From positions 1-61,608 of the forward strand of contig DHHR01000079.1 in NCBI GenBank assembly GCA_002403385.1: DNA of 61,608 bases, written 5' to 3'. Of the stretch, positions 1-61,608 are shown in pieces. The translations under genes were made by a program, and so were the position numbers. The DNA comes from Syntrophaceae bacterium UBA4767 (GTDB lineage Bacteria; Desulfobacterota; Syntrophia; Syntrophales; UBA4767). The notes beneath the pieces are model-generated. The model was given only the letters and a program-made list of their open reading frames with translations. It searched no databases and was not told the DNA's origin. The stretch's first letter is position 1, and each line of letters starts with the position of its first letter.

Positions 1-1
1 A

Positions 2-244
2 CTTAAATTTGTACAAAGCATGAGTCGCAAAGGAAATTGTTACGATAATGCTGTTACAGAGAGTTTTTTCCATACGCTAAAAACGGAGCATGTTTTCTGG
101 CGAAAATACAAAACCAGAACTGAAGCCAGACAAGACATTTTTAACTATATTGAGGTGTTTTATAATCGGGAAAGAAGGCACTCAACATTAGATTACATTT
201 CACCGGCCGATTACGAGGAAAATTGGCTGAAAAACGTTGCATGA
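2..244 (+). CDS. IS3-family transposase OrfB, C-terminal part (5' truncated by window edge)
   Basis: Open frame from base 2; [24 protein letters not shown]...[20 protein letters not shown] is the typical IS3 integrase-core C-terminus. Confidence 0.95.
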
Positions 245-272
245 GTGTGTCTACATTTTCGGGGTAAGATCA
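245..272. mobile_element. Right terminal inverted repeat of IS3-family element
   Basis: Reverse complement TGATCTTACCCCGAAAATGTAGACACAC resembles IS3-type ends (TGATCTTACCC...GACAC); lies directly after the transposase stop and ends in CA. Confidence 0.8.
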
Positions 273-280
273 CTTTAGGC

Positions 281-309
281 TTGACATGGCGGGTGAATTC
301 CTATAAGAT
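281..309 (+). promoter_or_regulatory. sigma70 promoter for rpsT
   Basis: TTGACA (281-286), 17 nt, TAAGAT (304-309); AGGAGG SD at 332-337. Confidence 0.75.
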
Positions 310-344
310 TACGAGGTTATTAAACATAAATAGGAGGTAAGTTT

Positions 345-614
345 TTGGCTTCGCATAAATCTGCAGAAAAAAGAATCCGACAAACGGAAAGGCGCCGCGC
401 GCGCAATGTTTCCCTGAAATCAGGTGTAAAAACCAAGATAAAAGATGTTTTGAAAGCGGTGAAAGCAAAAGATAGGGAAGCCTCCCAGACGGCGTTCGCC
501 AAGGCTATTCCGGCCATTGCCAAGGCTTCCAGCAAGGGTGTCCTGCATAAAAGAACCGCTTCACGCAAAATATCGCGCTTAACGCAAAATGTCAATCATC
601 TCCTCAACACGTAA
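345..614 (+). CDS. rpsT: 30S ribosomal protein S20
   Basis: MASHKSAEKRIRQTERRRARN...KGVLHKRTASRKISRL; TTG start after strong SD. Confidence 0.98.
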   Translation: MASHKSAEKRIRQTERRRARNVSLKSGVKTKIKDVLKAVKAKDREASQTAFAKAIPAIAKASSKGVLHKRTASRKISRLTQNVNHLLNT

Positions 615-632
615 TTTAGATCGTTTTATTTT

Positions 633-1184
633 CTAAAAACCCGACATGATGAATTGATATGCCCTCTCGGCAATGTCATTGGACAGCTTGGCGATGGCAT
701 TTTTGTGGCTGGTCTGGTTGGCGCTCTGGCTGGTTTCGCTCAGCAGGCAATCTTCGCTCTTGGAGAAACTTTTGTTTGCCCAGATTACTTTTTTTGTATC
801 TCTTTCCTCAAAGATAATTTCCATGGTAATGTTTATGCGCTCTTCCGTAACCAGGTCATTGTCTCCATAAGCGAGGGGGGACGTCGAGAAATTTTTTATA
901 TTTCCCCTGAGTATAGCATCGGCAGCTTCTGGACTTTCGGCGATTTTGAAACGGTTGCCTCGGATGAATCGGTCAACAAAAGCATTCTGAATGTAGGTTT
1001 CCAGATATGGTTCGGAAGTTCTATTTAAAAATGTCTTGACGAAAACTTTTTGAATTTGCGGGTCAATGTGCTCTCCCCGAGCGTAGAATTGGTAGCCGCA
1101 GCCGACGATTCCAATCAACAGGAAAGAAAACAACATGGCCTTGACATGTAAGAAAAACCGAATTTTCTTGCCCCTTTTATCCAT
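633..1184 (-). CDS. lptE: LPS assembly lipoprotein LptE
   Basis: Lipobox IVGCGY after a hydrophobic stretch; directly downstream of leuS (conserved context); ATG at 1184 overlaps the leuS end. Confidence 0.85.
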
Positions 1185-3762
1185 GGATGACGATATTGAT
1201 GAGTTTTTTCGGCACATAAATCTCTTTTAGAATCTTTTTGTCCTTGATGAATTTCAGCGCCTTCTCGTCTTCCCGCGCCAGCGCCTTGATCTTTTCCTCT
1301 TTTTCGTCGGCAGGAACATTGATGCGGCTCCTTACCTTTCCATTTACCTGGATTACGATGGTAATCTCTTCTTCCTCCGCCGCGAGGGGGTCATAGGAAG
1401 GCCAGGTAACATCGGCTAACTCGCTTTTATGTCCGAGCATCTTCCAGAGTTCTTCGGTGATATGGGGCACAATAGGGGCAAGGAGAATAACGATCGTTTC
1501 CATGGTTTCGCGGATGAGCCGGAGGGCCTTTTTATCATCGGCTGCAGGACGATTAATCTGGTACAGAAGATTGACCAGTTCCATAACGGCGCTGATGGCG
1601 GTATTGAAGTGAAATCGGTCTTCAATATCCGTGGTAACCCTTTTTATGGTTTGATGGGCTTTGCGCCTGAGATTCTTGAGCTCTCCATCCAGTTCTTCGT
1701 CAGTGGCCGAAGATTCTACGGCTTGGATATCGTCGAGATAGTCCATGATAATGCGCCATGTTCTGTTAAGAAAACGAAAGGAGCCTTCAACGCCTTGATC
1801 ACTCCACTCGAGGTCCTTTTCGGGAGGAGCGGCAAAGAGACAGAAGAGTCTTGCCGTGTCGGCGCCGTACTGATCAAGCAAATAATTGGGATCAACGATG
1901 TTTTTCAAAGATTTTGACATCTTTTCCGTTTTCCCGATAATGACATCGGTCCCGCAATGCTTACATTTCCCATTGTTTACCTCATCAGGAGAAACATATC
2001 CGTGTTGCGGACAACGCATTGTTTCCTTGCAGACCATTCCCTGGGTGAGGAGGTTGGTAAACGGTTCATCAACGCCAAGCGCTCCAAAGTCTCTGAGCGC
2101 TTTGGTGTAAAAACGGGCATATAGAAGATGAAGGATGGCATGTTCGATGCCGCCGATGTACTGATCGACAGGCATCCAGTAGTCCACCTTCCTTCTGTCC
2201 AATCCCGGTTCTTCCGAATAATCGGGACAACAGAAACGGTCAAAATACCATGAAGACTCCACGAAGGTGTCCATAGTATCTGTCTCCCGCTTTGCCTTGC
2301 CCTTGCAGCACGGACAGGTAGTTTCTATAAAAGATCTAAGCTTCGCAAGGGGTGAACCTCCTTCTCCCGTGAATTCGACGTTGCGGGGCAGCACGACGGG
2401 AAGATCGGATTCCGGAACGGGCACGGCGCCGCATTGTTCACAATTGATAACCGGTATAGGGGCGCCCCAATAGCGCTGTCGGGATATGCCCCAGTCACGC
2501 AGGCGGTACTGTACGGTTCTTTTGCCCCGGCCAATAGCTTCCAGATGTTGGGCAATAGCCTCCAGCGCTTTGGTATTTTCCATGCCGTCGAACGGCCCGG
2601 AGTGAACGAGAACACCTTCGCCGACATAAGCTTCCGTCATGGTTTCCGTATTGAGTGGTTTATCGGGGCTTTGAATGACCACCACAAGCGGGAGGTTATA
2701 TTTTTTTGCAAATTCAAAGTCACGCTGATCGTGGGTGGGAACAGCCATGACGCAGCCCGTTCCGTAATCTGCCAGAACGAAATTTGCCGCATAGATGGGC
2801 ATCTTTCTCGTAGTTAAGGGATTTAGACAATATGCGTCCAGAAAAATACCTTCTTTTTCATAGGATTCGGAAGTTCTTAAGAGCCTGTCCTGCTTCTTAA
2901 TCTTTTCTACAAACTCGCGAACATCGTTTTCTATCGCTTTTCCCTTGACCAATTCCATGACCAGCGGATGTTCGGCAGCCACGAGCATAAAAGTGGCGCC
3001 ATACAGCGTGTCCTGACGGGTTGTAAATACCTTGATGTCTCCAGAACCTTCTGCCATAGGAAAAGAAACCTCGCAGCCGCAGCTTTTGCCGATCCAGTTT
3101 TTTTGCATGGTAAGCACCCTCTCCGGCCAACCGGTGAGTTTGTCGCAGTAATCGAGAAGTTCTTCAACATAAGCAGTGATCTTGAAAAACCACTGGTCGA
3201 GCACCTTTTCTCCGACTTCGGAAGAGCATCTCCAGCACAATCCCGCCTCAACCTGTTCATTGGCTAGAACCGTCTGGCACTTTGGGCACCAGTTGACGGC
3301 GGAGGTTTTTTTATAAACCAGCCCTTTTTTATACATCCACAGAAAGAATAGTTGTTCCCATCGGTAATATTCCGGCTCACAGGTTGAGATTTCCCTGTCC
3401 CAATCATAGCTAAAGCCCATTCGCTTGAGCTGGCTTCTCATGTAAGAGATATTTTCATTGGTCCATGTTGCCGGATGAATGTCCCGTTCAATGGCGGCAT
3501 TCTCTGCCGGCATGCCAAAGGCGTCCCAGCCCATGGGGTGTAGCACGTTGAAACCTTTCATGCGTTTATATCGGGCAATCACATCTCCAATGGTGTAATT
3601 TCTGACATGGCCCATGTGAATCTTCCCCGATGGGTAAGGAAACATTTCCAGCAGGTAGTATTTCTTCTTTTGGGGATCTTCGTGGACCTTAAAAGTTTTT
3701 GCGTCTTCCCAGTATTTTTGCCATTTTCCTTCGATCTCCTGGGCATTGTACTTTCTGTTCAT
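1177..3762 (-). CDS. leuS: Leucine--tRNA ligase
   Basis: [13 protein letters not shown] (HIGH), [28 protein letters not shown]. Confidence 0.99.
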
Positions 3763-3864
3763 GTTGTTATCTCACCTCCGCCGTGCCTGAAACTTATGTG
3801 GGCGATATCGTCTGGATATAAGGTTCTGCTCCCATACGAAAAGCGAACTGCCGGATGCTAATGT

Positions 3865-4302
3865 CTATGAAAATCTTTCCTCTGTACCTTCTTTGCGAAA
3901 CCTGGCGTAGAGGGCGTCAAGGATGCCGTTAATAAAGGCCCCTGAATTTTCTGAACCGTAAACCTTGCCAAGCTCAATGGCTTCATTAAGGGTCGCTTTG
4001 GGAGGAATGTCTTGACAGTTCAAAAGCTCAAAAACGGCTATACGCAGGATGCTTTTATCGACACGCGATATCCTGGCAAGAGACCAATTTTCTGCGCAGG
4101 CGCTGATAAGTTCGTCTATCTTGTCTTTGTTGTTCCAAACGCCCTTGACCAGAAACGAGGAAAAATCTTTGCTTTCTGTGATGACCTGTGCTTCAAAGTT
4201 GCGCTGGAAAAGATCGATAGCTTCTTCAGCGCTGATTTTCAGAACATCAAGGCCATACAGAATCTGCAAGGCCATTTCCCTCGCTTTTCTCCTTTGGCGC
4301 AT
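3865..4302 (-). CDS. nusB: Transcription antitermination factor NusB
   Basis: RRKAREMALQILY, DKSILRIA, NEAIELGK, FINGILD; follows ribH. Confidence 0.97.
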   Translation of the reverse strand: MRQRRKAREMALQILYGLDVLKISAEEAIDLFQRNFEAQVITESKDFSSFLVKGVWNNKDKIDELISACAENWSLARISRVDKSILRIAVFELLNCQDIPPKATLNEAIELGKVYGSENSGAFINGILDALYARFRKEGTEERFS

Positions 4303-4394
4303 TGATTCCTCAGATGAATATCAGGCGCTTAACGCTACACCCTTACCGGATCTGCCTGTGCCGGCAAATGCCGCTTGCATCTACCGGCGAAAGT

Positions 4395-4859
4395 TTATAT
4401 TTTTTTAAAAAGATCAACCATCTCGATAGCCGACATTGCGGCATCCCATCCCTTATTTCCGGCTTTTGTGCCTGCCCTTTCAATGGCCTGTTCGATGGTA
4501 TCCGTCGTTAAAACGCCGAAGGCGATGGGGACTTCCGTCTCTAAGCCGACGTTGGCGATACCCTTGGCAACCTCGGCGCTGATATATTCAAAATGGGGCG
4601 TTGCTCCACGGATAACCGCTCCGAGACAGATAACGGCATCGAAACGCCCTGTTTGGGCCAGTTTTTTGGCCATGAGGGGAAGCTCGAAAGCGCCGGGCAC
4701 CTTATAGATTTGTATATCTTTTTCATCTGCTCCCGCCCTTGTCAGGGCGTCTATGGCGCCTTCAATCAATCTTCCGCAGATAAAGTCGTTGAACCGGCTT
4801 GCCACAAGACCGAATTTCATGCCCTTGGCAATAATTTTTCCCTCAATGATCTTTGACAT
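4395..4859 (-). CDS. ribH: 6,7-dimethyl-8-ribityllumazine synthase
   Basis: [33 protein letters not shown]. Confidence 0.99.
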
Positions 4860-4934
4860 GGCTTTTTCTCCGTTTGGCTGGGTATCTGTTCAGTTTGCTT
4901 CAATCTATCGCTGCTGTTTCTGGAGCCAATCGTT

Positions 4935-6137
4935 TTAAATTTCCAGGATATGTCCCATTTTCTTCTTCTTGGTGGTCAGGTACCTGATGTTGTTTTCCGT
5001 CGGTTTGATCTCGATGGGAACCCGTTCGGTAACGGTCATCCCATATCCTTCCAGACCGACGATCTTTTTGGGGTTGTTGGTCATCAGGCGCATTTTCCTG
5101 ACGCCGAGATCTACGAGAATCTGTGCGCCAATGCCGTAATCCCGCAAGTCTTCTTTAAATCCCAACGCAAGATTGGCTTCCACCGTATCCATGCCCTGTT
5201 CCTGTAATTTATACGCCTTGATTTTATTGGTGAGGCCAATGCCACGACCTTCCTGATGCATATAAACAATTACGCCCTTGCCTTCCTTTTCGACCATTTT
5301 CATGGCGGTATGCAGTTGTTCGCCGCAATCGCACCTTTCCGATCCGAAAACATCCCCCGTGATACATTCCGAATGAACCCTCGTCAGAACCTCTTCCTCC
5401 GGATCAATTTCGCCCTTGACTAAGGCCAGATGTTTCATGTCATTCACATCATTTTCGTAAACGATAAGCTTAAATATACCGCCGTAGCGGGTGGGAATAA
5501 TGGCCGTCGCCGCCCTTCGGATAAGCGATTCATGTTGCAGTCGGAAATTAATCAGGTCGGCAATGGTGACGATTTTTAAGTTGTGTTGCCGGGCGAAGAC
5601 TTCCAGATCGGGCATGCGGGCCATAGCGCCATCGTCTTTCATGATTTCACATACCACGCCGGCCGGCTTCAGTTTTGCCAGACGCGCCAGATCGACGGAT
5701 CCTTCCGTTTGGCCCGCCCTGACCAAAACACCGCCTTTCTTTGCCCTGATGGGAAACACATGTCCAGGGCTGACCAGATCTTCCGCCTTTGCATCATCGG
5801 CCACGGCGGCAAGAATGGTTGTCGCCCGGTCTGCCGCTGAAATCCCCGTTGTGACCCCCCGTTTGGCCTCGATGGAAACGGTAAAGGCCGTTCCAAAACT
5901 GGATCGGTTATCCCTCACCATGGGGAGGAGGCGTAATCTGTCTGCATGTTCTTCGGTTAAGGTCAGGCAGATGAGCCCCCTGCCGTATCGCGCCATAAAG
6001 TTGATGGCTTCCGGCGTGGCAAATTCCGCCGCCATACAGAGATCGCCTTCATTTTCTCTGTCTTCATCATCCACAAGGATGATCATCTTCCCGTTTCTTA
6101 TGTCTTCAATTGCTTCTTTTATTGTTCCGATAGCCAT
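4935..6137 (-). CDS. ribBA: Bifunctional DHBP synthase / GTP cyclohydrolase II
   Basis: DDEDRENEGD, TTGISAADR, RVHSECITGDVFGSERCDCG, QEGRGIGL. Confidence 0.99.
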   Translation of the reverse strand: MAIGTIKEAIEDIRNGKMIILVDDEDRENEGDLCMAAEFATPEAINFMARYGRGLICLTLTEEHADRLRLLPMVRDNRSSFGTAFTVSIEAKRGVTTGISAADRATTILAAVADDAKAEDLVSPGHVFPIRAKKGGVLVRAGQTEGSVDLARLAKLKPAGVVCEIMKDDGAMARMPDLEVFARQHNLKIVTIADLINFRLQHESLIRRAATAIIPTRYGGIFKLIVYENDVNDMKHLALVKGEIDPEEEVLTRVHSECITGDVFGSERCDCGEQLHTAMKMVEKEGKGVIVYMHQEGRGIGLTNKIKAYKLQEQGMDTVEANLALGFKEDLRDYGIGAQILVDLGVRKMRLMTNNPKKIVGLEGYGMTVTERVPIEIKPTENNIRYLTTKKKKMGHILEI

Positions 6138-6169
6138 TAAAACCTCTCTGAGGATTTCTAAATTTTTTC

Positions 6170-6820
6170 TTACTTTTCTATAAAACCGTATTGGGCTAGA
6201 AAGTCCATGTCAATTCCCCGACGGGGAGTTTGCTTAAGGCTAAGGAATTTGTCCACATACTTGCCTATGATATCTGTTTCGATATTGACCAGATCTCCTA
6301 TGTTTTTTGTTCCCAATGTGGTGGAGGCAGCCGTATAAGAGATAATATTAACATAAAAAATATTTTTTTTACAGGTATTTACCGTTAGGCTGACGCCGTC
6401 GATGGCAACCGATCCCTTTTCCACCATGTATCTGTCCATGGTATCATCAATCCCGATACCGAAAATAATGGATCTCGATTCAACATTTCTCTCCTGGATT
6501 TTTCCCATTCCATCCACATGGCCCAGAACAATATGTCCTCCCAGAAAATCCGACAAGCGCAGCGCCTTTTCAAGGTTGATCCGGTTGCCTGCCTGAAAGA
6601 TTTTTAAATTGGTTCGAAGAAGCGTTTCTGCGGAAACATCTGCGATAAAACCCTTATTAGTTTTGCCGATAACCGTCAGACACGCTCCATTTACAGCGAT
6701 ACTATCGCCTGTTTTTATATCACTTAGCTCCATGGGAGTTTCTATCTCCAGCAGGAGGTCACTCCCCTTTTTCGTTGTTTGCTTAATTAAGCCTGTGGCT
6801 CCTATGATTCCTGTAAACAT
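6170..6820 (-). CDS. ribE: Riboflavin synthase
   Basis: MFTGII start, GDSIAVNGACLT, GGHIVLGHVD, KGSVAIDGVSLT. Confidence 0.98.
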   Translation of the reverse strand: MFTGIIGATGLIKQTTKKGSDLLLEIETPMELSDIKTGDSIAVNGACLTVIGKTNKGFIADVSAETLLRTNLKIFQAGNRINLEKALRLSDFLGGHIVLGHVDGMGKIQERNVESRSIIFGIGIDDTMDRYMVEKGSVAIDGVSLTVNTCKKNIFYVNIISYTAASTTLGTKNIGDLVNIETDIIGKYVDKFLSLKQTPRRGIDMDFLAQYGFIEK

Positions 6821-6851
6821 TTGGTATTATACAAATTGTGTAAAGGTGTTT

Positions 6852-7322
6852 CTATTTAATATCTTCTTTTTTTGTGTTCAATATCTCCTTGAGTTCTTTT
6901 ACAAAGTCACTCACATCACGAAACTGCCGGTACACGGAGGCAAATCTGACATATGCCACGCCGTCCAAGCGCTGTAATTCTTTCATAACCGCTTCACCGA
7001 TAACGGCGGAAGAAATTTCTTTTCCCTGAAATTCCTCACAGGTTTTTTTTACATCCTCTACCACGCCCTCTATGACATCAATACTGATGGGCCTTTTCTC
7101 GCAGGCCTTTTTGATGCCTGCCGTGATTTTTGTCCTGTCAAAAGGTTCCCTCCGACCATCTTTCTTGACAACCATGGGCAGCACCTCTTCCACGAATTCA
7201 TAAGTGGTGAAACGTCTGCCACAGCCAAGACATTCCCTTCGCCTCCGTATGACATCCCCGTCCTTGCTGATCCGGGAATCGATAACCTTGTTTTCTCTAC
7301 TTGTACAGAAGGGACATTTCAT
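6852..7322 (-). CDS. nrdR: Transcriptional repressor NrdR
   Basis: MKCPFC...[18 protein letters not shown] zinc ribbon, ATP cone, [11 protein letters not shown]; true start at 7322 overlaps the upstream stop. Confidence 0.98.
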
Positions 7323-7771
7323 AATTGAGACACGATAATATGGGCTTCCTCTAGCATGTTTTCCGACAGTTTGTCCATATACCCCTGCCGGTAGATTATT
7401 TTGACGATACCGGCGTTGATGATCATTTTTGCGCAGATACTGCACGGATGATTGGTGCAGTAAATGGTTGCTCCCTTAACACTCACGCCATGAAAAGCTG
7501 CCTGGATGATGGCGTTTTGTTCAGCATGAAGGCCGCGACAGAGTTCATGACGCTCGCCGGGAGGCACATTTAATTTTTCTCGTATGCAACCGATATCCGA
7601 GCAGTGGCGGAGTCCTGATGGCGCCCCATTGTATCCTGTAGCCAGAATCCTGCGGTCTTTAACGAGAACGGCTCCGACGCTGCGTCTTAAGCAGGTGGAA
7701 CGCTTGGATACGAGCGCTGCAATGTCCATGAAATATTCATCCCAACCTGGTCTGCGATTAGAAGTATTCGT
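7319..7771 (-). CDS. dCMP deaminase / ComEB-family cytidine deaminase
   Basis: [31 protein letters not shown]. The conserved RPxWDEYF N-terminus lies upstream of the first ATG (7729), so a start at ACG 7771 is proposed. Confidence 0.9.
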
Positions 7772-7774
7772 AGT

Positions 7775-9028
7775 TTACCCCCTGGCGAGGCGTTCCTGAT
7801 ACAAGGGAAATTGCTCGCAAAGTGTTTTCACTTCCTCCTTGATTTCCTGAAGAGTTTTTTCATCATTTTTGTGCTTGAGACCTTCAGAAATCAGTCGAGC
7901 AATGATTTTCATCTGATATTCTTTCATTCCCCTGGTGGTCACCGCCGACGTGCCGATTCTTATGCCGCTGGTAATCTGCGGTCCTTTCGTATCAAAGGGG
8001 ATCCCATTTTTATTGACAGTTATACCAATGTGGTCGAGCGTTTCCTGAGCATCCTTGCCCGTTATATTTTTATCCGTCAAATCCACGAGCATCAGATGAT
8101 TGTCGGTGCCCCCGGAGACAAGTCGAAAGCCCTCGACAATTAATGAATCGGCCATGGCTTTGGCGTTCTTTACTATCTGGGCCTGATATGTTTTAAATTC
8201 ATCCGAAAGCGCTTCTTTGAAAGCGACTGCCTTGGCGGCAATAATATGCATCAACGGCCCGCCCTGGACGCCGGGAAATACCCTGCTGTTCAGCGCCTTG
8301 GCAAAATCCTCTTTGCACATGACAAGTCCACCGCGAGGGCCGCGGAGGGTTTTGTGGGTGGTTGAGGTGACAAATTCGCACATGGGCACGGGAGAGGGAT
8401 GCAAACCCGTTGCGACCAAACCTGCGATGTGGGCAATATCTGCCATGATGACGGCGCCGACCTGATCGGCGATTCTTCTGAACGCTTCAAAATTCAAGGT
8501 TCTTGGATACGCGCTGGCTCCAACGACAATCATCTTGGGTTTATGTTCTCTGGCCAAAGCCTCAACCTGGTTAAAATCAATGGTTTCCGTTTCTCTATCG
8601 ACGCCGTAAGGAATCACACGGTAGAGGCGTCCGGAAAAGTTTACAGGGCTTCCGTGGGAAAGATGCCCGCCATGAGATAAATTCATCCCTAAAATGGCAT
8701 CCCCGGGCTGTAACACGGAAAAATAGACGGCCATGTTTGCCTGGGTGCCGGAGTGGGGCTGCACATTGACATGCTCTGCGCCAAAAAGTTGCTTGCATCT
8801 CTCAATAGCCAGCGTCTCAGCAATATCGACGAATTCACATCCCCCGTAATATCGTTTTCCCGGATAACCTTCGGCGTATTTATTTGTCATTATACTTCCC
8901 TGGGCTTCCAGAACAGCCTCGCTGACAAAATTTTCCGAGGCGATGAGCTCGAGTTTTCCGGCCTGTCGCCGCGTTTCCTGCAATATGGCTTCGGCTATTG
9001 CCGGATCTGTTTTCGCTAAGGCAGACAT
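7775..9028 (-). CDS. glyA: Serine hydroxymethyltransferase
   Basis: [34 protein letters not shown]. Confidence 0.99.
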
Positions 9029-9067
9029 GCTGCGCTTTTCCTTAAATTATTTGGATATTTCGCTTGC

Positions 9068-9541
9068 TTACTTTATTGCAGATGCCCTGTACAGGTTTAT
9101 TTCCAGTTTTTTGATCTTGTCCAGTCTTGCCTGGTGTCTGCCGCCTTCAAAGGCTGTTTTCAGCCACATATCCACAATGGCTTTTGCCGTTTCCGGCTCG
9201 GTTCGCCTTCCTGCCAGGGCAAGAATATTGGCATCGTTATGCAATCTGCTCAGGCGGGCTCCTTCTTCATCAAGGCAAAGGGCGGCCCGGACATGGGGGA
9301 ATTTATTGGCCACAATGGTCATGCCAACACCGGAGGCGCATATCAGTATCCCTCGAAGGAATTCTCCGGAGGAGACCTTTTTTGCGACAGTGATGCCGAA
9401 ATCAGGATAATCCACAGATTCCAGAGAAAATGTTCCCTCGTCGGTTACTTCCCGACCGGAATTCACTAAAAATGTCTTTATCGTTTCTTTGAGGGAAAAT
9501 CCTGCGTGATCTGCTCCGATAATTATTTTTTCGACAGGCAT
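9068..9541 (-). CDS. rpiB: Ribose-5-phosphate isomerase B
   Basis: GADHAG, SVDYPD, ANKFPHVRAA, HNDANIL, FEGGRH. Confidence 0.97.
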   Translation of the reverse strand: MPVEKIIIGADHAGFSLKETIKTFLVNSGREVTDEGTFSLESVDYPDFGITVAKKVSSGEFLRGILICASGVGMTIVANKFPHVRAALCLDEEGARLSRLHNDANILALAGRRTEPETAKAIVDMWLKTAFEGGRHQARLDKIKKLEINLYRASAIK

Positions 9542-9548
9542 GGTTTTT

Positions 9549-10790
9549 TTAACCGGTTAATTTCCTAAATATTAATACGGCATTCGCCCCACCAAAACCG
9601 AAGGAGTTTGACATGGCAGTCCGGATTTCCCTTTTTCTTGCCGTATGAGGAACATAATCGAGGTCACATTGGGGGTCCGGGTTGTCCAGGTTGATGGTAG
9701 GGGGTATGATGCCGTCGCAAATGGCTTTTACTGAGAGGATGGCTTCCACGCCGCCGGTTGCGCCAAGAAGATGCCCCGTCATGGATTTCGTTGAACTGAC
9801 GGCAAGAGTTTTGCTGTGGTCGCCAAACAGAGAGTTGATAGCCTGAGTTTCATATATATCATTGAGGAAGGTAGATGTCCCGTGGGCATTGATATAATCA
9901 ATTTCTTCCGGCTGCAAACCGGCATCCAGCAAGGCAGCCTTCATGCACCTCAGGGCTCCTTCATGGCCGGGAGGCGGCGCTGCGATGTGAAAAGCATCGC
10001 TTGTCGAGCCATAACCAATGACTTCTGCATATATCCTGGCGCCCCTATTGACGGCGTAGGAAAGTTCCTCCAGAATCAGAAGACCGCAGCCTTCACCGAT
10101 GACAAAGCCATCCCGGTCCTTATCGAAAGGTCTGCTTGCCTTTTGGGGCTCCTCATTCCTGGTGGAAAGTGCCCTCATGGCATTGAATCCCGCCACGGAA
10201 AGAGGGCAAACAGCGGCCTCAACGCCTCCGGTGATCATTACATCTGCATAATTGTGGGCTATGATTCTGGCAGCATCGCCAATGGCGTTGGTTCCCGATG
10301 CACAGGCGGTAACGGTGCAGTTGATGGGCCCCTTGGCCCCGCAACGGATAGACACCTGCCCGGCGCCGAGATTGGCAAGAACAGAGGAAATGGTAAAAGT
10401 GGACATCCTTCTTGGACCATCATGAAGGATGGTCTCTTTTGCCTTTTCCATTGTTGCCAGACCGCCGATTGCCGAGCCGATGATGACGCCTGTCCGCAGG
10501 GCATTCGTTTCATCGATTGTCAATCCGGCATCTGCGATAGCCATTTGAGCGCAAGCAAGGGCATAAATAATAAAATCATCCAACTTTCGAAGGTCCTTTT
10601 TACTGATGAAGCTTAAAGGGTCAAAATTTTTTACTTCACCGGCAATTTTTGTCTCGTATGCGGTTGTATCAAATTTCGTTATCGTGCCGATTCCTGATTG
10701 ACCGGCGCAAATTCCCCGCCAGGTATCCTCCGCAGAATTGCCGATAGGCGTAACCGCTCCCATACCCGTTATGACGACTCGCCTTTTCAA
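9549..10790 (-). CDS. fabF: 3-oxoacyl-ACP synthase II
   Basis: RRVVITGMG, TACASG, YINAHGTST, KSMTGHLLGA, SNSFGFGG. Confidence 0.98.
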   Translation of the reverse strand: MKRRVVITGMGAVTPIGNSAEDTWRGICAGQSGIGTITKFDTTAYETKIAGEVKNFDPLSFISKKDLRKLDDFIIYALACAQMAIADAGLTIDETNALRTGVIIGSAIGGLATMEKAKETILHDGPRRMSTFTISSVLANLGAGQVSIRCGAKGPINCTVTACASGTNAIGDAARIIAHNYADVMITGGVEAAVCPLSVAGFNAMRALSTRNEEPQKASRPFDKDRDGFVIGEGCGLLILEELSYAVNRGARIYAEVIGYGSTSDAFHIAAPPPGHEGALRCMKAALLDAGLQPEEIDYINAHGTSTFLNDIYETQAINSLFGDHSKTLAVSSTKSMTGHLLGATGGVEAILSVKAICDGIIPPTINLDNPDPQCDLDYVPHTARKREIRTAMSNSFGFGGANAVLIFRKLTG

Positions 10791-10820
10791 TGGGTATGAT
10801 ACCTCCTGTGATTTGTAAGA

Positions 10821-11057
10821 TTATTGGATGCCTTTGGATTTAAGGAAGTCAATCACATCTTTTACGGCGCGGATATTTTCCAACTCTTCATCGGTGATTT
10901 GGATGCCGAAGTTTTCTTCCAATTCCATGACCAATTCCACCAGATCCAGAGAATCGGCTCCCAGATCGTTAATGAAAGAAGCCTCTAGAACGCAGTCTTC
11001 TTTTTTGATATCCAACTGCTCTGCAATAATATTGATGACCTTTTCTTCAAGTGTCAT
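10821..11057 (-). CDS. acpP: Acyl carrier protein
   Basis: [12 protein letters not shown] phosphopantetheine site. Confidence 0.98.
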
Positions 11058-11113
11058 AAAGATACCCTCCTAAAGTGTATTTTCTGTTTTATCAAAGCGA
11101 AAAATGTGCTTAG

Positions 11114-11302
11114 TTAGCCGGAAATCTTTTCCACAGAAACAACCTCCCGCCCCTTATAGGTTCCACAATGCCGGCATGCATGGTGGGGTAGTTTGGGTTC
11201 ATTGCACTGGGGGCATAATGATCTCGATGGAGGAGTCAGAAAATCGTGGGACCTTCTTTTATTCCTTCTTGTTCTGGAGTGTCTTTTTACTGGATTTGGC
11301 AT
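11114..11302 (-). CDS. rpmF: 50S ribosomal protein L32 (Zn-binding type)
   Basis: MPNPVKRHSRTRRNKRRSH; CPQC...PHHACRHCGTYKG. Confidence 0.97.
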   Translation of the reverse strand: MPNPVKRHSRTRRNKRRSHDFLTPPSRSLCPQCNEPKLPHHACRHCGTYKGREVVSVEKISG

Positions 11303-11353
11303 ATTCGCAACCTCATTATTTCAATTTATTCATTTGTTAACTTGTCGTATTTG

Positions 11354-11887
11354 TTAAATCTTCAACTTTTTTAGCACGGCAAACTGTCCAATGGTATTAG
11401 CAATATGGCAATGGCAACTTGCCATATTGAGATTTATTCCACAATGGGGACATAGGCCTTTGCATGATTCTTGGCAAAGAACTTTCATGGGAATCGGCAA
11501 AATAATTTGTTCGTAAATGATCGGATCAAGATCGATAAAGTCGCCCTCATAATAACCAAATTCGAGATCTTCGGCACAAAGCTCCATTTCTTCGCTCAAG
11601 CGCTTGTTATTTGCCGGCATAAGGATATATCGAAAGCCGTTTTTTACGGCAATGGATGTAGGTTCCAGACATCGGCAACAATTTGTATTGACAAATGTTT
11701 CAAGTTCCCCTTCGATCATGACGGTTTCCCGAATTTTTTTCAAGGAACATTTCACTTCGACTCTGCCGTGGGAAAATTCATTCTTTTCCTTTTCCGATAG
11801 TATATCGAGATAATAATTAGCTTCCTTGGAAAACGGAAGGGTTAAGCCCTCTTCGGGAATATTCACAATGTTGATCTTCAAAAACAC
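11354..11887 (-). CDS. yceD: DUF177/YceD family protein
   Basis: CCRCL, PMKVLCQESCKGLCPHCGINLN; precedes rpmF. Confidence 0.93.
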   Translation of the reverse strand: MFLKINIVNIPEEGLTLPFSKEANYYLDILSEKEKNEFSHGRVEVKCSLKKIRETVMIEGELETFVNTNCCRCLEPTSIAVKNGFRYILMPANNKRLSEEMELCAEDLEFGYYEGDFIDLDPIIYEQIILPIPMKVLCQESCKGLCPHCGINLNMASCHCHIANTIGQFAVLKKLKI

Positions 11888-11918
11888 CGCTCCGGTAACA
11901 GCTTTATAATAAAGTTGG

Positions 11919-11948
11919 ATTATAATGTAATTAAACTGGGGAAGTCAA
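11919..11948 (-). promoter_or_regulatory. sigma70 promoter for the yceD-rpmF-acpP... operon
   Basis: TTGACT, 18 nt, TATAAT on the minus strand, about 30 nt upstream of the GTG start. Confidence 0.65.
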
Positions 11949-12115
11949 TTACAAATTGGTTTATTGTCGAGAATCATTTACCAAGCATTGAAAACCAAAT
12001 ATTGAACCTTCTGTGGGTACAGGGTATGCGTTCTTGCTAGTGGAATAATTATTGATGATCTTTTAAAAAAGATTTAACATCATGCCATCAATAAAAATAT
12101 ACACAGGAGCGCAAA

Positions 12116-12520
12116 GTGCAAACGTTAACTGTCAGAACGGGCACAAGGGTTGAACTGATCGATATTACCGCACAACTTAGAACGTTATTGAAACAAAGCA
12201 ATATCAAAAACGGTGTTTGCCATATTTTTATACCCCACACGACTGCTGCCGTAACTATAAATGAAAATGCCGACCCTGACGTAGCGAGGGATATCATCGT
12301 CACCCTTGACAGGATTGTTCCCTTGAAAGGCGATTATCGGCATGTGGAGGGAAATTCCGCTGCACATATCAAGGCTTCCATATTCGGGGCATCGCAAACC
12401 ATCTTTATAGGGGATAGCGACTTTATCTTGGGAACATGGCAATCTATTTTCTTCTGCGAATTTGATGGACCCAGAACGAGAAAGGTTTTCGTCAAAATCT
12501 TGGGAAGCCCTTCGAATTGA
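12116..12520 (+). CDS. yjbQ: YjbQ/UPF0047 family (secondary thiamine-phosphate synthase)
   Basis: PHTTAAVTINENADPDV, HVEGNSAAHIKAS, LGTWQSIFFCEFDGPR. Confidence 0.95.
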   Translation: MQTLTVRTGTRVELIDITAQLRTLLKQSNIKNGVCHIFIPHTTAAVTINENADPDVARDIIVTLDRIVPLKGDYRHVEGNSAAHIKASIFGASQTIFIGDSDFILGTWQSIFFCEFDGPRTRKVFVKILGSPSN

Positions 12521-12526
12521 AAACCG

Positions 12527-13888
12527 TCACGATTGGGGGTTAAGAATTTCACTCAAGCTGGGGTGGGGGATTACCCAATTTGACAGGGCCTTTTTCCCTA
12601 GGCGACAGGCAACGGCCAGAACCATGGGAGTGATAAGTTCACAGGCTTTCTCTCCCACAATGGTTGCTCCCACCAGCTGATCTTTATGAAAAATGCTTTT
12701 TACAAAACCATTCCCATGCAATTCTGCCCTAGCCATGATGTTATTACCATATTCCACTTTTCTAATTTCTATTTCCAGGCCCTGCGCCCTTGTCTGCTTC
12801 TGAGTTAAACCGATCCGGGCGAGACTAGGATGAGAGTAAACCACGGAAGGGATGATAGCCTCATCGTAAAGGAACGAATGGTTACCGAACAGGTGATTGG
12901 CAAGAACTTTTCCCTGTTGAGCGGCCCGGTGTGCGAGCATTAAGCCGCCCGTGACATCACCGATAGCGTAAATGCCGTCAACACTGGTTTTTTGATTTTT
13001 ATCAATAATGATGCCTTGGGAATTGTAGTGGATTCCTACGCGATCCAATTCGTTGGAAACCAGACGCGGCTTTCTCCCCGTGCATATGAGGGCGTATTCG
13101 CTTTTAAAGTCAAGCATTCGTTCGGATTGCGAAGCACGCACACGAACCCCATCTTTGTCTTCCATAAGGGATAATACTTCTGTGGAGGTGCAAATTACAG
13201 CCCCCAATTTAGAAAGCTCCTGTTTCAGAAGCTCTGCGGCTTCGTTGTCTTCAAAGGGCAAAAGCTGCTCTGCAAGTTCCAGAAGTTGCACCTTGACCCC
13301 CATCTCGGCCAGGAATGTCGTAAATTCAACGCCGATGACACCGCCGCCAATGATAATGATGCTTTCGGGCAACGTCTGCAATTCCAAAAGCGTGTCAGAT
13401 GTCAGAATGCGTTTGGAAGGTTGAATTCCCGGCAGGAGAAAAGGGGAGGAACCCCAGGCAATTGTTATATTCTCAGTCTTCAAATGATGGATCGACCCGT
13501 CCGCCAGGATACATTGGACGTCCTGCGGGGAAGCGATGCTAGCTTTCCCCAATTTCATGTGAACACCGGCATCATGGAGTATTTTCTGGACACCAAGGGC
13601 GGAAATCTTGACCATCTGAGCTTGGTGGCGTTTTATCGCAGAGAAATTAAATGTGAAAGAGGCAGTTTCAACGCCGAGGCGCTTAAGTTTCTTCATGTCC
13701 GTGTAGGATTTGCTGCACGCCAGAAGGGCCTTGGTGGGAACACAGCCCTGATGGGTACAGGCGCCTCCCCATCCGTTTTTTTCGATGATGGCTACTTTCG
13801 CCCCCATTTTGGCTGCGTGTTCCGCGGCGGTAAAACCGCCTGGACCTGCACCAATTACAACAAGATCATATGCATCCGTCATTTTCAA
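12527..13888 (-). CDS. lpdA: Dihydrolipoyl dehydrogenase
   Basis: GAGPGG FAD motif, GGACTHQGCVPTK redox disulfide, GGGVIG NAD motif, C-terminal HPSLSE; next to lipA. Confidence 0.9.
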   Translation of the reverse strand: MKMTDAYDLVVIGAGPGGFTAAEHAAKMGAKVAIIEKNGWGGACTHQGCVPTKALLACSKSYTDMKKLKRLGVETASFTFNFSAIKRHQAQMVKISALGVQKILHDAGVHMKLGKASIASPQDVQCILADGSIHHLKTENITIAWGSSPFLLPGIQPSKRILTSDTLLELQTLPESIIIIGGGVIGVEFTTFLAEMGVKVQLLELAEQLLPFEDNEAAELLKQELSKLGAVICTSTEVLSLMEDKDGVRVRASQSERMLDFKSEYALICTGRKPRLVSNELDRVGIHYNSQGIIIDKNQKTSVDGIYAIGDVTGGLMLAHRAAQQGKVLANHLFGNHSFLYDEAIIPSVVYSHPSLARIGLTQKQTRAQGLEIEIRKVEYGNNIMARAELHGNGFVKSIFHKDQLVGATIVGEKACELITPMVLAVACRLGKKALSNWVIPHPSLSEILNPQS

Positions 13889-14787
13889 GCTCCGCCTGTG
13901 TAAAAGATAAAAGATTTCGCCGCATGATATGAGCTGCGCACTAGGGGGCCTGCTTCGACTCGCCTGAAGCCCATCCCAATGGTCGTTTGTTTGAGATGAT
14001 TGAATTCATCAGGTGCATAATAACGCGCCACGGGCCAATGATTTTTTGAAGGTTGCTGGTACTGCCCGATGGTTAAATGCTCGCACTGAACCTTTGACAG
14101 ATCCGAGAGAAGGTGGATAATATTTCCCATCGTTTCGCCAAATCCTACCATGAAACCGGATTTTATTATGATGGCGCTATGTTTTAAGTAACGATCGCGC
14201 CATAAACGCGCCCGGTTCAGAAGCTCCAAGGATAACTCGTAATTTCCCTGGGGACGGAGTCTTTTAAACAGGGCCGGCGCCACATCTATGTTGTGATTGA
14301 TAACATCCGGTTTGCTATCCATGACTCTCGCCAAGGCCTGCCGATTTCCCTTAAAATCCGGGATGAGTAATTCTACTTTACAATCCCGTATTTTTCGGCG
14401 TAGCTCTTCCACGCACCGAGCGAATATTTCAGCGCCGCCGTCAGCTAAATCGTCCCGGGTAACCGATGTGATGACAACATACCTTAGTCCAAGCGCTCTT
14501 GCGGCGTCCGCTAAACGTTGCGGTTCATCAAGGTCAACCGCTCCGGTGTTCCCCTGTGCGATATTGCAATAAAGGCAGTTTCTGGTACAGATATTGCCCA
14601 GAATGAGAAACGTGGCAGTCCCCTCAGCAAAGCACTCAGAAATATTTGGGCAGAGGGCTTCCTGGCAAACGGAATGGAGGTTGAAAGACTTCAGTACACC
14701 TTTCACTTTTTTAAACTCGTGACTGCTTGGCAATCTGACTTTCAACCATGCCGGTTTTCTGTGAGATGTTTCGGTGTTGCTTATCAT
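13885..14787 (-). CDS. lipA: Lipoyl synthase
   Basis: KPAWL, CQEALCPNISEC, CTRNCLYC, VRSSYHA. Confidence 0.97.
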   Translation of the reverse strand: MISNTETSHRKPAWLKVRLPSSHEFKKVKGVLKSFNLHSVCQEALCPNISECFAEGTATFLILGNICTRNCLYCNIAQGNTGAVDLDEPQRLADAARALGLRYVVITSVTRDDLADGGAEIFARCVEELRRKIRDCKVELLIPDFKGNRQALARVMDSKPDVINHNIDVAPALFKRLRPQGNYELSLELLNRARLWRDRYLKHSAIIIKSGFMVGFGETMGNIIHLLSDLSKVQCEHLTIGQYQQPSKNHWPVARYYAPDEFNHLKQTTIGMGFRRVEAGPLVRSSYHAAKSFIFYTGGA

Positions 14788-14803
14788 GGCCTGCTAGGTC
14801 TCG

Positions 14804-16282
14804 TTAAATTTTGTCTTGTGGAAATAACCGCTTATAAAAAAGGGGAAATTGATCCTTTCCTATTGCAAGCATGCAGACTAAAGGCATTGCTTTCTTTGCA
14901 TGATTGACTATTTGTTCTGTGATGTTTCTGATGTCCCATTGGGCATGTTGGTCGGCACGCAGGCGGGCGATGTGATACAACTCGCGGGCATTGACCTTCA
15001 ACAAAACCCTCTTTCGATGCGCGTTGGTGAGGATGTAAGGCGCCGCGAGGGGGTCTGTTTTTTTGATCTTACGGTATATTTTTTCTGTTTGAGCGATTAG
15101 TTTCAGAAAGTTTCTATCCATGCCGGTTTCATAAATGGAGGGAGGAATGGTGATGCCTTGATCGGGATCGTAATTCTGGCAGGTGATGGTTGCCATGCGG
15201 TGCCGCTTTAGCTGCGCGAAGCAGCTAGCGCTGAGAGTGATCTCAAATTGCAGGTCGGCATATTCAAATTCCCTAAGAGGCGTATCATAGGATTCCATTC
15301 TCCTTAACGCTGCGGCAACGAGTTTTTTCTTTTCCTGCTGATTTAACCGGCCTGCTATGTCAAGGCACTTTATAAAAGGGAACTCACATGAAGAATGAAT
15401 CAAAGCGGCGGCAATTTTTTCATCGGCAGCCGGAGTGGCGCAAATGAGTCGCACGGATTCACCCTCATTTTGTTGAGCAATAGCATCCTTGAGATTCCCT
15501 GTGACAGACGAAACTTCTTTCCTTAAATCCTGGCGGGTAAGGCTTTCATAGTCCGTCGCTTGTGTGTAACGAATCAACGAGGGGGCAATTCTCCTGATGG
15601 CCATGTGCAATTTCCTGCCGTATTCCCTGGCTTCCTTCAAGGGGTGCGCGGCCAGGCGCCGCAGCATCAGCTCTATATTCCTGGCATTGGCCGTCATTCC
15701 CAGCTGTGTTTCCGTGGCAAGGGGAATGATATAGCGAGCATCCTCTTTTGCCCAGCCTTCCAAGAGAGTTTTGTTTTTAGGATCTTCGGCCAAATCATTA
15801 TGCTTTTCGAATATGTAAGGCTTTAACTTTTCATAGAGTTTGAGGTAAAACTGGTTCTGGCGGTGGGCCATCGTCATAAAATCGTTTGCCAAACCGGCCT
15901 TTCTTATCTCTTTGGGAACGACAAAATCATCCTTAAAAAGGACATAGCGCTGTGATTTTTCCGTATAAGAGCAAAGGCGAAATTTTTCGATCTCCTCCAC
16001 TAAGAGCCTGGAGACGCCAATGATATCGATATTGAAAACGGCATGCTCGGCTACGGAGCTGTGCCCCATCTCAAAAACGATGTTTGTGTTGGATTGCCTG
16101 GCCTTTTCCACCTCTTTGCGGGCATCACTCCGAAGTTCATCTACCGTCTTGGGGCTCCGGCTGATCCGGGCGTAGGCGGCGGAGATCGTCTCCGGTGTGA
16201 GATACCGCACATTAGGGTGGTCTTCTTTAAATTCTCTGATTGTTTCGTAATCCAGATTATATCCAGCCAGTATGACCTTCAT
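14804..16282 (-). CDS. thyX: FAD-dependent thymidylate synthase, tandem two-domain form
   Basis: GHSSVAEH, SYTEKSQRY, EDARY in the N half; QLKRHRM, NARELYH...HAQWDIR in the C half; start taken at MKVILAG. Confidence 0.9.
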   Translation of the reverse strand: MKVILAGYNLDYETIREFKEDHPNVRYLTPETISAAYARISRSPKTVDELRSDARKEVEKARQSNTNIVFEMGHSSVAEHAVFNIDIIGVSRLLVEEIEKFRLCSYTEKSQRYVLFKDDFVVPKEIRKAGLANDFMTMAHRQNQFYLKLYEKLKPYIFEKHNDLAEDPKNKTLLEGWAKEDARYIIPLATETQLGMTANARNIELMLRRLAAHPLKEAREYGRKLHMAIRRIAPSLIRYTQATDYESLTRQDLRKEVSSVTGNLKDAIAQQNEGESVRLICATPAADEKIAAALIHSSCEFPFIKCLDIAGRLNQQEKKKLVAAALRRMESYDTPLREFEYADLQFEITLSASCFAQLKRHRMATITCQNYDPDQGITIPPSIYETGMDRNFLKLIAQTEKIYRKIKKTDPLAAPYILTNAHRKRVLLKVNARELYHIARLRADQHAQWDIRNITEQIVNHAKKAMPLVCMLAIGKDQFPLFYKRLFPQDKI

Positions 16283-16292
16283 AAAATTGCCT

Positions 16293-17099
16293 TTACCACT
16301 TGATGTGTTCCACGCGCGGGAGAGCCCGTCCAAGAAATCGTTCAGCGATACCCTGAAAGCGCAGGGGAAGATCGGTGACATAGAATTGGTGCTGAGGCTG
16401 GTTTATGTCGAAGCTCCGCAAGTTCTTTTCCGTCAAAAGGCTTGCCGTAATATCGGCCATGGATTCGGCAGAATCGATGAGATTTACTTTGGGGCCGGTA
16501 ATATCTTTGATAAGAGCCTTCAGCAGCGGATAATGAGTGCAGCCAAGCACGAGGGCATCAATATGCTCCGCTAGAACAGGACGAAGATATTCCTGAGCGG
16601 TAAGCCTGGTTACTTTATGGTCAAGCCATCCTTCCTCAACCAGCGGAACGAATAGCGGACACGCCTGGGAAAAAATTTTGATGCTGGGGTCATATTGGTG
16701 GATGGCCCTTGCATAGGCATTGCTGTTGATTGTTGCCAGTGTTCCAATAACGCCGATGCGCTTTTCTTTGGTTCCGGCAACGGCGCTACGGGCTCCTGCA
16801 TCAATCACATCCAGCACGGGAACAGGAGAAAGTTCTTTCACGACATGGTTGGCTACCGCGGCCATGGTGTTGCAGGCGATAATAAGCAACTTGACATCCT
16901 GCTGCAATAGGAATTCTGCAATCTGTGTGGCGTATCGGGCAATGGTTTCTACGGATTTTACTCCATAGGGCACCCGAGCAGTGTCTCCGAAGTAGATAAT
17001 ATTTTCAAAAGGCGCCCGTTCCATGAGCGCCCGGACAACCGTAAGCCCGCCGACACCGGAATCGAATACACCTATGGCATGCCGCGGATTATTGCGCAT
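16293..17099 (-). CDS. murI: Glutamate racemase
   Basis: FDSGVGGLTV, GDTARVPYG, ACNT, LGCTHYP. Confidence 0.98.
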   Translation of the reverse strand: MRNNPRHAIGVFDSGVGGLTVVRALMERAPFENIIYFGDTARVPYGVKSVETIARYATQIAEFLLQQDVKLLIIACNTMAAVANHVVKELSPVPVLDVIDAGARSAVAGTKEKRIGVIGTLATINSNAYARAIHQYDPSIKIFSQACPLFVPLVEEGWLDHKVTRLTAQEYLRPVLAEHIDALVLGCTHYPLLKALIKDITGPKVNLIDSAESMADITASLLTEKNLRSFDINQPQHQFYVTDLPLRFQGIAERFLGRALPRVEHIKW

Positions 17100-17144
17100 A
17101 GAACATCCCCCATGACAAAATAACTGCTTCCTATCAAAATCACC

Positions 17145-17167
17145 TTATCCATTTCTGAAATGGATAA
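17145..17167. promoter_or_regulatory. Perfect 11-1-11 palindrome upstream of murI (putative operator)
   Basis: TTATCCATTTC-T-GAAATGGATAA, about 45 bp upstream of the murI ATG. Confidence 0.5.
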
Positions 17168-17326
17168 TCTAAAAGGGCGTCTTATTTAACACAACGTTTT
17201 GAAAATTCATAGTAAAGAAGTATTAAAGAAGCTGTCCCAAATGAAAAACAGGCATTGATTAAAAGTCATTAATTGAGTAGGCTGGTTTCGTAAATACTAG
17301 AGTGAACCCCATCTATTGCACAAAAT

Positions 17327-17499
17327 GAGACCTTTGAATTTGTGATTAAATCGCCTTGCCGTCATTCCGTGCTTGACTTGAGCCTGCCCCGTACTCGATA
17401 CGGGGGAATCCAGTGTTTTCAAGCCGTTATAGATTCCGCCCCAATTTTCATCGGGGTGACGTGTCGGAATGACGTGAGGGGCCGTTTTTCAAAGGTCTC
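17327..17499. repeat. MITE-like palindromic element nested inside the IS
   Basis: TIR GAGACCTTTGAA...TTCAAAGGTCTC, flanked by AAAAT direct repeats; internal GTCATTCCG...CGGAATGAC stem and CCCCGTACTCGATACGGGG hairpin. Confidence 0.75.
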
Positions 17500-17558
17500 A
17501 AAATATGATAGAGTATTAGACAGGATCATTGCCCGATAAGGGTAGAAAGGATCATGTC

Positions 17559-18140
17559 ATGAAGTATAGAAGGTTCACTCAAGAATTTAAAAGATCAACC
17601 ATAGAGCAGTTGCTCAGTGAAACAGTTGGGTCTGCGGAACTTTGCAGGCGTTATGACATTTCTTCGCAGAGCAGCCTAAAACAAACCGAGAAAAAAGAAA
17701 GTTCATTGCCGGGAATCGCGTCCTTGTCGAAAGCATTCAAAGAGGGTGTGATCTCATGAATCTGCCCTGGAGGAGTTTTATCAAAAGGAGAAATCGTAAG
17801 TCTCTGAAGAGGACTTGGAATCCCGTATTGACGATATCTGTCTGGAGTTTCCCGGTTATGGGTATCGTAGAGTGACAAAGCAGCTTCATCGTGAAGGGTC
17901 GAGAGTCAACCACAAGAAGGTTTCCCGAATCATGCGGAAGAAGGGGTTGCAATGCCATCGCAGGAAGAGATGGGCAAGAACAACCGACGGCAATCGAAGA
18001 GGTTCAACTTTGGGAACACCGGACTATGGAAGATGTTAAAAAAAGGATTTCCTGTTTCATCGAGAATGTGTATAACTAAAAATGCTTACGCTCCTTTTGG
18101 GAGCTATTGGCCTCCGTGTGAGTTTGAAAAGATGTTAACA
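17559..18140 (+). pseudogene. IS3 transposase pseudogene (orfA HTH, orfB HTH_21 and C-terminal fragments; DDE core deleted)
   Basis: MKYRRFTQEFKRSTIEQLL...ELCRRYDIS; EFPGYGYRRVTKQLHREGSRVNHKKVSRIMRKKGL...TTD; EEVQLWEHRTMEDVKKRISCFIENVYN*, in different frames. Confidence 0.88.
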
Positions 18141-18204
18141 TTAACCCTTAACCACTGTCAGGATACTCTAATTGTATGGCCCTGATCTGTGCAACGTAAG
18201 GGGT

Positions 18205-19185
18205 TCAGTCCAGACAACACCCGTTTTTAGCTTGAAAATAAAGATGTAACCCCTCTAATAGCGATTTTTTATCACAGATATTGGTCAAAGTTTTCCTGTA
18301 TTGCGCTCCCCACTTCAAACCTTTAGTATACCATAGCAAATGTTTACGAAAACGCCTGAGACCATGCTTCTCCCCTGCATAGAAGATACTCTTTTCCAAA
18401 TGACATTTAATAATGTCTTCCCTTTCCGAAATTGACGGCACATAATACTCATTTCGCCCTTCCAAAAAAGATATTATATTTTTCAAGTTCCATGGTTCCC
18501 CCAAAACACCCCTGCCAACCATCACCGCATCGCATCCCGTAAGCGCAATCATCCGACATGCATCGTCCGGCCCTTTAATGTCTCCGTTTCCTACCACGGG
18601 AATACGTAAAGCCCTTTTTACGTCCCTTATGATTTCCCAACTTGCATGGCCGGCAAGTCCCTGGTCGGCTGTGCGGGGATGGACAATAACAGCATCTACA
18701 CCGCAATCCTGCGCGACTTGTGCAATCTGCACCGCCGTTATGCTGCGGCTGTTAATGCCCGCTCTAATTTTAACCGTAAGCGGCAGCGAGGTAGCGTTCC
18801 TGACGCTTCGCAAGATTTCAGATACTCTGCTGGGGTTGCCCATCAAGGCCACTCCTGCCCCTGTCTTGACTACCTTCCTGACAGGACATCCCATATTAAT
18901 GTCTATAAGATCAACACCTGCTTCGGCTGCAATTTTTGCCGCTTCGGCAAGGATAGCGGGATCGGCGCCGAATATTTGTGCCCCAAGAGGGCTATCACCT
19001 TGAAAAGATTGAAGATAACCGTAACTCCGATCCGTTTTTCTAACAAGGCCATCGGCGCTTATCATCTCCGTGAAAGCAAGACCGCAACCATATTTTCTTA
19101 CCATTTGCCTAAATGGCGGATCCGTAATGCCCGCCATAGGAGCCAGAAGTACAGAATTTTCTAAAGATAGGCTTCCTATCCTCAT
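18205..19185 (-). CDS. dusB: tRNA-dihydrouridine synthase B
   Basis: LAPMAGITD, DINMGCP, VKIRAG, GNGDI, VMVGRG, RKHLLWY. Confidence 0.95.
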   Translation of the reverse strand: MRIGSLSLENSVLLAPMAGITDPPFRQMVRKYGCGLAFTEMISADGLVRKTDRSYGYLQSFQGDSPLGAQIFGADPAILAEAAKIAAEAGVDLIDINMGCPVRKVVKTGAGVALMGNPSRVSEILRSVRNATSLPLTVKIRAGINSRSITAVQIAQVAQDCGVDAVIVHPRTADQGLAGHASWEIIRDVKRALRIPVVGNGDIKGPDDACRMIALTGCDAVMVGRGVLGEPWNLKNIISFLEGRNEYYVPSISEREDIIKCHLEKSIFYAGEKHGLRRFRKHLLWYTKGLKWGAQYRKTLTNICDKKSLLEGLHLYFQAKNGCCLD

Positions 19186-19934
19186 CCCATTGCCTTCTTT
19201 AAAAACTGCTGCGCTCTTTGAAGGTCTTCAGCAGTGTTGATTCCCATTACCTCCATAGGATCATCAGCAACAAATGACCTGACCTTAAAGTTTTTCTGGT
19301 TTGCTATCTTAACAATATCCGTCAAATAGTATTCATTTTGAGCATTTTCGCTGTCAAGCGCTGCCACGGCATCAAAAAGGAAAGGGCTTTGCATGCAGTA
19401 TATTCCTGTATTGATTTCCTTTATCTGTTTTTGTCTTGCCACCGCATCCTTTTCTTCCACGATTTGCAAAACATCCCCTGTTTCATTTTTAATGACGCGC
19501 CCATAACCAAACGGATTGTTCAAAACTGTTGTCAATACCGTAATGACAGATTTTTGCATCATGTGGCAATCAATCAGAGCATAAACGGTGGAAACTTTCA
19601 ACAATGGGACATCGCCGCATAAGATGAGCACCGTTCCTTTGTGATGCTTCAAGACATCCGCCGCCTGAAGAACTGCATGTCCCGTTCCCAATTGTTCACG
19701 TTGCTCCACAAAAATCAATCCTTTATTTTTAAAGGCTTTTTTTACCTCTTCGGCTTGATGCCCAATGACAACAACAACTTTTTCCGATTGAACCGCTTGT
19801 GCAATATCAACCGGATAGGTCAACATCGGTTTCCCCCTCAGCGGATGCAAAACCTTTGCCAAATCAGATTTCATTCTCTTTCCCTTGCCGGCAGCAAGGA
19901 TAATCGTTGATAATCTTTCCCCTATATTTTCCAT
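19182..19934 (-). CDS. GlmU N-terminal domain only (GlcNAc-1-phosphate uridyltransferase)
   Basis: LAAGKGKRMKSDLAKVLH, EQLGTGHAV, GDVPL, YGRV, IVEEKDA, EINTGIY, NAQNEYYLTD, GIN; ends at about 250 aa with no beta-helix. Confidence 0.9.
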   Translation of the reverse strand: MENIGERLSTIILAAGKGKRMKSDLAKVLHPLRGKPMLTYPVDIAQAVQSEKVVVVIGHQAEEVKKAFKNKGLIFVEQREQLGTGHAVLQAADVLKHHKGTVLILCGDVPLLKVSTVYALIDCHMMQKSVITVLTTVLNNPFGYGRVIKNETGDVLQIVEEKDAVARQKQIKEINTGIYCMQSPFLFDAVAALDSENAQNEYYLTDIVKIANQKNFKVRSFVADDPMEVMGINTAEDLQRAQQFLKKAMG

Positions 19935-19983
19935 ATTCAACTTCCAACTCAATATTTTTGTTTCATTTACAGGAAAGCCTATA

Positions 19984-21309
19984 TCAAACGTCATTTGAAT
20001 CCTGGACCCTATCAAGTTTGGCAGGAAGCACTACCAGGACCTTCTTAATGGATTTCATATCCACGTCTTCTATCACAAAGATAACATCCCCCCAGTGCAA
20101 TGTCTCGTTTCTCTTGGGTATTTTGCCCATCTTGCATAACAAAAAACCGCCTAAGGTATCGTATTGTCCATCTGGAATATCAACGTGAATGGTTTGACGC
20201 ATGCGCTCAATACTGACCCGCGCATTAAATATGTACCTTCCCGATCCGATCTTCTTGTAAAATTCATCTTCTGTATCAAATTCATCATCAACCTCACCTA
20301 CAACGGATTCCAAGATATCTTCTGTTGTTACGATGCCTATGGCGCCACCGTATTCGTCAACGACGATTGCCATCCGTTCCCCTACACTTTGGAACTCAAC
20401 AAGCAGTTCTTTCGCCAACTTCGTTTCAGGAATATAGAGAGGCACGGGTTTTACGCAAGAAGCAATACTCTGATCTTTATCAGGAAGCGCAGGAGACCCC
20501 CATCTTCGGGTTCGGACGGCTTCGATTAGATCAAAATAATGCAATATACCAATAATATTGAATATTTTGTCATCATAAACGGGAATGCGAAGGTACTTTT
20601 TCTCCGTCATGAAACGTGCGGCGCCCTCACAATCCATAGTTACGGGAAGGATTGTCACAGCCGAAATGGGAACCATTATTTCACTGACCGTTAGTTCCGA
20701 AAAATCAAGGACTCTTCTCACCATATCCCTTTCTATGTTGAGAATATCACTGCTTTTATTCTCTTTATCTGTCCCAAGAATAAACTTTAGTCCCCCTTTT
20801 GTGATATAGGATGAATTGATGACCTCTTTTTCACCTTTTGATATTCGGAGGGCTCCTCTGGATATTCTTGAAATCAAGAAGATCACAGGGAAGAACAGCA
20901 GCGATGCGATCCATATGAAAGGGGAAATTCTTATCGCCACCAACTCAGCATGTTGCTGAAATATGCTCTTGGGGATAATTTCACCAAAAACAAGAAGTGT
21001 AGGCACCATTATGAAAACAGATATTAGTTCTCCCCGACCTTCCCCAAAGATCGATACAAATAAACCTGTCGCAACAGCGGTGCTTGTCACAACACATAAA
21101 TTGGTGCCCGTCAGTGTCGTCGCCAGGAACCATTCCGGTTTTTCTGAGAGCTTCACCGCCATACGCGCCAACTTAGAACCTCTTTTAGCCTTTTGACGAA
21201 TTTTATAAATATCCGAAGCAATAAGCGCGATTTCACCGCCCGAGAATAATCCCTCCAAGCACAAGCATAAAATAATCAACAAAAAGGACAGCGCATTATT
21301 CACGATCAC
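19984..21309 (-). CDS. CNNM/CorC-HlyC (DUF21 + CBS + CorC) membrane protein
   Basis: [48 protein letters not shown]. Confidence 0.93.
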
Positions 21310-22564
21310 CGTCCACCCTTTCTATCCGGATCCTCTCTATCCTTGTTCCACGCGCCCCTTCAACATAAAAGTTGTAATTTCCATAGGATACTTTATCATT
21401 TTTCGAAGGCAACTTACCGAACAGGTGGAAAACAAAACCTCCCACCGTGTCAAAATCCTCTGTAGAAATGGAAATATCAATGATCTCGTTCAAATCTCCA
21501 ATGGACATCCGTCCCGAAACAATCCATGTCCGCTCATCTATCTTTTGCCAAAACACTCCTTTGAGCTTCTGCTCCTCATAAATATCTCCGAAGAGATTTC
21601 TAAAAATATCCTCCAGCGTCACCAGACCGGAAACCCCGCCATATTCGTCAACCACAATGGCGATCTGCATCCTCCTGAGTTGAAAATCTTCCAGCAAACT
21701 GCCCACCCGCCTTTCTAGGGGAACGAAGTATGGTTTTTTTAAAAGTTTCTCCAAATGAACCTGTTTATTGCCATTCAAAAGTTTATGAAATAAATCTTTT
21801 GCAAATAAAATCCCTAGGATATCGTCCTTGTTCGTTCCATAAATAGGAATTTTGGAATGTCGAGCCCGGATAATCTCTTTTTCCATAGCCGCTATATCCA
21901 TGGATATGGGAAGACAAAACATCTCCACCCTGGGAGCCATAACTTCAGAAACGGGTTCATCATTCGATGCAAAAACCCTATGAATAATATCCCGCTGCGT
22001 CTCTTCGAGGGCGCCTTCTTTGTATCCCGCATCAATCAAAAGTTTAAATTCATCTTCCGTAAGGTAATTGCCGGCTACGAACTCTTCTCCCGGGTAAAGC
22101 GATGCGAACCAATTCGACATCTTCTCCAATGCCCAAACTACAGGCCACGTTATATAAGCAATAAAGGTCAGCAAGGGAGAGACAAAACTTGAAACGGCAA
22201 TAGGATAAACAACTCCAAAGGTCTTGGGAAGGGCTTCCGCGAAAATAAGCAATATCGGCGTTGTCACCAGCACTGTAATCCACTGGCCGTTTTCTTGGAA
22301 CAATTGGATAAAAAGAGCGGCCATTATGACAGAGATTATAATATTAACGGATTCATTTCCAACAATAATAGTAATGAGGAGCTTTCTGGGGCGTTTCAAC
22401 AGACGGGAAACAAAAGAATAATAAAAAGGAAATTTTTCTTCCATCATTTTGTGAAGATGGAGAGGGCTGAGCGAAAACAACGCTGCCTCTGCGCCGGAAA
22501 ACAGCGCCGAGAAAGCGAGCAGAAACACTAATAAAATAAGCTTTATTGTAATATCGGCGTCCAA
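21296..22564 (-). CDS. CNNM/CorC-HlyC (DUF21 + CBS + CorC) membrane protein, paralog
   Basis: FSGAEAALFSL, IFAEALPKT, SKIPIY, VVDEYGGVSGLVTLED, FDTVGGF; TTG start. Confidence 0.93.
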   Translation of the reverse strand: MDADITIKLILLVFLLAFSALFSGAEAALFSLSPLHLHKMMEEKFPFYYSFVSRLLKRPRKLLITIIVGNESVNIIISVIMAALFIQLFQENGQWITVLVTTPILLIFAEALPKTFGVVYPIAVSSFVSPLLTFIAYITWPVVWALEKMSNWFASLYPGEEFVAGNYLTEDEFKLLIDAGYKEGALEETQRDIIHRVFASNDEPVSEVMAPRVEMFCLPISMDIAAMEKEIIRARHSKIPIYGTNKDDILGILFAKDLFHKLLNGNKQVHLEKLLKKPYFVPLERRVGSLLEDFQLRRMQIAIVVDEYGGVSGLVTLEDIFRNLFGDIYEEQKLKGVFWQKIDERTWIVSGRMSIGDLNEIIDISISTEDFDTVGGFVFHLFGKLPSKNDKVSYGNYNFYVEGARGTRIERIRIERVDGDRE

Positions 22565-22787
22565 TTTAAATTATGCTAATATGAGGTTGATGAAAGAATC
22601 AAACTGTCCACATTGACTGTCATAAATTAACAAAAATCATCCCAAAAAGACAAATGATTTATATCGTGCAAAACAACAGAGAGATTTGTTTGACTCACGA
22701 TGATTTTTTGGTTATTAACACGCCATACTTTTTACGCTCGGCTACCTTATATTATATTGTTAACAAAAATATTTAGGAGAGTAAGCT

Positions 22788-24122
22788 ATGCCTAACATCC
22801 TTTTGATTGGAAACGGGGCCAGGGAACATGCCATCGCCGAAGCCTTGATGCGGTCAGGCCATCAACCAAGGCTTTTCTCCTACATGAAATCCAATAATCC
22901 AGGCATTGCCTCGCTGTCGGAGAAGGTCGCCACAGGTTCCTACAATGACATGGGCGCCATTCAAAAATTTGCCGGCAGCTGCCGGAGTCATTTCGCCATT
23001 ATCGGCCCCGAAGATCCCTTAAATAACGGCATTGTGGATATGCTTAAAGATTCAGGCATCCCAGCCATCGGCCCAACAAAATCGCTGGCGCGCCTGGAAA
23101 CATCAAAATCCTTCACCAGACAATTGCTCGAAAAATACCATATCCCAGGCAATCCAAAATTCAAAAACTTCTCGTCGCTTTCCGATATAGAATCCTATAT
23201 CAGCGAACTCCAATATAGCGGGAATATCGTTATCAAACCCGATGGATTAACCGGAGGGAAAGGTGTTTTGGTGCAAGGTGATCACTTCCACAGCAAAGAC
23301 GATGCGTTACGACACTGTCAGGATATACTTAAAGAACATGCCCACGTCATTATTGAAGAGAAAATGGAGGGTGAAGAATTTTCTCTCCAGTGTTTCTGTG
23401 ACGGCAAAACCGTAGCGGCGGCCCCTCCCGTTCAGGATCACAAAAGGCGATTCGTCGATGATAAAGGCCCCAATACGGGTGGCATGGGATCATACTCTTA
23501 TGAAAATCATACGCTGCCTTTTTTGAAAAGCCAGGATGTCCCGGATGCCCTCGCCATTACCCAGAAGGTAGCGGACGCCATTTATCGGGAAACGGGGAAT
23601 CTTTACAAAGGCATCATGTACGGTGGCTTTATAGCTGCCAGGGAGGGAGTTAAGCTGCTGGAGTACAACGCGCGGCTCGGCGACCCGGAAGCGATGAATA
23701 TTCTACCTCTCCTGAAAACGGACTTCGTAGAGCTTTGCCAGGCCATTATTGAAGGCACGCTCGATCGGCTCAAGATAATTTTCGACAACAAGGCTACCGT
23801 CTGTAAGTATGTGGTGCCGAAAGGTTACGGGCTTCCCGCTAATCACCCTGAGGCAGGTTCTGCTTCGTCAAGGATTAACATCGGCAATGTGGGGCAGGCA
23901 AGGTTGTACTACGCCTCCGTGGACAAAAGAGCAGACGGTCTTTACATGAGCGCTTCACGGGCCGTCGCTGCCGTTGGCATAGCGGAAACCATTTCTAAGG
24001 CCGAACGGATTGCCGAACACGCGATATCGGCTATCCAGGGCGCTGTCGATCACCGCCCCGATATCGGAACGAAAGCTGCAATTGAAAAAAGAGTTGAGCA
24101 CATGAAGCAGATACGTGGATAG
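22788..24122 (+). CDS. purD: Phosphoribosylamine--glycine ligase
   Basis: GNGAREHA, NPG, GPEDPL, LETSKSF, KPDGLTGGKGV, QDHKR, GPNTGGMGSY, EYNARLGDPE, RPDIG. Confidence 0.97.
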   Translation: MPNILLIGNGAREHAIAEALMRSGHQPRLFSYMKSNNPGIASLSEKVATGSYNDMGAIQKFAGSCRSHFAIIGPEDPLNNGIVDMLKDSGIPAIGPTKSLARLETSKSFTRQLLEKYHIPGNPKFKNFSSLSDIESYISELQYSGNIVIKPDGLTGGKGVLVQGDHFHSKDDALRHCQDILKEHAHVIIEEKMEGEEFSLQCFCDGKTVAAAPPVQDHKRRFVDDKGPNTGGMGSYSYENHTLPFLKSQDVPDALAITQKVADAIYRETGNLYKGIMYGGFIAAREGVKLLEYNARLGDPEAMNILPLLKTDFVELCQAIIEGTLDRLKIIFDNKATVCKYVVPKGYGLPANHPEAGSASSRINIGNVGQARLYYASVDKRADGLYMSASRAVAAVGIAETISKAERIAEHAISAIQGAVDHRPDIGTKAAIEKRVEHMKQIRG

Positions 24123-24150
24123 AAAAATAAATGACACTTATGGAGAGAAA

Positions 24151-25722
24151 ATGCGAAGAAATGAAATTAAACGGGCTTTGATCAGTGTGACAGACAAAAA
24201 AGGCATAGTCGATTTTGCCAAAGAACTCATGGTTTTCGGTGTGGAAATCATTTCGACCGGCGGAACAGCAGCTCAACTAAGGAAAAATAGCATTAAAGTC
24301 AAGGATGTTTCCGAATACACGGGCTTTCCTGAAATGATGGATGGAAGACTGAAGACTCTTCATCCTAAGATTCATGGCGGCCTGTTGGCGCTGCGCAGCA
24401 ATGAAGAACATATGAAAGCCGCCAAAGCGCACCTCATTGAAATGATCGATATGGTGGTTGTCAATCTCTATCGTTTTGAAGATGCTGCTGCCAAAGAAAA
24501 TTGCACGCTTGAAGAGGCCGTGGAAAATATTGACATAGGGGGGCCAACGATGCTTCGGGCGGCGGCGAAAAATTATCCCTTCGTGAGCGTTGTCACCGAT
24601 CCGGATGATTATCCTGGAATAGTTAAAGAAATGAAAGAAAATCAAGGAAAGATATCAGAAGCCACCAATTTTGCTTTAGCCACAAAAACATTTCAGTTGA
24701 CCGCCCGTTATGATGCCGCCATTTCCAACTACCTTGGCAGGATGAGTTCTTCCGGCGAGAAAACGGCAATATTCCCCAGCGCGTTCACCGTTCAATTCAG
24801 CAAGATTCAGGAACTTAGATACGGGGAAAATCCCCACCAGAAAGCCGCCTTCTATGGCGAAAGGAACCCTGCACTTTCCGCCATACCGAATGCCCGTCAG
24901 ATTCAGGGGAAGGAACTATCCTACAATAACATTATGGACTCCGATGCCGCATGGCAAATGGTTTCCGACTTTTCAAAACCAGCCGCCATTATCGTTAAAC
25001 ACACAAATCCCTGCGGAGCGGCAACATCCGACGGCGAGATCGCCCTTGCCTACCGCAAGGCTCTGCAAACAGACCCTCTATCCGCCTTCGGCGGCATTGT
25101 GGCCTTCAACCGGCAGGTAGACAAAAAAACAGCGGAAGAAATTGCGAAGACCTTTTTGGAAGTAATTATTGCTCCCCGTTTCGATGAGGAAGCCGTTGCT
25201 CTGCTCGCTTCCAAAAAAAACCTGAGAATCCTGGAAATTCCCTCCTCCTCGGCGATGCGATTCGCCGGCTACGATTTCAGGCGCGTTGCAGGAGGGCTGC
25301 TCCTTCAAGATAAAGACTCCATAGATTTTGATATTAAAAAAGCTCAAATCGTTACAAAAAGACATCCGTCAGAGGATGAATATCAGGCGCTTGACTTCGC
25401 CTGGAGGGTCGTAAAACACGTAAAGTCAAACGCCATTGTCTATGCCACAAAAGATCAACTGGTGGGTGTGGGAGCGGGTCAAATGAGCCGCGTTGACTCC
25501 GTTAAAATCGCGAAAATGAAGGCAAACCTTCCCACCCAGGGTTGTGTCTTGGCCTCGGATGCCTTCTTTCCTTTCCGCGACGGCGTGGATATCGCGGCAC
25601 AAGCAGGAATCACGGCCATCATCCAACCCGGCGGGTCCATCAAAGACCATGATGTCATCACGGCCGCAGATGAACACAACATGGCCATGATATTCACAGG
25701 AATAAGACATTTCAAGCACTAA
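24151..25722 (+). CDS. purH: Bifunctional AICAR transformylase / IMP cyclohydrolase
   Basis: [56 protein letters not shown]. Confidence 0.99.
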
Positions 25723-25794
25723 ACTGCCCTGCGGCAGCATGAACATAAAGGCCGCAAGTGGCCCCTTAAACACCCAAAGGAAACAACGTCGATT

Positions 25795-26313
25795 ATGAAA
25801 AGAAAACCAAGCGCTCTGGTCAGTGTCGTCATGGGAAGCGACTCTGACCTTCCTGTTATGGAAGAAGCAATAAAGATATTGAAAGAATTTAAAATTTCCT
25901 ATGAGGTTTTTCTGACCTCGGCCCATCGTTCCCCGCAGCGCACCGCTTTATTTGCCAAAGAAGCCAAGAAGCGGGGCATCAAAGCAATCATTGTCGGCGC
26001 CGGGGCAGCAGCCCACTTAGCCGGTGTTATTGCCGCTCAAACGACCCTCCCCGTTATCGGTGTTCCCATAGACGCCACTGCATTAGGAGGTTTTGATGCT
26101 CTTTTTTCCACGGTGCAAATGCCTGGCGGCGTGCCTGTTGCCACAATGGCTATCGGCAAGGCAGGAGCTAAAAACGCCGCCCTTTTCGCCGTTAGAATTT
26201 TAGCCGTGGAAGATGCCGAGCGGCATAAGTCCCTAGTCAATTATATCAGGAATATGGCTGTGGATATCGAAAAAAAACAAAAGCAATTGACCAATGTTCA
26301 CTCTAAAAATTGA
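25795..26313 (+). CDS. purE: N5-CAIR mutase
   Basis: MGSDSDL, SAHRSP, AGAAAHLAG, VQMPGGVPVAT. Confidence 0.98.
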   Translation: MKRKPSALVSVVMGSDSDLPVMEEAIKILKEFKISYEVFLTSAHRSPQRTALFAKEAKKRGIKAIIVGAGAAAHLAGVIAAQTTLPVIGVPIDATALGGFDALFSTVQMPGGVPVATMAIGKAGAKNAALFAVRILAVEDAERHKSLVNYIRNMAVDIEKKQKQLTNVHSKN

Positions 26314-26938
26314 TCCGGAGCATCCGGATGAAGCTCTCATCATAAGGGCTGTAAATATCCTAAAGGCCGGCGGCGTAGTCGCCTATCCTACAGAAACTTT
26401 CTACGCGCTTGGCGCCGGCGCAGAAAATAAGATGGCTGTGGAAAAGATATTTTCTCTGAAAGGCAGACCTTTCGACAATCCCATATCCATCATCATTAGT
26501 CAGATGAGCGAATTAAGTCATCTGGTTGAGCACATCCCCGACATAGCCTGCCGCCTGGCAGAAACCTTCTGGCCCGGCGCTCTGACCCTTGTCTTCCGGG
26601 CAAAACCCCATATTAATCCCCTCCTGACAGCAGGCAGCGGGAAGATAGGCATCCGCATTTCCAGCCACCCTATCGCCACCGCGCTGGCAAAAACACTCTC
26701 CCAACCAATTACCGCCACGAGCGCTAATCTATCCGGGCAGAAGGAATGCGCCACTCCCGATGAAGTCGCCTTATGTTTGGGATATCATATTGATGCCCTT
26801 ATCGACGGAGGCCCGACAGCCGGAGGCGCGGGCTCCACGATTATGGATCTCACCACCGATCCGCCTGAAATTACCAGAGCAGGAATCATTCCCCCCTTTC
26901 TGATCGAACAGGTCCTGCGGACAAATCGTCACGGATGA
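26294..26938 (+). CDS. tsaC: L-threonylcarbamoyladenylate synthase (Sua5/YrdC)
   Basis: YPTETFYALG, KGRP..NP, FWPGALT, TSANLSG, STI. Confidence 0.93.
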   Translation: MFTLKIDPEHPDEALIIRAVNILKAGGVVAYPTETFYALGAGAENKMAVEKIFSLKGRPFDNPISIIISQMSELSHLVEHIPDIACRLAETFWPGALTLVFRAKPHINPLLTAGSGKIGIRISSHPIATALAKTLSQPITATSANLSGQKECATPDEVALCLGYHIDALIDGGPTAGGAGSTIMDLTTDPPEITRAGIIPPFLIEQVLRTNRHG

Positions 26939-27028
26939 TAAAAGTTGACTTTTCCATACAAAAGTAAGAGAAAATATAGCTACCTGCCGTGACAAGTTAG
27001 GTTTCTGGACAGAAAGGGAGACATAGCG

Positions 27029-28414
27029 ATCAAAATTACGCGTGGAACGCTTTTTTTCATAACGCTTCTTTGCCTGCTGCTCATAGGCGCCGCTGAAGCC
27101 GCATACGCTTCCTTTACCGTAGAAGATGAAAAGAAGCTCGGCAAAGAATTCTATGAAAAAATGGTCGGAAACAAGATATTAGTTCAGGACAAACGCATTA
27201 ACGAATATGTGAATCAACTGGGTAACTTGATTCTTTCACACAGCCGGAAGGCCCCGTTTGAGTTTAAATTTTCTGTTATTAGAAGTTCAGCTATAAACGC
27301 CTTTGCCACCCCGGGAGGTTACATTTATGTAAACAGCGGTCTTTTCACGCTACTAGAAAACGAAGGAGAACTCGCCGGGGTGATGGCCCATGAAATAGGC
27401 CATGTGAATGGCCGTCACATAGCAGACATGATCAGTAAAGCGCAAAAGCTAAGTATCGGGACTGTCGCCGCCACTCTGGCGGGTATCTTCCTCGGTGGCG
27501 AACTGGCCGCCGCTGCCGGTAGTTTTTCGGCGGCTACCGCTACCAGTCTCAGTTTGAAGTACAGCCGAGAGCACGAAGAAGAGGCAGACAAGCTTGGCTT
27601 GTCCTACCTGGTAGCATCCGGATATAATGGAACAACGATGCTTGATTTTTTAAAGAAAATGAAAAGATACGAGTACTACTCAGGCATAGTGCCCCCTTAC
27701 TTCTTAACTCACCCGGGCACTGAGGAGAGAATAATTTACCTGGATGCCCTGATACAAACCAGATACCATGAAAATGGTAAAACAGATATTCTAGGCCCAT
27801 TTAACAGAATACAAACTCTTATATTAATAAATGAAGCAAATCCGGAAACAAATATAAAACGCTTTCAAGGCATCCTGATGAACGACCCTAACAATGTGGA
27901 TGCCCTTTACGGTTTAGCTCTGAATCAAGGGAAGTTAGGTCTCATCAGAGAACCGATGGAAAATTTTCAGAAAGCTCTCCTTCTTGCGCCGGAAGACAGC
28001 GACATTTTAAGGGATGCAGGAATTTTCTGCTATAAAATCGCTAAAATAGAAGATGCCATCCTTTGTCTGGAGAAGGCCCATCAACTTGATAATGACAACA
28101 CGGATACGGTTATTTTTTTGGGAAAGGCCTATATGGAAAAAGGGGCCTACAACAAAGCTCTTCAGCTATATCAGCCTTTGGAAAAAACAAAAATTTCCGA
28201 TCCGGAGATATACTACAATTTGGCGGCGGCCTACGGAAAAACAAATAATCCAGGGGAGTCACATTATTATTTCGGAATGTACTTCAAAAAAATAAACAAG
28301 TTTGAAAGCGCTCTTTACCACTTTAAAAAAGCGCTGGAATACTTTCCTGCAGACAATCAAAAAATAAAGGAAATAAATAAACAGATATCCTCTCTGAAAG
28401 GCAAAAGCTCTTGA
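27029..28414 (+). CDS. M48 metalloprotease with TPR repeats (BepA/YfgC-like)
   Basis: INAFATPGG, HEIGH, YSREHEEEAD, THP, C-terminal TPRs. The signal peptide is encoded upstream of the first ATG (27161), so the start is placed at ATC 27029 (ATA 27023 is an alternative). Confidence 0.88.
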   Translation: MKITRGTLFFITLLCLLLIGAAEAAYASFTVEDEKKLGKEFYEKMVGNKILVQDKRINEYVNQLGNLILSHSRKAPFEFKFSVIRSSAINAFATPGGYIYVNSGLFTLLENEGELAGVMAHEIGHVNGRHIADMISKAQKLSIGTVAATLAGIFLGGELAAAAGSFSAATATSLSLKYSREHEEEADKLGLSYLVASGYNGTTMLDFLKKMKRYEYYSGIVPPYFLTHPGTEERIIYLDALIQTRYHENGKTDILGPFNRIQTLILINEANPETNIKRFQGILMNDPNNVDALYGLALNQGKLGLIREPMENFQKALLLAPEDSDILRDAGIFCYKIAKIEDAILCLEKAHQLDNDNTDTVIFLGKAYMEKGAYNKALQLYQPLEKTKISDPEIYYNLAAAYGKTNNPGESHYYFGMYFKKINKFESALYHFKKALEYFPADNQKIKEINKQISSLKGKSS

Positions 28415-28488
28415 TAAGCCTTTTCTAAAGGAAACTTCCCATAGTTTACCCTATTTTTGCCGGACACAGTTGAGATAATCATGGAACC

Positions 28489-29805
28489 ATGGAGAAAAAG
28501 AAAAAAACACAATTATTCATGAAAAATGTCTGTTTATTGATCTGCTGCGTTTTATTGACGCTCCCCTGGCGGGCTACAGCGCAAGATCTAATAAAGCAAG
28601 GCGAGACGCTAAATCTAAAAAGATGCCTTGAAATTGCCACGCAAAGGCAGCCGACGCTGATGGCCGCCAGATATGCCACCTACGCAAGTCAAAACAAAAT
28701 CGGCCAGGCAAAAGCAAACTATTACCCGCAGGTTACATGGTCATCCGACTACAGTAGGAAGGAACCTGCATCATCGCCTTCCAAAAGCGCTTATAATGAA
28801 TATTCCAGCAATGTTATGTTAAGTCAGAATATTTATGATTTCAACAAAACAGCCACGCAGGTGGAGATTCAAAACCTCGATACCGCATCTTCCCGTTGGG
28901 AAGCCGAAAGTGTCATGGCGCAGGTTGTCTATAACGTTAAAGAGGCTTATTACGGGCTTCTGAAGGCAATAAGAGACTGTAATGTGGCTGCTGAGACCGT
29001 CAGGCAGTTTAAACAGCACCTGGATCAGGCAAAGGGCTTTTTCAAGGTGGGCACAAAACCGAAATTCGATGTAACCAAAGCGGAAGTGGATTTAAGCGAC
29101 GCAAAGCTGAATCTTCTTTCAGCTCAAAACAATGTTCATATCGCAGAAACGGCGCTCAATAATGCCATGGGCCTCCCCGAAGCTCCTGATTACCAGATTG
29201 AAGATAATCTGAACTTTGAAGAATTTTACATTGATTTTGACAAGGCCATAGATAAGGCCCTCAATAACCGTCCCGATTTGTTGTCTCTCAGAATGAAAAA
29301 GGCATCCATGGAAAAAACAGTGGATTTATCAAAGAAAGATTATTACCCGACCCTTTCCGGAAACGCTGGTTACGGCTTCGGTGGGGAAGAATTTCCCCTC
29401 GAAAAAGGCTGGAATGTCGGCGCGACCCTCACTTTCCCGTTGTTTTCGGGACTCTCAACACAATACAAAATCGAAGAGGCAAAAGCCAATCTCAACAGCA
29501 AGAAGGCCGACGAAGAATCACTGAAGCAATCCATATATCTTGAGGTCAAGCAGTCTTATTTGAATCTTACGGTAGCCGAACAGAAGATTGCTGTGGCAGA
29601 GATCGCCGTTAAACAGGCAGATGAAAATGTTGCACTGGCCAATGGACGCTATGCCGCCGGGGTGGGCAATCCCATCGAGGTTACAGATGCCCTGGTATCC
29701 CTCAGTAGGGCTAAAACGGCATATATCGGAGCGCTATATGATTACAAAATTGCTCAAGCCAGCCTTGAAAAAGCCATAGGGATAAAAAAAGATGAAACGT
29801 TATAA
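28489..29805 (+). CDS. TolC-family outer membrane efflux protein
   Basis: Signal peptide, two OEP repeats (YYPQV / YYPTLS), GRYAAGVG..IEVTDA; start may be 28519. Confidence 0.92.
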   Translation: MEKKKKTQLFMKNVCLLICCVLLTLPWRATAQDLIKQGETLNLKRCLEIATQRQPTLMAARYATYASQNKIGQAKANYYPQVTWSSDYSRKEPASSPSKSAYNEYSSNVMLSQNIYDFNKTATQVEIQNLDTASSRWEAESVMAQVVYNVKEAYYGLLKAIRDCNVAAETVRQFKQHLDQAKGFFKVGTKPKFDVTKAEVDLSDAKLNLLSAQNNVHIAETALNNAMGLPEAPDYQIEDNLNFEEFYIDFDKAIDKALNNRPDLLSLRMKKASMEKTVDLSKKDYYPTLSGNAGYGFGGEEFPLEKGWNVGATLTFPLFSGLSTQYKIEEAKANLNSKKADEESLKQSIYLEVKQSYLNLTVAEQKIAVAEIAVKQADENVALANGRYAAGVGNPIEVTDALVSLSRAKTAYIGALYDYKIAQASLEKAIGIKKDETL

Positions 29806-30970
29806 AATTATTGTTTGCATCGCCATTTTCGTCATTTTATGTACCGGAGGATATTTTATCTTCCAGCATGAAAATCAGAAAACGGCATTCAAGACAGAAA
29901 AAGTCACCAAAGGGGACATACGTTCCGTGGTAACGGCTACAGGAACGCTGAACCCGGTGAAGGCCGTTCTTGTGGGCACGCAGGTTTCAGGCACAATAAG
30001 CGAGATTTTTGTGGACTACAATTCCATAGTCAAAAAGGGACAACTCCTGGCCCAAATCGATCCGGCTATTTTTAGGGCACAGGTAGAGCAGGCTCGCGCC
30101 AATCTTCTTGCCGCCAAAGCGAATGTGGATAAAGCGAAGGCAACTTACGAAGATGCAAAAAGAAATATGGAAAGGAACAGGGCGCTTCTGGCCAAAGAAC
30201 TTATTGCTGTAAGCGATTTTGATACCTCCGAAACCAACTTTCTCTCCGCCCAAGCTCAGTTAAACTCCTCAAAGGCTCAAGTTGAACAAGCGCAAGCGGC
30301 GCTTGCCCTCGCGGAAACAAATCTACGATACACGCATATTCTTTCACCCGTAAACGGCATGGTCATATCTAGAAACGTCGATGTCGGTCAGACTGTAGCA
30401 GCCAGCTTTCAGACGCCAACGCTGTTTACAATCGCGGAAGACCTCACGCGGATGCAAATTGATATATCCGTCGACGAAGCGGATATTGGAAATATTCAGG
30501 AAAAACAATCTGTGGAGTTTACGGTGGACGCCTACCCTGATGTGATTTTTCATGGAAAGGTAGCGGAAGTGAGGTATGCGCCGATTACGGTTCAGAACGT
30601 TGTAACCTATGACGTTATCGTCAAGGTGGATAACCCCGACCTGAAGCTCAAGCCGGGGATGACCGCCAATGTTGCCATCATCACCGCCCTCAGACAAGGT
30701 ATCCTGAAGGCGCCCAATGCCGCCCTGAGGGTTAAGATGCCTGATAAGAACAGCAGAAATTCTCGAACAAAAAAAGGTCCTTTGCTCTGGGTTCTGGAAA
30801 ATGGAAAACCGCGGGCCATAAAAATCACTGCCGGCAACAGCGACGGAAGATTCACAGAAGTCAAGGGGGAATTTCTTCGAGAGGGCATGGATGTCATTGT
30901 CGCTGCCAGCGCTGCCGACAGCAAAACAGCAGATACCTTTCGCCCCCGCAATCCTGGCTTCTTTCACTAA
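29792..30970 (+). CDS. MacA-like efflux periplasmic adaptor
   Basis: N-terminal TM, VGTQVSG, GQTVAASFQTPTLF, VDEADIG, LKPGMTANV. Confidence 0.95.
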   Translation: MKRYKIIVCIAIFVILCTGGYFIFQHENQKTAFKTEKVTKGDIRSVVTATGTLNPVKAVLVGTQVSGTISEIFVDYNSIVKKGQLLAQIDPAIFRAQVEQARANLLAAKANVDKAKATYEDAKRNMERNRALLAKELIAVSDFDTSETNFLSAQAQLNSSKAQVEQAQAALALAETNLRYTHILSPVNGMVISRNVDVGQTVAASFQTPTLFTIAEDLTRMQIDISVDEADIGNIQEKQSVEFTVDAYPDVIFHGKVAEVRYAPITVQNVVTYDVIVKVDNPDLKLKPGMTANVAIITALRQGILKAPNAALRVKMPDKNSRNSRTKKGPLLWVLENGKPRAIKITAGNSDGRFTEVKGEFLREGMDVIVAASAADSKTADTFRPRNPGFFH

Positions 30971-30990
30971 GAATTGACGGTAAAAATGTC

Positions 30991-31683
30991 ATGGCTTTAA
31001 TCGAGACAGTCGGGTTAAAAAAGATCTACAATCTGGGCGGCAGCGTCATCGCCGCCCTGGATGGAATCACTACAAACATTGAAAAGGGAGAGTTTGTTGC
31101 CATCATGGGGCCGTCAGGATCCGGCAAGTCCACCTTCATGAATCTCATCGGCTGTCTGGACAAACCGACGGCTGGTCGTTGCTTCTTGGAGGGCATGGAT
31201 ATCGGTTGCCTGAATAGGGATGAGCTTGCCGTAATCAGAAATAAGAAGATCGGTTTCGTCTTCCAAAGTTTTAATCTTCTGCCCCGGACGTCGGCCATAG
31301 AAAATGTGGAACTGCCTATGCTTTACAGCGGCCTTTCGCCCCTGGACAGAAAACTGCGCGCCAGAAAGGCTCTGAAAATGATGGGCTTGGAGGGGCGAGA
31401 AGAACACCTTCCCAATCAACTTTCAGGAGGTCAACAGCAAAGGGTGGCCATTGCCCGGGCCTTGGTAAACGATGCCCCTCTGATCATGGCCGATGAACCG
31501 ACAGGAAATTTGGATACGAAAGCAAGTGAGGAAATCATGGAGCTTTTTGTAAAACTGAACGAGGAATCACACATCACCGTCATCCTTGTCACTCATGAAC
31601 ATGATATTGCCGCCTTCAGCAAACGGATCATTAGGTTTCTGGACGGCAAGATTGTAAGCGATGAGAAGAGGAGCCGCCCGTGA
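30991..31683 (+). CDS. MacB/LolD-type ABC transporter ATP-binding protein
   Basis: GPSGSGKS, IGFVFQSFNLL, LSGGQQQRVAIAR, ADEPTGNLD. Confidence 0.97.
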   Translation: MALIETVGLKKIYNLGGSVIAALDGITTNIEKGEFVAIMGPSGSGKSTFMNLIGCLDKPTAGRCFLEGMDIGCLNRDELAVIRNKKIGFVFQSFNLLPRTSAIENVELPMLYSGLSPLDRKLRARKALKMMGLEGREEHLPNQLSGGQQQRVAIARALVNDAPLIMADEPTGNLDTKASEEIMELFVKLNEESHITVILVTHEHDIAAFSKRIIRFLDGKIVSDEKRSRP

Positions 31684-32909
31684 TAAACCTCGCTGCCACC
31701 GTTAAAATTTCCCTGCGCGCCCTTAAGATAAACAAGATGCGTTCAGCCCTCACTATGCTGGGCATTGTTATCGGCGTCACCGCCGTCATCATCATGGTGG
31801 CGATAGGTTCTGGAGCCCGCGAACGCGTTTCCCGGCAGATATCATCGGCAGGAAGCAACCTCCTTGTCGTTGTCCCCGGCAGTATGACCGCAGGCGGCAT
31901 CAGGATGGGCTTCGGCACCCAGGCCAACCTGACCACAAAAGACGCCGAAGCCATCTTAAAAGAGTGCCCGGCTGTATGGGACGTAAGCCCCGAAGTTCAT
32001 GGCGCCGCACAGGTAGTTTTCGGCAATCAAAACTGGTCCACAGCCATTACCGCCACCACGCCTAGTTATCTTAACGTCAGAGACTGGCTTCTCGACGATG
32101 GCAGAAATTTTTCCGATCAGGATATACGTAACACCACCAAGGTCTGTATAGTGGGGCAAACTATCGTCGAGAATCTCTTCGCAGGACAGGATCCCATAGA
32201 TCAGATCATCAGGATCAAGAAGGTGCCCTTCGTCGTCATCGGTGTTTTAGAAGCCAAGGGACAAGACCTCATGGGGCAGGACCAGGACGATATGATCCTG
32301 ATTCCCATAACCACGGGACGGAAGAAAGTCTTCGGAAGCTTGAGGCCCGATATGGTAAGATCCATTATCGTCAAAACCGTCTCTACACAAGAGCTTCCTC
32401 AGGCTGAGACCCAAATCCAGGAACTTCTGCGCCAACGTCACCATATCGGACCAAAGGAGGAAGAAGACTTCACGGTGCGCAACCTCACCCAGATGCTGCA
32501 GATGGCTGAGAAAAGCACAAGGATCATGACAATGCTTCTGGGCGCCATCGCCTCCATTTCCCTGTTGGTGGGCGGCATCGGCATCATGAACATCATGTTG
32601 GTGTCCGTTACGGAAAGAACCCGGGAGATAGGCATACGTATGGCGGTGGGGGCGAAGGTTCGTGATATCAGATTGCAGTTTATTACCGAAGCCTTGATCC
32701 TTTCCATGATCGGCGGCGCAATCGGAATCATCATGGGAATCGCCGGCGCAAAGCTAATCGCCCTTCTCACTGACTGGTCGGCCATGGTGTCCCTTCCGGC
32801 AACCGCCGCCGCCTTTGGTTTTTCTGGACTGGTAGGCATTTTCTTTGGTTTTTACCCCGCTTACAAGGCCTCCCTCCTGAATCCCATCGAAGCCCTGCGA
32901 TATGAATAA
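31680..32909 (+). CDS. MacB-type ABC transporter permease
   Basis: RSALTMLGIVIG, GGIGIMNIMLVSVTERTREIGIR, PAYKAS.LNPIEALRYE. Confidence 0.97.
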   Translation: MINLAATVKISLRALKINKMRSALTMLGIVIGVTAVIIMVAIGSGARERVSRQISSAGSNLLVVVPGSMTAGGIRMGFGTQANLTTKDAEAILKECPAVWDVSPEVHGAAQVVFGNQNWSTAITATTPSYLNVRDWLLDDGRNFSDQDIRNTTKVCIVGQTIVENLFAGQDPIDQIIRIKKVPFVVIGVLEAKGQDLMGQDQDDMILIPITTGRKKVFGSLRPDMVRSIIVKTVSTQELPQAETQIQELLRQRHHIGPKEEEDFTVRNLTQMLQMAEKSTRIMTMLLGAIASISLLVGGIGIMNIMLVSVTERTREIGIRMAVGAKVRDIRLQFITEALILSMIGGAIGIIMGIAGAKLIALLTDWSAMVSLPATAAAFGFSGLVGIFFGFYPAYKASLLNPIEALRYE

Positions 32910-32953
32910 ATTGATTGTTGCAAACCAAAATCGGAAGATGTAGTTTTGCCGCC

Positions 32954-33829
32954 ATGAAAACTGCCGATTTGTTATTTATCGTCATTTCCGCGTTCCTCCA
33001 TGCCTTCTATAATTTTTTAATGAGGAAACACTCGGGAAATCATTTCTTCCTAAGCGGGATATTTGTGGTCGGGGCTTTGATTTCTCTGCCTATTGCCTTA
33101 ATATCCCACGGATACAAGGACATCCCATGGCACAGTGTTGCTTATATCTACGGCGCAGCTTTTTTTTATACGCTGTACCAGGTTTTCGCCAATAAATCGT
33201 ACCAGCGGGGCAGCATTTCAACCAACTATCCCCTGACGGTGCTGAGCCCCTTATTTGTTCCTATCTGGGCTTTTTTCATGCTTTCCGAAAAAATATCCCT
33301 CCTGACAGGATTGGGTGTTTTTGTTACGGTAATAGGCGCCATTGCTGTCCAGATGAAGTCTGTTTCGGCTTCCGAATTCAAGGAAATATTCGCACTGAAT
33401 AAGGAGCATAACGGCGCTCAGTTTGCCCTTGCGGCATCGCTGGCATACTCGTTCGGAGCAATTTTTGACAAGGCCCGGATCAACGTTTTCCCCCTCACGG
33501 CATATCTCAGCATCATCATCGCCTTCATGGCAATCAATATGACCATTCATATGCTGGCTTCGCAACGCGAGAAGTTTTTTCATTATATGAGCGGCAACTG
33601 GAAGGTTCTCATCATTGGCGGATGTGCGCTGTACCTGTCTTTTATGTTTTTCCGGCTGGCGTTGCAAAACATAGATGTGAGCGTAGCCGTCCCCATTCGA
33701 CAGGTTTCCATTATATTTGCCATCCTTTTCGGGGTGTTTTTTTTGAAAGAGCATTTCGGAATCGGAAAAATTGCGGCCACATTGATTATTATTGCCGGAA
33801 TTATATTGATTAACATGGATCTAAGATAA
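32954..33829 (+). CDS. EamA/DMT family transporter
   Basis: About 10 hydrophobic helices, SAFLHAFYN, SYQRG.IS..YPL, PIRQVSIIFAILFGVFFLKE. Confidence 0.88.
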   Translation: MKTADLLFIVISAFLHAFYNFLMRKHSGNHFFLSGIFVVGALISLPIALISHGYKDIPWHSVAYIYGAAFFYTLYQVFANKSYQRGSISTNYPLTVLSPLFVPIWAFFMLSEKISLLTGLGVFVTVIGAIAVQMKSVSASEFKEIFALNKEHNGAQFALAASLAYSFGAIFDKARINVFPLTAYLSIIIAFMAINMTIHMLASQREKFFHYMSGNWKVLIIGGCALYLSFMFFRLALQNIDVSVAVPIRQVSIIFAILFGVFFLKEHFGIGKIAATLIIIAGIILINMDLR

Positions 33830-33846
33830 CTATAAAATGGTTGTTA

Positions 33847-33875
33847 TTGCCATTTTTAAAATTATGCCTTATCAT
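33847..33875 (+). promoter_or_regulatory. sigma70 promoter for the parA-like gene
   Basis: TTGCCA, 17 nt, TATCAT, about 40 nt upstream of ATG 33914. Confidence 0.55.
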
Positions 33876-33913
33876 TTAAAATAAAAGGGATAATATTAAT
33901 CAACGGCTCAGGT

Positions 33914-34663
33914 ATGACCCAAAAGATTGCCATTACAAATCAAAAAGGCGGGGTAGGAAAAACCACAACAGCCCTTTGTTTGGCGGCGGCCTTGAAAATC
34001 AAGGGGAAAAAGTCGCTTCTTGTCGATCTGGATTCCCAGGGAAACGCTTCGGCAGCTGCGGGACTTATTATCGAAAACAATGCGAAAACATTGAAAGATA
34101 TGCTCACACAGCAAGGCGGCCTTGAAGAATACATCGTCAGAACGAATTTTATGGACATAATCCCCTCGAATAATTCCCTGAAAGACATTGAACCGCATCT
34201 GCATAAACAAAGAGGTTTCAATCTCTTAAAAAATTCTTTAAAGGCTGGAGTGGCAGACTATGATTTTGTTTTCTTCGATTGCCCGCCGAGCATCAACGTC
34301 TTCACAAAGAACGCTCTTGTTGCCGCCGATGCCATCATCATTCCGGTCGATGCCGGTTTCTTTTCTTTGCTTGGGCTCAAGCAGCTGCTCGAAGAAATCG
34401 ACCGAATTAAAAAAACGTTTAACCCCAAGCTTGCCTTGCAGGGAGTGCTGGCATGCAAGTTTGATAGGAGAACGGCTCTATCGGAACAGGTCTTCGCAAT
34501 CCTGAAACAGGATTTCCCCGACAAATTGTTTAATGCTGTCATCAGGGTAAACATTGATCTGGTGAAGGCGCAAATTGCCCAGAAGAATATCTTTGAATAC
34601 AACTCAAAAAGCAAAGGGGCGGAAGATTTTCTTTCTTTGGCAGAGGAAATCATCAATGGCTAA
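33914..34663 (+). CDS. ParA/Soj-family ATPase (orphan, no parB)
   Basis: NQKGGVGKTT deviant Walker A, VDLDSQGNAS, DCPPS, FDRRT. Confidence 0.95.
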   Translation: MTQKIAITNQKGGVGKTTTALCLAAALKIKGKKSLLVDLDSQGNASAAAGLIIENNAKTLKDMLTQQGGLEEYIVRTNFMDIIPSNNSLKDIEPHLHKQRGFNLLKNSLKAGVADYDFVFFDCPPSINVFTKNALVAADAIIIPVDAGFFSLLGLKQLLEEIDRIKKTFNPKLALQGVLACKFDRRTALSEQVFAILKQDFPDKLFNAVIRVNIDLVKAQIAQKNIFEYNSKSKGAEDFLSLAEEIING

Positions 34664-35057
34664 AGGAAACAAAAAAGAAATACTGGAAAAATTAGGCGCA
34701 TTAAAAACCAACACGCCTACAAAAACAAGGTCCCCTTCTTTCAAAAGAATCCCCCAACAACCTAGGGGGAAGAGTATAAAGAAAGATACTGTTGTTAGAG
34801 ATGAACCCCTCGGCTGCAATCGTTTAATCATGAAAAATCTTTCCGCATTAAACAGGATAAGCTGCCTTGTAATTGAGGAAACGGGGAAGTTTCAGATGGC
34901 CGTAATCTATAAAACAATGCAGATATGCTTGCATTCGATGAAAACGTATCTCTGTTATTTTACCAATCCCACTGACAGATGGGAAAATCACGAACTTGTT
35001 CAACCTCAAACGGAAGCGCAAGAACCAACGCTGGAGGAAACAAATGAACTTCCATAG
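34656..35057 (+). CDS. Hypothetical protein, translationally coupled partner of ParA
   Basis: ATG overlaps the parA end (ATGGCTAA) and is preceded by GAGG; fills the gap to the convergent dapL; 133 aa, Lys-rich N-terminus. Confidence 0.65.
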   Translation: MAKGNKKEILEKLGALKTNTPTKTRSPSFKRIPQQPRGKSIKKDTVVRDEPLGCNRLIMKNLSALNRISCLVIEETGKFQMAVIYKTMQICLHSMKTYLCYFTNPTDRWENHELVQPQTEAQEPTLEETNELP

Positions 35058-35065
35058 GACTCGCC

Positions 35066-36238
35066 TCAGACCGTCTTGAATTCTCTTACAATACGATCCA
35101 TCGCTTTCTGGAGACGGTCGTCGGGAACGGTGAGGGAAATGCGCACGAAACCTTCTCCGTACCGGCCATAGGCCGTGCCTGCAGCCACCACCACCGCTGT
35201 TTTCTCAAAGAGTTGATCTGTAAATTCCAGAGAAGTCATGCCCCTGGGAACGGGCGCCCACAGATAAAACGTTCCTTTAGGGGGAGTAAATTCGATGCCT
35301 ATACGCCGCAGGCTGGACAACACCAATTCTCTTCTTTCCGTATATATCCCCACCATCTGGTTGATAAAGGCGGCTTCATTTTTCAGCGCATAAATGCCGG
35401 CATATTGGATCGCATTGAAAATGCCGGAATCAGTATTTTCCTTGACCTTGCTGATGGCGGCAATAAGGTCAGGATTGCCCACCGCCATGCCGATCCGCCA
35501 GCCGCACATGTTAAAGGGCTTGGACAGGGAGTTTAATTCAATGCCCACATCCTTTGCTCCCTCGGCCATCAAAAAGCTGATCCTTTGCTGTCCTTCAAAG
35601 AGAATCTCCGCGTAGGGATTGTCATAGCAAACGGCAATATCATACTGTTTGGCAAAAGCAACCAGATCATCGAGGAAATCCTTCGTCGCGCAGGCGCCCG
35701 TGGGATTGTTCGGATAGTTGAGAAACATGCCCCGCGCCCTTTTTGCCACATCGCTGGGAATGTCCGCCAATACCGGCAGATAGTTGTTGCCGGGAAGTAT
35801 GGGCACATTGTAAGGTTCACCGCCGCCCATCAAAATGCTGGAGCGGTAAGCAGGGTAACCCGGGTCGGTCATCAAAACGATATCGCCCGGATTGATCCGC
35901 GCCAGAACGAAATGATGACAGCCTTCCTTGGAACCGATTAACCCAAGCACTTCACTGGCCGGATCGAGGGAAACATCATATCTTTCCTTGTACCACCGCG
36001 CAACCTCCTGCCGGAAGGCCAGCATGCCCTTTTCCTCGTCCGTAGGGTAGCGATGGTTTTGTGGGTCGCGCGCTCTTGCGCAGAGTTCTTCCACAACTGC
36101 CGGCGGTGTCGCCTCCACAGGATCGCCGATGGCCAGAGAGATAACATCCATGCCATCGGACTTGGCCTTGGCAATTTTCTTTCTCAATTCCATGAACAAA
36201 TAAGGGGGTATCTTCGTTAAACGTTCAGCAATCTGCAC
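35066..36238 (-). CDS. dapL: LL-diaminopimelate aminotransferase
   Basis: IPPYLF, IGSKEG, LNYPNNPTG, DNPYAE, SLSKPFNMCGWRIG, GEGFVRISLT; next to dapF. Confidence 0.88.
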   Translation of the reverse strand: MQIAERLTKIPPYLFMELRKKIAKAKSDGMDVISLAIGDPVEATPPAVVEELCARARDPQNHRYPTDEEKGMLAFRQEVARWYKERYDVSLDPASEVLGLIGSKEGCHHFVLARINPGDIVLMTDPGYPAYRSSILMGGGEPYNVPILPGNNYLPVLADIPSDVAKRARGMFLNYPNNPTGACATKDFLDDLVAFAKQYDIAVCYDNPYAEILFEGQQRISFLMAEGAKDVGIELNSLSKPFNMCGWRIGMAVGNPDLIAAISKVKENTDSGIFNAIQYAGIYALKNEAAFINQMVGIYTERRELVLSSLRRIGIEFTPPKGTFYLWAPVPRGMTSLEFTDQLFEKTAVVVAAGTAYGRYGEGFVRISLTVPDDRLQKAMDRIVREFKTV

Positions 36239-36253
36239 TTCCCATACTCCTTT

Positions 36254-37075
36254 TCAAGATTGATGCGCTTCGTCCCAGAGCATGCCTTGATAGACGACGG
36301 CGGCTTTTCCTTCCAGGTAGATTTTTTCGAATCCCCTGTCTGTTTTGCCAAAATAAACCTTCAGGATTTCCCCGCTTTTCACGTGTACATCCACAGGCGA
36401 CGCCACAAACCCCTTCCACGAAGAAATCAACGCCGCAGCCACAGAACCGGTGCCGCAGGCCATCGTTTCGTCCTCGACACCCCTTTCGTAGGTCCTGACC
36501 TTGAGAGTTTTTTTATCAACGACCTCAACAAAATTCGCGTTGGCCCCGGCCGGCTGATATCGCTCATGATAGCGGATTATCTTTCCGATGTGAAATACAT
36601 CGTAATTGTCGAGATCATCAACAAAACAAACGACATGAGGCACACCCGTATTGATGCTGTCAACTTCAAAGCAGCGGTTATCCACGGTAATCAACTGATT
36701 GAGCTTTGGGCATTGGGCATCCGTTAAACGCAGTTTCACCAGATTGCCTTTGACCTGCGCCTCAATGATTCCGGCCATGGTCTCAAAGGACAAGGATTCC
36801 CCGGCGATACCTTGCAGATAGGCAAACCGCGCGGCACAACGCCCGCCGTTTCCACACATTTCGGCTTCGGAGCCATCGGCGTTAAAGAACCGCCAACGGA
36901 AATCTGCCCTGTTGGAATACTCGATGACAATCAGGCCATCAGCCCCCACGGAAATGTTCCTTTCGCAAATCTTTTTTGCAAATTCTCTCAGGTTTACGCT
37001 TTTAAGGACATTGTTTCTGTTGTCAATGAGAACAAAATCATTCCCGCTGCCGCTCATTTTGAAGAACTCAATCAT
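36254..37075 (-). CDS. dapF: Diaminopimelate epimerase
   Basis: GSGNDF, GADG, NADGSEAEMCGNG, GVPH, ERGVEDETMACGTG; alternative TTG start at 37084. Confidence 0.97.
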   Translation of the reverse strand: MIEFFKMSGSGNDFVLIDNRNNVLKSVNLREFAKKICERNISVGADGLIVIEYSNRADFRWRFFNADGSEAEMCGNGGRCAARFAYLQGIAGESLSFETMAGIIEAQVKGNLVKLRLTDAQCPKLNQLITVDNRCFEVDSINTGVPHVVCFVDDLDNYDVFHIGKIIRYHERYQPAGANANFVEVVDKKTLKVRTYERGVEDETMACGTGSVAAALISSWKGFVASPVDVHVKSGEILKVYFGKTDRGFEKIYLEGKAAVVYQGMLWDEAHQS

Positions 37076-37093
37076 GCATCGCAACCTGTCATC

Positions 37094-38716
<1,623 letters not shown>

Positions 38717-38767
38717 TTACGATTCCTCAACACAAAAAAGCTTTTCCATGGCGGTTTTTTTGATATG

Positions 38768-40117
38768 TCAGGCAAGCTCTTTCCTTGCAATATCGGCAAT
38801 TTGTTTGCAGTATTTTTCCGTCGCCGCATCGGAGGGCCCCTCCACCATGACACGGCATATATCCTGAGTTCCCGAATAACGCACCAAAACACGCCCTTCA
38901 GCGCCAAGGTCTTCCTCTGCTTGCCGAATCGCCTCTACAAGTCGGGGAATCGTGGAAATATCGGGTTTGCGCTTCACATCAACATTGATCAACTTCTGGG
39001 GAAAGATGTCCATCATGCGCGCCATTTCGGAAAGCGGCTTGCCTTCTTTTAACATAGCGGCAATCAGCTGCATCGCCGCGATGATGCCGTCGCCTGTCGT
39101 ATGATGGTCGAGGAAAATCATGTGTCCCGCATCCTCTCCGCCAATTACCGATCCCAGCCGCAGCATGTCTTCGAGAACATAGCGGTCTCCCACCTGGGAG
39201 GCATGATAGTTAAAACCATACTTCTTGCAGGCAATTCTTAGGCCCAGGTTGCTCATCACGGTGCTAACGAGGAGATTATTTTTCATTTTACCCTCATTTT
39301 TCAACATATTGGCACAGATGATAAGAATCTGATCGCCTGTAATATCATTGCCCTTTTCATCCACAGCGATGAGACGGTCACCGTCTCCGTCAAAGGCAAG
39401 ACCTATGGCTGCCCTGCTTTCCACCACTTTTTTTTTCAGATCCTCCGTGTGCTGTGAGCCGCATTTATTGTTGATATTAATGCCATCCGGCGCGTTATGA
39501 ATAACCTCAACATCGGCGCCAAGCTCAATGAACGCATCGGGCGCCACCCTGTATGTGGCGCCATTTGCGGTATCCAGCACGATCTTCATTTCCTCCATAG
39601 AAAGATTGCGGGGAAAGGTGTTTTTCAAAAATACTATATATCGCCCGTGAACGTCATCTATCCGAAAAGCCTTCCCCATTCCTGCCGCCGTCGGCAGAAG
39701 ATCGGCAAGCTTATCACTGAGGATCAACTCCTCTATCTCCTCTTCCTGTTTATCGCTCAACTTGAAACCGTTCCCCCCGAATATCTTAAGCCCGTTATCC
39801 TGATAGGGATTGTGGGAAGCGGAAATGACAATGCCCGCATCGGCGCGCATACTCTGAGTGATAAAGGCGATTCCCGGGGTGGTCAGCACGCCGACCAGGT
39901 AGGGATAGCCTCCCATGGCAGTGATTCCCGCTTCCAGGGAACTTTCCAGCATGTATCCGGAAATTCTGGTATCTTTACCGATAACAATACGGGCATGGTG
40001 ACGGTTCTTTTTGAACAGATGCGCTACAGCCTGTCCGACGCCAAAAGCAATTTGTGTGTTGACGGGATAGCGGTTTGCCTCCCCCCTTATTCCATCGGTT
40101 CCGAATAATTTACCCAT
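38768..40117 (-). CDS. glmM: Phosphoglucosamine mutase
   Basis: FGTDGIRG, GKDTRISG, ISASHNP, DGDGDR, VGDRYV, RYSGT. Confidence 0.97.
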   Translation of the reverse strand: MGKLFGTDGIRGEANRYPVNTQIAFGVGQAVAHLFKKNRHHARIVIGKDTRISGYMLESSLEAGITAMGGYPYLVGVLTTPGIAFITQSMRADAGIVISASHNPYQDNGLKIFGGNGFKLSDKQEEEIEELILSDKLADLLPTAAGMGKAFRIDDVHGRYIVFLKNTFPRNLSMEEMKIVLDTANGATYRVAPDAFIELGADVEVIHNAPDGININNKCGSQHTEDLKKKVVESRAAIGLAFDGDGDRLIAVDEKGNDITGDQILIICANMLKNEGKMKNNLLVSTVMSNLGLRIACKKYGFNYHASQVGDRYVLEDMLRLGSVIGGEDAGHMIFLDHHTTGDGIIAAMQLIAAMLKEGKPLSEMARMMDIFPQKLINVDVKRKPDISTIPRLVEAIRQAEEDLGAEGRVLVRYSGTQDICRVMVEGPSDAATEKYCKQIADIARKELA

Positions 40118-40178
40118 CGTTTTTCTTCATCTCCAAATGATTCATCTCTTGCAAACTTATCTCCCAATGTATCCTTAA

Positions 40179-41441
40179 TCAACCCTTTTTCTTGAATAAA
40201 CTTAAGGATGGGACGGACATGGCCACCGTGTTGCATAGAGTATCCACCATGCCGCCAAGCCAAACAACGCCTTTTGATGAAACTTTCGCGGGAAGGCTTT
40301 GTATCGTCTCAAGGTAATTGGCCCTGTAATGCCCTACAATTTTTTCGAAGTCCCTGAGAAACGCTTCACGAGACCTCTCTACGGTCTCCGGCTCATCCGA
40401 CGGTTGTCCGTTGAAAATATCCTCAAGGAACGCCATCTTCTCATAAAATTCACGCATTCCCTGCGCTGCCTTTCCCTTTCGTTTCTTTATGGATGGGGAT
40501 AAGGCTTTTTCCGCCACTACCTTCAGCCTTTTCAGACGCTCTTTTCTGGCCAGTAAAAGCTGTTCCATCACGCCCTCATAAAGAAAGAGGCCAAACTGCT
40601 GAGCTTCCAAGAAAGGCTTTCTTACATGGCTGTACCAGGCCTCAAGGGCTGTCATGTTTGCCAGATAGACAATATTATTCTCCACGATACGCCCTATGTT
40701 AGGATAAGCTGTGGGAATATAATCTCTAACGATTTTGGAGTTTATCGTGTCAAATATCAATTTATTATCTTCGATGTAATCGTGTCTCAATATAGAACCT
40801 GCCGCCACGACATTGCCATATCCCAGACGCGCCGGACCTACGATTCCTCCCTGGCCACCCAAAAAAATGGGGGGCTGGTTCAGCATAACCCCCCTTGGCA
40901 CATCACCTATCAAGGATGGCGTTGTTTTGTCTGCATCAGGGGTAAAATTGAAATGGATATAGGAACTGCCCACCTCAGAGTGATTCTGGCGGCTTGTGCC
41001 GCCAGCCATAAAGCAGTCACAGAAATTGATCAGGCTGCCGAGTGTCACAAAGGGAAAGAGGATGGTCTGTTTTAGACCGACACAGTGGGCGCCGCTTGCC
41101 TGTTCTTCCATAATGGATCCTTCACGCACGCAAGCGCCCATCCCCATCTTCGCTTGCTCAAGAAATACGGATTTGCTAAAGAAGCCCCCCTTCAGTTCAA
41201 CTGTTGGTCCCAGTTGGCAGTTTTCCATCGTTACGGGGGCTTCATATCCGAGTTGACACCCTGACGATATTACCGTCTTGTTGCCATAGATTCTGCATCC
41301 CGGATAGATCTTGACGCCTTGTTCTGAAATGAGGTCTATATTAACCTCATCGCCAATATCAACGCTGCTGGGATTAGGGATATCCACGCCTTTGCTGAGC
41401 AGCCGGCGTATTTTTTCATGCGATCTCGGTTTGAAATCCAT
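40179..41441 (-). CDS. Stand-alone GlmU C-terminal-like left-handed beta-helix protein (putative GlcN-1-P acetyltransferase) with extra C-terminal domain
   Basis: N-terminus LLSKGVDIPNP aligns by eye with the GlmU linker; hexapeptide repeats; ...VGLKQTIL...FNF...LIGD...AAGS pattern; directly upstream of glmM. Confidence 0.65.
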   Translation of the reverse strand: MDFKPRSHEKIRRLLSKGVDIPNPSSVDIGDEVNIDLISEQGVKIYPGCRIYGNKTVISSGCQLGYEAPVTMENCQLGPTVELKGGFFSKSVFLEQAKMGMGACVREGSIMEEQASGAHCVGLKQTILFPFVTLGSLINFCDCFMAGGTSRQNHSEVGSSYIHFNFTPDADKTTPSLIGDVPRGVMLNQPPIFLGGQGGIVGPARLGYGNVVAAGSILRHDYIEDNKLIFDTINSKIVRDYIPTAYPNIGRIVENNIVYLANMTALEAWYSHVRKPFLEAQQFGLFLYEGVMEQLLLARKERLKRLKVVAEKALSPSIKKRKGKAAQGMREFYEKMAFLEDIFNGQPSDEPETVERSREAFLRDFEKIVGHYRANYLETIQSLPAKVSSKGVVWLGGMVDTLCNTVAMSVPSLSLFKKKG

Positions 41442-42050
41442 GTGGTTATCTTGAAAATTTATTTAATAATTGCATTGAAAGAATAGTATTTTCTACCAGA
41501 TATCCGGTCATGTGTCAATATGCTCCGTAAAGCGCCCGCTTACCAACTTTTCTTGCCGGCCAGTCTTATTTTTTATATATCCCTTCTTCTCCGGAGTTTG
41601 ATTTTCATCCCTATGTGTTTATTGTCTCTTATTGCCTTCACAGCATCCCTCTCTAATAAAATTATACAACTTTAAGCTGTTAAATTCTACCAATCAGGGG
41701 TTGTATTTTCTGTTCCTGCAGGGTGAAAGTGTCACCTTTTTTGCAATGAGGAAATGTCACCCTCCCGGTGTGATGTTTTGTGTTGTAAACATGTTTTAAT
41801 GTCCCGCAACGTTTAAAGCTTCTATAACCCCGTAACGTATTGTCTCCCCCATCGTAAATGTAACCCTCTCTTTCATGAAGCGCCCACTTCGCCTCGTGAG
41901 ATGCTTCTTCCTTTGCCTGGTTCAGACAGGGGGTGACATAATCATATTGCAGTAACACATTTACCACTTTTCCCTTTACAAAAAGGTCCATATTATGTAT
42001 GAAATCAAGTTTAAATTTCCCTTATACCTAAACAAGGTGGTAGGTTACCT

Positions 42051-42413
42051 ATGAAGCCTAAGAAGCTAGAATTTTTTAGACAATTGCTTACTCAGAAGAT
42101 CAATGAGCTTCTCGATGAAGCCGAAAAGACCGTTTCTGACATGATCAATGGAAAGGAAAACTTCCCTGACCCCACTGATCGGGCCTCTCTTGAATCAGAC
42201 AGGAATTTTGAACTGAGAATCAGAGACCGAGAAAGAAAACTGATTGTGAAAATGCAGGAGGCGATTAAGCGCATCGACGATGGTATCTTTGGTATATGTG
42301 AAGTTTGCGGTGGGCCAATATCGGAAAAGAGGCTGTTGGCAAGGCCTGTCACCACTTTATGTATAGACTGCAAAACGAAGCAGGAACAGGCCGAAAAACA
42401 GAAAGGTGAATAA
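42051..42413 (+). CDS. dksA: RNA polymerase-binding protein DksA
   Basis: PDPTDRAS.E, RDRERKL, CEVCGGPI...RL.ARP...CIDCK. Confidence 0.97.
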   Translation: MKPKKLEFFRQLLTQKINELLDEAEKTVSDMINGKENFPDPTDRASLESDRNFELRIRDRERKLIVKMQEAIKRIDDGIFGICEVCGGPISEKRLLARPVTTLCIDCKTKQEQAEKQKGE

Positions 42414-42563
42414 ACGACCGATACTTGTTGCCATAACCATCAATGTTTTTTTGTTTTCTCACTAACCTTCTCTTCAATCAATAAAATCTGCTTTTGTTTT
42501 AGTTAGCCAAAATATAAAAACTCTGTTATTTTTTCAAAGTCATCAAGCCAAGGAAAAGCAAAA

Positions 42564-44996
42564 ATGTTTGCAAAAGTAGTTATCAATATCCCCCTAGAAA
42601 AAGTTTTTTCCTACAGGATTCCCATTCCATTGGAAGAGCAATCAAGCATTGGAAAACGAGTTCTTGTCCCCCTTGGAAAAAGGAAGGTAACCGGCTTTAT
42701 TGTGGAACTGTTGAATCTAGAAAACTTTGAAGGTTTGCCTATCAAAGACATCATTGAATTTCTTGATACTGAACCGCTTTTTAACGAAGAAGATCTAAAA
42801 TTTTATCGCTGGGTATCTCAATACTATATGTCTCCCCTTGGCAAGGTCATGGCCGAATTTTTACCAGGCGGCATCGATATAAAAAGCAATCGTTGGATTA
42901 CTCTCAAACAGGAGAATATCGAAAACAAAAATCAGAATTTATCCGCAACCAAGCAGGCGATTGTTGAGCGCTTAAAATTATTTCCGAAAGGAATATCCTT
43001 TACCCGTCTAAGAAATGCTCTCGGCGCTAAAGATATCTCTAAAGACTTAAGAGAGCTTCTGGATGCGCAACTAATTGAGGTGGATAATAAACTACAAAGA
43101 ACGGGAATTGCCCGCAAGAGGGAAAAGATAATTAAATTATCCGATAAAATAATAGATCGTTCCCGATGGACGACAAAGCAGATTTCCGTCATTGACTTTA
43201 TCCAGCGCCACGGCAGCACCTCTATGAACACCCTTCGTGATCAGTTCAAACATGTGTCTCACATCATAAAAAAATTGGAACAACACAACATTATCGAGAT
43301 TTATGAAAGGGAAGTTTACCGTCTGCCGGATCGTCCCCCCAATATTAGTGGATATTCCGGGAGCATCTCCCTCAACGAATTTCAAAGAGCAGCTCTTCAT
43401 GAGATTCTTCATAATCTCAAAGCAGAAACATTCGACGCCTACCTCCTTCACGGCGTTACAGGAAGCGGAAAAACAGAAGTCTATCTTCACGCTATCGAAG
43501 AGGCGCTCAAAACAAACGGAGGGGTAATTTACATGGTTCCAGAAATCGCTTTGACGCCGCAACTTTTGAGCCGCATAAACCAGAGATTGACTGACATAGA
43601 AATTGCGATACTTCACAGCGGCATACATAAGGTTTCCCGATATGATCAATGGAGAAAAATTCAAAATGGCGCGATCAAGCTGGTCATCGGCGCTCGGTCC
43701 GCATTATTTGCCCCTGTCAGAAATTTGAAGTTGATCATTGTCGATGAAGAGCATGATTCTTCCTACAAACAAGATGACCGTATCAGATACAACGCCCGTG
43801 ATTTGGCTATTGTGAAAGCCAAAGTTCATTCCGCAACGGTTGTCCTCGGCTCCGCCACGCCGGGAATTCAAACATTCTTCAATGCCAGAAATGGGAAATA
43901 TAAATATTTAACCCTTCCTCGTAGGGTGGAGGGCAGAGACCTTCCACAGGTCGAAGTGGTTGACATGAAAAATCATAAAGATGAAAATGGAAAACTTCCC
44001 ATTTTGTCACGACCATTAATAGATGCTATCCAATATACCCTAAAAGAAGGCAAACAATCCTTACTTTTTTTGAACAGACGAGGTTTCAGCACGATTATGG
44101 TTTGCTTCGATTGCGGATGCAAGCTTAAATGTCCTAACTGTGAGGTATCCTTAACATACCATGCGGCTGAAGAAGTTCTGAAATGCCACTACTGCGATTT
44201 TACCATCAAGGCTCCTCCCATCTGTCAGGGCTGCAAGGGGCATAACATCGGAAATTACGGTGTGGGAACGGAAAAGCTGGAAGATGAAATAAAGAAGCTC
44301 TTTCCCGAAGCCAGAGTTGCCAGGATGGACAGTGATACCACAACAGGCAAGGAAAGTTACGGAAAACTGTTACAAGCTCTCGATAAACGCCATATTGATA
44401 TCCTCGTCGGCACCCAAATGATTACCAAGGGTCACGACTTCCCAGGCATTACATTGGTTGCCGTTATATCTGCCGATGCAAGCTTGAACTTTCCAGATTT
44501 CAGGGCCGCGGAAAGAACCTTTCAATTGTTAACGCAGGTTTCAGGCCGTGGCGGTCGAGGAGATGCTCTCGGAAAGGTCATTATACAAACGCTCAATCCG
44601 GAACATTACGCCATCAAACACGCACAAAATCACAATTATGATGGTTTTTATGCCGACGAAATAATTTTCAGAAAAATGCTTTTCTACCCTCCCTTTTCCA
44701 GGCTTGTCAATATTCAACTTTCAACCTTAAATAAAAGTAAGGGAACTCAGTACGCTAAAAAGATCGGTAAATTAACCGAGGATATTTTAACAGACACAAG
44801 TTCGCTTAAAAAAATCGAAATGCTCGGTCCCGCGGAAGCTCCTCTTGCCAAGATCAGGGGGAGATACCGCTGGCAGCTTCTCCTCAAAGGCGAAGACATA
44901 CATTCCATACATACGGTAGTGGGCAAGCTTCTGTCGAAAGTTTCGCATAACGGGTTGGATATAAAAGTAGATATTGATCCAGAAAATTTTATGTAA
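42564..44996 (+). CDS. priA: Primosomal protein N'
   Basis: GVTGSGKTEVY, DEEHD, LGSATP, LNRRG, four CxxC pairs, GTQMITKGHDFP. Confidence 0.98.
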   Translation: MFAKVVINIPLEKVFSYRIPIPLEEQSSIGKRVLVPLGKRKVTGFIVELLNLENFEGLPIKDIIEFLDTEPLFNEEDLKFYRWVSQYYMSPLGKVMAEFLPGGIDIKSNRWITLKQENIENKNQNLSATKQAIVERLKLFPKGISFTRLRNALGAKDISKDLRELLDAQLIEVDNKLQRTGIARKREKIIKLSDKIIDRSRWTTKQISVIDFIQRHGSTSMNTLRDQFKHVSHIIKKLEQHNIIEIYEREVYRLPDRPPNISGYSGSISLNEFQRAALHEILHNLKAETFDAYLLHGVTGSGKTEVYLHAIEEALKTNGGVIYMVPEIALTPQLLSRINQRLTDIEIAILHSGIHKVSRYDQWRKIQNGAIKLVIGARSALFAPVRNLKLIIVDEEHDSSYKQDDRIRYNARDLAIVKAKVHSATVVLGSATPGIQTFFNARNGKYKYLTLPRRVEGRDLPQVEVVDMKNHKDENGKLPILSRPLIDAIQYTLKEGKQSLLFLNRRGFSTIMVCFDCGCKLKCPNCEVSLTYHAAEEVLKCHYCDFTIKAPPICQGCKGHNIGNYGVGTEKLEDEIKKLFPEARVARMDSDTTTGKESYGKLLQALDKRHIDILVGTQMITKGHDFPGITLVAVISADASLNFPDFRAAERTFQLLTQVSGRGGRGDALGKVIIQTLNPEHYAIKHAQNHNYDGFYADEIIFRKMLFYPPFSRLVNIQLSTLNKSKGTQYAKKIGKLTEDILTDTSSLKKIEMLGPAEAPLAKIRGRYRWQLLLKGEDIHSIHTVVGKLLSKVSHNGLDIKVDIDPENFM

Positions 44997-45017
44997 CAGG
45001 TCCCAAAGATAATATCT

Positions 45018-45953
45018 ATGAAACCAAAAATTATTTACATGGGAACAGCAGAATTCGCCGTACCCTCATTGAAGATACTCGTTGAGAATAATTATCCCAT
45101 TTGCGGGGTAGTAACACAACCAGACAGACCAAAGGGAAGGGGGCAACATCTGCGTTCATCGCCAGTAAAGGTTTATGCCCAAACAAAGCAAATACCCCTC
45201 TACCAACCGGAAAAAGTAAAAAATGAAGATTTCCTGAAGCTCTTCAATCAACTTGAGCCTGAAATGGTGGTGGTAGCGGCATTCGGACAAATTCTCCCGA
45301 AAGAAATAATCGAAGGCCCCCGCTATGGTTGCATCAATGTTCACCCCTCCCTTCTTCCCAGCTATCGAGGAGCTGCGCCCATCAACTGGGCGTTGATCCA
45401 TGGCGAAGAAAAAACGGGAATTACTATCATGCAGATGGACGAAGGCATCGATTCTGGCCCCATACTGCTTAAGGAAGAAACTTTAATCCGGCCTTGCGAG
45501 ACATTTGGCGAACTAAACCTTCGCCTATCCATTATGGGCGCAAAATTACTCCTGAAAACGATCCGGATGATTATGGACAACACGGTTGTTAAAACACGGC
45601 AAGATGCTTCCCTTGCCACCTATGCCCCCAGATTAACCCGTGAAATCGGTCTCATTAATTGGGATAGTGATGTCAATCGGATCGTCAACCTCATTAGAGG
45701 ATTATCGCCGGTTCCCTGTGCCTATACCTTTCTTGATGGGAAAAAACTGAGGATATTTAAGGCGACAGGCGAGATAACTCTTACAACTGCAGCTCCAGGC
45801 TCCATCGTTGAGGCGTCAGAAAATGCCCTGAAGATTGCCGCGAGAGACGGCTGCCTCTGCTTGATTGAGGTTCAATTGGAAAGCAAGAAAAGGATGAATT
45901 ACAGGGATTTTTTGAGGGGCTGCCATATCAAAGCAAACTCTATTTTAAAATAG
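45018..45953 (+). CDS. fmt: Methionyl-tRNA formyltransferase
   Basis: MGTAEFA, TQPDRPKGRG, NVHPSLLPSYRGAAPI, MDEGIDSG. Confidence 0.98.
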   Translation: MKPKIIYMGTAEFAVPSLKILVENNYPICGVVTQPDRPKGRGQHLRSSPVKVYAQTKQIPLYQPEKVKNEDFLKLFNQLEPEMVVVAAFGQILPKEIIEGPRYGCINVHPSLLPSYRGAAPINWALIHGEEKTGITIMQMDEGIDSGPILLKEETLIRPCETFGELNLRLSIMGAKLLLKTIRMIMDNTVVKTRQDASLATYAPRLTREIGLINWDSDVNRIVNLIRGLSPVPCAYTFLDGKKLRIFKATGEITLTTAAPGSIVEASENALKIAARDGCLCLIEVQLESKKRMNYRDFLRGCHIKANSILK

Positions 45954-45969
45954 GAATGGAAACGGATTG

Positions 45970-47313
45970 ATGGATAAGGCACCCCGCGGTGTGGCCGTGC
46001 AGATATTGAATCGCATCGACACAAGCCATGCCTATGCCGAACCACTGGTGGATACATGCCTGGCCTCAGGTTCGCTGCCGCATCTAAGCGATAAAAAACT
46101 TCTCACCCACATCGTCTATGGAACGCTCAGGATGAGAGGATTCCTAGATTGGGTCATCCAGCATCACTATAAAGGCGAATTTTCAAAGATAGAAGTTGGA
46201 ATTAAGAATATTCTAAGGACGGCCGTTTATCAATTCTGGTTTACAGAAAGAATTCCTGAGTTTGCCGCTGTCGATGAGGCCGTCAAGATCACAAAATTCC
46301 TGTATCCCGAAAGAGCAGGCCTCGTCAATGCCGTTTTAAGGAACATTATCAGGAACAAGGAGAGGATACCCTTTCCTGAGTTCCAAACCAACCCGGCTTT
46401 GCATATTTCGGTCTTGCATTCTCACCCCCTCTGGTTGGTAAAAAGATGGCTTGAAACCTTTGGACCTCAAGAAACTCAGGCGCTTTGTGAAGCCAACAAT
46501 AAAATACCGCCGCTTGCGCTGCGGGTTAATCGTCTAAAAATTACAAGGGAAAAGATGATCGAACATTTTAATCACAAAGGGATGAATGTCTCTAAAACCC
46601 GCATTTCTCCTGATGGGCTTATTTTATCCAACCTTACCGGTGCAATTCGCAGTATGTCCGACTACCGTATGGGATATTTCCAGCCTCAGGATGAGGCTTC
46701 TCAGATGATCGCCTATCTTGTCTCGCCCAAACCTGGAGAAATCATTTTGGATGTCTGCGCGGGAACAGGCGGCAAAACCACCCATCTTGCTGAAATCATG
46801 AGAAATCAGGGAATGATAACGGCCATTGATAACAACAAATCTAAGATTACGGCCCTTCAAGAAAACCTAAAGAGGCATGGGATTCGTATTGTGGACTGTT
46901 TCGCTGCCGATGCAACGGCAGATTTAGGGACATCATTTTACGGGAAATTCGACCGAGTTCTCGTGGATGCTCCTTGCTCAGGTCTTGGCACACTACGGCG
47001 GAATCCGGAAATAAAATGGCGCCTTACCCCTGAACACCTGCCCAAGACCGCCAATCTACAAAGGCGCCTTTTGAACGCTTGTAAAAAATATCCGAAAAAA
47101 GGGGGCTTTCTTATTTATAGCACCTGTTCCCTCATGAAGGAAGAAAATGAAGAAGTGATAAAAAGCTTTCTTGACCAAAACAAGACCTTCTGCCGAATTT
47201 CCCTTCCAGGCCAGATTAACAACCATCTTATTGATCATGAGGGGTTTTTTAAAACATATCCCCACCGTGACGATACGGATGGCTTCTTTGGCGCTTTTCT
47301 TAGAAAAATTTAA
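45970..47313 (+). CDS. rsmB: 16S rRNA m5C967 methyltransferase RsmB/Sun
   Basis: NusB-like N-domain, QDEASQ, CAGTGGKT, DAPCSGLG.LRRNPE, YSTCS...EENE, DGFF. Confidence 0.96.
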   Translation: MDKAPRGVAVQILNRIDTSHAYAEPLVDTCLASGSLPHLSDKKLLTHIVYGTLRMRGFLDWVIQHHYKGEFSKIEVGIKNILRTAVYQFWFTERIPEFAAVDEAVKITKFLYPERAGLVNAVLRNIIRNKERIPFPEFQTNPALHISVLHSHPLWLVKRWLETFGPQETQALCEANNKIPPLALRVNRLKITREKMIEHFNHKGMNVSKTRISPDGLILSNLTGAIRSMSDYRMGYFQPQDEASQMIAYLVSPKPGEIILDVCAGTGGKTTHLAEIMRNQGMITAIDNNKSKITALQENLKRHGIRIVDCFAADATADLGTSFYGKFDRVLVDAPCSGLGTLRRNPEIKWRLTPEHLPKTANLQRRLLNACKKYPKKGGFLIYSTCSLMKEENEEVIKSFLDQNKTFCRISLPGQINNHLIDHEGFFKTYPHRDDTDGFFGAFLRKI

Positions 47314-47438
47314 CAGCGGAAGGGATCTGAGAGTTGTCTCCAAAGCTAAGCATCTCAATTTTATTGACTTTCCCAAGTCAAAAGTGATAGGGGAAAGTAC
47401 GGTTTTTGATTCCCTATTTTTTTAGAAAAACAACTTAG

Positions 47439-47594
47439 GATGGTCTCGTAAAAAGGCGGGGATATCACCTTGAGCTGTTTGTCCTGAGTTTACCGAAGGG
47501 TCGAAGGGTGAACATAAATAATTGATATTACGTCATGATTCAACAGGCTCACCATGACAAAACCCGCAAATTTTGACTTTTTACAATTTTGTCA
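47439..47594. repeat. Degenerate MITE/REP-like element
   Basis: Ends GATGGTCTCGTAAAAAG ... CTTTTTACAATTTTGTCA (imperfect IR); internal CCTGAG..CGAAGGG and GTCATG..CAGGCTCACCATGAC units; CTTAG on both flanks. Confidence 0.6.
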
Positions 47595-47607
47595 CTTAGG
47601 ATTTTTG

Positions 47608-48234
47608 ATGTTTGTAAAGCAATTGCAGGTTGGCCTCTTTGCCGTTTTTGCTTATATCGTCGGTGATGAGGAAACAAAGGAAGGATTGATCATCGATCCG
47701 GCGGCTAATATAGACGGCATTCTATCGACGGCAAAGAGAATGAATATTGATATCAGGTATATTGTCAACACACATGGTCATGTAGATCACGCCGCCGGCA
47801 ATGCGGAAATGAAAAGAAAAACGGGCGCGAAAATCGTCATTCATCAAGATGATGCGAACCAGCTTACTTCAACTCCCGCTTTGTTTCTCAGAATGTTCAG
47901 GGCAAAAGCATCTCCACCGGCGGATATACTCGTCACGGATGGAAGTCTGATTTCATTGGGAAAGACTTCTTTGAAGGTCATTCACACCCCGGGGCATTCC
48001 CCCGGGGGGATCGCTCTATATTCAGGCGGATGCGTGTTTACGGGAGACACGCTTTTCGTAGGATCGGTGGGAAGAAGCGATCTTCCCGGCGCTTCATGGC
48101 CTGTAATGTATCGATCCATCCAGAAGTTATTTACGTTACCAGATGAAACTAAGGTATTGCCAGGCCATAATTATGGACCGACGCCTACATCAACGATAGG
48201 GCACGAAAAGAAATACAATCCTTATATCCAGTGA
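47608..48234 (+). CDS. Metallo-beta-lactamase fold hydrolase (glyoxalase II-like, YcbL/GloC type)
   Basis: THGHVDH, HTPGHSPG, GDTLF.GSVGRSD, PGH; the upstream ATG at 47554 lies in the repeat. Confidence 0.92.
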   Translation: MFVKQLQVGLFAVFAYIVGDEETKEGLIIDPAANIDGILSTAKRMNIDIRYIVNTHGHVDHAAGNAEMKRKTGAKIVIHQDDANQLTSTPALFLRMFRAKASPPADILVTDGSLISLGKTSLKVIHTPGHSPGGIALYSGGCVFTGDTLFVGSVGRSDLPGASWPVMYRSIQKLFTLPDETKVLPGHNYGPTPTSTIGHEKKYNPYIQ

Positions 48235-48246
48235 ACGGGAACGAAG

Positions 48247-49146
48247 ATGAAACAAACTGGTTTGATGAAGACAGACTTTCCAGAGCTAAAATTAGTTTCC
48301 ACAGGGAAGGTGAGGGATATTTATGAACTGGATGGCAACCTTCTCATTGTTGCCACAGACAGAATTTCCGCATTCGATGTCATTATGCCCAATCCGATCC
48401 CCGGCAAGGGTGAGATTCTAACCACCATGTCTGCCTTCTGGTTTAATAAGATGAAAGATGTTATTGAAAACCACCTTATCTCCGTTGATCCCGATGAATT
48501 CCCCTCCGAATGCCGCCTTTACAAAGAAATACTACGAGGGAGAAGCATGTTTGTGAAAAAAGCAAAGCCGCTGCCGGTAGAATGCATTGTGAGGGGATAT
48601 CTGGCCGGTTCCGGATGGAAGGATTATTGCGATACAAAGACCGTGTCGGGCATTAAACTTCCCGATGGACTGAAAGAATCGGCAACGCTTCCCGAACCCA
48701 TCTTCACGCCTTCCACCAAGGCCCCCGAAGGAGAGCATGATGTGGCCATTACCAGGACACAAATGGAGCGCATGATCGGGACAAAACTGGCGGAAAGGAT
48801 CATCGATATCAGTCTGGCTATTTATGGGCGCGCTAAAAGAATAGCGGATGAAGCCGGCATGATCATTGCCGATACCAAAATGGAATTCGGCATAGCAGAC
48901 AATAAACTCATTCTCATCGACGAACTGCTTACACCGGATTCTTCAAGATTCTGGCCCAAAGCAGACTATGAAGAGGGCAGGTCACAAAAGAGTTTCGATA
49001 AGCAATTTCTGCGAGACTATCTTCTTTCAATCAAGTGGAACAAAAAACCTCCTGCGCCGGAACTTCCGGACGATATCATAGTAAAAACGAAAGAGAGGTA
49101 TAAGGAAGCTTTGTATCGCCTCACTACCCATTATAGTAAAAATTAA
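48247..49146 (+). CDS. purC: SAICAR synthetase
   Basis: [49 protein letters not shown]. Confidence 0.98.
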
Positions 49147-49201
49147 ATGTAACCTGAAAAAGAAAAAAATATTTTTGAGCGGAGGAAAACAAATAAGCTC
49201 A

Positions 49202-50251
49202 ATGAAAAAAAGTTGTTATTATGAAATCCTTGGAGTTGAAAAAGATGCCACGGAGGATGAACTAAAAAAAAATTACAGAAAACTGGCCATGCAATATCAC
49301 CCAGACAAGAATCCCGGAAATGGCGAAGCGGAAGAAAGATTCAAAGAGGCGGCAGAGGCATACGAAGTTCTAAGCAACAGGAACAAAAGGGAAAGATACG
49401 ATCGCTATGGGCGTGAAGGTCTAGGTGGAGCAGGGTTTAGAGGGTTTGAAGATATATTTTCAAATTTTGGAGATATATTCGATGATATCTTTGGTTTTAA
49501 CGGCAAAAGGTTTCGTTCGAAAACCGCACCTCGGCCGGGCGCCGATCTGCGCTACGATCTTAGACTCTCTTTCACGGACGCCGCCTTTGGTTTTTCAACA
49601 AAAATCGACATAGAAAAATCTGATCTTTGTCATCACTGCCAGGGTACAGGAACAGCGCATGGCTCGAAACCTCAAACTTGTGGCTATTGCCACGGAAAGG
49701 GTCAAATAACCCAATCAAACGGATTTTTCAGCATCAGCAGTACATGCCCAAAATGTCAGGGGTGTGGAGAAATCATCACTGAACCATGCAATATATGTAT
49801 GGGAACGGGAAGAGAAAAAATCATAAAGGCCATAGATATTAAAATACCTGCAGGTGTGGAAACAGGAAACCGCCTGAGACTCCGTGGAGAAGGAGAAAGA
49901 GGTTATTTTGGTGGACCCAGCGGGGACCTTTTCATCTTCATTCATGTGGAACCTCACGATTTTTTTGAGAGGCATGGCAACGATATATACTGCCGTATTT
50001 CTATTTCTTTCGCTCAAGCAGCTCTCGGCGCTACAATACAGGTAGCCACCTTAAACGGCACCCAAAAAGTGAAAATCCTAAAGGGAACGCAAAGCGGCAC
50101 GGTTTTTCGCTTGAAGGGAAAAGGCATACCTCACTTAAAGGGATATGGTCGTGGAGATCAACTTGTTGAAATAATTATTAAAGTTCCCACAAAACTAAAC
50201 AAAAAACAAGAAGAGCTTCTGAAAGAATTTGACGAGTTATCGCATAAATAG
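49202..50251 (+). CDS. dnaJ: Chaperone DnaJ (class A)
   Basis: J-domain HPDKN, four CxxCxGxG repeats, IPAGV, GDLF, C-terminal domain. Confidence 0.95.
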
Positions 50252-50279
50252 CTTAACAGTGTTTTAAAAAACATTTGTA

Positions 50280-50699
50280 ATGGAAAGGAAACATCATATG
50301 ACAGACAGAAGAACAAAGGGATTATCTTTATTATTGGCAAGTTTCTTCATCTCAGGGTGTACAGCCTTGGCGGTTGGCGGCGCGGGAACGCTTACAGGAA
50401 CAGGCACGTATGTTTATCTCAATAGAGAGTTAACAACCGATTATTATTATTCTTTCGACAAGGTCTGGGAAGCCTGCGAAAAAACTGTTGCAGAATCACA
50501 TGGTGAAGAGGTTTTACCCCATAAGGAAATTGGTTTTGGAACAATATCCGCCCTTCTTTACCATGAAGAAGTTAAGATAACGATAAAATATAAAGCAAGA
50601 AATGTTACAACCGTTGCCGTCAGGGTTGGCCTGATGGGCAACAAACGGTCTTCACAATTACTGCATGATAAGATACTGGCAAATCTATCCCCCAAATAG
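50280..50699 (+). CDS. Lipoprotein, DUF3568-like
   Basis: Lipobox FISGC, glycine-rich GGAG..GTG, C-terminal VRVG.MGN..S motif. Confidence 0.7.
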   Translation: MERKHHMTDRRTKGLSLLLASFFISGCTALAVGGAGTLTGTGTYVYLNRELTTDYYYSFDKVWEACEKTVAESHGEEVLPHKEIGFGTISALLYHEEVKITIKYKARNVTTVAVRVGLMGNKRSSQLLHDKILANLSPK

Positions 50700-50723
50700 A
50701 ATAAAAGTTGGATCGGTTTCTTC

Positions 50724-51698
50724 ATGAGAAAAAAATTGATTCTAGGCGCCCTTCTTAGCATCTTTCTTGTTTACCTGTCCGTGAAAGGTATTCGCATACT
50801 CGATGTCGTAAATGGCTTTAAATCCATCCAGCACGGCTATATTATCCATGCTTTGCTGATAATGTTTATAATACAGGCATTAAGATCGTTTCGGTGGGGT
50901 GTCATACTCGAACCTTTGGAAAAAATTGATCAGCGTTCCCTTTTTTCCGTTACCAGCGTAGGTTTTCTAGGCATAATCGCCATGCCCGCAAGATTGGGTG
51001 AGTTGGTTAGACCTTATCTAATAACAAATAAAAGTCATGTTCAATTCTCTTCTGCCATGGGAACCATATTTGTTGAGCGCATCATGGATGGCATAAGTAT
51101 TCTTTTTATCTCTTTTAGCGCCTTGTTTTTTGCGCCCACTCCCACAGGGCTGCTTAAGCCAAGTCTCATTCTTTTTTTGATTCTGCTGATTATCGTTGTT
51201 GGCGTGTCCTTCATCATCAGCAGGCGACATGATATTCAGACATTTCTAAATCCCTTTTTAAATAAGATATCCCCCAATGTTGTCCTGAAATTAAAAAACT
51301 TGATTAACCGCTTTATTGACGGCTTTAAAATTATGAACGACCCCAAACGCCTGTTTCTCTCCATCGCTCTGTCTGTTATCATATGGACAATAAACGCCAT
51401 GGCTATTTACACCCTTTTTATGGCTTTTGGATTCCAACTACCCATTGCAAATGCCTTTATACTCATGGTTATTCTAATCATCGGCATCGCCCTGCCCACC
51501 GCCCCTGGCTTCGTCGGCAATTGGCATTTTCCCTGTGTTTTAGGCCTTAGTCTATTCGGTATTCCAAAAGCAGAGGCGCTTAGTTTCGCCGTTATATATC
51601 ATTTTCTGTCTGTTGGCATCATCATCGTTCTTGGCCTGCTATTTCTTCCCTTTAACAAGGTTCCCTTTCCCGATCTTGGAAAATTATCTTTAAAATAA
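50724..51698 (+). CDS. Lysylphosphatidylglycerol synthase TM / flippase-like (UPF0104) protein
   Basis: RSFRW, PARLGELVR, ERIMD, PTAPGFVG, many TM helices. Confidence 0.88.
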   Translation: MRKKLILGALLSIFLVYLSVKGIRILDVVNGFKSIQHGYIIHALLIMFIIQALRSFRWGVILEPLEKIDQRSLFSVTSVGFLGIIAMPARLGELVRPYLITNKSHVQFSSAMGTIFVERIMDGISILFISFSALFFAPTPTGLLKPSLILFLILLIIVVGVSFIISRRHDIQTFLNPFLNKISPNVVLKLKNLINRFIDGFKIMNDPKRLFLSIALSVIIWTINAMAIYTLFMAFGFQLPIANAFILMVILIIGIALPTAPGFVGNWHFPCVLGLSLFGIPKAEALSFAVIYHFLSVGIIIVLGLLFLPFNKVPFPDLGKLSLK

Positions 51699-51714
51699 TC
51701 TCTTGCATTACGGA

Positions 51715-53082
51715 TCACTCACCTTTCGCATCAAGATTGTAGATTTTAATTTTTTTGTGAAGATTACTCCTTTCCAAGCCTATTGCTTCCGCAGTTTTTG
51801 ATATATTGCCCTCATTCTCCTGAAGCTTTTTCGCTATATATTGTTTTTCAAAATCCATTTTAGCCATTTTAAAAGAATCCATAGCGCACCACGATTCTTG
51901 TTGCCCCACAGCATCACGACTCCCTCTCGATAATGGTGGGATGTCAGCCGGTGAAATAACGCTTGAGGGCGTCATGATAACCAGCCGTTCAACGATATTC
52001 TTTAGTTCTCGGACATTCCCCTGCCAGTCATGTTCCATCAATAAAGCTAAAGCGCTGTCCGTTATTGTTTTCTTTACATTTCCTTCTTTTGCTGCAAATT
52101 CTGCGAGAAAGCGATCCACTAAAAGAGGAATATCTTCCTTTCTATCCCTCAGGGGCGGAATTTGCAATGGAATGACATTTAGCCTATAGTAAAGATCCTG
52201 CCTAAAACGTCCCTCCTCCATTTCTTTTTCAAGTTCTTTGTTGGTTGCCGCGATAACACGTACATCCGTTACTATCAACTTGGAGCTCCCCACCCTTTCA
52301 AACTTCTTCTCTTGGAGGATCCTCAAAACCTTTGCCTGAGCCTTCAGGCTCATATCCGCGACTTCATCAAGAAAAATCGTCCCCTCGTGAGCCAATTCAA
52401 ATTTTCCTCTGCGTTTCTCTGTAGCCCCCGTAAAAGCGCCCTTTTCATGTCCAAAAAGCTCGCTCTCTATGAGTTCCTCAGGTATGGCGGCACAATTTAC
52501 TTCAATAAACGGTTTCTGCGCCCTTTTGCTCTGTCTGTGGATGGCGCGGGCGACAAGTTCTTTTCCCGTGCCGTTTTCTCCCATAATCAAGATCCACGCA
52601 TTGGTCGGCGCAATAAGATTGATCATCTCCTTTAATTCCAATATCGGCGGACTATTGCCGGTCAATTCGTATTCTTTTAAAACCTTCTGTTTTAATAAGA
52701 TGTTTTCCTCTTCAAGACGGAGCATCGCAAGCGCATTATGTACGACAATAACCACCTTTTCCAGCGAAAGAGGTTTCTCTATGAAGTCAAATGCCCCTAT
52801 TTTAATAGCCTTCACTGCCGTCTCAATGGTGCCATGACCGGACATCATAACAACTCCAACATGGGTGTGCTCCGACCTTATCCGTTTCAAGGTTTCGATC
52901 CCATCGATGCCCGGCAGCCAGATATCAAGAAGCACAAGGCTGATAGAATCTTCTTCTATTGTCTTTAGCGCTTCCTCTCCGCTTCCAACCGACAGGACTT
53001 CATAACCTTCGTCCTCGAGAATACCGGTCAGAGATTGGCATATGCTTTCTTCGTCATCGACGATAAGAATTGTTTTATTCAT
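51715..53082 (-). CDS. ntrX: sigma54-dependent response regulator, NtrX-like
   Basis: Receiver (LLDIWLP, MSGHG), GENGTGKE, intact GAFTGA, GNVREL, Fis HTH. Confidence 0.88.
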   Translation of the reverse strand: MNKTILIVDDEESICQSLTGILEDEGYEVLSVGSGEEALKTIEEDSISLVLLDIWLPGIDGIETLKRIRSEHTHVGVVMMSGHGTIETAVKAIKIGAFDFIEKPLSLEKVVIVVHNALAMLRLEEENILLKQKVLKEYELTGNSPPILELKEMINLIAPTNAWILIMGENGTGKELVARAIHRQSKRAQKPFIEVNCAAIPEELIESELFGHEKGAFTGATEKRRGKFELAHEGTIFLDEVADMSLKAQAKVLRILQEKKFERVGSSKLIVTDVRVIAATNKELEKEMEEGRFRQDLYYRLNVIPLQIPPLRDRKEDIPLLVDRFLAEFAAKEGNVKKTITDSALALLMEHDWQGNVRELKNIVERLVIMTPSSVISPADIPPLSRGSRDAVGQQESWCAMDSFKMAKMDFEKQYIAKKLQENEGNISKTAEAIGLERSNLHKKIKIYNLDAKGE

Positions 53083-53115
53083 CAGAGATTTGGGTTCTTA
53101 AAATTATTTCTTCCC

Positions 53116-55407
53116 TCAAGCTTCTGAAACAGGCAGTTCAAAAGCAACTACTGTTCCTTTCGGGATATTGTCTTTTACATTGATCTGTCCATGGTGGTCC
53201 GATATTATCGAACTCACGATGGCAAGCCCAAGACCTGTGCCGGAACGTTTTGTAGAAAAGTATGGTTCAAACATCTTCATTTTATAGCCGGCAGGGACAC
53301 CGGAACCATTATCCGCAACTTCAACAATAGCTTTTTGATGAACGGTATCGTAAGATGTGGCGACCTTGATTTGGCCGGTTCCATGAAGGACCGCAGCAAC
53401 GGCATTATCCAACAGATTAACCATCACTCGATTAATCTGTTCCGAATCGAATTTCAACTTAGGCATCGTCGTGTCCTGCTCAATATCAAAGCGGATATCT
53501 TTATGCGCTTCTTGAAAAAGGGCTATGGAATCGGCAACAACATTATTCAAATCGTTTATTTCCGGTTTTGTAATGGGCATGCGGGCATATTGTGAAAACT
53601 CATTGACCATCCTTTTTAAGAGCTCTACCTGAGCAATGATCGTTTCAGTACACTCACGAAACACAGCGCCATCATCCCCCAATTTATCGGCATATCTTTT
53701 TTGCAATCTTTGGGCAGATAATTGAACAGGCGTAAGAGGATTCTTTATTTCGTGAGCCATCCTCCTTGCTACCTCCCGCCACGCCGCCGCCCGTTCCGCC
53801 TTCTGCAGTTGTGTGATATCTTCAAAAACAATGACCATCCCCCTGTCATTTCCATGATCGTCCTTTATGACCGTGGTCGTTATCAATACCGTCAGCACCT
53901 TATTTTTAAGTGTCAGTTCGATCTGTTTCTCAATAAATCCTTGCTTTTTCTCCTGCATTTCTTTTAACAATTCATCAGCCAAAATTTTGTGCTCCGGCAT
54001 CAGCACCTCATCATAGGGTCTGTTCATCACCTTTTGGGTTTTGATGTCAAGCATCCCCTCGGCGGCTCTGTTAATAGTGGTGATTACGTGATTTTCATCT
54101 ACAGAAATAACGCCTGTAGAAACATTCTTGAGGATTGCCTCCATATACTTTCCGTGTTGCTCAAGGTCCCTGTTGATCTGTTCCACTTTTTCCTTGTTTG
54201 CTTTCAGATCCTTCGTCATACGATTAAAAGAATCGACAAGAACCCCTATCTCATCATCAGCCTTTATATTGAATTGATGATCAAGATTCCCCTGCGCAAT
54301 TTTATGCGTCGCTTCAGCCAGATCCTGAATAGGGACAGTGATGCCTTTTGCCAAAAATAGGCCAAACCACGTGGCAGAAAAAACAATCAGGAGCGTCACA
54401 ATAGCTAAGGCGCCAATATAGCCTAATCTTATGGGTTTTTCTAACAGATTTAGCCGTCGGTACTGCTCGGATGTTTTCAATATAGAATTAATCTTTTCGC
54501 TCAGATTAGGAGGAACATAGTAAGTAACCGCCACAAAACCGATGACTTCTTTTGGCGTTAAAGAAGAATAAATAGGGGCCAAACCTTTGACCACCTCCCC
54601 ATTGCCTGACGAGTATACCATTGATACTTTTTCCTGTGTCGCGATCGGCACACCTATCATCTTAGTTCCCCCTGACGACTGTACCATTGATACTTCTTTC
54701 CCCGTAAAAATGTTTTCTACAATCTCCGGAGAAAACGGTTCAGGGGAAACATTTTGATGGTCAGGGTCACGGAAAACGAAATTTTCTTTCCGATTATCGA
54801 AATAAATTTCGATCATACCTAATTTAGAATTTTTCTGTTTCTTTTCGAGCAGGAGCCTCAGATACTGCTCTCTGCCGCTTTCATAGAGATGGTTTTCCGT
54901 AATATCCGCGCTCAGCTGACGTGCGCTATACTTTGCCCGTTCGGCTGTCTGCTCATAATAGATTTGAGCAATCTCAACCGTTTTGTTCAGGGTATCTCCC
55001 ATCACCAGGCTAAACCAATTATCTATGCTGGAAGACAAAAAGTTGATGGCAACAAAAAAAAGAATGACCGTCGGAATCAGGGATAAACTTACAAAAGCAA
55101 CAACCAGCTTTGTGCGGAGCTTCGAACCGATAATGCCATGCCTCCGTTCAAAGATAAGCTTAACAACATTTCGGATAATGAGAAAGATGAGCAGAATAAT
55201 GAGGATAATGTTGATATTGATCAATCCAAAAATAAGCACACTGTTTGAAATCTGGGGGGCGTTTCCCCTGTGAGACAGATAACTTTCCAGAAAAGAAAGG
55301 GCTACAACGACAACAATGGCAACAACGATGATAATTCCTTCTCTTTTGCGTTTTCTTTTTTCATGTAAATCAATATATTGCCGTTTATTCATCTTTACGG
55401 TAACCAT
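53116..55407 (-). CDS. ntrY: Sensor histidine kinase, NtrY-like (HAMP, PAS, HisKA, HATPase)
   Basis: GSKLRTKLV, WREVARRMAHEIKNPLTP.QLSAQRL, DNGSG, GTGLGL. Confidence 0.9.
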   Translation of the reverse strand: MVTVKMNKRQYIDLHEKRKRKREGIIIVVAIVVVVALSFLESYLSHRGNAPQISNSVLIFGLININIILIILLIFLIIRNVVKLIFERRHGIIGSKLRTKLVVAFVSLSLIPTVILFFVAINFLSSSIDNWFSLVMGDTLNKTVEIAQIYYEQTAERAKYSARQLSADITENHLYESGREQYLRLLLEKKQKNSKLGMIEIYFDNRKENFVFRDPDHQNVSPEPFSPEIVENIFTGKEVSMVQSSGGTKMIGVPIATQEKVSMVYSSGNGEVVKGLAPIYSSLTPKEVIGFVAVTYYVPPNLSEKINSILKTSEQYRRLNLLEKPIRLGYIGALAIVTLLIVFSATWFGLFLAKGITVPIQDLAEATHKIAQGNLDHQFNIKADDEIGVLVDSFNRMTKDLKANKEKVEQINRDLEQHGKYMEAILKNVSTGVISVDENHVITTINRAAEGMLDIKTQKVMNRPYDEVLMPEHKILADELLKEMQEKKQGFIEKQIELTLKNKVLTVLITTTVIKDDHGNDRGMVIVFEDITQLQKAERAAAWREVARRMAHEIKNPLTPVQLSAQRLQKRYADKLGDDGAVFRECTETIIAQVELLKRMVNEFSQYARMPITKPEINDLNNVVADSIALFQEAHKDIRFDIEQDTTMPKLKFDSEQINRVMVNLLDNAVAAVLHGTGQIKVATSYDTVHQKAIVEVADNGSGVPAGYKMKMFEPYFSTKRSGTGLGLAIVSSIISDHHGQINVKDNIPKGTVVAFELPVSEA

Positions 55408-55470
55408 CCTCTTCTCAAGTTCTCCAAGTTCTCAATGATTTTGCAATCCAGCTTATGGGACGGGCACTAA

Positions 55471-56049
55471 CTAATAGACGAATGGTTGACGATGCCATTT
55501 GGTTTCGAAATTCCATAGGGAAACAAAGGGGAAAAGGTATTCCAAATGCCACGGGAGCTTTTCTTTTTTAAGACCTGCCTTTATCATTACATAATATCCT
55601 TCGCCTTTCTTCAGGCAACGTAAGGAGGACAATGCCACACCATTTAATTCGGTCACGGCTGTCTTTGCTCTGGCAAAATCGTGAAAAGCTGTGAACTTTC
55701 CATCAGCCGAGAAAACATAGAAGGTTTGCCTCACCCTGTTATATTTAATGGTTTGGCTAATCTCTATGGCAGCCAACTTTTTATCCCACCAATATGACCG
55801 CTCTTGGTACAGATGTATGAAAAATGTGAATGTCGTTGGGATGCCGGCGAAGATGGCCTTCTCCATGTCCGTTGTAAAGCAATCCGTTACCTTTGCGAAG
55901 ACAAGAACACTATCCTCCGTGGAGGTCACCAGAAAATCCGTTATCTTTGCTTCAGTTTCAGAAGAATGAACAGGCAAGATCACCCAATAACAACATACAG
56001 CTATGACACATAAAAATAATATATACCGGAATTTCATAGAAATTTGCAT
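55471..56049 (-). CDS. DUF4390 family exported protein
   Basis: Signal peptide, GIPTTFTF.I.L...R.YWWD, WNFET; DUF4390 typically precedes ntrY. Confidence 0.8.
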   Translation of the reverse strand: MQISMKFRYILFLCVIAVCCYWVILPVHSSETEAKITDFLVTSTEDSVLVFAKVTDCFTTDMEKAIFAGIPTTFTFFIHLYQERSYWWDKKLAAIEISQTIKYNRVRQTFYVFSADGKFTAFHDFARAKTAVTELNGVALSSLRCLKKGEGYYVMIKAGLKKEKLPWHLEYLFPFVSLWNFETKWHRQPFVY

Positions 56050-56106
56050 ACCCCTCGCCGGTGAAATTGCAATCCCGCAATTTCCATCGCCCAGATTTTC
56101 TGGGCT

Positions 56107-56135
56107 ATACTAAAAAACTAACCGCAAAAAAGCAA
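56107..56135 (-). promoter_or_regulatory. Possible sigma70 promoter for DUF4390-ntrY-ntrX
   Basis: TTGCTT, 17 nt, TAGTAT on the minus strand. Confidence 0.45.
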
Positions 56136-56179
56136 GGTGCAAATAGGTAAGAAATAAAGGAAGAAAAAGGGGAGGTTCT

Positions 56180-57118
56180 TTAGGCATTCATTGCATCAAA
56201 AACCTTGAAAGACTGTCTTCTCAAGGAAGACATTTGCCCTGCATCTGCATTTCCTTCTTTAGAATAACGACTTACGACTGCATAATTTTCCTTGTGAGCA
56301 AAAAGCTCCTTCAAGAGAAGGTGGTTTAATTTATGCCCCGACTTATAAGCAATGAAATGTCCCTTGATCGGCATGCCTGTCAGGGATAGATCGCCGATTG
56401 CGTCAAGAATTTTATGCTTTACAAATTCATCCGCACATCTTAATCCTTCTTTGTTGATAACTGTCTTGTCGTTGAGCACCACCGCATTCTTCAATGACCC
56501 CCCGAGTGCCAGCCCTTTTGCTTGGAGATATTCTACATCTTTAAGAAAGCCAAAAGTTCGGGCCGCGCTAATTTCTGTTTCATAAGTGATGTCGGTTATC
56601 GTAACACTGTAAAACTGCTGACCAATAAGAGGGTGTTTAAAGTCAATTTTATAAGTAATTTTAAACGCAGGAAAAGGCAACAGCATTGCCGTTCCAGTAT
56701 AATCCGAAACAGAAACTACGTTATTGATGACTAATATCTTTTTATCTTTTTTCTGGGGCCTTGTGCCCACATCTTTCAAGAGACTAACAAACGGAAGGGC
56801 GCTTCCATCCATAATGGGAACCTCAGGTCCGTCAATTTCAACAATGGCATTATCCACCCCCATACCAGAAAAAGCGGACATTAAATGTTCAACTGTAGAA
56901 ACACTCGTTCCATTTATTCCGATGGTGGTTGCTAATGTGGTATCGGAAACATTTTCAAAACAAGCTGTTACCGCGCTATGTCCGGGCACATCTCGCCGTA
57001 TAAATACAATACCTTCATCGATTCCCGCTGGGAGAATCTTCATGTTAATCTTTCTGCCTGAGTGGAGACCTATTCCTCTACAAAAGATCTCACGTTTTAT
57101 AGTTCTTTGTAAGTTCAT
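56180..57118 (-). CDS. lpxC: UDP-3-O-acyl-GlcNAc deacetylase
   Basis: QRTI, GIGLHSG, TVEHLMSA, PIMDGSA, ARTFGF, HKILDAIGD, SGH. Confidence 0.98.
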   Translation of the reverse strand: MNLQRTIKREIFCRGIGLHSGRKINMKILPAGIDEGIVFIRRDVPGHSAVTACFENVSDTTLATTIGINGTSVSTVEHLMSAFSGMGVDNAIVEIDGPEVPIMDGSALPFVSLLKDVGTRPQKKDKKILVINNVVSVSDYTGTAMLLPFPAFKITYKIDFKHPLIGQQFYSVTITDITYETEISAARTFGFLKDVEYLQAKGLALGGSLKNAVVLNDKTVINKEGLRCADEFVKHKILDAIGDLSLTGMPIKGHFIAYKSGHKLNHLLLKELFAHKENYAVVSRYSKEGNADAGQMSSLRRQSFKVFDAMNA

Positions 57119-57174
57119 ACAAACAGAGAAAACCTTCCCACCTATTTTTTAAGTGTACATTTCATAGGCAGTAT

Positions 57175-57190
57175 AGCAATATTTACGCCA
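57175..57190 (-). promoter_or_regulatory. sigma54 (-24/-12) promoter upstream of lpxC
   Basis: Minus strand TGGCGTAAATATTGCT has exact GG-N10-GC spacing and matches TGGCAC-N5-TTGCW, about 57 nt upstream of the ATG. Confidence 0.7.
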
Positions 57191-57400
57191 CTTCCAAGAA
57201 AACAAGGATTTTATAAAGATATATGGTATAATATATTGAATATGCACCTCTTTTGCGAGGGAATATTTGATAAAATACATAAAAGAATCAGCATTGCCCG
57301 CTTTATATGTGTTATAACTGCCACACCACCAGATAAAAAACTTTCACTTCATGGCCGCAAAAGCCACCTTTATTGCTTTTTTATATGCCATTGCCGGCAT

Positions 57401-57940
57401 TCAACCGTTTTTCTTGTAAAATCTTTCTTTTTCACTAAAAATACAGCCACAATACGGTTGCCGGTACATCCCCCCATCTTTTCTGAAAATGTCCCGTCCT
57501 ATTTCCCAGCCTTCACGAAAGTCGTGATAAAAAAAAGAGAGCTCATATTCAGCGGCCAATTTCTGTCCGATAGTTTTGATCAACTCGTGCTTTTGGTACT
57601 TGCTGTATAGAAGTGTCGTCGTAAAAACCTTTAATCCTCCCCGTTTCGCAAATCCGGCAGCGTATTTTAATCGAGTATAATAACAATATGCGCACCTATC
57701 CCCCTTTTCCCCGAGGATGCCTCTCAAGAAGTTTTCTATGGGATAATCATCCGGACACTGAAGCGAAAAATTTTCCTGACCGGCGTAAGTCTTTAATGTT
57801 TCCAGACGTTTCTGATATTCAAGGTAGGGATGAATATTGGGGTTATAGAAGAGACCATAGATATCACAGCCGTTTGACCTTAATATCTTCAGTGGATATA
57901 TGGCGCATGGCGCACAACAGATATGTAGTAAAATTTTCAT
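57401..57940 (-). CDS. queH: Epoxyqueuosine reductase QueH (DUF208)
   Basis: LLHICCAPC, YNPNIHP..EY.KR, RCAYCY..RL, TTLL.S, YRQPYCGCIFS. Confidence 0.93.
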   Translation of the reverse strand: MKILLHICCAPCAIYPLKILRSNGCDIYGLFYNPNIHPYLEYQKRLETLKTYAGQENFSLQCPDDYPIENFLRGILGEKGDRCAYCYYTRLKYAAGFAKRGGLKVFTTTLLYSKYQKHELIKTIGQKLAAEYELSFFYHDFREGWEIGRDIFRKDGGMYRQPYCGCIFSEKERFYKKNG

Positions 57941-57976
57941 TTCGTAAAAAGAAAGGCCTTTACGCGGAGTTTTCCG

Positions 57977-58999
57977 CTAAAATAGCTCCTTCTGTTCTTT
58001 AACATTCCACTGCTTTCCGAAATGTTCGTACGCAATCCTTGTGGCGATTCTCCCTCTGGCGGTTCTCTGAAGATAACCCTCCTGGATTAAGTACGGCTCA
58101 TAGACATCTTCAAGCGTGCTTTTTTCTTCCCCGATGGCCGATGATAAATTATCGATCCCTACCGGTCCACCATCGAATTTATCGATCACCGTCAGCAATA
58201 TTCTTCGATCCATATGGTCAAGGCCCTTGTTATCCACTTCAAATTGTTCAAGCGCGCGGGCGGCCACTGCTTTATCAATCAAACCGTCTGCCTTAACCTG
58301 GGCAAAATCTCTTACCCGTCTAAGCAGGCGGTTTGCGATACGTGGTGTCCCGCGCGAACGCCTGGCTAGCTCTTTCGCCCCTTGTTCTTCAAGAGCAACA
58401 GACAGTATCCTCGCTGAGCGGTGCAATATAACGGAAAGCTCCGAAGGGCTGTAAAAATCAAAGCGAAAACTTATTCCAAACCGATCCCGCAGGGGAGAAG
58501 TTAACAAACCTGCCCTTGTCGTTGCCCCGATCAAGGTAAATCGTGGAATTTCCAGTTTCATGGAACGCGCCGATGGACCCTGACCAATAATTATATCAAT
58601 ATGATAATCCTCCATGGCGGGGTACAGGATTTCTTCAACGACATGAGGAAGCCTGTGGACTTCATCAATAAACAGGATATCATGCTCATGAAGGTTCGTC
58701 AGGATGGCAGCAAGATCACCCGGTCGCTCAATGACAGGCCCAGAGGTAACACGGATATCAACCCCCATTTCCTTGGCTAAGATATAGGCCAGGGTTGTTT
58801 TCCCTAAACCGGGAGGGCCATAAAGCAAAACATGGTCAAGGGCTTCACATCTTCCCTTCGCCGCTTGGATGAAAATTGAAAGATTGCTCTTGAGCTTTTC
58901 CTGTCCGATATATTCATCGAGGCTCTTCGGGCGGAGTGAAAATTCAAAAACCTTTTCCTCCTCAAGGCCGGCAGGACTTATTATTGAAGATGTTTCCAA
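57977..58999 (-). CDS. ruvB: Holliday junction branch migration helicase RuvB
   Basis: LRP...[36 protein letters not shown]. Confidence 0.99.
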
Positions 59000-59043
59000 T
59001 AGTTCACATACCTGTAAAATTATTATAATTCTAACATATCAAA

Positions 59044-59658
59044 TCACATTCCCGACAAGGCATTAAGGGTCCTTTTCAACAATCCCTCCACGGTTACATC
59101 TTCCGGATACTGTTTCATTGTCTTTTCCAAAGCTTCCCTTGCCTGATGACTTTTATATCCCAGATTTATAAGCGCCGAAAGGGCATCTTCCTTTATCAAC
59201 TCTTCTGATGGCGCTGCCGCTTTTATAACGGCAGCCCCTCCTTCATCTTTCCGCAATTTCAGCGCCTTATCTTTCAACTCCAGGATGATTCTTTCTGCCA
59301 TTTTCTTCCCCACGCCGGGAATGCTGACCAGCCGCTGGAGATCACCTTCGGTAACCGCGCGAACCAATTCTCCTGCAGAAATACCGGAAAGGATATTGAT
59401 GGCCAGTTTGGGCCCGATACCCGAAACCGCAAGCATCAACTGAAAAATATCCCTTTCCTGTTGGGTATAAAAACCGAAGAGACTTATGGCATCCTGTCTT
59501 ACATGGGTATGAACATTTAATGTCACACTTTGGCCGATATCGGGAAGCTCATAAAATGTTGTCAAAGGAATGAAAACACAGTACCCCACGCCGTGGCTAT
59601 CCACAATGGCATGGGTAATATATTTATGAACCAGCGTTCCACTGATACGAGCAATCAT
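59044..59658 (-). CDS. ruvA: Holliday junction branch migration protein RuvA
   Basis: GVGY, LFGF, VSGIGPKLA, PGVGKKMAERI, ALINLGY. Confidence 0.98.
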   Translation of the reverse strand: MIARISGTLVHKYITHAIVDSHGVGYCVFIPLTTFYELPDIGQSVTLNVHTHVRQDAISLFGFYTQQERDIFQLMLAVSGIGPKLAINILSGISAGELVRAVTEGDLQRLVSIPGVGKKMAERIILELKDKALKLRKDEGGAAVIKAAAPSEELIKEDALSALINLGYKSHQAREALEKTMKQYPEDVTVEGLLKRTLNALSGM

Positions 59659-59676
59659 CCGGAAATCCTACTTTAA

Positions 59677-59799
59677 GGATCATCTCCCATTTAGTTAATG
59701 AAGAGGATTCAAGGGGCAAACAATCAAGGGAAAATTTTTTCTTTACTACTCTCGACTCCTCGAACTTTCTTAATCCATCAACTAATTCGGAGAAGAACC
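59677..59799. repeat. MITE-like element between ruvC and ruvA
   Basis: 24-bp imperfect TIRs GGATCATCTCCCATTTAGTTAATG / CATCAACTAATTCGGAGAAGAACC (19/24 complementary) around a degenerate stem-loop. Confidence 0.65.
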
Positions 59800-59830
59800 T
59801 ATTTAAAAAACCACTATGGAAAACGACAGA

Positions 59831-60310
59831 TCAACCAATTGCTTTGTTTAAATAATTAGCATGACAGATGGCGATGGCTAAAGCGTCCGAGGCATCCTCC
59901 GTCGGCAGTTCAGGAAGATTTAATATGGCCTTTACCATTTTCTGCACCTGACTCTTTTCAGCACGTCCATATCCTACAACAGTTTTCTTCACATCAAGGG
60001 GCGTGTACTCGAAAATCGGAATGGACGCCTTGGCCCCCGCCAAAAGGGCTACACCTCGCGCTTCTCCCTGCTTGACCAGGCTTTTAATGTTCTTACCATA
60101 AAACACATCCTCTATGGCAATGGCATCAGGGTTTATTTGACCGACAACATCCATAAGAGCATCATAAATCCTTGCCAAGCGGTTCGACAGAGCAAGTTGC
60201 CTGCTTAGCTTGATGTCCCCATAGAAAATGGCTTTTAACCCCCTTCCGCTTCGTTCAACAACGCCATATCCCGTAATCTGGCTTCCCGGGTCGATCCCTA
60301 AAATTTTCAA
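59831..60310 (-). CDS. ruvC: Crossover junction endodeoxyribonuclease RuvC
   Basis: ILGIDPG...TGYG, AIE, EYTP..VK..V.GYGRAEK.QV, DASDALA. Confidence 0.98.
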   Translation of the reverse strand: MKILGIDPGSQITGYGVVERSGRGLKAIFYGDIKLSRQLALSNRLARIYDALMDVVGQINPDAIAIEDVFYGKNIKSLVKQGEARGVALLAGAKASIPIFEYTPLDVKKTVVGYGRAEKSQVQKMVKAILNLPELPTEDASDALAIAICHANYLNKAIG

Positions 60311-60361
60311 GCTCGTCTTTTCAATTTGCTATTTTTATTTCAGGCAAACAAATGCGTCTGC

Positions 60362-61117
60362 TCAATACTGGGCTAATTTTTCCATAATCTCATCCGCTAT
60401 ATCGAAGTTGGCATAGACATTCTGTACGTCGTCATTATCCTCAAGCCTTTCCATAAGCTTGAGCATCTGCTCTGCCTTGATCGTATCCAGCTTAATGGTA
60501 TTTTTAGGAATCATGCTAATTCGCGCTTCAACACATTTGAGCCCCTTTTCATCAAGGGTCTTCTTAATTCCCTCAAACAACGCCGCATCCGTGATCACCT
60601 CAAATTCATTTTCTTCTTCCCGAACATCTTCAGCGCCTGCCTCCAGAGATATCTCCATCAGTTCATCTTCACTGACCTTCTTCTTATCATATAAGATAGA
60701 GCCCTTTTTTTCGAAAATCCAAGACACGCAACCATTCTCCCCCAGATTTCCCCCGTGCTTCGAAAATATGTGCCTTATTTCCGCCACCGTTCGATTTTTA
60801 TTGTCTGTCATTACCTCCAACAAGACGGCAACTCCTCCGGGGCCGTATCCCTCATAAACAACTTCTTCGTAATTTACCCCTCCTGCCAATTCACCCGTTC
60901 CCTTTTTGATGGCCCGGTCGATGTTATCCTTAGGCATATTTTCTTCTTTTGCTGCGAGGATGGCTTGCCTTAGCCTTGAGTTCCCTTCAGGGTCTACCCC
61001 TCCCAATCTTGCGGCGAGGCTAATCTCCTTGATAATTTTCGTAAACATCTTACCCCTTTTTTCATCAGCAGCCCCTTTTTTCCTTTTAATGGTGCTCCAT
61101 TTTGAATGTCCCGACAT
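60362..61117 (-). CDS. yebC: YebC/PmpR family protein
   Basis: [39 protein letters not shown]; precedes ruvC. Confidence 0.97.
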
Positions 61118-61327
61118 GTATCAGATTTCTCCTTATCAGATTCACCTTCTTAAAAATTACATAGCACATGGCAACAGATATTGTAAAATAAAAACCAAAG
61201 AAATTGGTAACGCTCAAAAGTCATGGCGCCAAAAGCCAAGCGAATTGGCTCAAATTTATCTTTGCTATACGAATTGCCTCATAAAAAATGTTACCGAAAG
61301 GAGAATCGGAAACGGAGGTTTATATAT

Positions 61328-61423
61328 ATGAGTCCACAGTCAAAAGAAGAGTATTTTGAAGTTCTTTATAAGCGATATAAAGAAGCAACCCGTAAAGAAA
61401 AGACAGTTATCATCACTGAATGC
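61328..61423 (+). pseudogene. N-terminal fragment of an integrase-core transposase, interrupted by a second IS
   Basis: MSPQSKEEYFEVLYKRYKEATRKEKTVIITEC after GGAGG SD resembles N-termini of rve-type IS transposases; upstream TTGCCTCATAAAAAATGTTACCGAAA looks like an IS end. Confidence 0.6.
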
Positions 61424-61429
61424 ACCCTC

Positions 61430-61608
61430 TGTGCCAATATAAGTGAGACACTTCCCACCATGTGATTTAGACTCTATAATAGAGGGTGGGAAGGAGAACC
61501 AGGGATGAAAAAGAAGGGGGTCATGTTAACCAACGCTAATGTTAAGATTGAGGAAATGGAAGGAGTCCGTAGGACGACTGGAATTTCCTCAATCGCCGAA
61601 CCACAGAG
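61430..61608 (+). mobile_element. Left end of an IS3-family element with orfA start (truncated by window edge)
   Basis: End-like TGTGCCAATATAAGTGAGACAC; AGGAG SD, then ATG 61505 MKKKGVMLTNANVKIEEMEGVRRTTGISS, resembling the EGARRATG leader of IS3 orfA proteins. Confidence 0.6.

What the first reader, a model, noticed from the sequence alone, without database searches (positions are those of the whole stretch)
40179..41441. Split GlmU: divergent stand-alone acetyltransferase-like half with an extra domain, heading the glmM operon
Seen: this 420-aa ORF begins (KIRRLLSKGVDIPNP) where the alpha-helical linker of bifunctional GlmU begins. It continues with hexapeptide repeats and lies directly upstream of glmM, which makes the GlcN-1-P substrate. 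Aligned by eye to E. coli GlmU, the catalytic GHLTYLGD reads GSLINFCD (His replaced by Ser), His residues appear elsewhere (AHCVGLK, NHSEVG), there are two loop insertions, and about 170 aa of non-repeat C-terminal sequence has no GlmU counterpart. Established: most bacteria fuse both activities in one GlmU. Inference: a little-characterised monofunctional GlcN-1-P acetyltransferase class with a rebuilt active site, completing a two-gene UDP-GlcNAc pathway with the ORF at 19182-19934.
Basis: partly seen in the sequence, partly recalled or inferred. Interest (0 to 1): 0.72.

Follow-up and report, generated by a model that had tools for sequence, protein, structure and literature searches.

The report
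Interchangeable stand-in for GlmU's acetyltransferase half
This gene encodes a much-altered, free-standing relative of the second half of the cell-wall precursor enzyme GlmU and likely does that half's acetylation step in bacteria whose own GlmU has lost it; in one lineage it is even fused into the glmU gene in place of the normal half.

Summary
Observation confirmed. The 420-aa ORF is a GlmU-type left-handed beta-helix (residues ~8-241) plus a ~170-aa helical domain with no clear solved match. It lies 61 nt upstream of glmM. The genome (97% complete) has no full glmU: the uridyltransferase-only gene at 19182-19934 and this ORF tile the GlmU model (2-239, 239-446). In 251 genomes of the phylum, three acetyltransferase types almost exclude each other: canonical GlmU half 144, this family 43, archaeal-type stand-alone 65. 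240 genomes have exactly one, 6 have two, 5 none. 40 protein clusters of 740-760 aa fuse this family behind GlmU residues 1-330; the two with DNA context sit where close relatives carry ordinary glmU. Arg333, Lys351, Asn386 and Lys392 equivalents are invariant; His363/Glu349 become Ser/Gly, and no His is invariant. Best reading (0.8): an acetyl-CoA:glucosamine-1-phosphate N-acetyltransferase with a rebuilt active site; activity untested. Against: no glmS or nagB found in this genome, 4 of 43 carriers keep full GlmU, and the linked GlmM is a distinct subtype. The scan found this family before on other DNA. My paper searches found no study of it. New variant of a known kind.

The parts
40179..41441 (-). 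Stand-alone GlmU-C-like protein, 420 aa (P0001); candidate GlcN-1-P N-acetyltransferase
40719..41420 (-). Residues 8-241: second half of the GlmU linker helix, left-handed beta-helix and tail; forms the predicted trimer interface
41034..41036 (-). Ser136, at the position of GlmU His363; invariant in 112 of 112 diverse members
41085..41087 (-). His119, one rung before Ser136 (GlmU Asn346 position); 90 of 112; one candidate substitute base
40215..40697 (-). Residues 249-409: family-specific helical domain with conserved W269, Y270, R274, E301, R302; no clear solved match
38768..40117 (-). glmM, phosphoglucosamine mutase, of the subtype that travels with the family (GEDAGH, SGTQ)
37094..38704 (-). 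pyrG (CTP synthase), next gene of the same-strand row, which continues with dapF and an aminotransferase
19182..19934 (-). Uridyltransferase-only GlmU, 250 aa; stop overlaps the start of a Dus gene, no remnant of the C-half in any frame

Best explanation
The ORF encodes a divergent, free-standing relative of the GlmU acetyltransferase half, predicted to form a trimer, that likely transfers acetyl from acetyl-CoA to glucosamine-1-phosphate made by the adjacent GlmM, with the uridyltransferase-only GlmU at 19182-19934 likely finishing UDP-GlcNAc. Shown: homology, predicted fold, gene neighbourhood, near mutual exclusion with the two other acetyltransferase types, and fusions to GlmU 1-330. Inferred: Arg106, Lys124 and Lys172 hold the 1-phosphate and Asn165 positions the amine, as their GlmU equivalents are recalled to do. 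The His363-Glu349 pair is gone (Ser136-Gly122), so the amine most likely attacks after positioning and deprotonation aided by invariant Glu156, or by His119 in most members, rather than by the GlmU histidine. The helical domain's role is least certain; most likely it braces the trimer or caps the active site.
For: Fold and homology: TIGR01173 239-446; hhalign to E. coli GlmU 97.8%, E 8.3e-13; best structural rows are GlmU, Z 22.3 (rmsd 6.5, 218 aligned) and 22.2 (rmsd 4.7, 210 aligned), next QdtC Z 18.5. Trimer score 0.93, best of 3 controls 0.00; that mark was reached by 20 of 30 solved homo-oligomers and 1 of 23 single chains; runs agree in at least 92% of contacts, pLDDT at least 90; GlmU trimers are solved, so the pass may be from likeness. 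Need: the genome has murA and lpxA, no full glmU and no archaeal-type acetyltransferase. Its N-only GlmU keeps 18 of 19 checked E. coli positions, including E154, N169, Y197, T199. Phyletics on 251 genomes: 138 canonical only, 63 archaeal-type only, 39 this family only, 4 canonical plus family, 2 canonical plus archaeal, 0 family plus archaeal, 5 none, against about 66 expected with none under independence. Within genus g36, G037 and G111 have full GlmU and no family gene, while G077 and G170 have the family gene and a glmU cut at model 345/357 just upstream of glmS. Fusion: 40 of the 120 rows listed are 740-760 aa with GlmU ~2-330 followed by the whole family protein. The 2 fusion loci among 80 fetched lie behind the same pseudouridine-synthase gene as ordinary His-bearing glmU does in 20 of the first 32 loci inspected; the nine nearest ordinary ones are 61-71% identical to the fusion's first 330 residues. 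Neighbourhood: glmM directly downstream in 78 of the 80 closest loci; glmM or long glmS within two genes in 18 of 20 distant genomes. Substrate: family-linked GlmMs keep SASHNP (97 of 97) and T[VI]M[SA]N and VGDR (94 of 97). Cross-pairings exist: G012 has the family with a canonical-clade GlmM, and G186 has full GlmU, no family gene and a family-clade GlmM. Precedent: ApmA, an LbH N-acetyltransferase, works without its His (PMC7885111, passages).
Against: No activity was measured. His374Ala (= His363, aligned) abolishes the activity in M. tuberculosis GlmU (PMC4619583, passages), and here His363, Glu349, Tyr366, Asn377 and Ser405 are all changed. No His is invariant: H119 90, H154 92, H163 104 of 112; a clade with SAR324-named members has Gln119, Asp122 and Phe154. 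4 of 43 carriers also keep full GlmU, as do 2 of 10 further carriers. 8 of 43 have only a weak N-half match (E 1e-28 to 1e-32) and 2 of 43 none. This genome shows no glmS or nagB, so its source of GlcN-6-P is unexplained; 42 of 45 other carriers tested do have a GlmS. GlmM in carriers has D/E in the sugar loop in 94 of 97, against 1 of 28 in non-carriers, which could mean a changed substrate. The genome also has 5 GNAT matches and 3 other sugar-acetyltransferase-like LbH proteins that I did not exclude one by one. Genomes are related, so the counts are not independent trials.
Confidence: 0.8

Rival explanations
1. It acetylates glucosamine-6-phosphate (eukaryote-like order), and the linked GlmM subtype would then convert GlcNAc-6-P to GlcNAc-1-P.
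For: His363, Tyr366 and Glu349 are replaced by smaller residues, which would reshape the pocket. Family-linked GlmM has its own signature (GE[DE][SA]GH, SGTQ) and lies outside the clade of non-carrier GlmMs. The order glmS-family-glmM occurs in many loci. The two family-clade GlmMs in the tree with Gln at that site (G186, G216) are both in genomes with full GlmU (same family f73, so not independent).
Against: The equivalents of the recalled phosphate-binding residues are invariant. The GlmMs keep SASHNP, TVMSN and VGDR and pass the GlmM cut-off. G012 pairs the family with a canonical-clade GlmM, and G186 pairs a family-clade GlmM with full GlmU alone. The fusion is to the uridyltransferase, the step after GlcNAc-1-P.
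Confidence: 0.08
2. It is a catalytically dead GlmU-C homologue that would scaffold or regulate GlmM, the long GlmS or the N-only GlmU, while a GNAT or another LbH protein does the acetylation.
For: The catalytic His-Glu pair is lost. There is an extra helical domain with conserved charged residues. It persists in 4 of 43 genomes with full GlmU. 5 GNAT matches exist in this genome.
Against: It excludes both other acetyltransferase types (0 of 43 with the archaeal type, 4 of 43 with canonical). It replaces the canonical half inside glmU in the fusion lineage. Invariant residues cluster at the predicted inter-subunit site.
Confidence: 0.05
3. The order is reversed: the N-only GlmU would make UDP-glucosamine and this enzyme would acetylate the nucleotide sugar, using the extra domain to bind uridine as LpxA/LpxD/QdtC-type enzymes bind nucleotide sugars.
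For: The next structural matches after GlmU are QdtC, LpxD and LpxA. The pocket is likely larger. E. coli GlmU can run in this order at much reduced rates (PMC10087520, section 14).
Against: The N-only GlmU keeps the residues recalled as binding the N-acetyl group (E154, Y197, T199). The family is interchangeable with canonical halves without a visible change of partner.
Confidence: 0.04
4. It acylates an amino sugar for a different product (lipopolysaccharide or other glycan) or uses another acyl donor, and sits by glmM only for precursor supply.
For: Ser405, recalled as contacting acetyl-CoA, is Gly in all members. CoA rode along unscored in the complex model, so donor binding is untested.
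Against: Single copy in each of the 43 carriers; none of the frequent neighbour clusters that I identified is a glycan gene (some clusters stayed unidentified); exclusion pattern and fusion.
Confidence: 0.03

Closest known systems
C-terminal GlcN-1-P N-acetyltransferase domain of bifunctional GlmU (TIGR01173; PDB 2oi6, 4aa7, 1hm0)
   Same: Linker helix, left-handed beta-helix, tail and predicted trimer; R333, K351, D369, N386, K392 and A423 equivalents; pathway position implied by neighbourhood and fusion.
   Different: About 20% identity; usually free-standing; His363/Glu349/Tyr366/Asn377/Ser405 read Ser/Gly/Asn/Glu/Gly; two loop insertions; added ~170-aa helical domain; 43.6 bits against a cut-off of 366.85.
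Stand-alone archaeal-type acetyltransferase half (TIGR03992 positions ~245-393; ST0452-like, PDB 5z09)
   Same: Free-standing LbH protein found in genomes with truncated GlmU (65 of 251); also has a His at the rung matching H119.
   Different: It keeps the AGHFAY His; the profile match to this family is only 36 columns; never in the same genome (0 of 43).
Truncated GlmU forms noted in bioRxiv 10.64898/2026.06.23.733835 and the monofunctional uridyltransferase of C. canimorsus (PMC4358021)
   Same: Split or partial GlmU is known to occur; the preprint says N-only genomes imply an unidentified acetyltransferase.
   Different: Those concern recognisable GlmU halves found by BLAST, or GlcNAc auxotrophy; the passages read do not describe this family.
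DUF4954/DUF6819 proteins (PF16314, PF20683)
   Same: LbH plus further domain; nearest named clusters by language-model features for the whole protein (0.86-0.87) and the helical half (0.81-0.84).
   Different: Scores are under the 0.9 lead threshold; only 2 of 100 members touch PF16314 (best E 0.058); homology not shown.
ApmA, QdtC, LpxA/LpxD (LbH acyltransferases)
   Same: Same fold class; ApmA tolerates loss of its His.
   Different: Lower structural scores than GlmU (QdtC Z 18.5, LpxD 17.9); other substrates and contexts.

Membership tests
Bifunctional GlmU (TIGR01173) | Uridyltransferase and acetyltransferase in one ~450-aa chain, score over 366.85 bits | tested here: not met
   43.6 bits, positions 239-446 only; N-half is a separate gene 20 kb away
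GlmU acetyltransferase domain | Left-handed beta-helix homologous to GlmU residues ~240-450 | tested here: met
GlmU acetyltransferase domain | Homotrimer with sites between subunits | tested here: met
   Prediction only: 0.93 versus best control 0.00; mark reached by 20 of 30 solved oligomers and 1 of 23 single chains; may reflect likeness to solved GlmU
GlmU acetyltransferase domain | Catalytic His363 (GHLTY motif) paired with Glu349 | tested here: not met
   Ser136 in 112 of 112; position 122 Gly 91, Asp 18 of 112; role of Glu349 recalled
GlmU acetyltransferase domain | Phosphate/amine-binding Arg333, Lys351, Asn386, Lys392 | tested here: met
   R106, K124, N165, K172 each 112 of 112; K392 equivalence; roles recalled
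GlmU acetyltransferase domain | Acetyl-CoA-dependent GlcN-1-P acetylation | not testable with these tools
   needs an assay
Archaeal-type GlmU acetyltransferase (TIGR03992 C-half) | Match to the archaeal-type profile with AGHFAY motif | tested here: not met
   No TIGR03992 hit for P0001 at E 0.1; profile A3 finds nothing in this genome at 1e-35
DUF4954/DUF6819 | Match to PF16314 or PF20683 | tested here: inconclusive
   2 of 100 members at best E 0.058; feature scores 0.81-0.87; no DUF4954 sequence was obtained for a direct comparison
GlmM (neighbour 38768-40117) | TIGR01455 over cut-off, S-x-S-H-N-P motif | tested here: met
   566.9 versus 447.55 bits; SASHNP

The most novel reading that the evidence does not exclude
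A widespread third class of GlcN-1-P acetyltransferase that performs an essential cell-wall step with no catalytic histidine, is swapped as a module with the canonical and archaeal-type enzymes, has in one lineage been spliced into glmU to rebuild a bifunctional enzyme, and shares its beta-helix-plus-helical-domain design with DUF4954/DUF6819, which would then be the missing acetyltransferase of Bacteroidota and spirochaetes now thought to depend on outside GlcNAc.
Probability: 0.12. Interest if true: 0.8.

Novelty: new variant of a known kind. Interest (0 to 1): 0.55.

Why it matters
GlmU is treated as near-universal and its acetyltransferase site is an antibiotic target. A June 2026 preprint notes that genomes with only the N-terminal half must have an unidentified acetyltransferase. 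This family is a concrete, testable candidate for about a sixth of one phylum's sampled genomes (43 of 251), with members also named from Actinomycetota, Chloroflexota, Nitrospirota, SAR324 and Rokubacteria. Databases name it a UDP-GlcNAc pyrophosphorylase, which is the other half's job, so the annotation is probably wrong across at least 7,999 sequence clusters. If active, it shows how an LbH enzyme does this chemistry without the His needed in M. tuberculosis GlmU, and the fusion is a clear case of a domain replaced in place inside an essential gene. The pathway and product are not new.

Tried and rejected
Pfam on the protein alone gave nothing over a cut-off. Frameshifted or remnant GlmU C-half after 19182: none; the stop overlaps the Dus start. 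The 2,248-codon open frame in G016 is the antisense frame of neighbouring genes, not a fusion. P0148, P0251 and P0231 look like frameshifted or chimeric records and were not counted as fusions; P0160/P0392 carry an extra LbH stretch but no uridyltransferase match. The 1,056-aa frame of L097 has no family match in its first 640 residues and was left unexplained. Fold searches of the helical domain alone: no Foldseek match at E 0.001 and best Z 7.8, a common bundle level; FadR_C in 5 of 91 members at E 0.005 not accepted. No plasmid match. Promoter scan no better than shuffles (10 versus 7.9, sd 3.3). No RNA holder listed. The GlmM tree is the quick version, without bootstrap; the careful run did not finish. 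A first search for GlmM columns separating carriers at strict thresholds printed none; looser thresholds did. Two GlmU mechanism papers (PMC2206674, PMC6011181) were not held, so residue roles other than His374 are recalled. Paper searches that found no description of this family: (most subscription papers are not covered; supplements and extended figures of the bioRxiv preprint were not seen and may list such proteins).

Full report
Observation. The ORF at 40179-41441 (-) encodes 420 aa and is repeated without a difference in a contig of another study. It has no passing Pfam family but matches TIGR01173 GlmU positions 239-446 at E 1.8e-11. The gene at 19182-19934 matches positions 2-238/239 with 286 bits, so the two genes tile the model. 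Its stop overlaps the start of a Dus gene, with no leftover C-half in any frame. glmM follows the ORF after 61 nt, then pyrG, dapF and an aminotransferase on the same strand; co-transcription is inferred from spacing only, as the promoter scan was at chance level. The genome (1.83 Mb, 97.4% complete) has no match over the GlmU cut-off but has murA and lpxA, so it needs UDP-GlcNAc. Close homologues are named from Smithellaceae, Syntrophaceae and Syntrophales.

Family. All 7,999 candidates scored passed E 0.001; the representative search gave 665 hits, 235 under 1e-30. An alignment of 100 members (the query, 72 of the 82 representatives of 355-445 aa, and 27 close hits) is sharply bounded: in 251 genomes it finds 43 at E below 1e-138, and the next hit, at 1.6e-24, is an ordinary GlmU. 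Sources that name the protein mostly call it a UDP-GlcNAc pyrophosphorylase or bifunctional GlmU, although it has no nucleotidyltransferase domain.

Structure. The AlphaFold2 model has mean pLDDT 95.1: a helix, a beta-helix to about residue 230, and helices from 249 to 409. The first 31 rows listed by Foldseek are GlmU; VIA-align gives GlmU Z 22.3 and 22.2, then QdtC 18.5 and LpxD 17.9. The helical domain folded alone (pLDDT 91.8) matches nothing clearly. Three copies of residues 1-315 scored 0.93 against a best control of 0.00; the mark was reached by 20 of 30 solved homo-oligomers and 1 of 23 single chains, runs agreed in at least 92% of contacts, pLDDT was at least 90, and the pass may come from likeness to solved GlmU trimers. 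Cross-subunit contacts include 122-136 and 139-136/159, consistent with the register below.

Active site. Against E. coli GlmU the register is R106=R333, H119=N346, G122=E349, K124=K351, S136=H363, N139=Y366, D142=D369, E156=N377, N165=N386, G196=S405, A214=A423; hhalign agrees and places K172 at K392. HMMER's gapped alignments put F140 at the His; no His is there either way. In 112 non-redundant members (from 272 aligned) R106, E113, K124, S136, N139, E156, N165 and K172 are invariant, while H119, H154 and H163 are 90, 92 and 104. A clade with SAR324-named members has Gln119, often His120, Asp122 and Phe154. The roles of the E. coli residues are recalled, as two mechanism papers were not held; what I read is that His374Ala removes the activity in M. 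tuberculosis GlmU (PMC4619583, passages; H374 is the PHLTY His) and that ApmA His135Ala keeps resistance within two-fold (PMC7885111, passages). The inference is a retained sugar-phosphate clamp with a different, probably His-independent, way of activating the amine.

Phyletic pattern. Of 43 carriers, 4 have full GlmU, 13 a GlmU cut at model position 323-357, 16 an N-half only, 8 a weak N-half match and 2 none. E. coli GlmU cut at 331 has only uridyltransferase activity (PMC4358021, passages). 68 non-carriers also lacked a canonical C-half. An earlier scan note suggested an archaeal-type substitute; I tested it. All 5 genomes probed had a stand-alone TIGR03992 C-half, and a profile of those 5 found 65 of 251 genomes, none a carrier. 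The full table is 138 canonical only, 63 archaeal-type only, 39 family only, 4 + 2 with two, 0 with family and archaeal type, and 5 with none; the five are draft assemblies of 100-830 contigs. The 144 canonical include 8 with a C-half alone or split over contigs. Kin are not independent, but contrasts occur inside families f25, f31, f39, f54, f64, f73 and inside genus g36. Among 10 further carriers reached through loci, 2 have full GlmU, 4 a truncated one and 4 none recognisable (completeness not given).

Neighbourhood. glmM is directly downstream in 78 of the 80 closest loci, with a NagB-like cluster in 64 and GlmS-like genes in 40 (cluster counts include some shadow ORFs and an unidentified 305-aa protein). 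In 20 more distant genomes, glmM is next in 11, one gene away in 2, long glmS is next in 5, one ends at a contig edge and one has unrelated neighbours. Two further loci (L025, L026) have unrelated genes downstream.

Fusion. P0178 (750 aa) carries a nucleotidyltransferase domain, the start of a canonical beta-helix and then a complete family protein with its own linker helix. 40 of the 120 rows listed have this build, and 44 of 44 long forms checked keep the family motifs. One is named Candidatus Rokuibacteriota and one member Candidatus Acidoferrum. Of 80 metagenome loci fetched with P0284, 2 hold the fusion; both lie behind the pseudouridine-synthase gene that precedes ordinary glmU in 20 of the first 32 loci inspected, the nine nearest of which are 61-71% identical over the first 330 residues; 6 of 6 checked keep the His motif. 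The simplest reading is that the family replaced the native acetyltransferase half in place. It is probably one event, so it counts once.

Substrate. GlmM in carriers has Asp or Glu in the sugar loop in 94 of 97, against 1 of 28 elsewhere, plus other marks, and mostly lies outside the non-carrier clade in a quick tree. This may be shared ancestry of a mobile gene pair or a substrate shift. The GlmM motifs are kept, and G012 and G186 show that either GlmM type occurs with either acetyltransferase, which favours GlcN-1-P as the shared intermediate.

Open gaps. This genome shows no glmS (TIGR01135 hits are PurF and KdsD) and no nagB, while 42 of 45 other carriers have a GlmS, 10 standard and 32 long. 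An assembly gap or salvage are both possible. The DUF4954 resemblance is a lead only.

Literature and prior notes. Read: bioRxiv 10.64898/2026.06.23.733835 (passages and section 15), PMC4358021 (passages), PMC10087520 (passages and part 1 of section 14), PMC4619583, PMC7885111, PMC3763426 (passages). Ten searches found no description of this family. The scan had noted the family on other DNA with the same reading; these notes are not independent support. The few lines of them shown to me do not mention the in-place fusion.

Verdict. Not a member of bifunctional GlmU and lacking the catalytic His, but very likely working like the GlmU acetyltransferase half. New variant of a known kind; confidence 0.8; interest 0.55.

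Noticed in passing
whole genome G000; Fis-HTH gene at G000:C61:44810-45112: No glmS or nagB found in a 97% complete genome. The moaC-membrane gene-Fis row that precedes long glmS or this family in relatives is followed here by unrelated genes. Both f4 genomes and G027 also lack glmS.
   Followed up: partly
L175, L176, L178, L179, L181 (G125, G042, G045, G094, G043): A stand-alone archaeal-type acetyltransferase half is present in 65 of 251 genomes, 63 of them without any canonical C-half.
   Followed up: yes
G038, G078, G112, G142, G171, G201 (family f32): These have a canonical GlmU C-half on its own with no N-half at E 1e-20, so another uridyltransferase (perhaps NagU-like) must serve them.
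   Followed up: no
window 38768-40117 and loci L027-L127: Family-linked GlmM is a distinct subtype with GE[DE][SA]GH in the sugar loop and SGTQ in the phosphate loop.
   Followed up: partly
L055:4144-5058 and similar: A conserved ~305-aa protein without Pfam or NCBIfam match often follows the NagB-like gene in the cassette.
   Followed up: no
L035:1977-5807 and similar: Double-length GlmS (about 1,200-1,300 aa) is the only GlmS match in 32 of 45 carriers tested.
   Followed up: partly
L043:658-1908 and 5959-7254: One genome has two copies of the family gene flanking a long glmS; the C-terminal halves differ strongly (30% versus 51% identity to the query).
   Followed up: no
L097:4069-7236; P0160, P0392: Other long forms: a 1,056-aa frame with an unmatched 640-aa front, and a form with an extra beta-helix stretch in front.
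   Followed up: no
L023, L060, L066, L069, L091, L100: A YvcK/CofD-family gene (GlmR-like; name recalled) lies near the cassette in 12 of 80 loci.
   Followed up: no
window 41513-41518 (-): A perfect TTGACA lies about 75 nt upstream of the ORF, followed after 17 nt by TAGAAA with TG before it; it fails the scan's rule for the last base.
   Followed up: no
window 19984-22564 (-): Two similar-length ORFs, the one tested CNNM/CorC-like, lie directly upstream of the N-only glmU.
   Followed up: no
P0001 residues 243-420: Nearest named clusters by features are DUF4954/DUF6819 proteins of Bacteroidota and Spirochaetota (0.81-0.84, below the lead threshold).
   Followed up: partly
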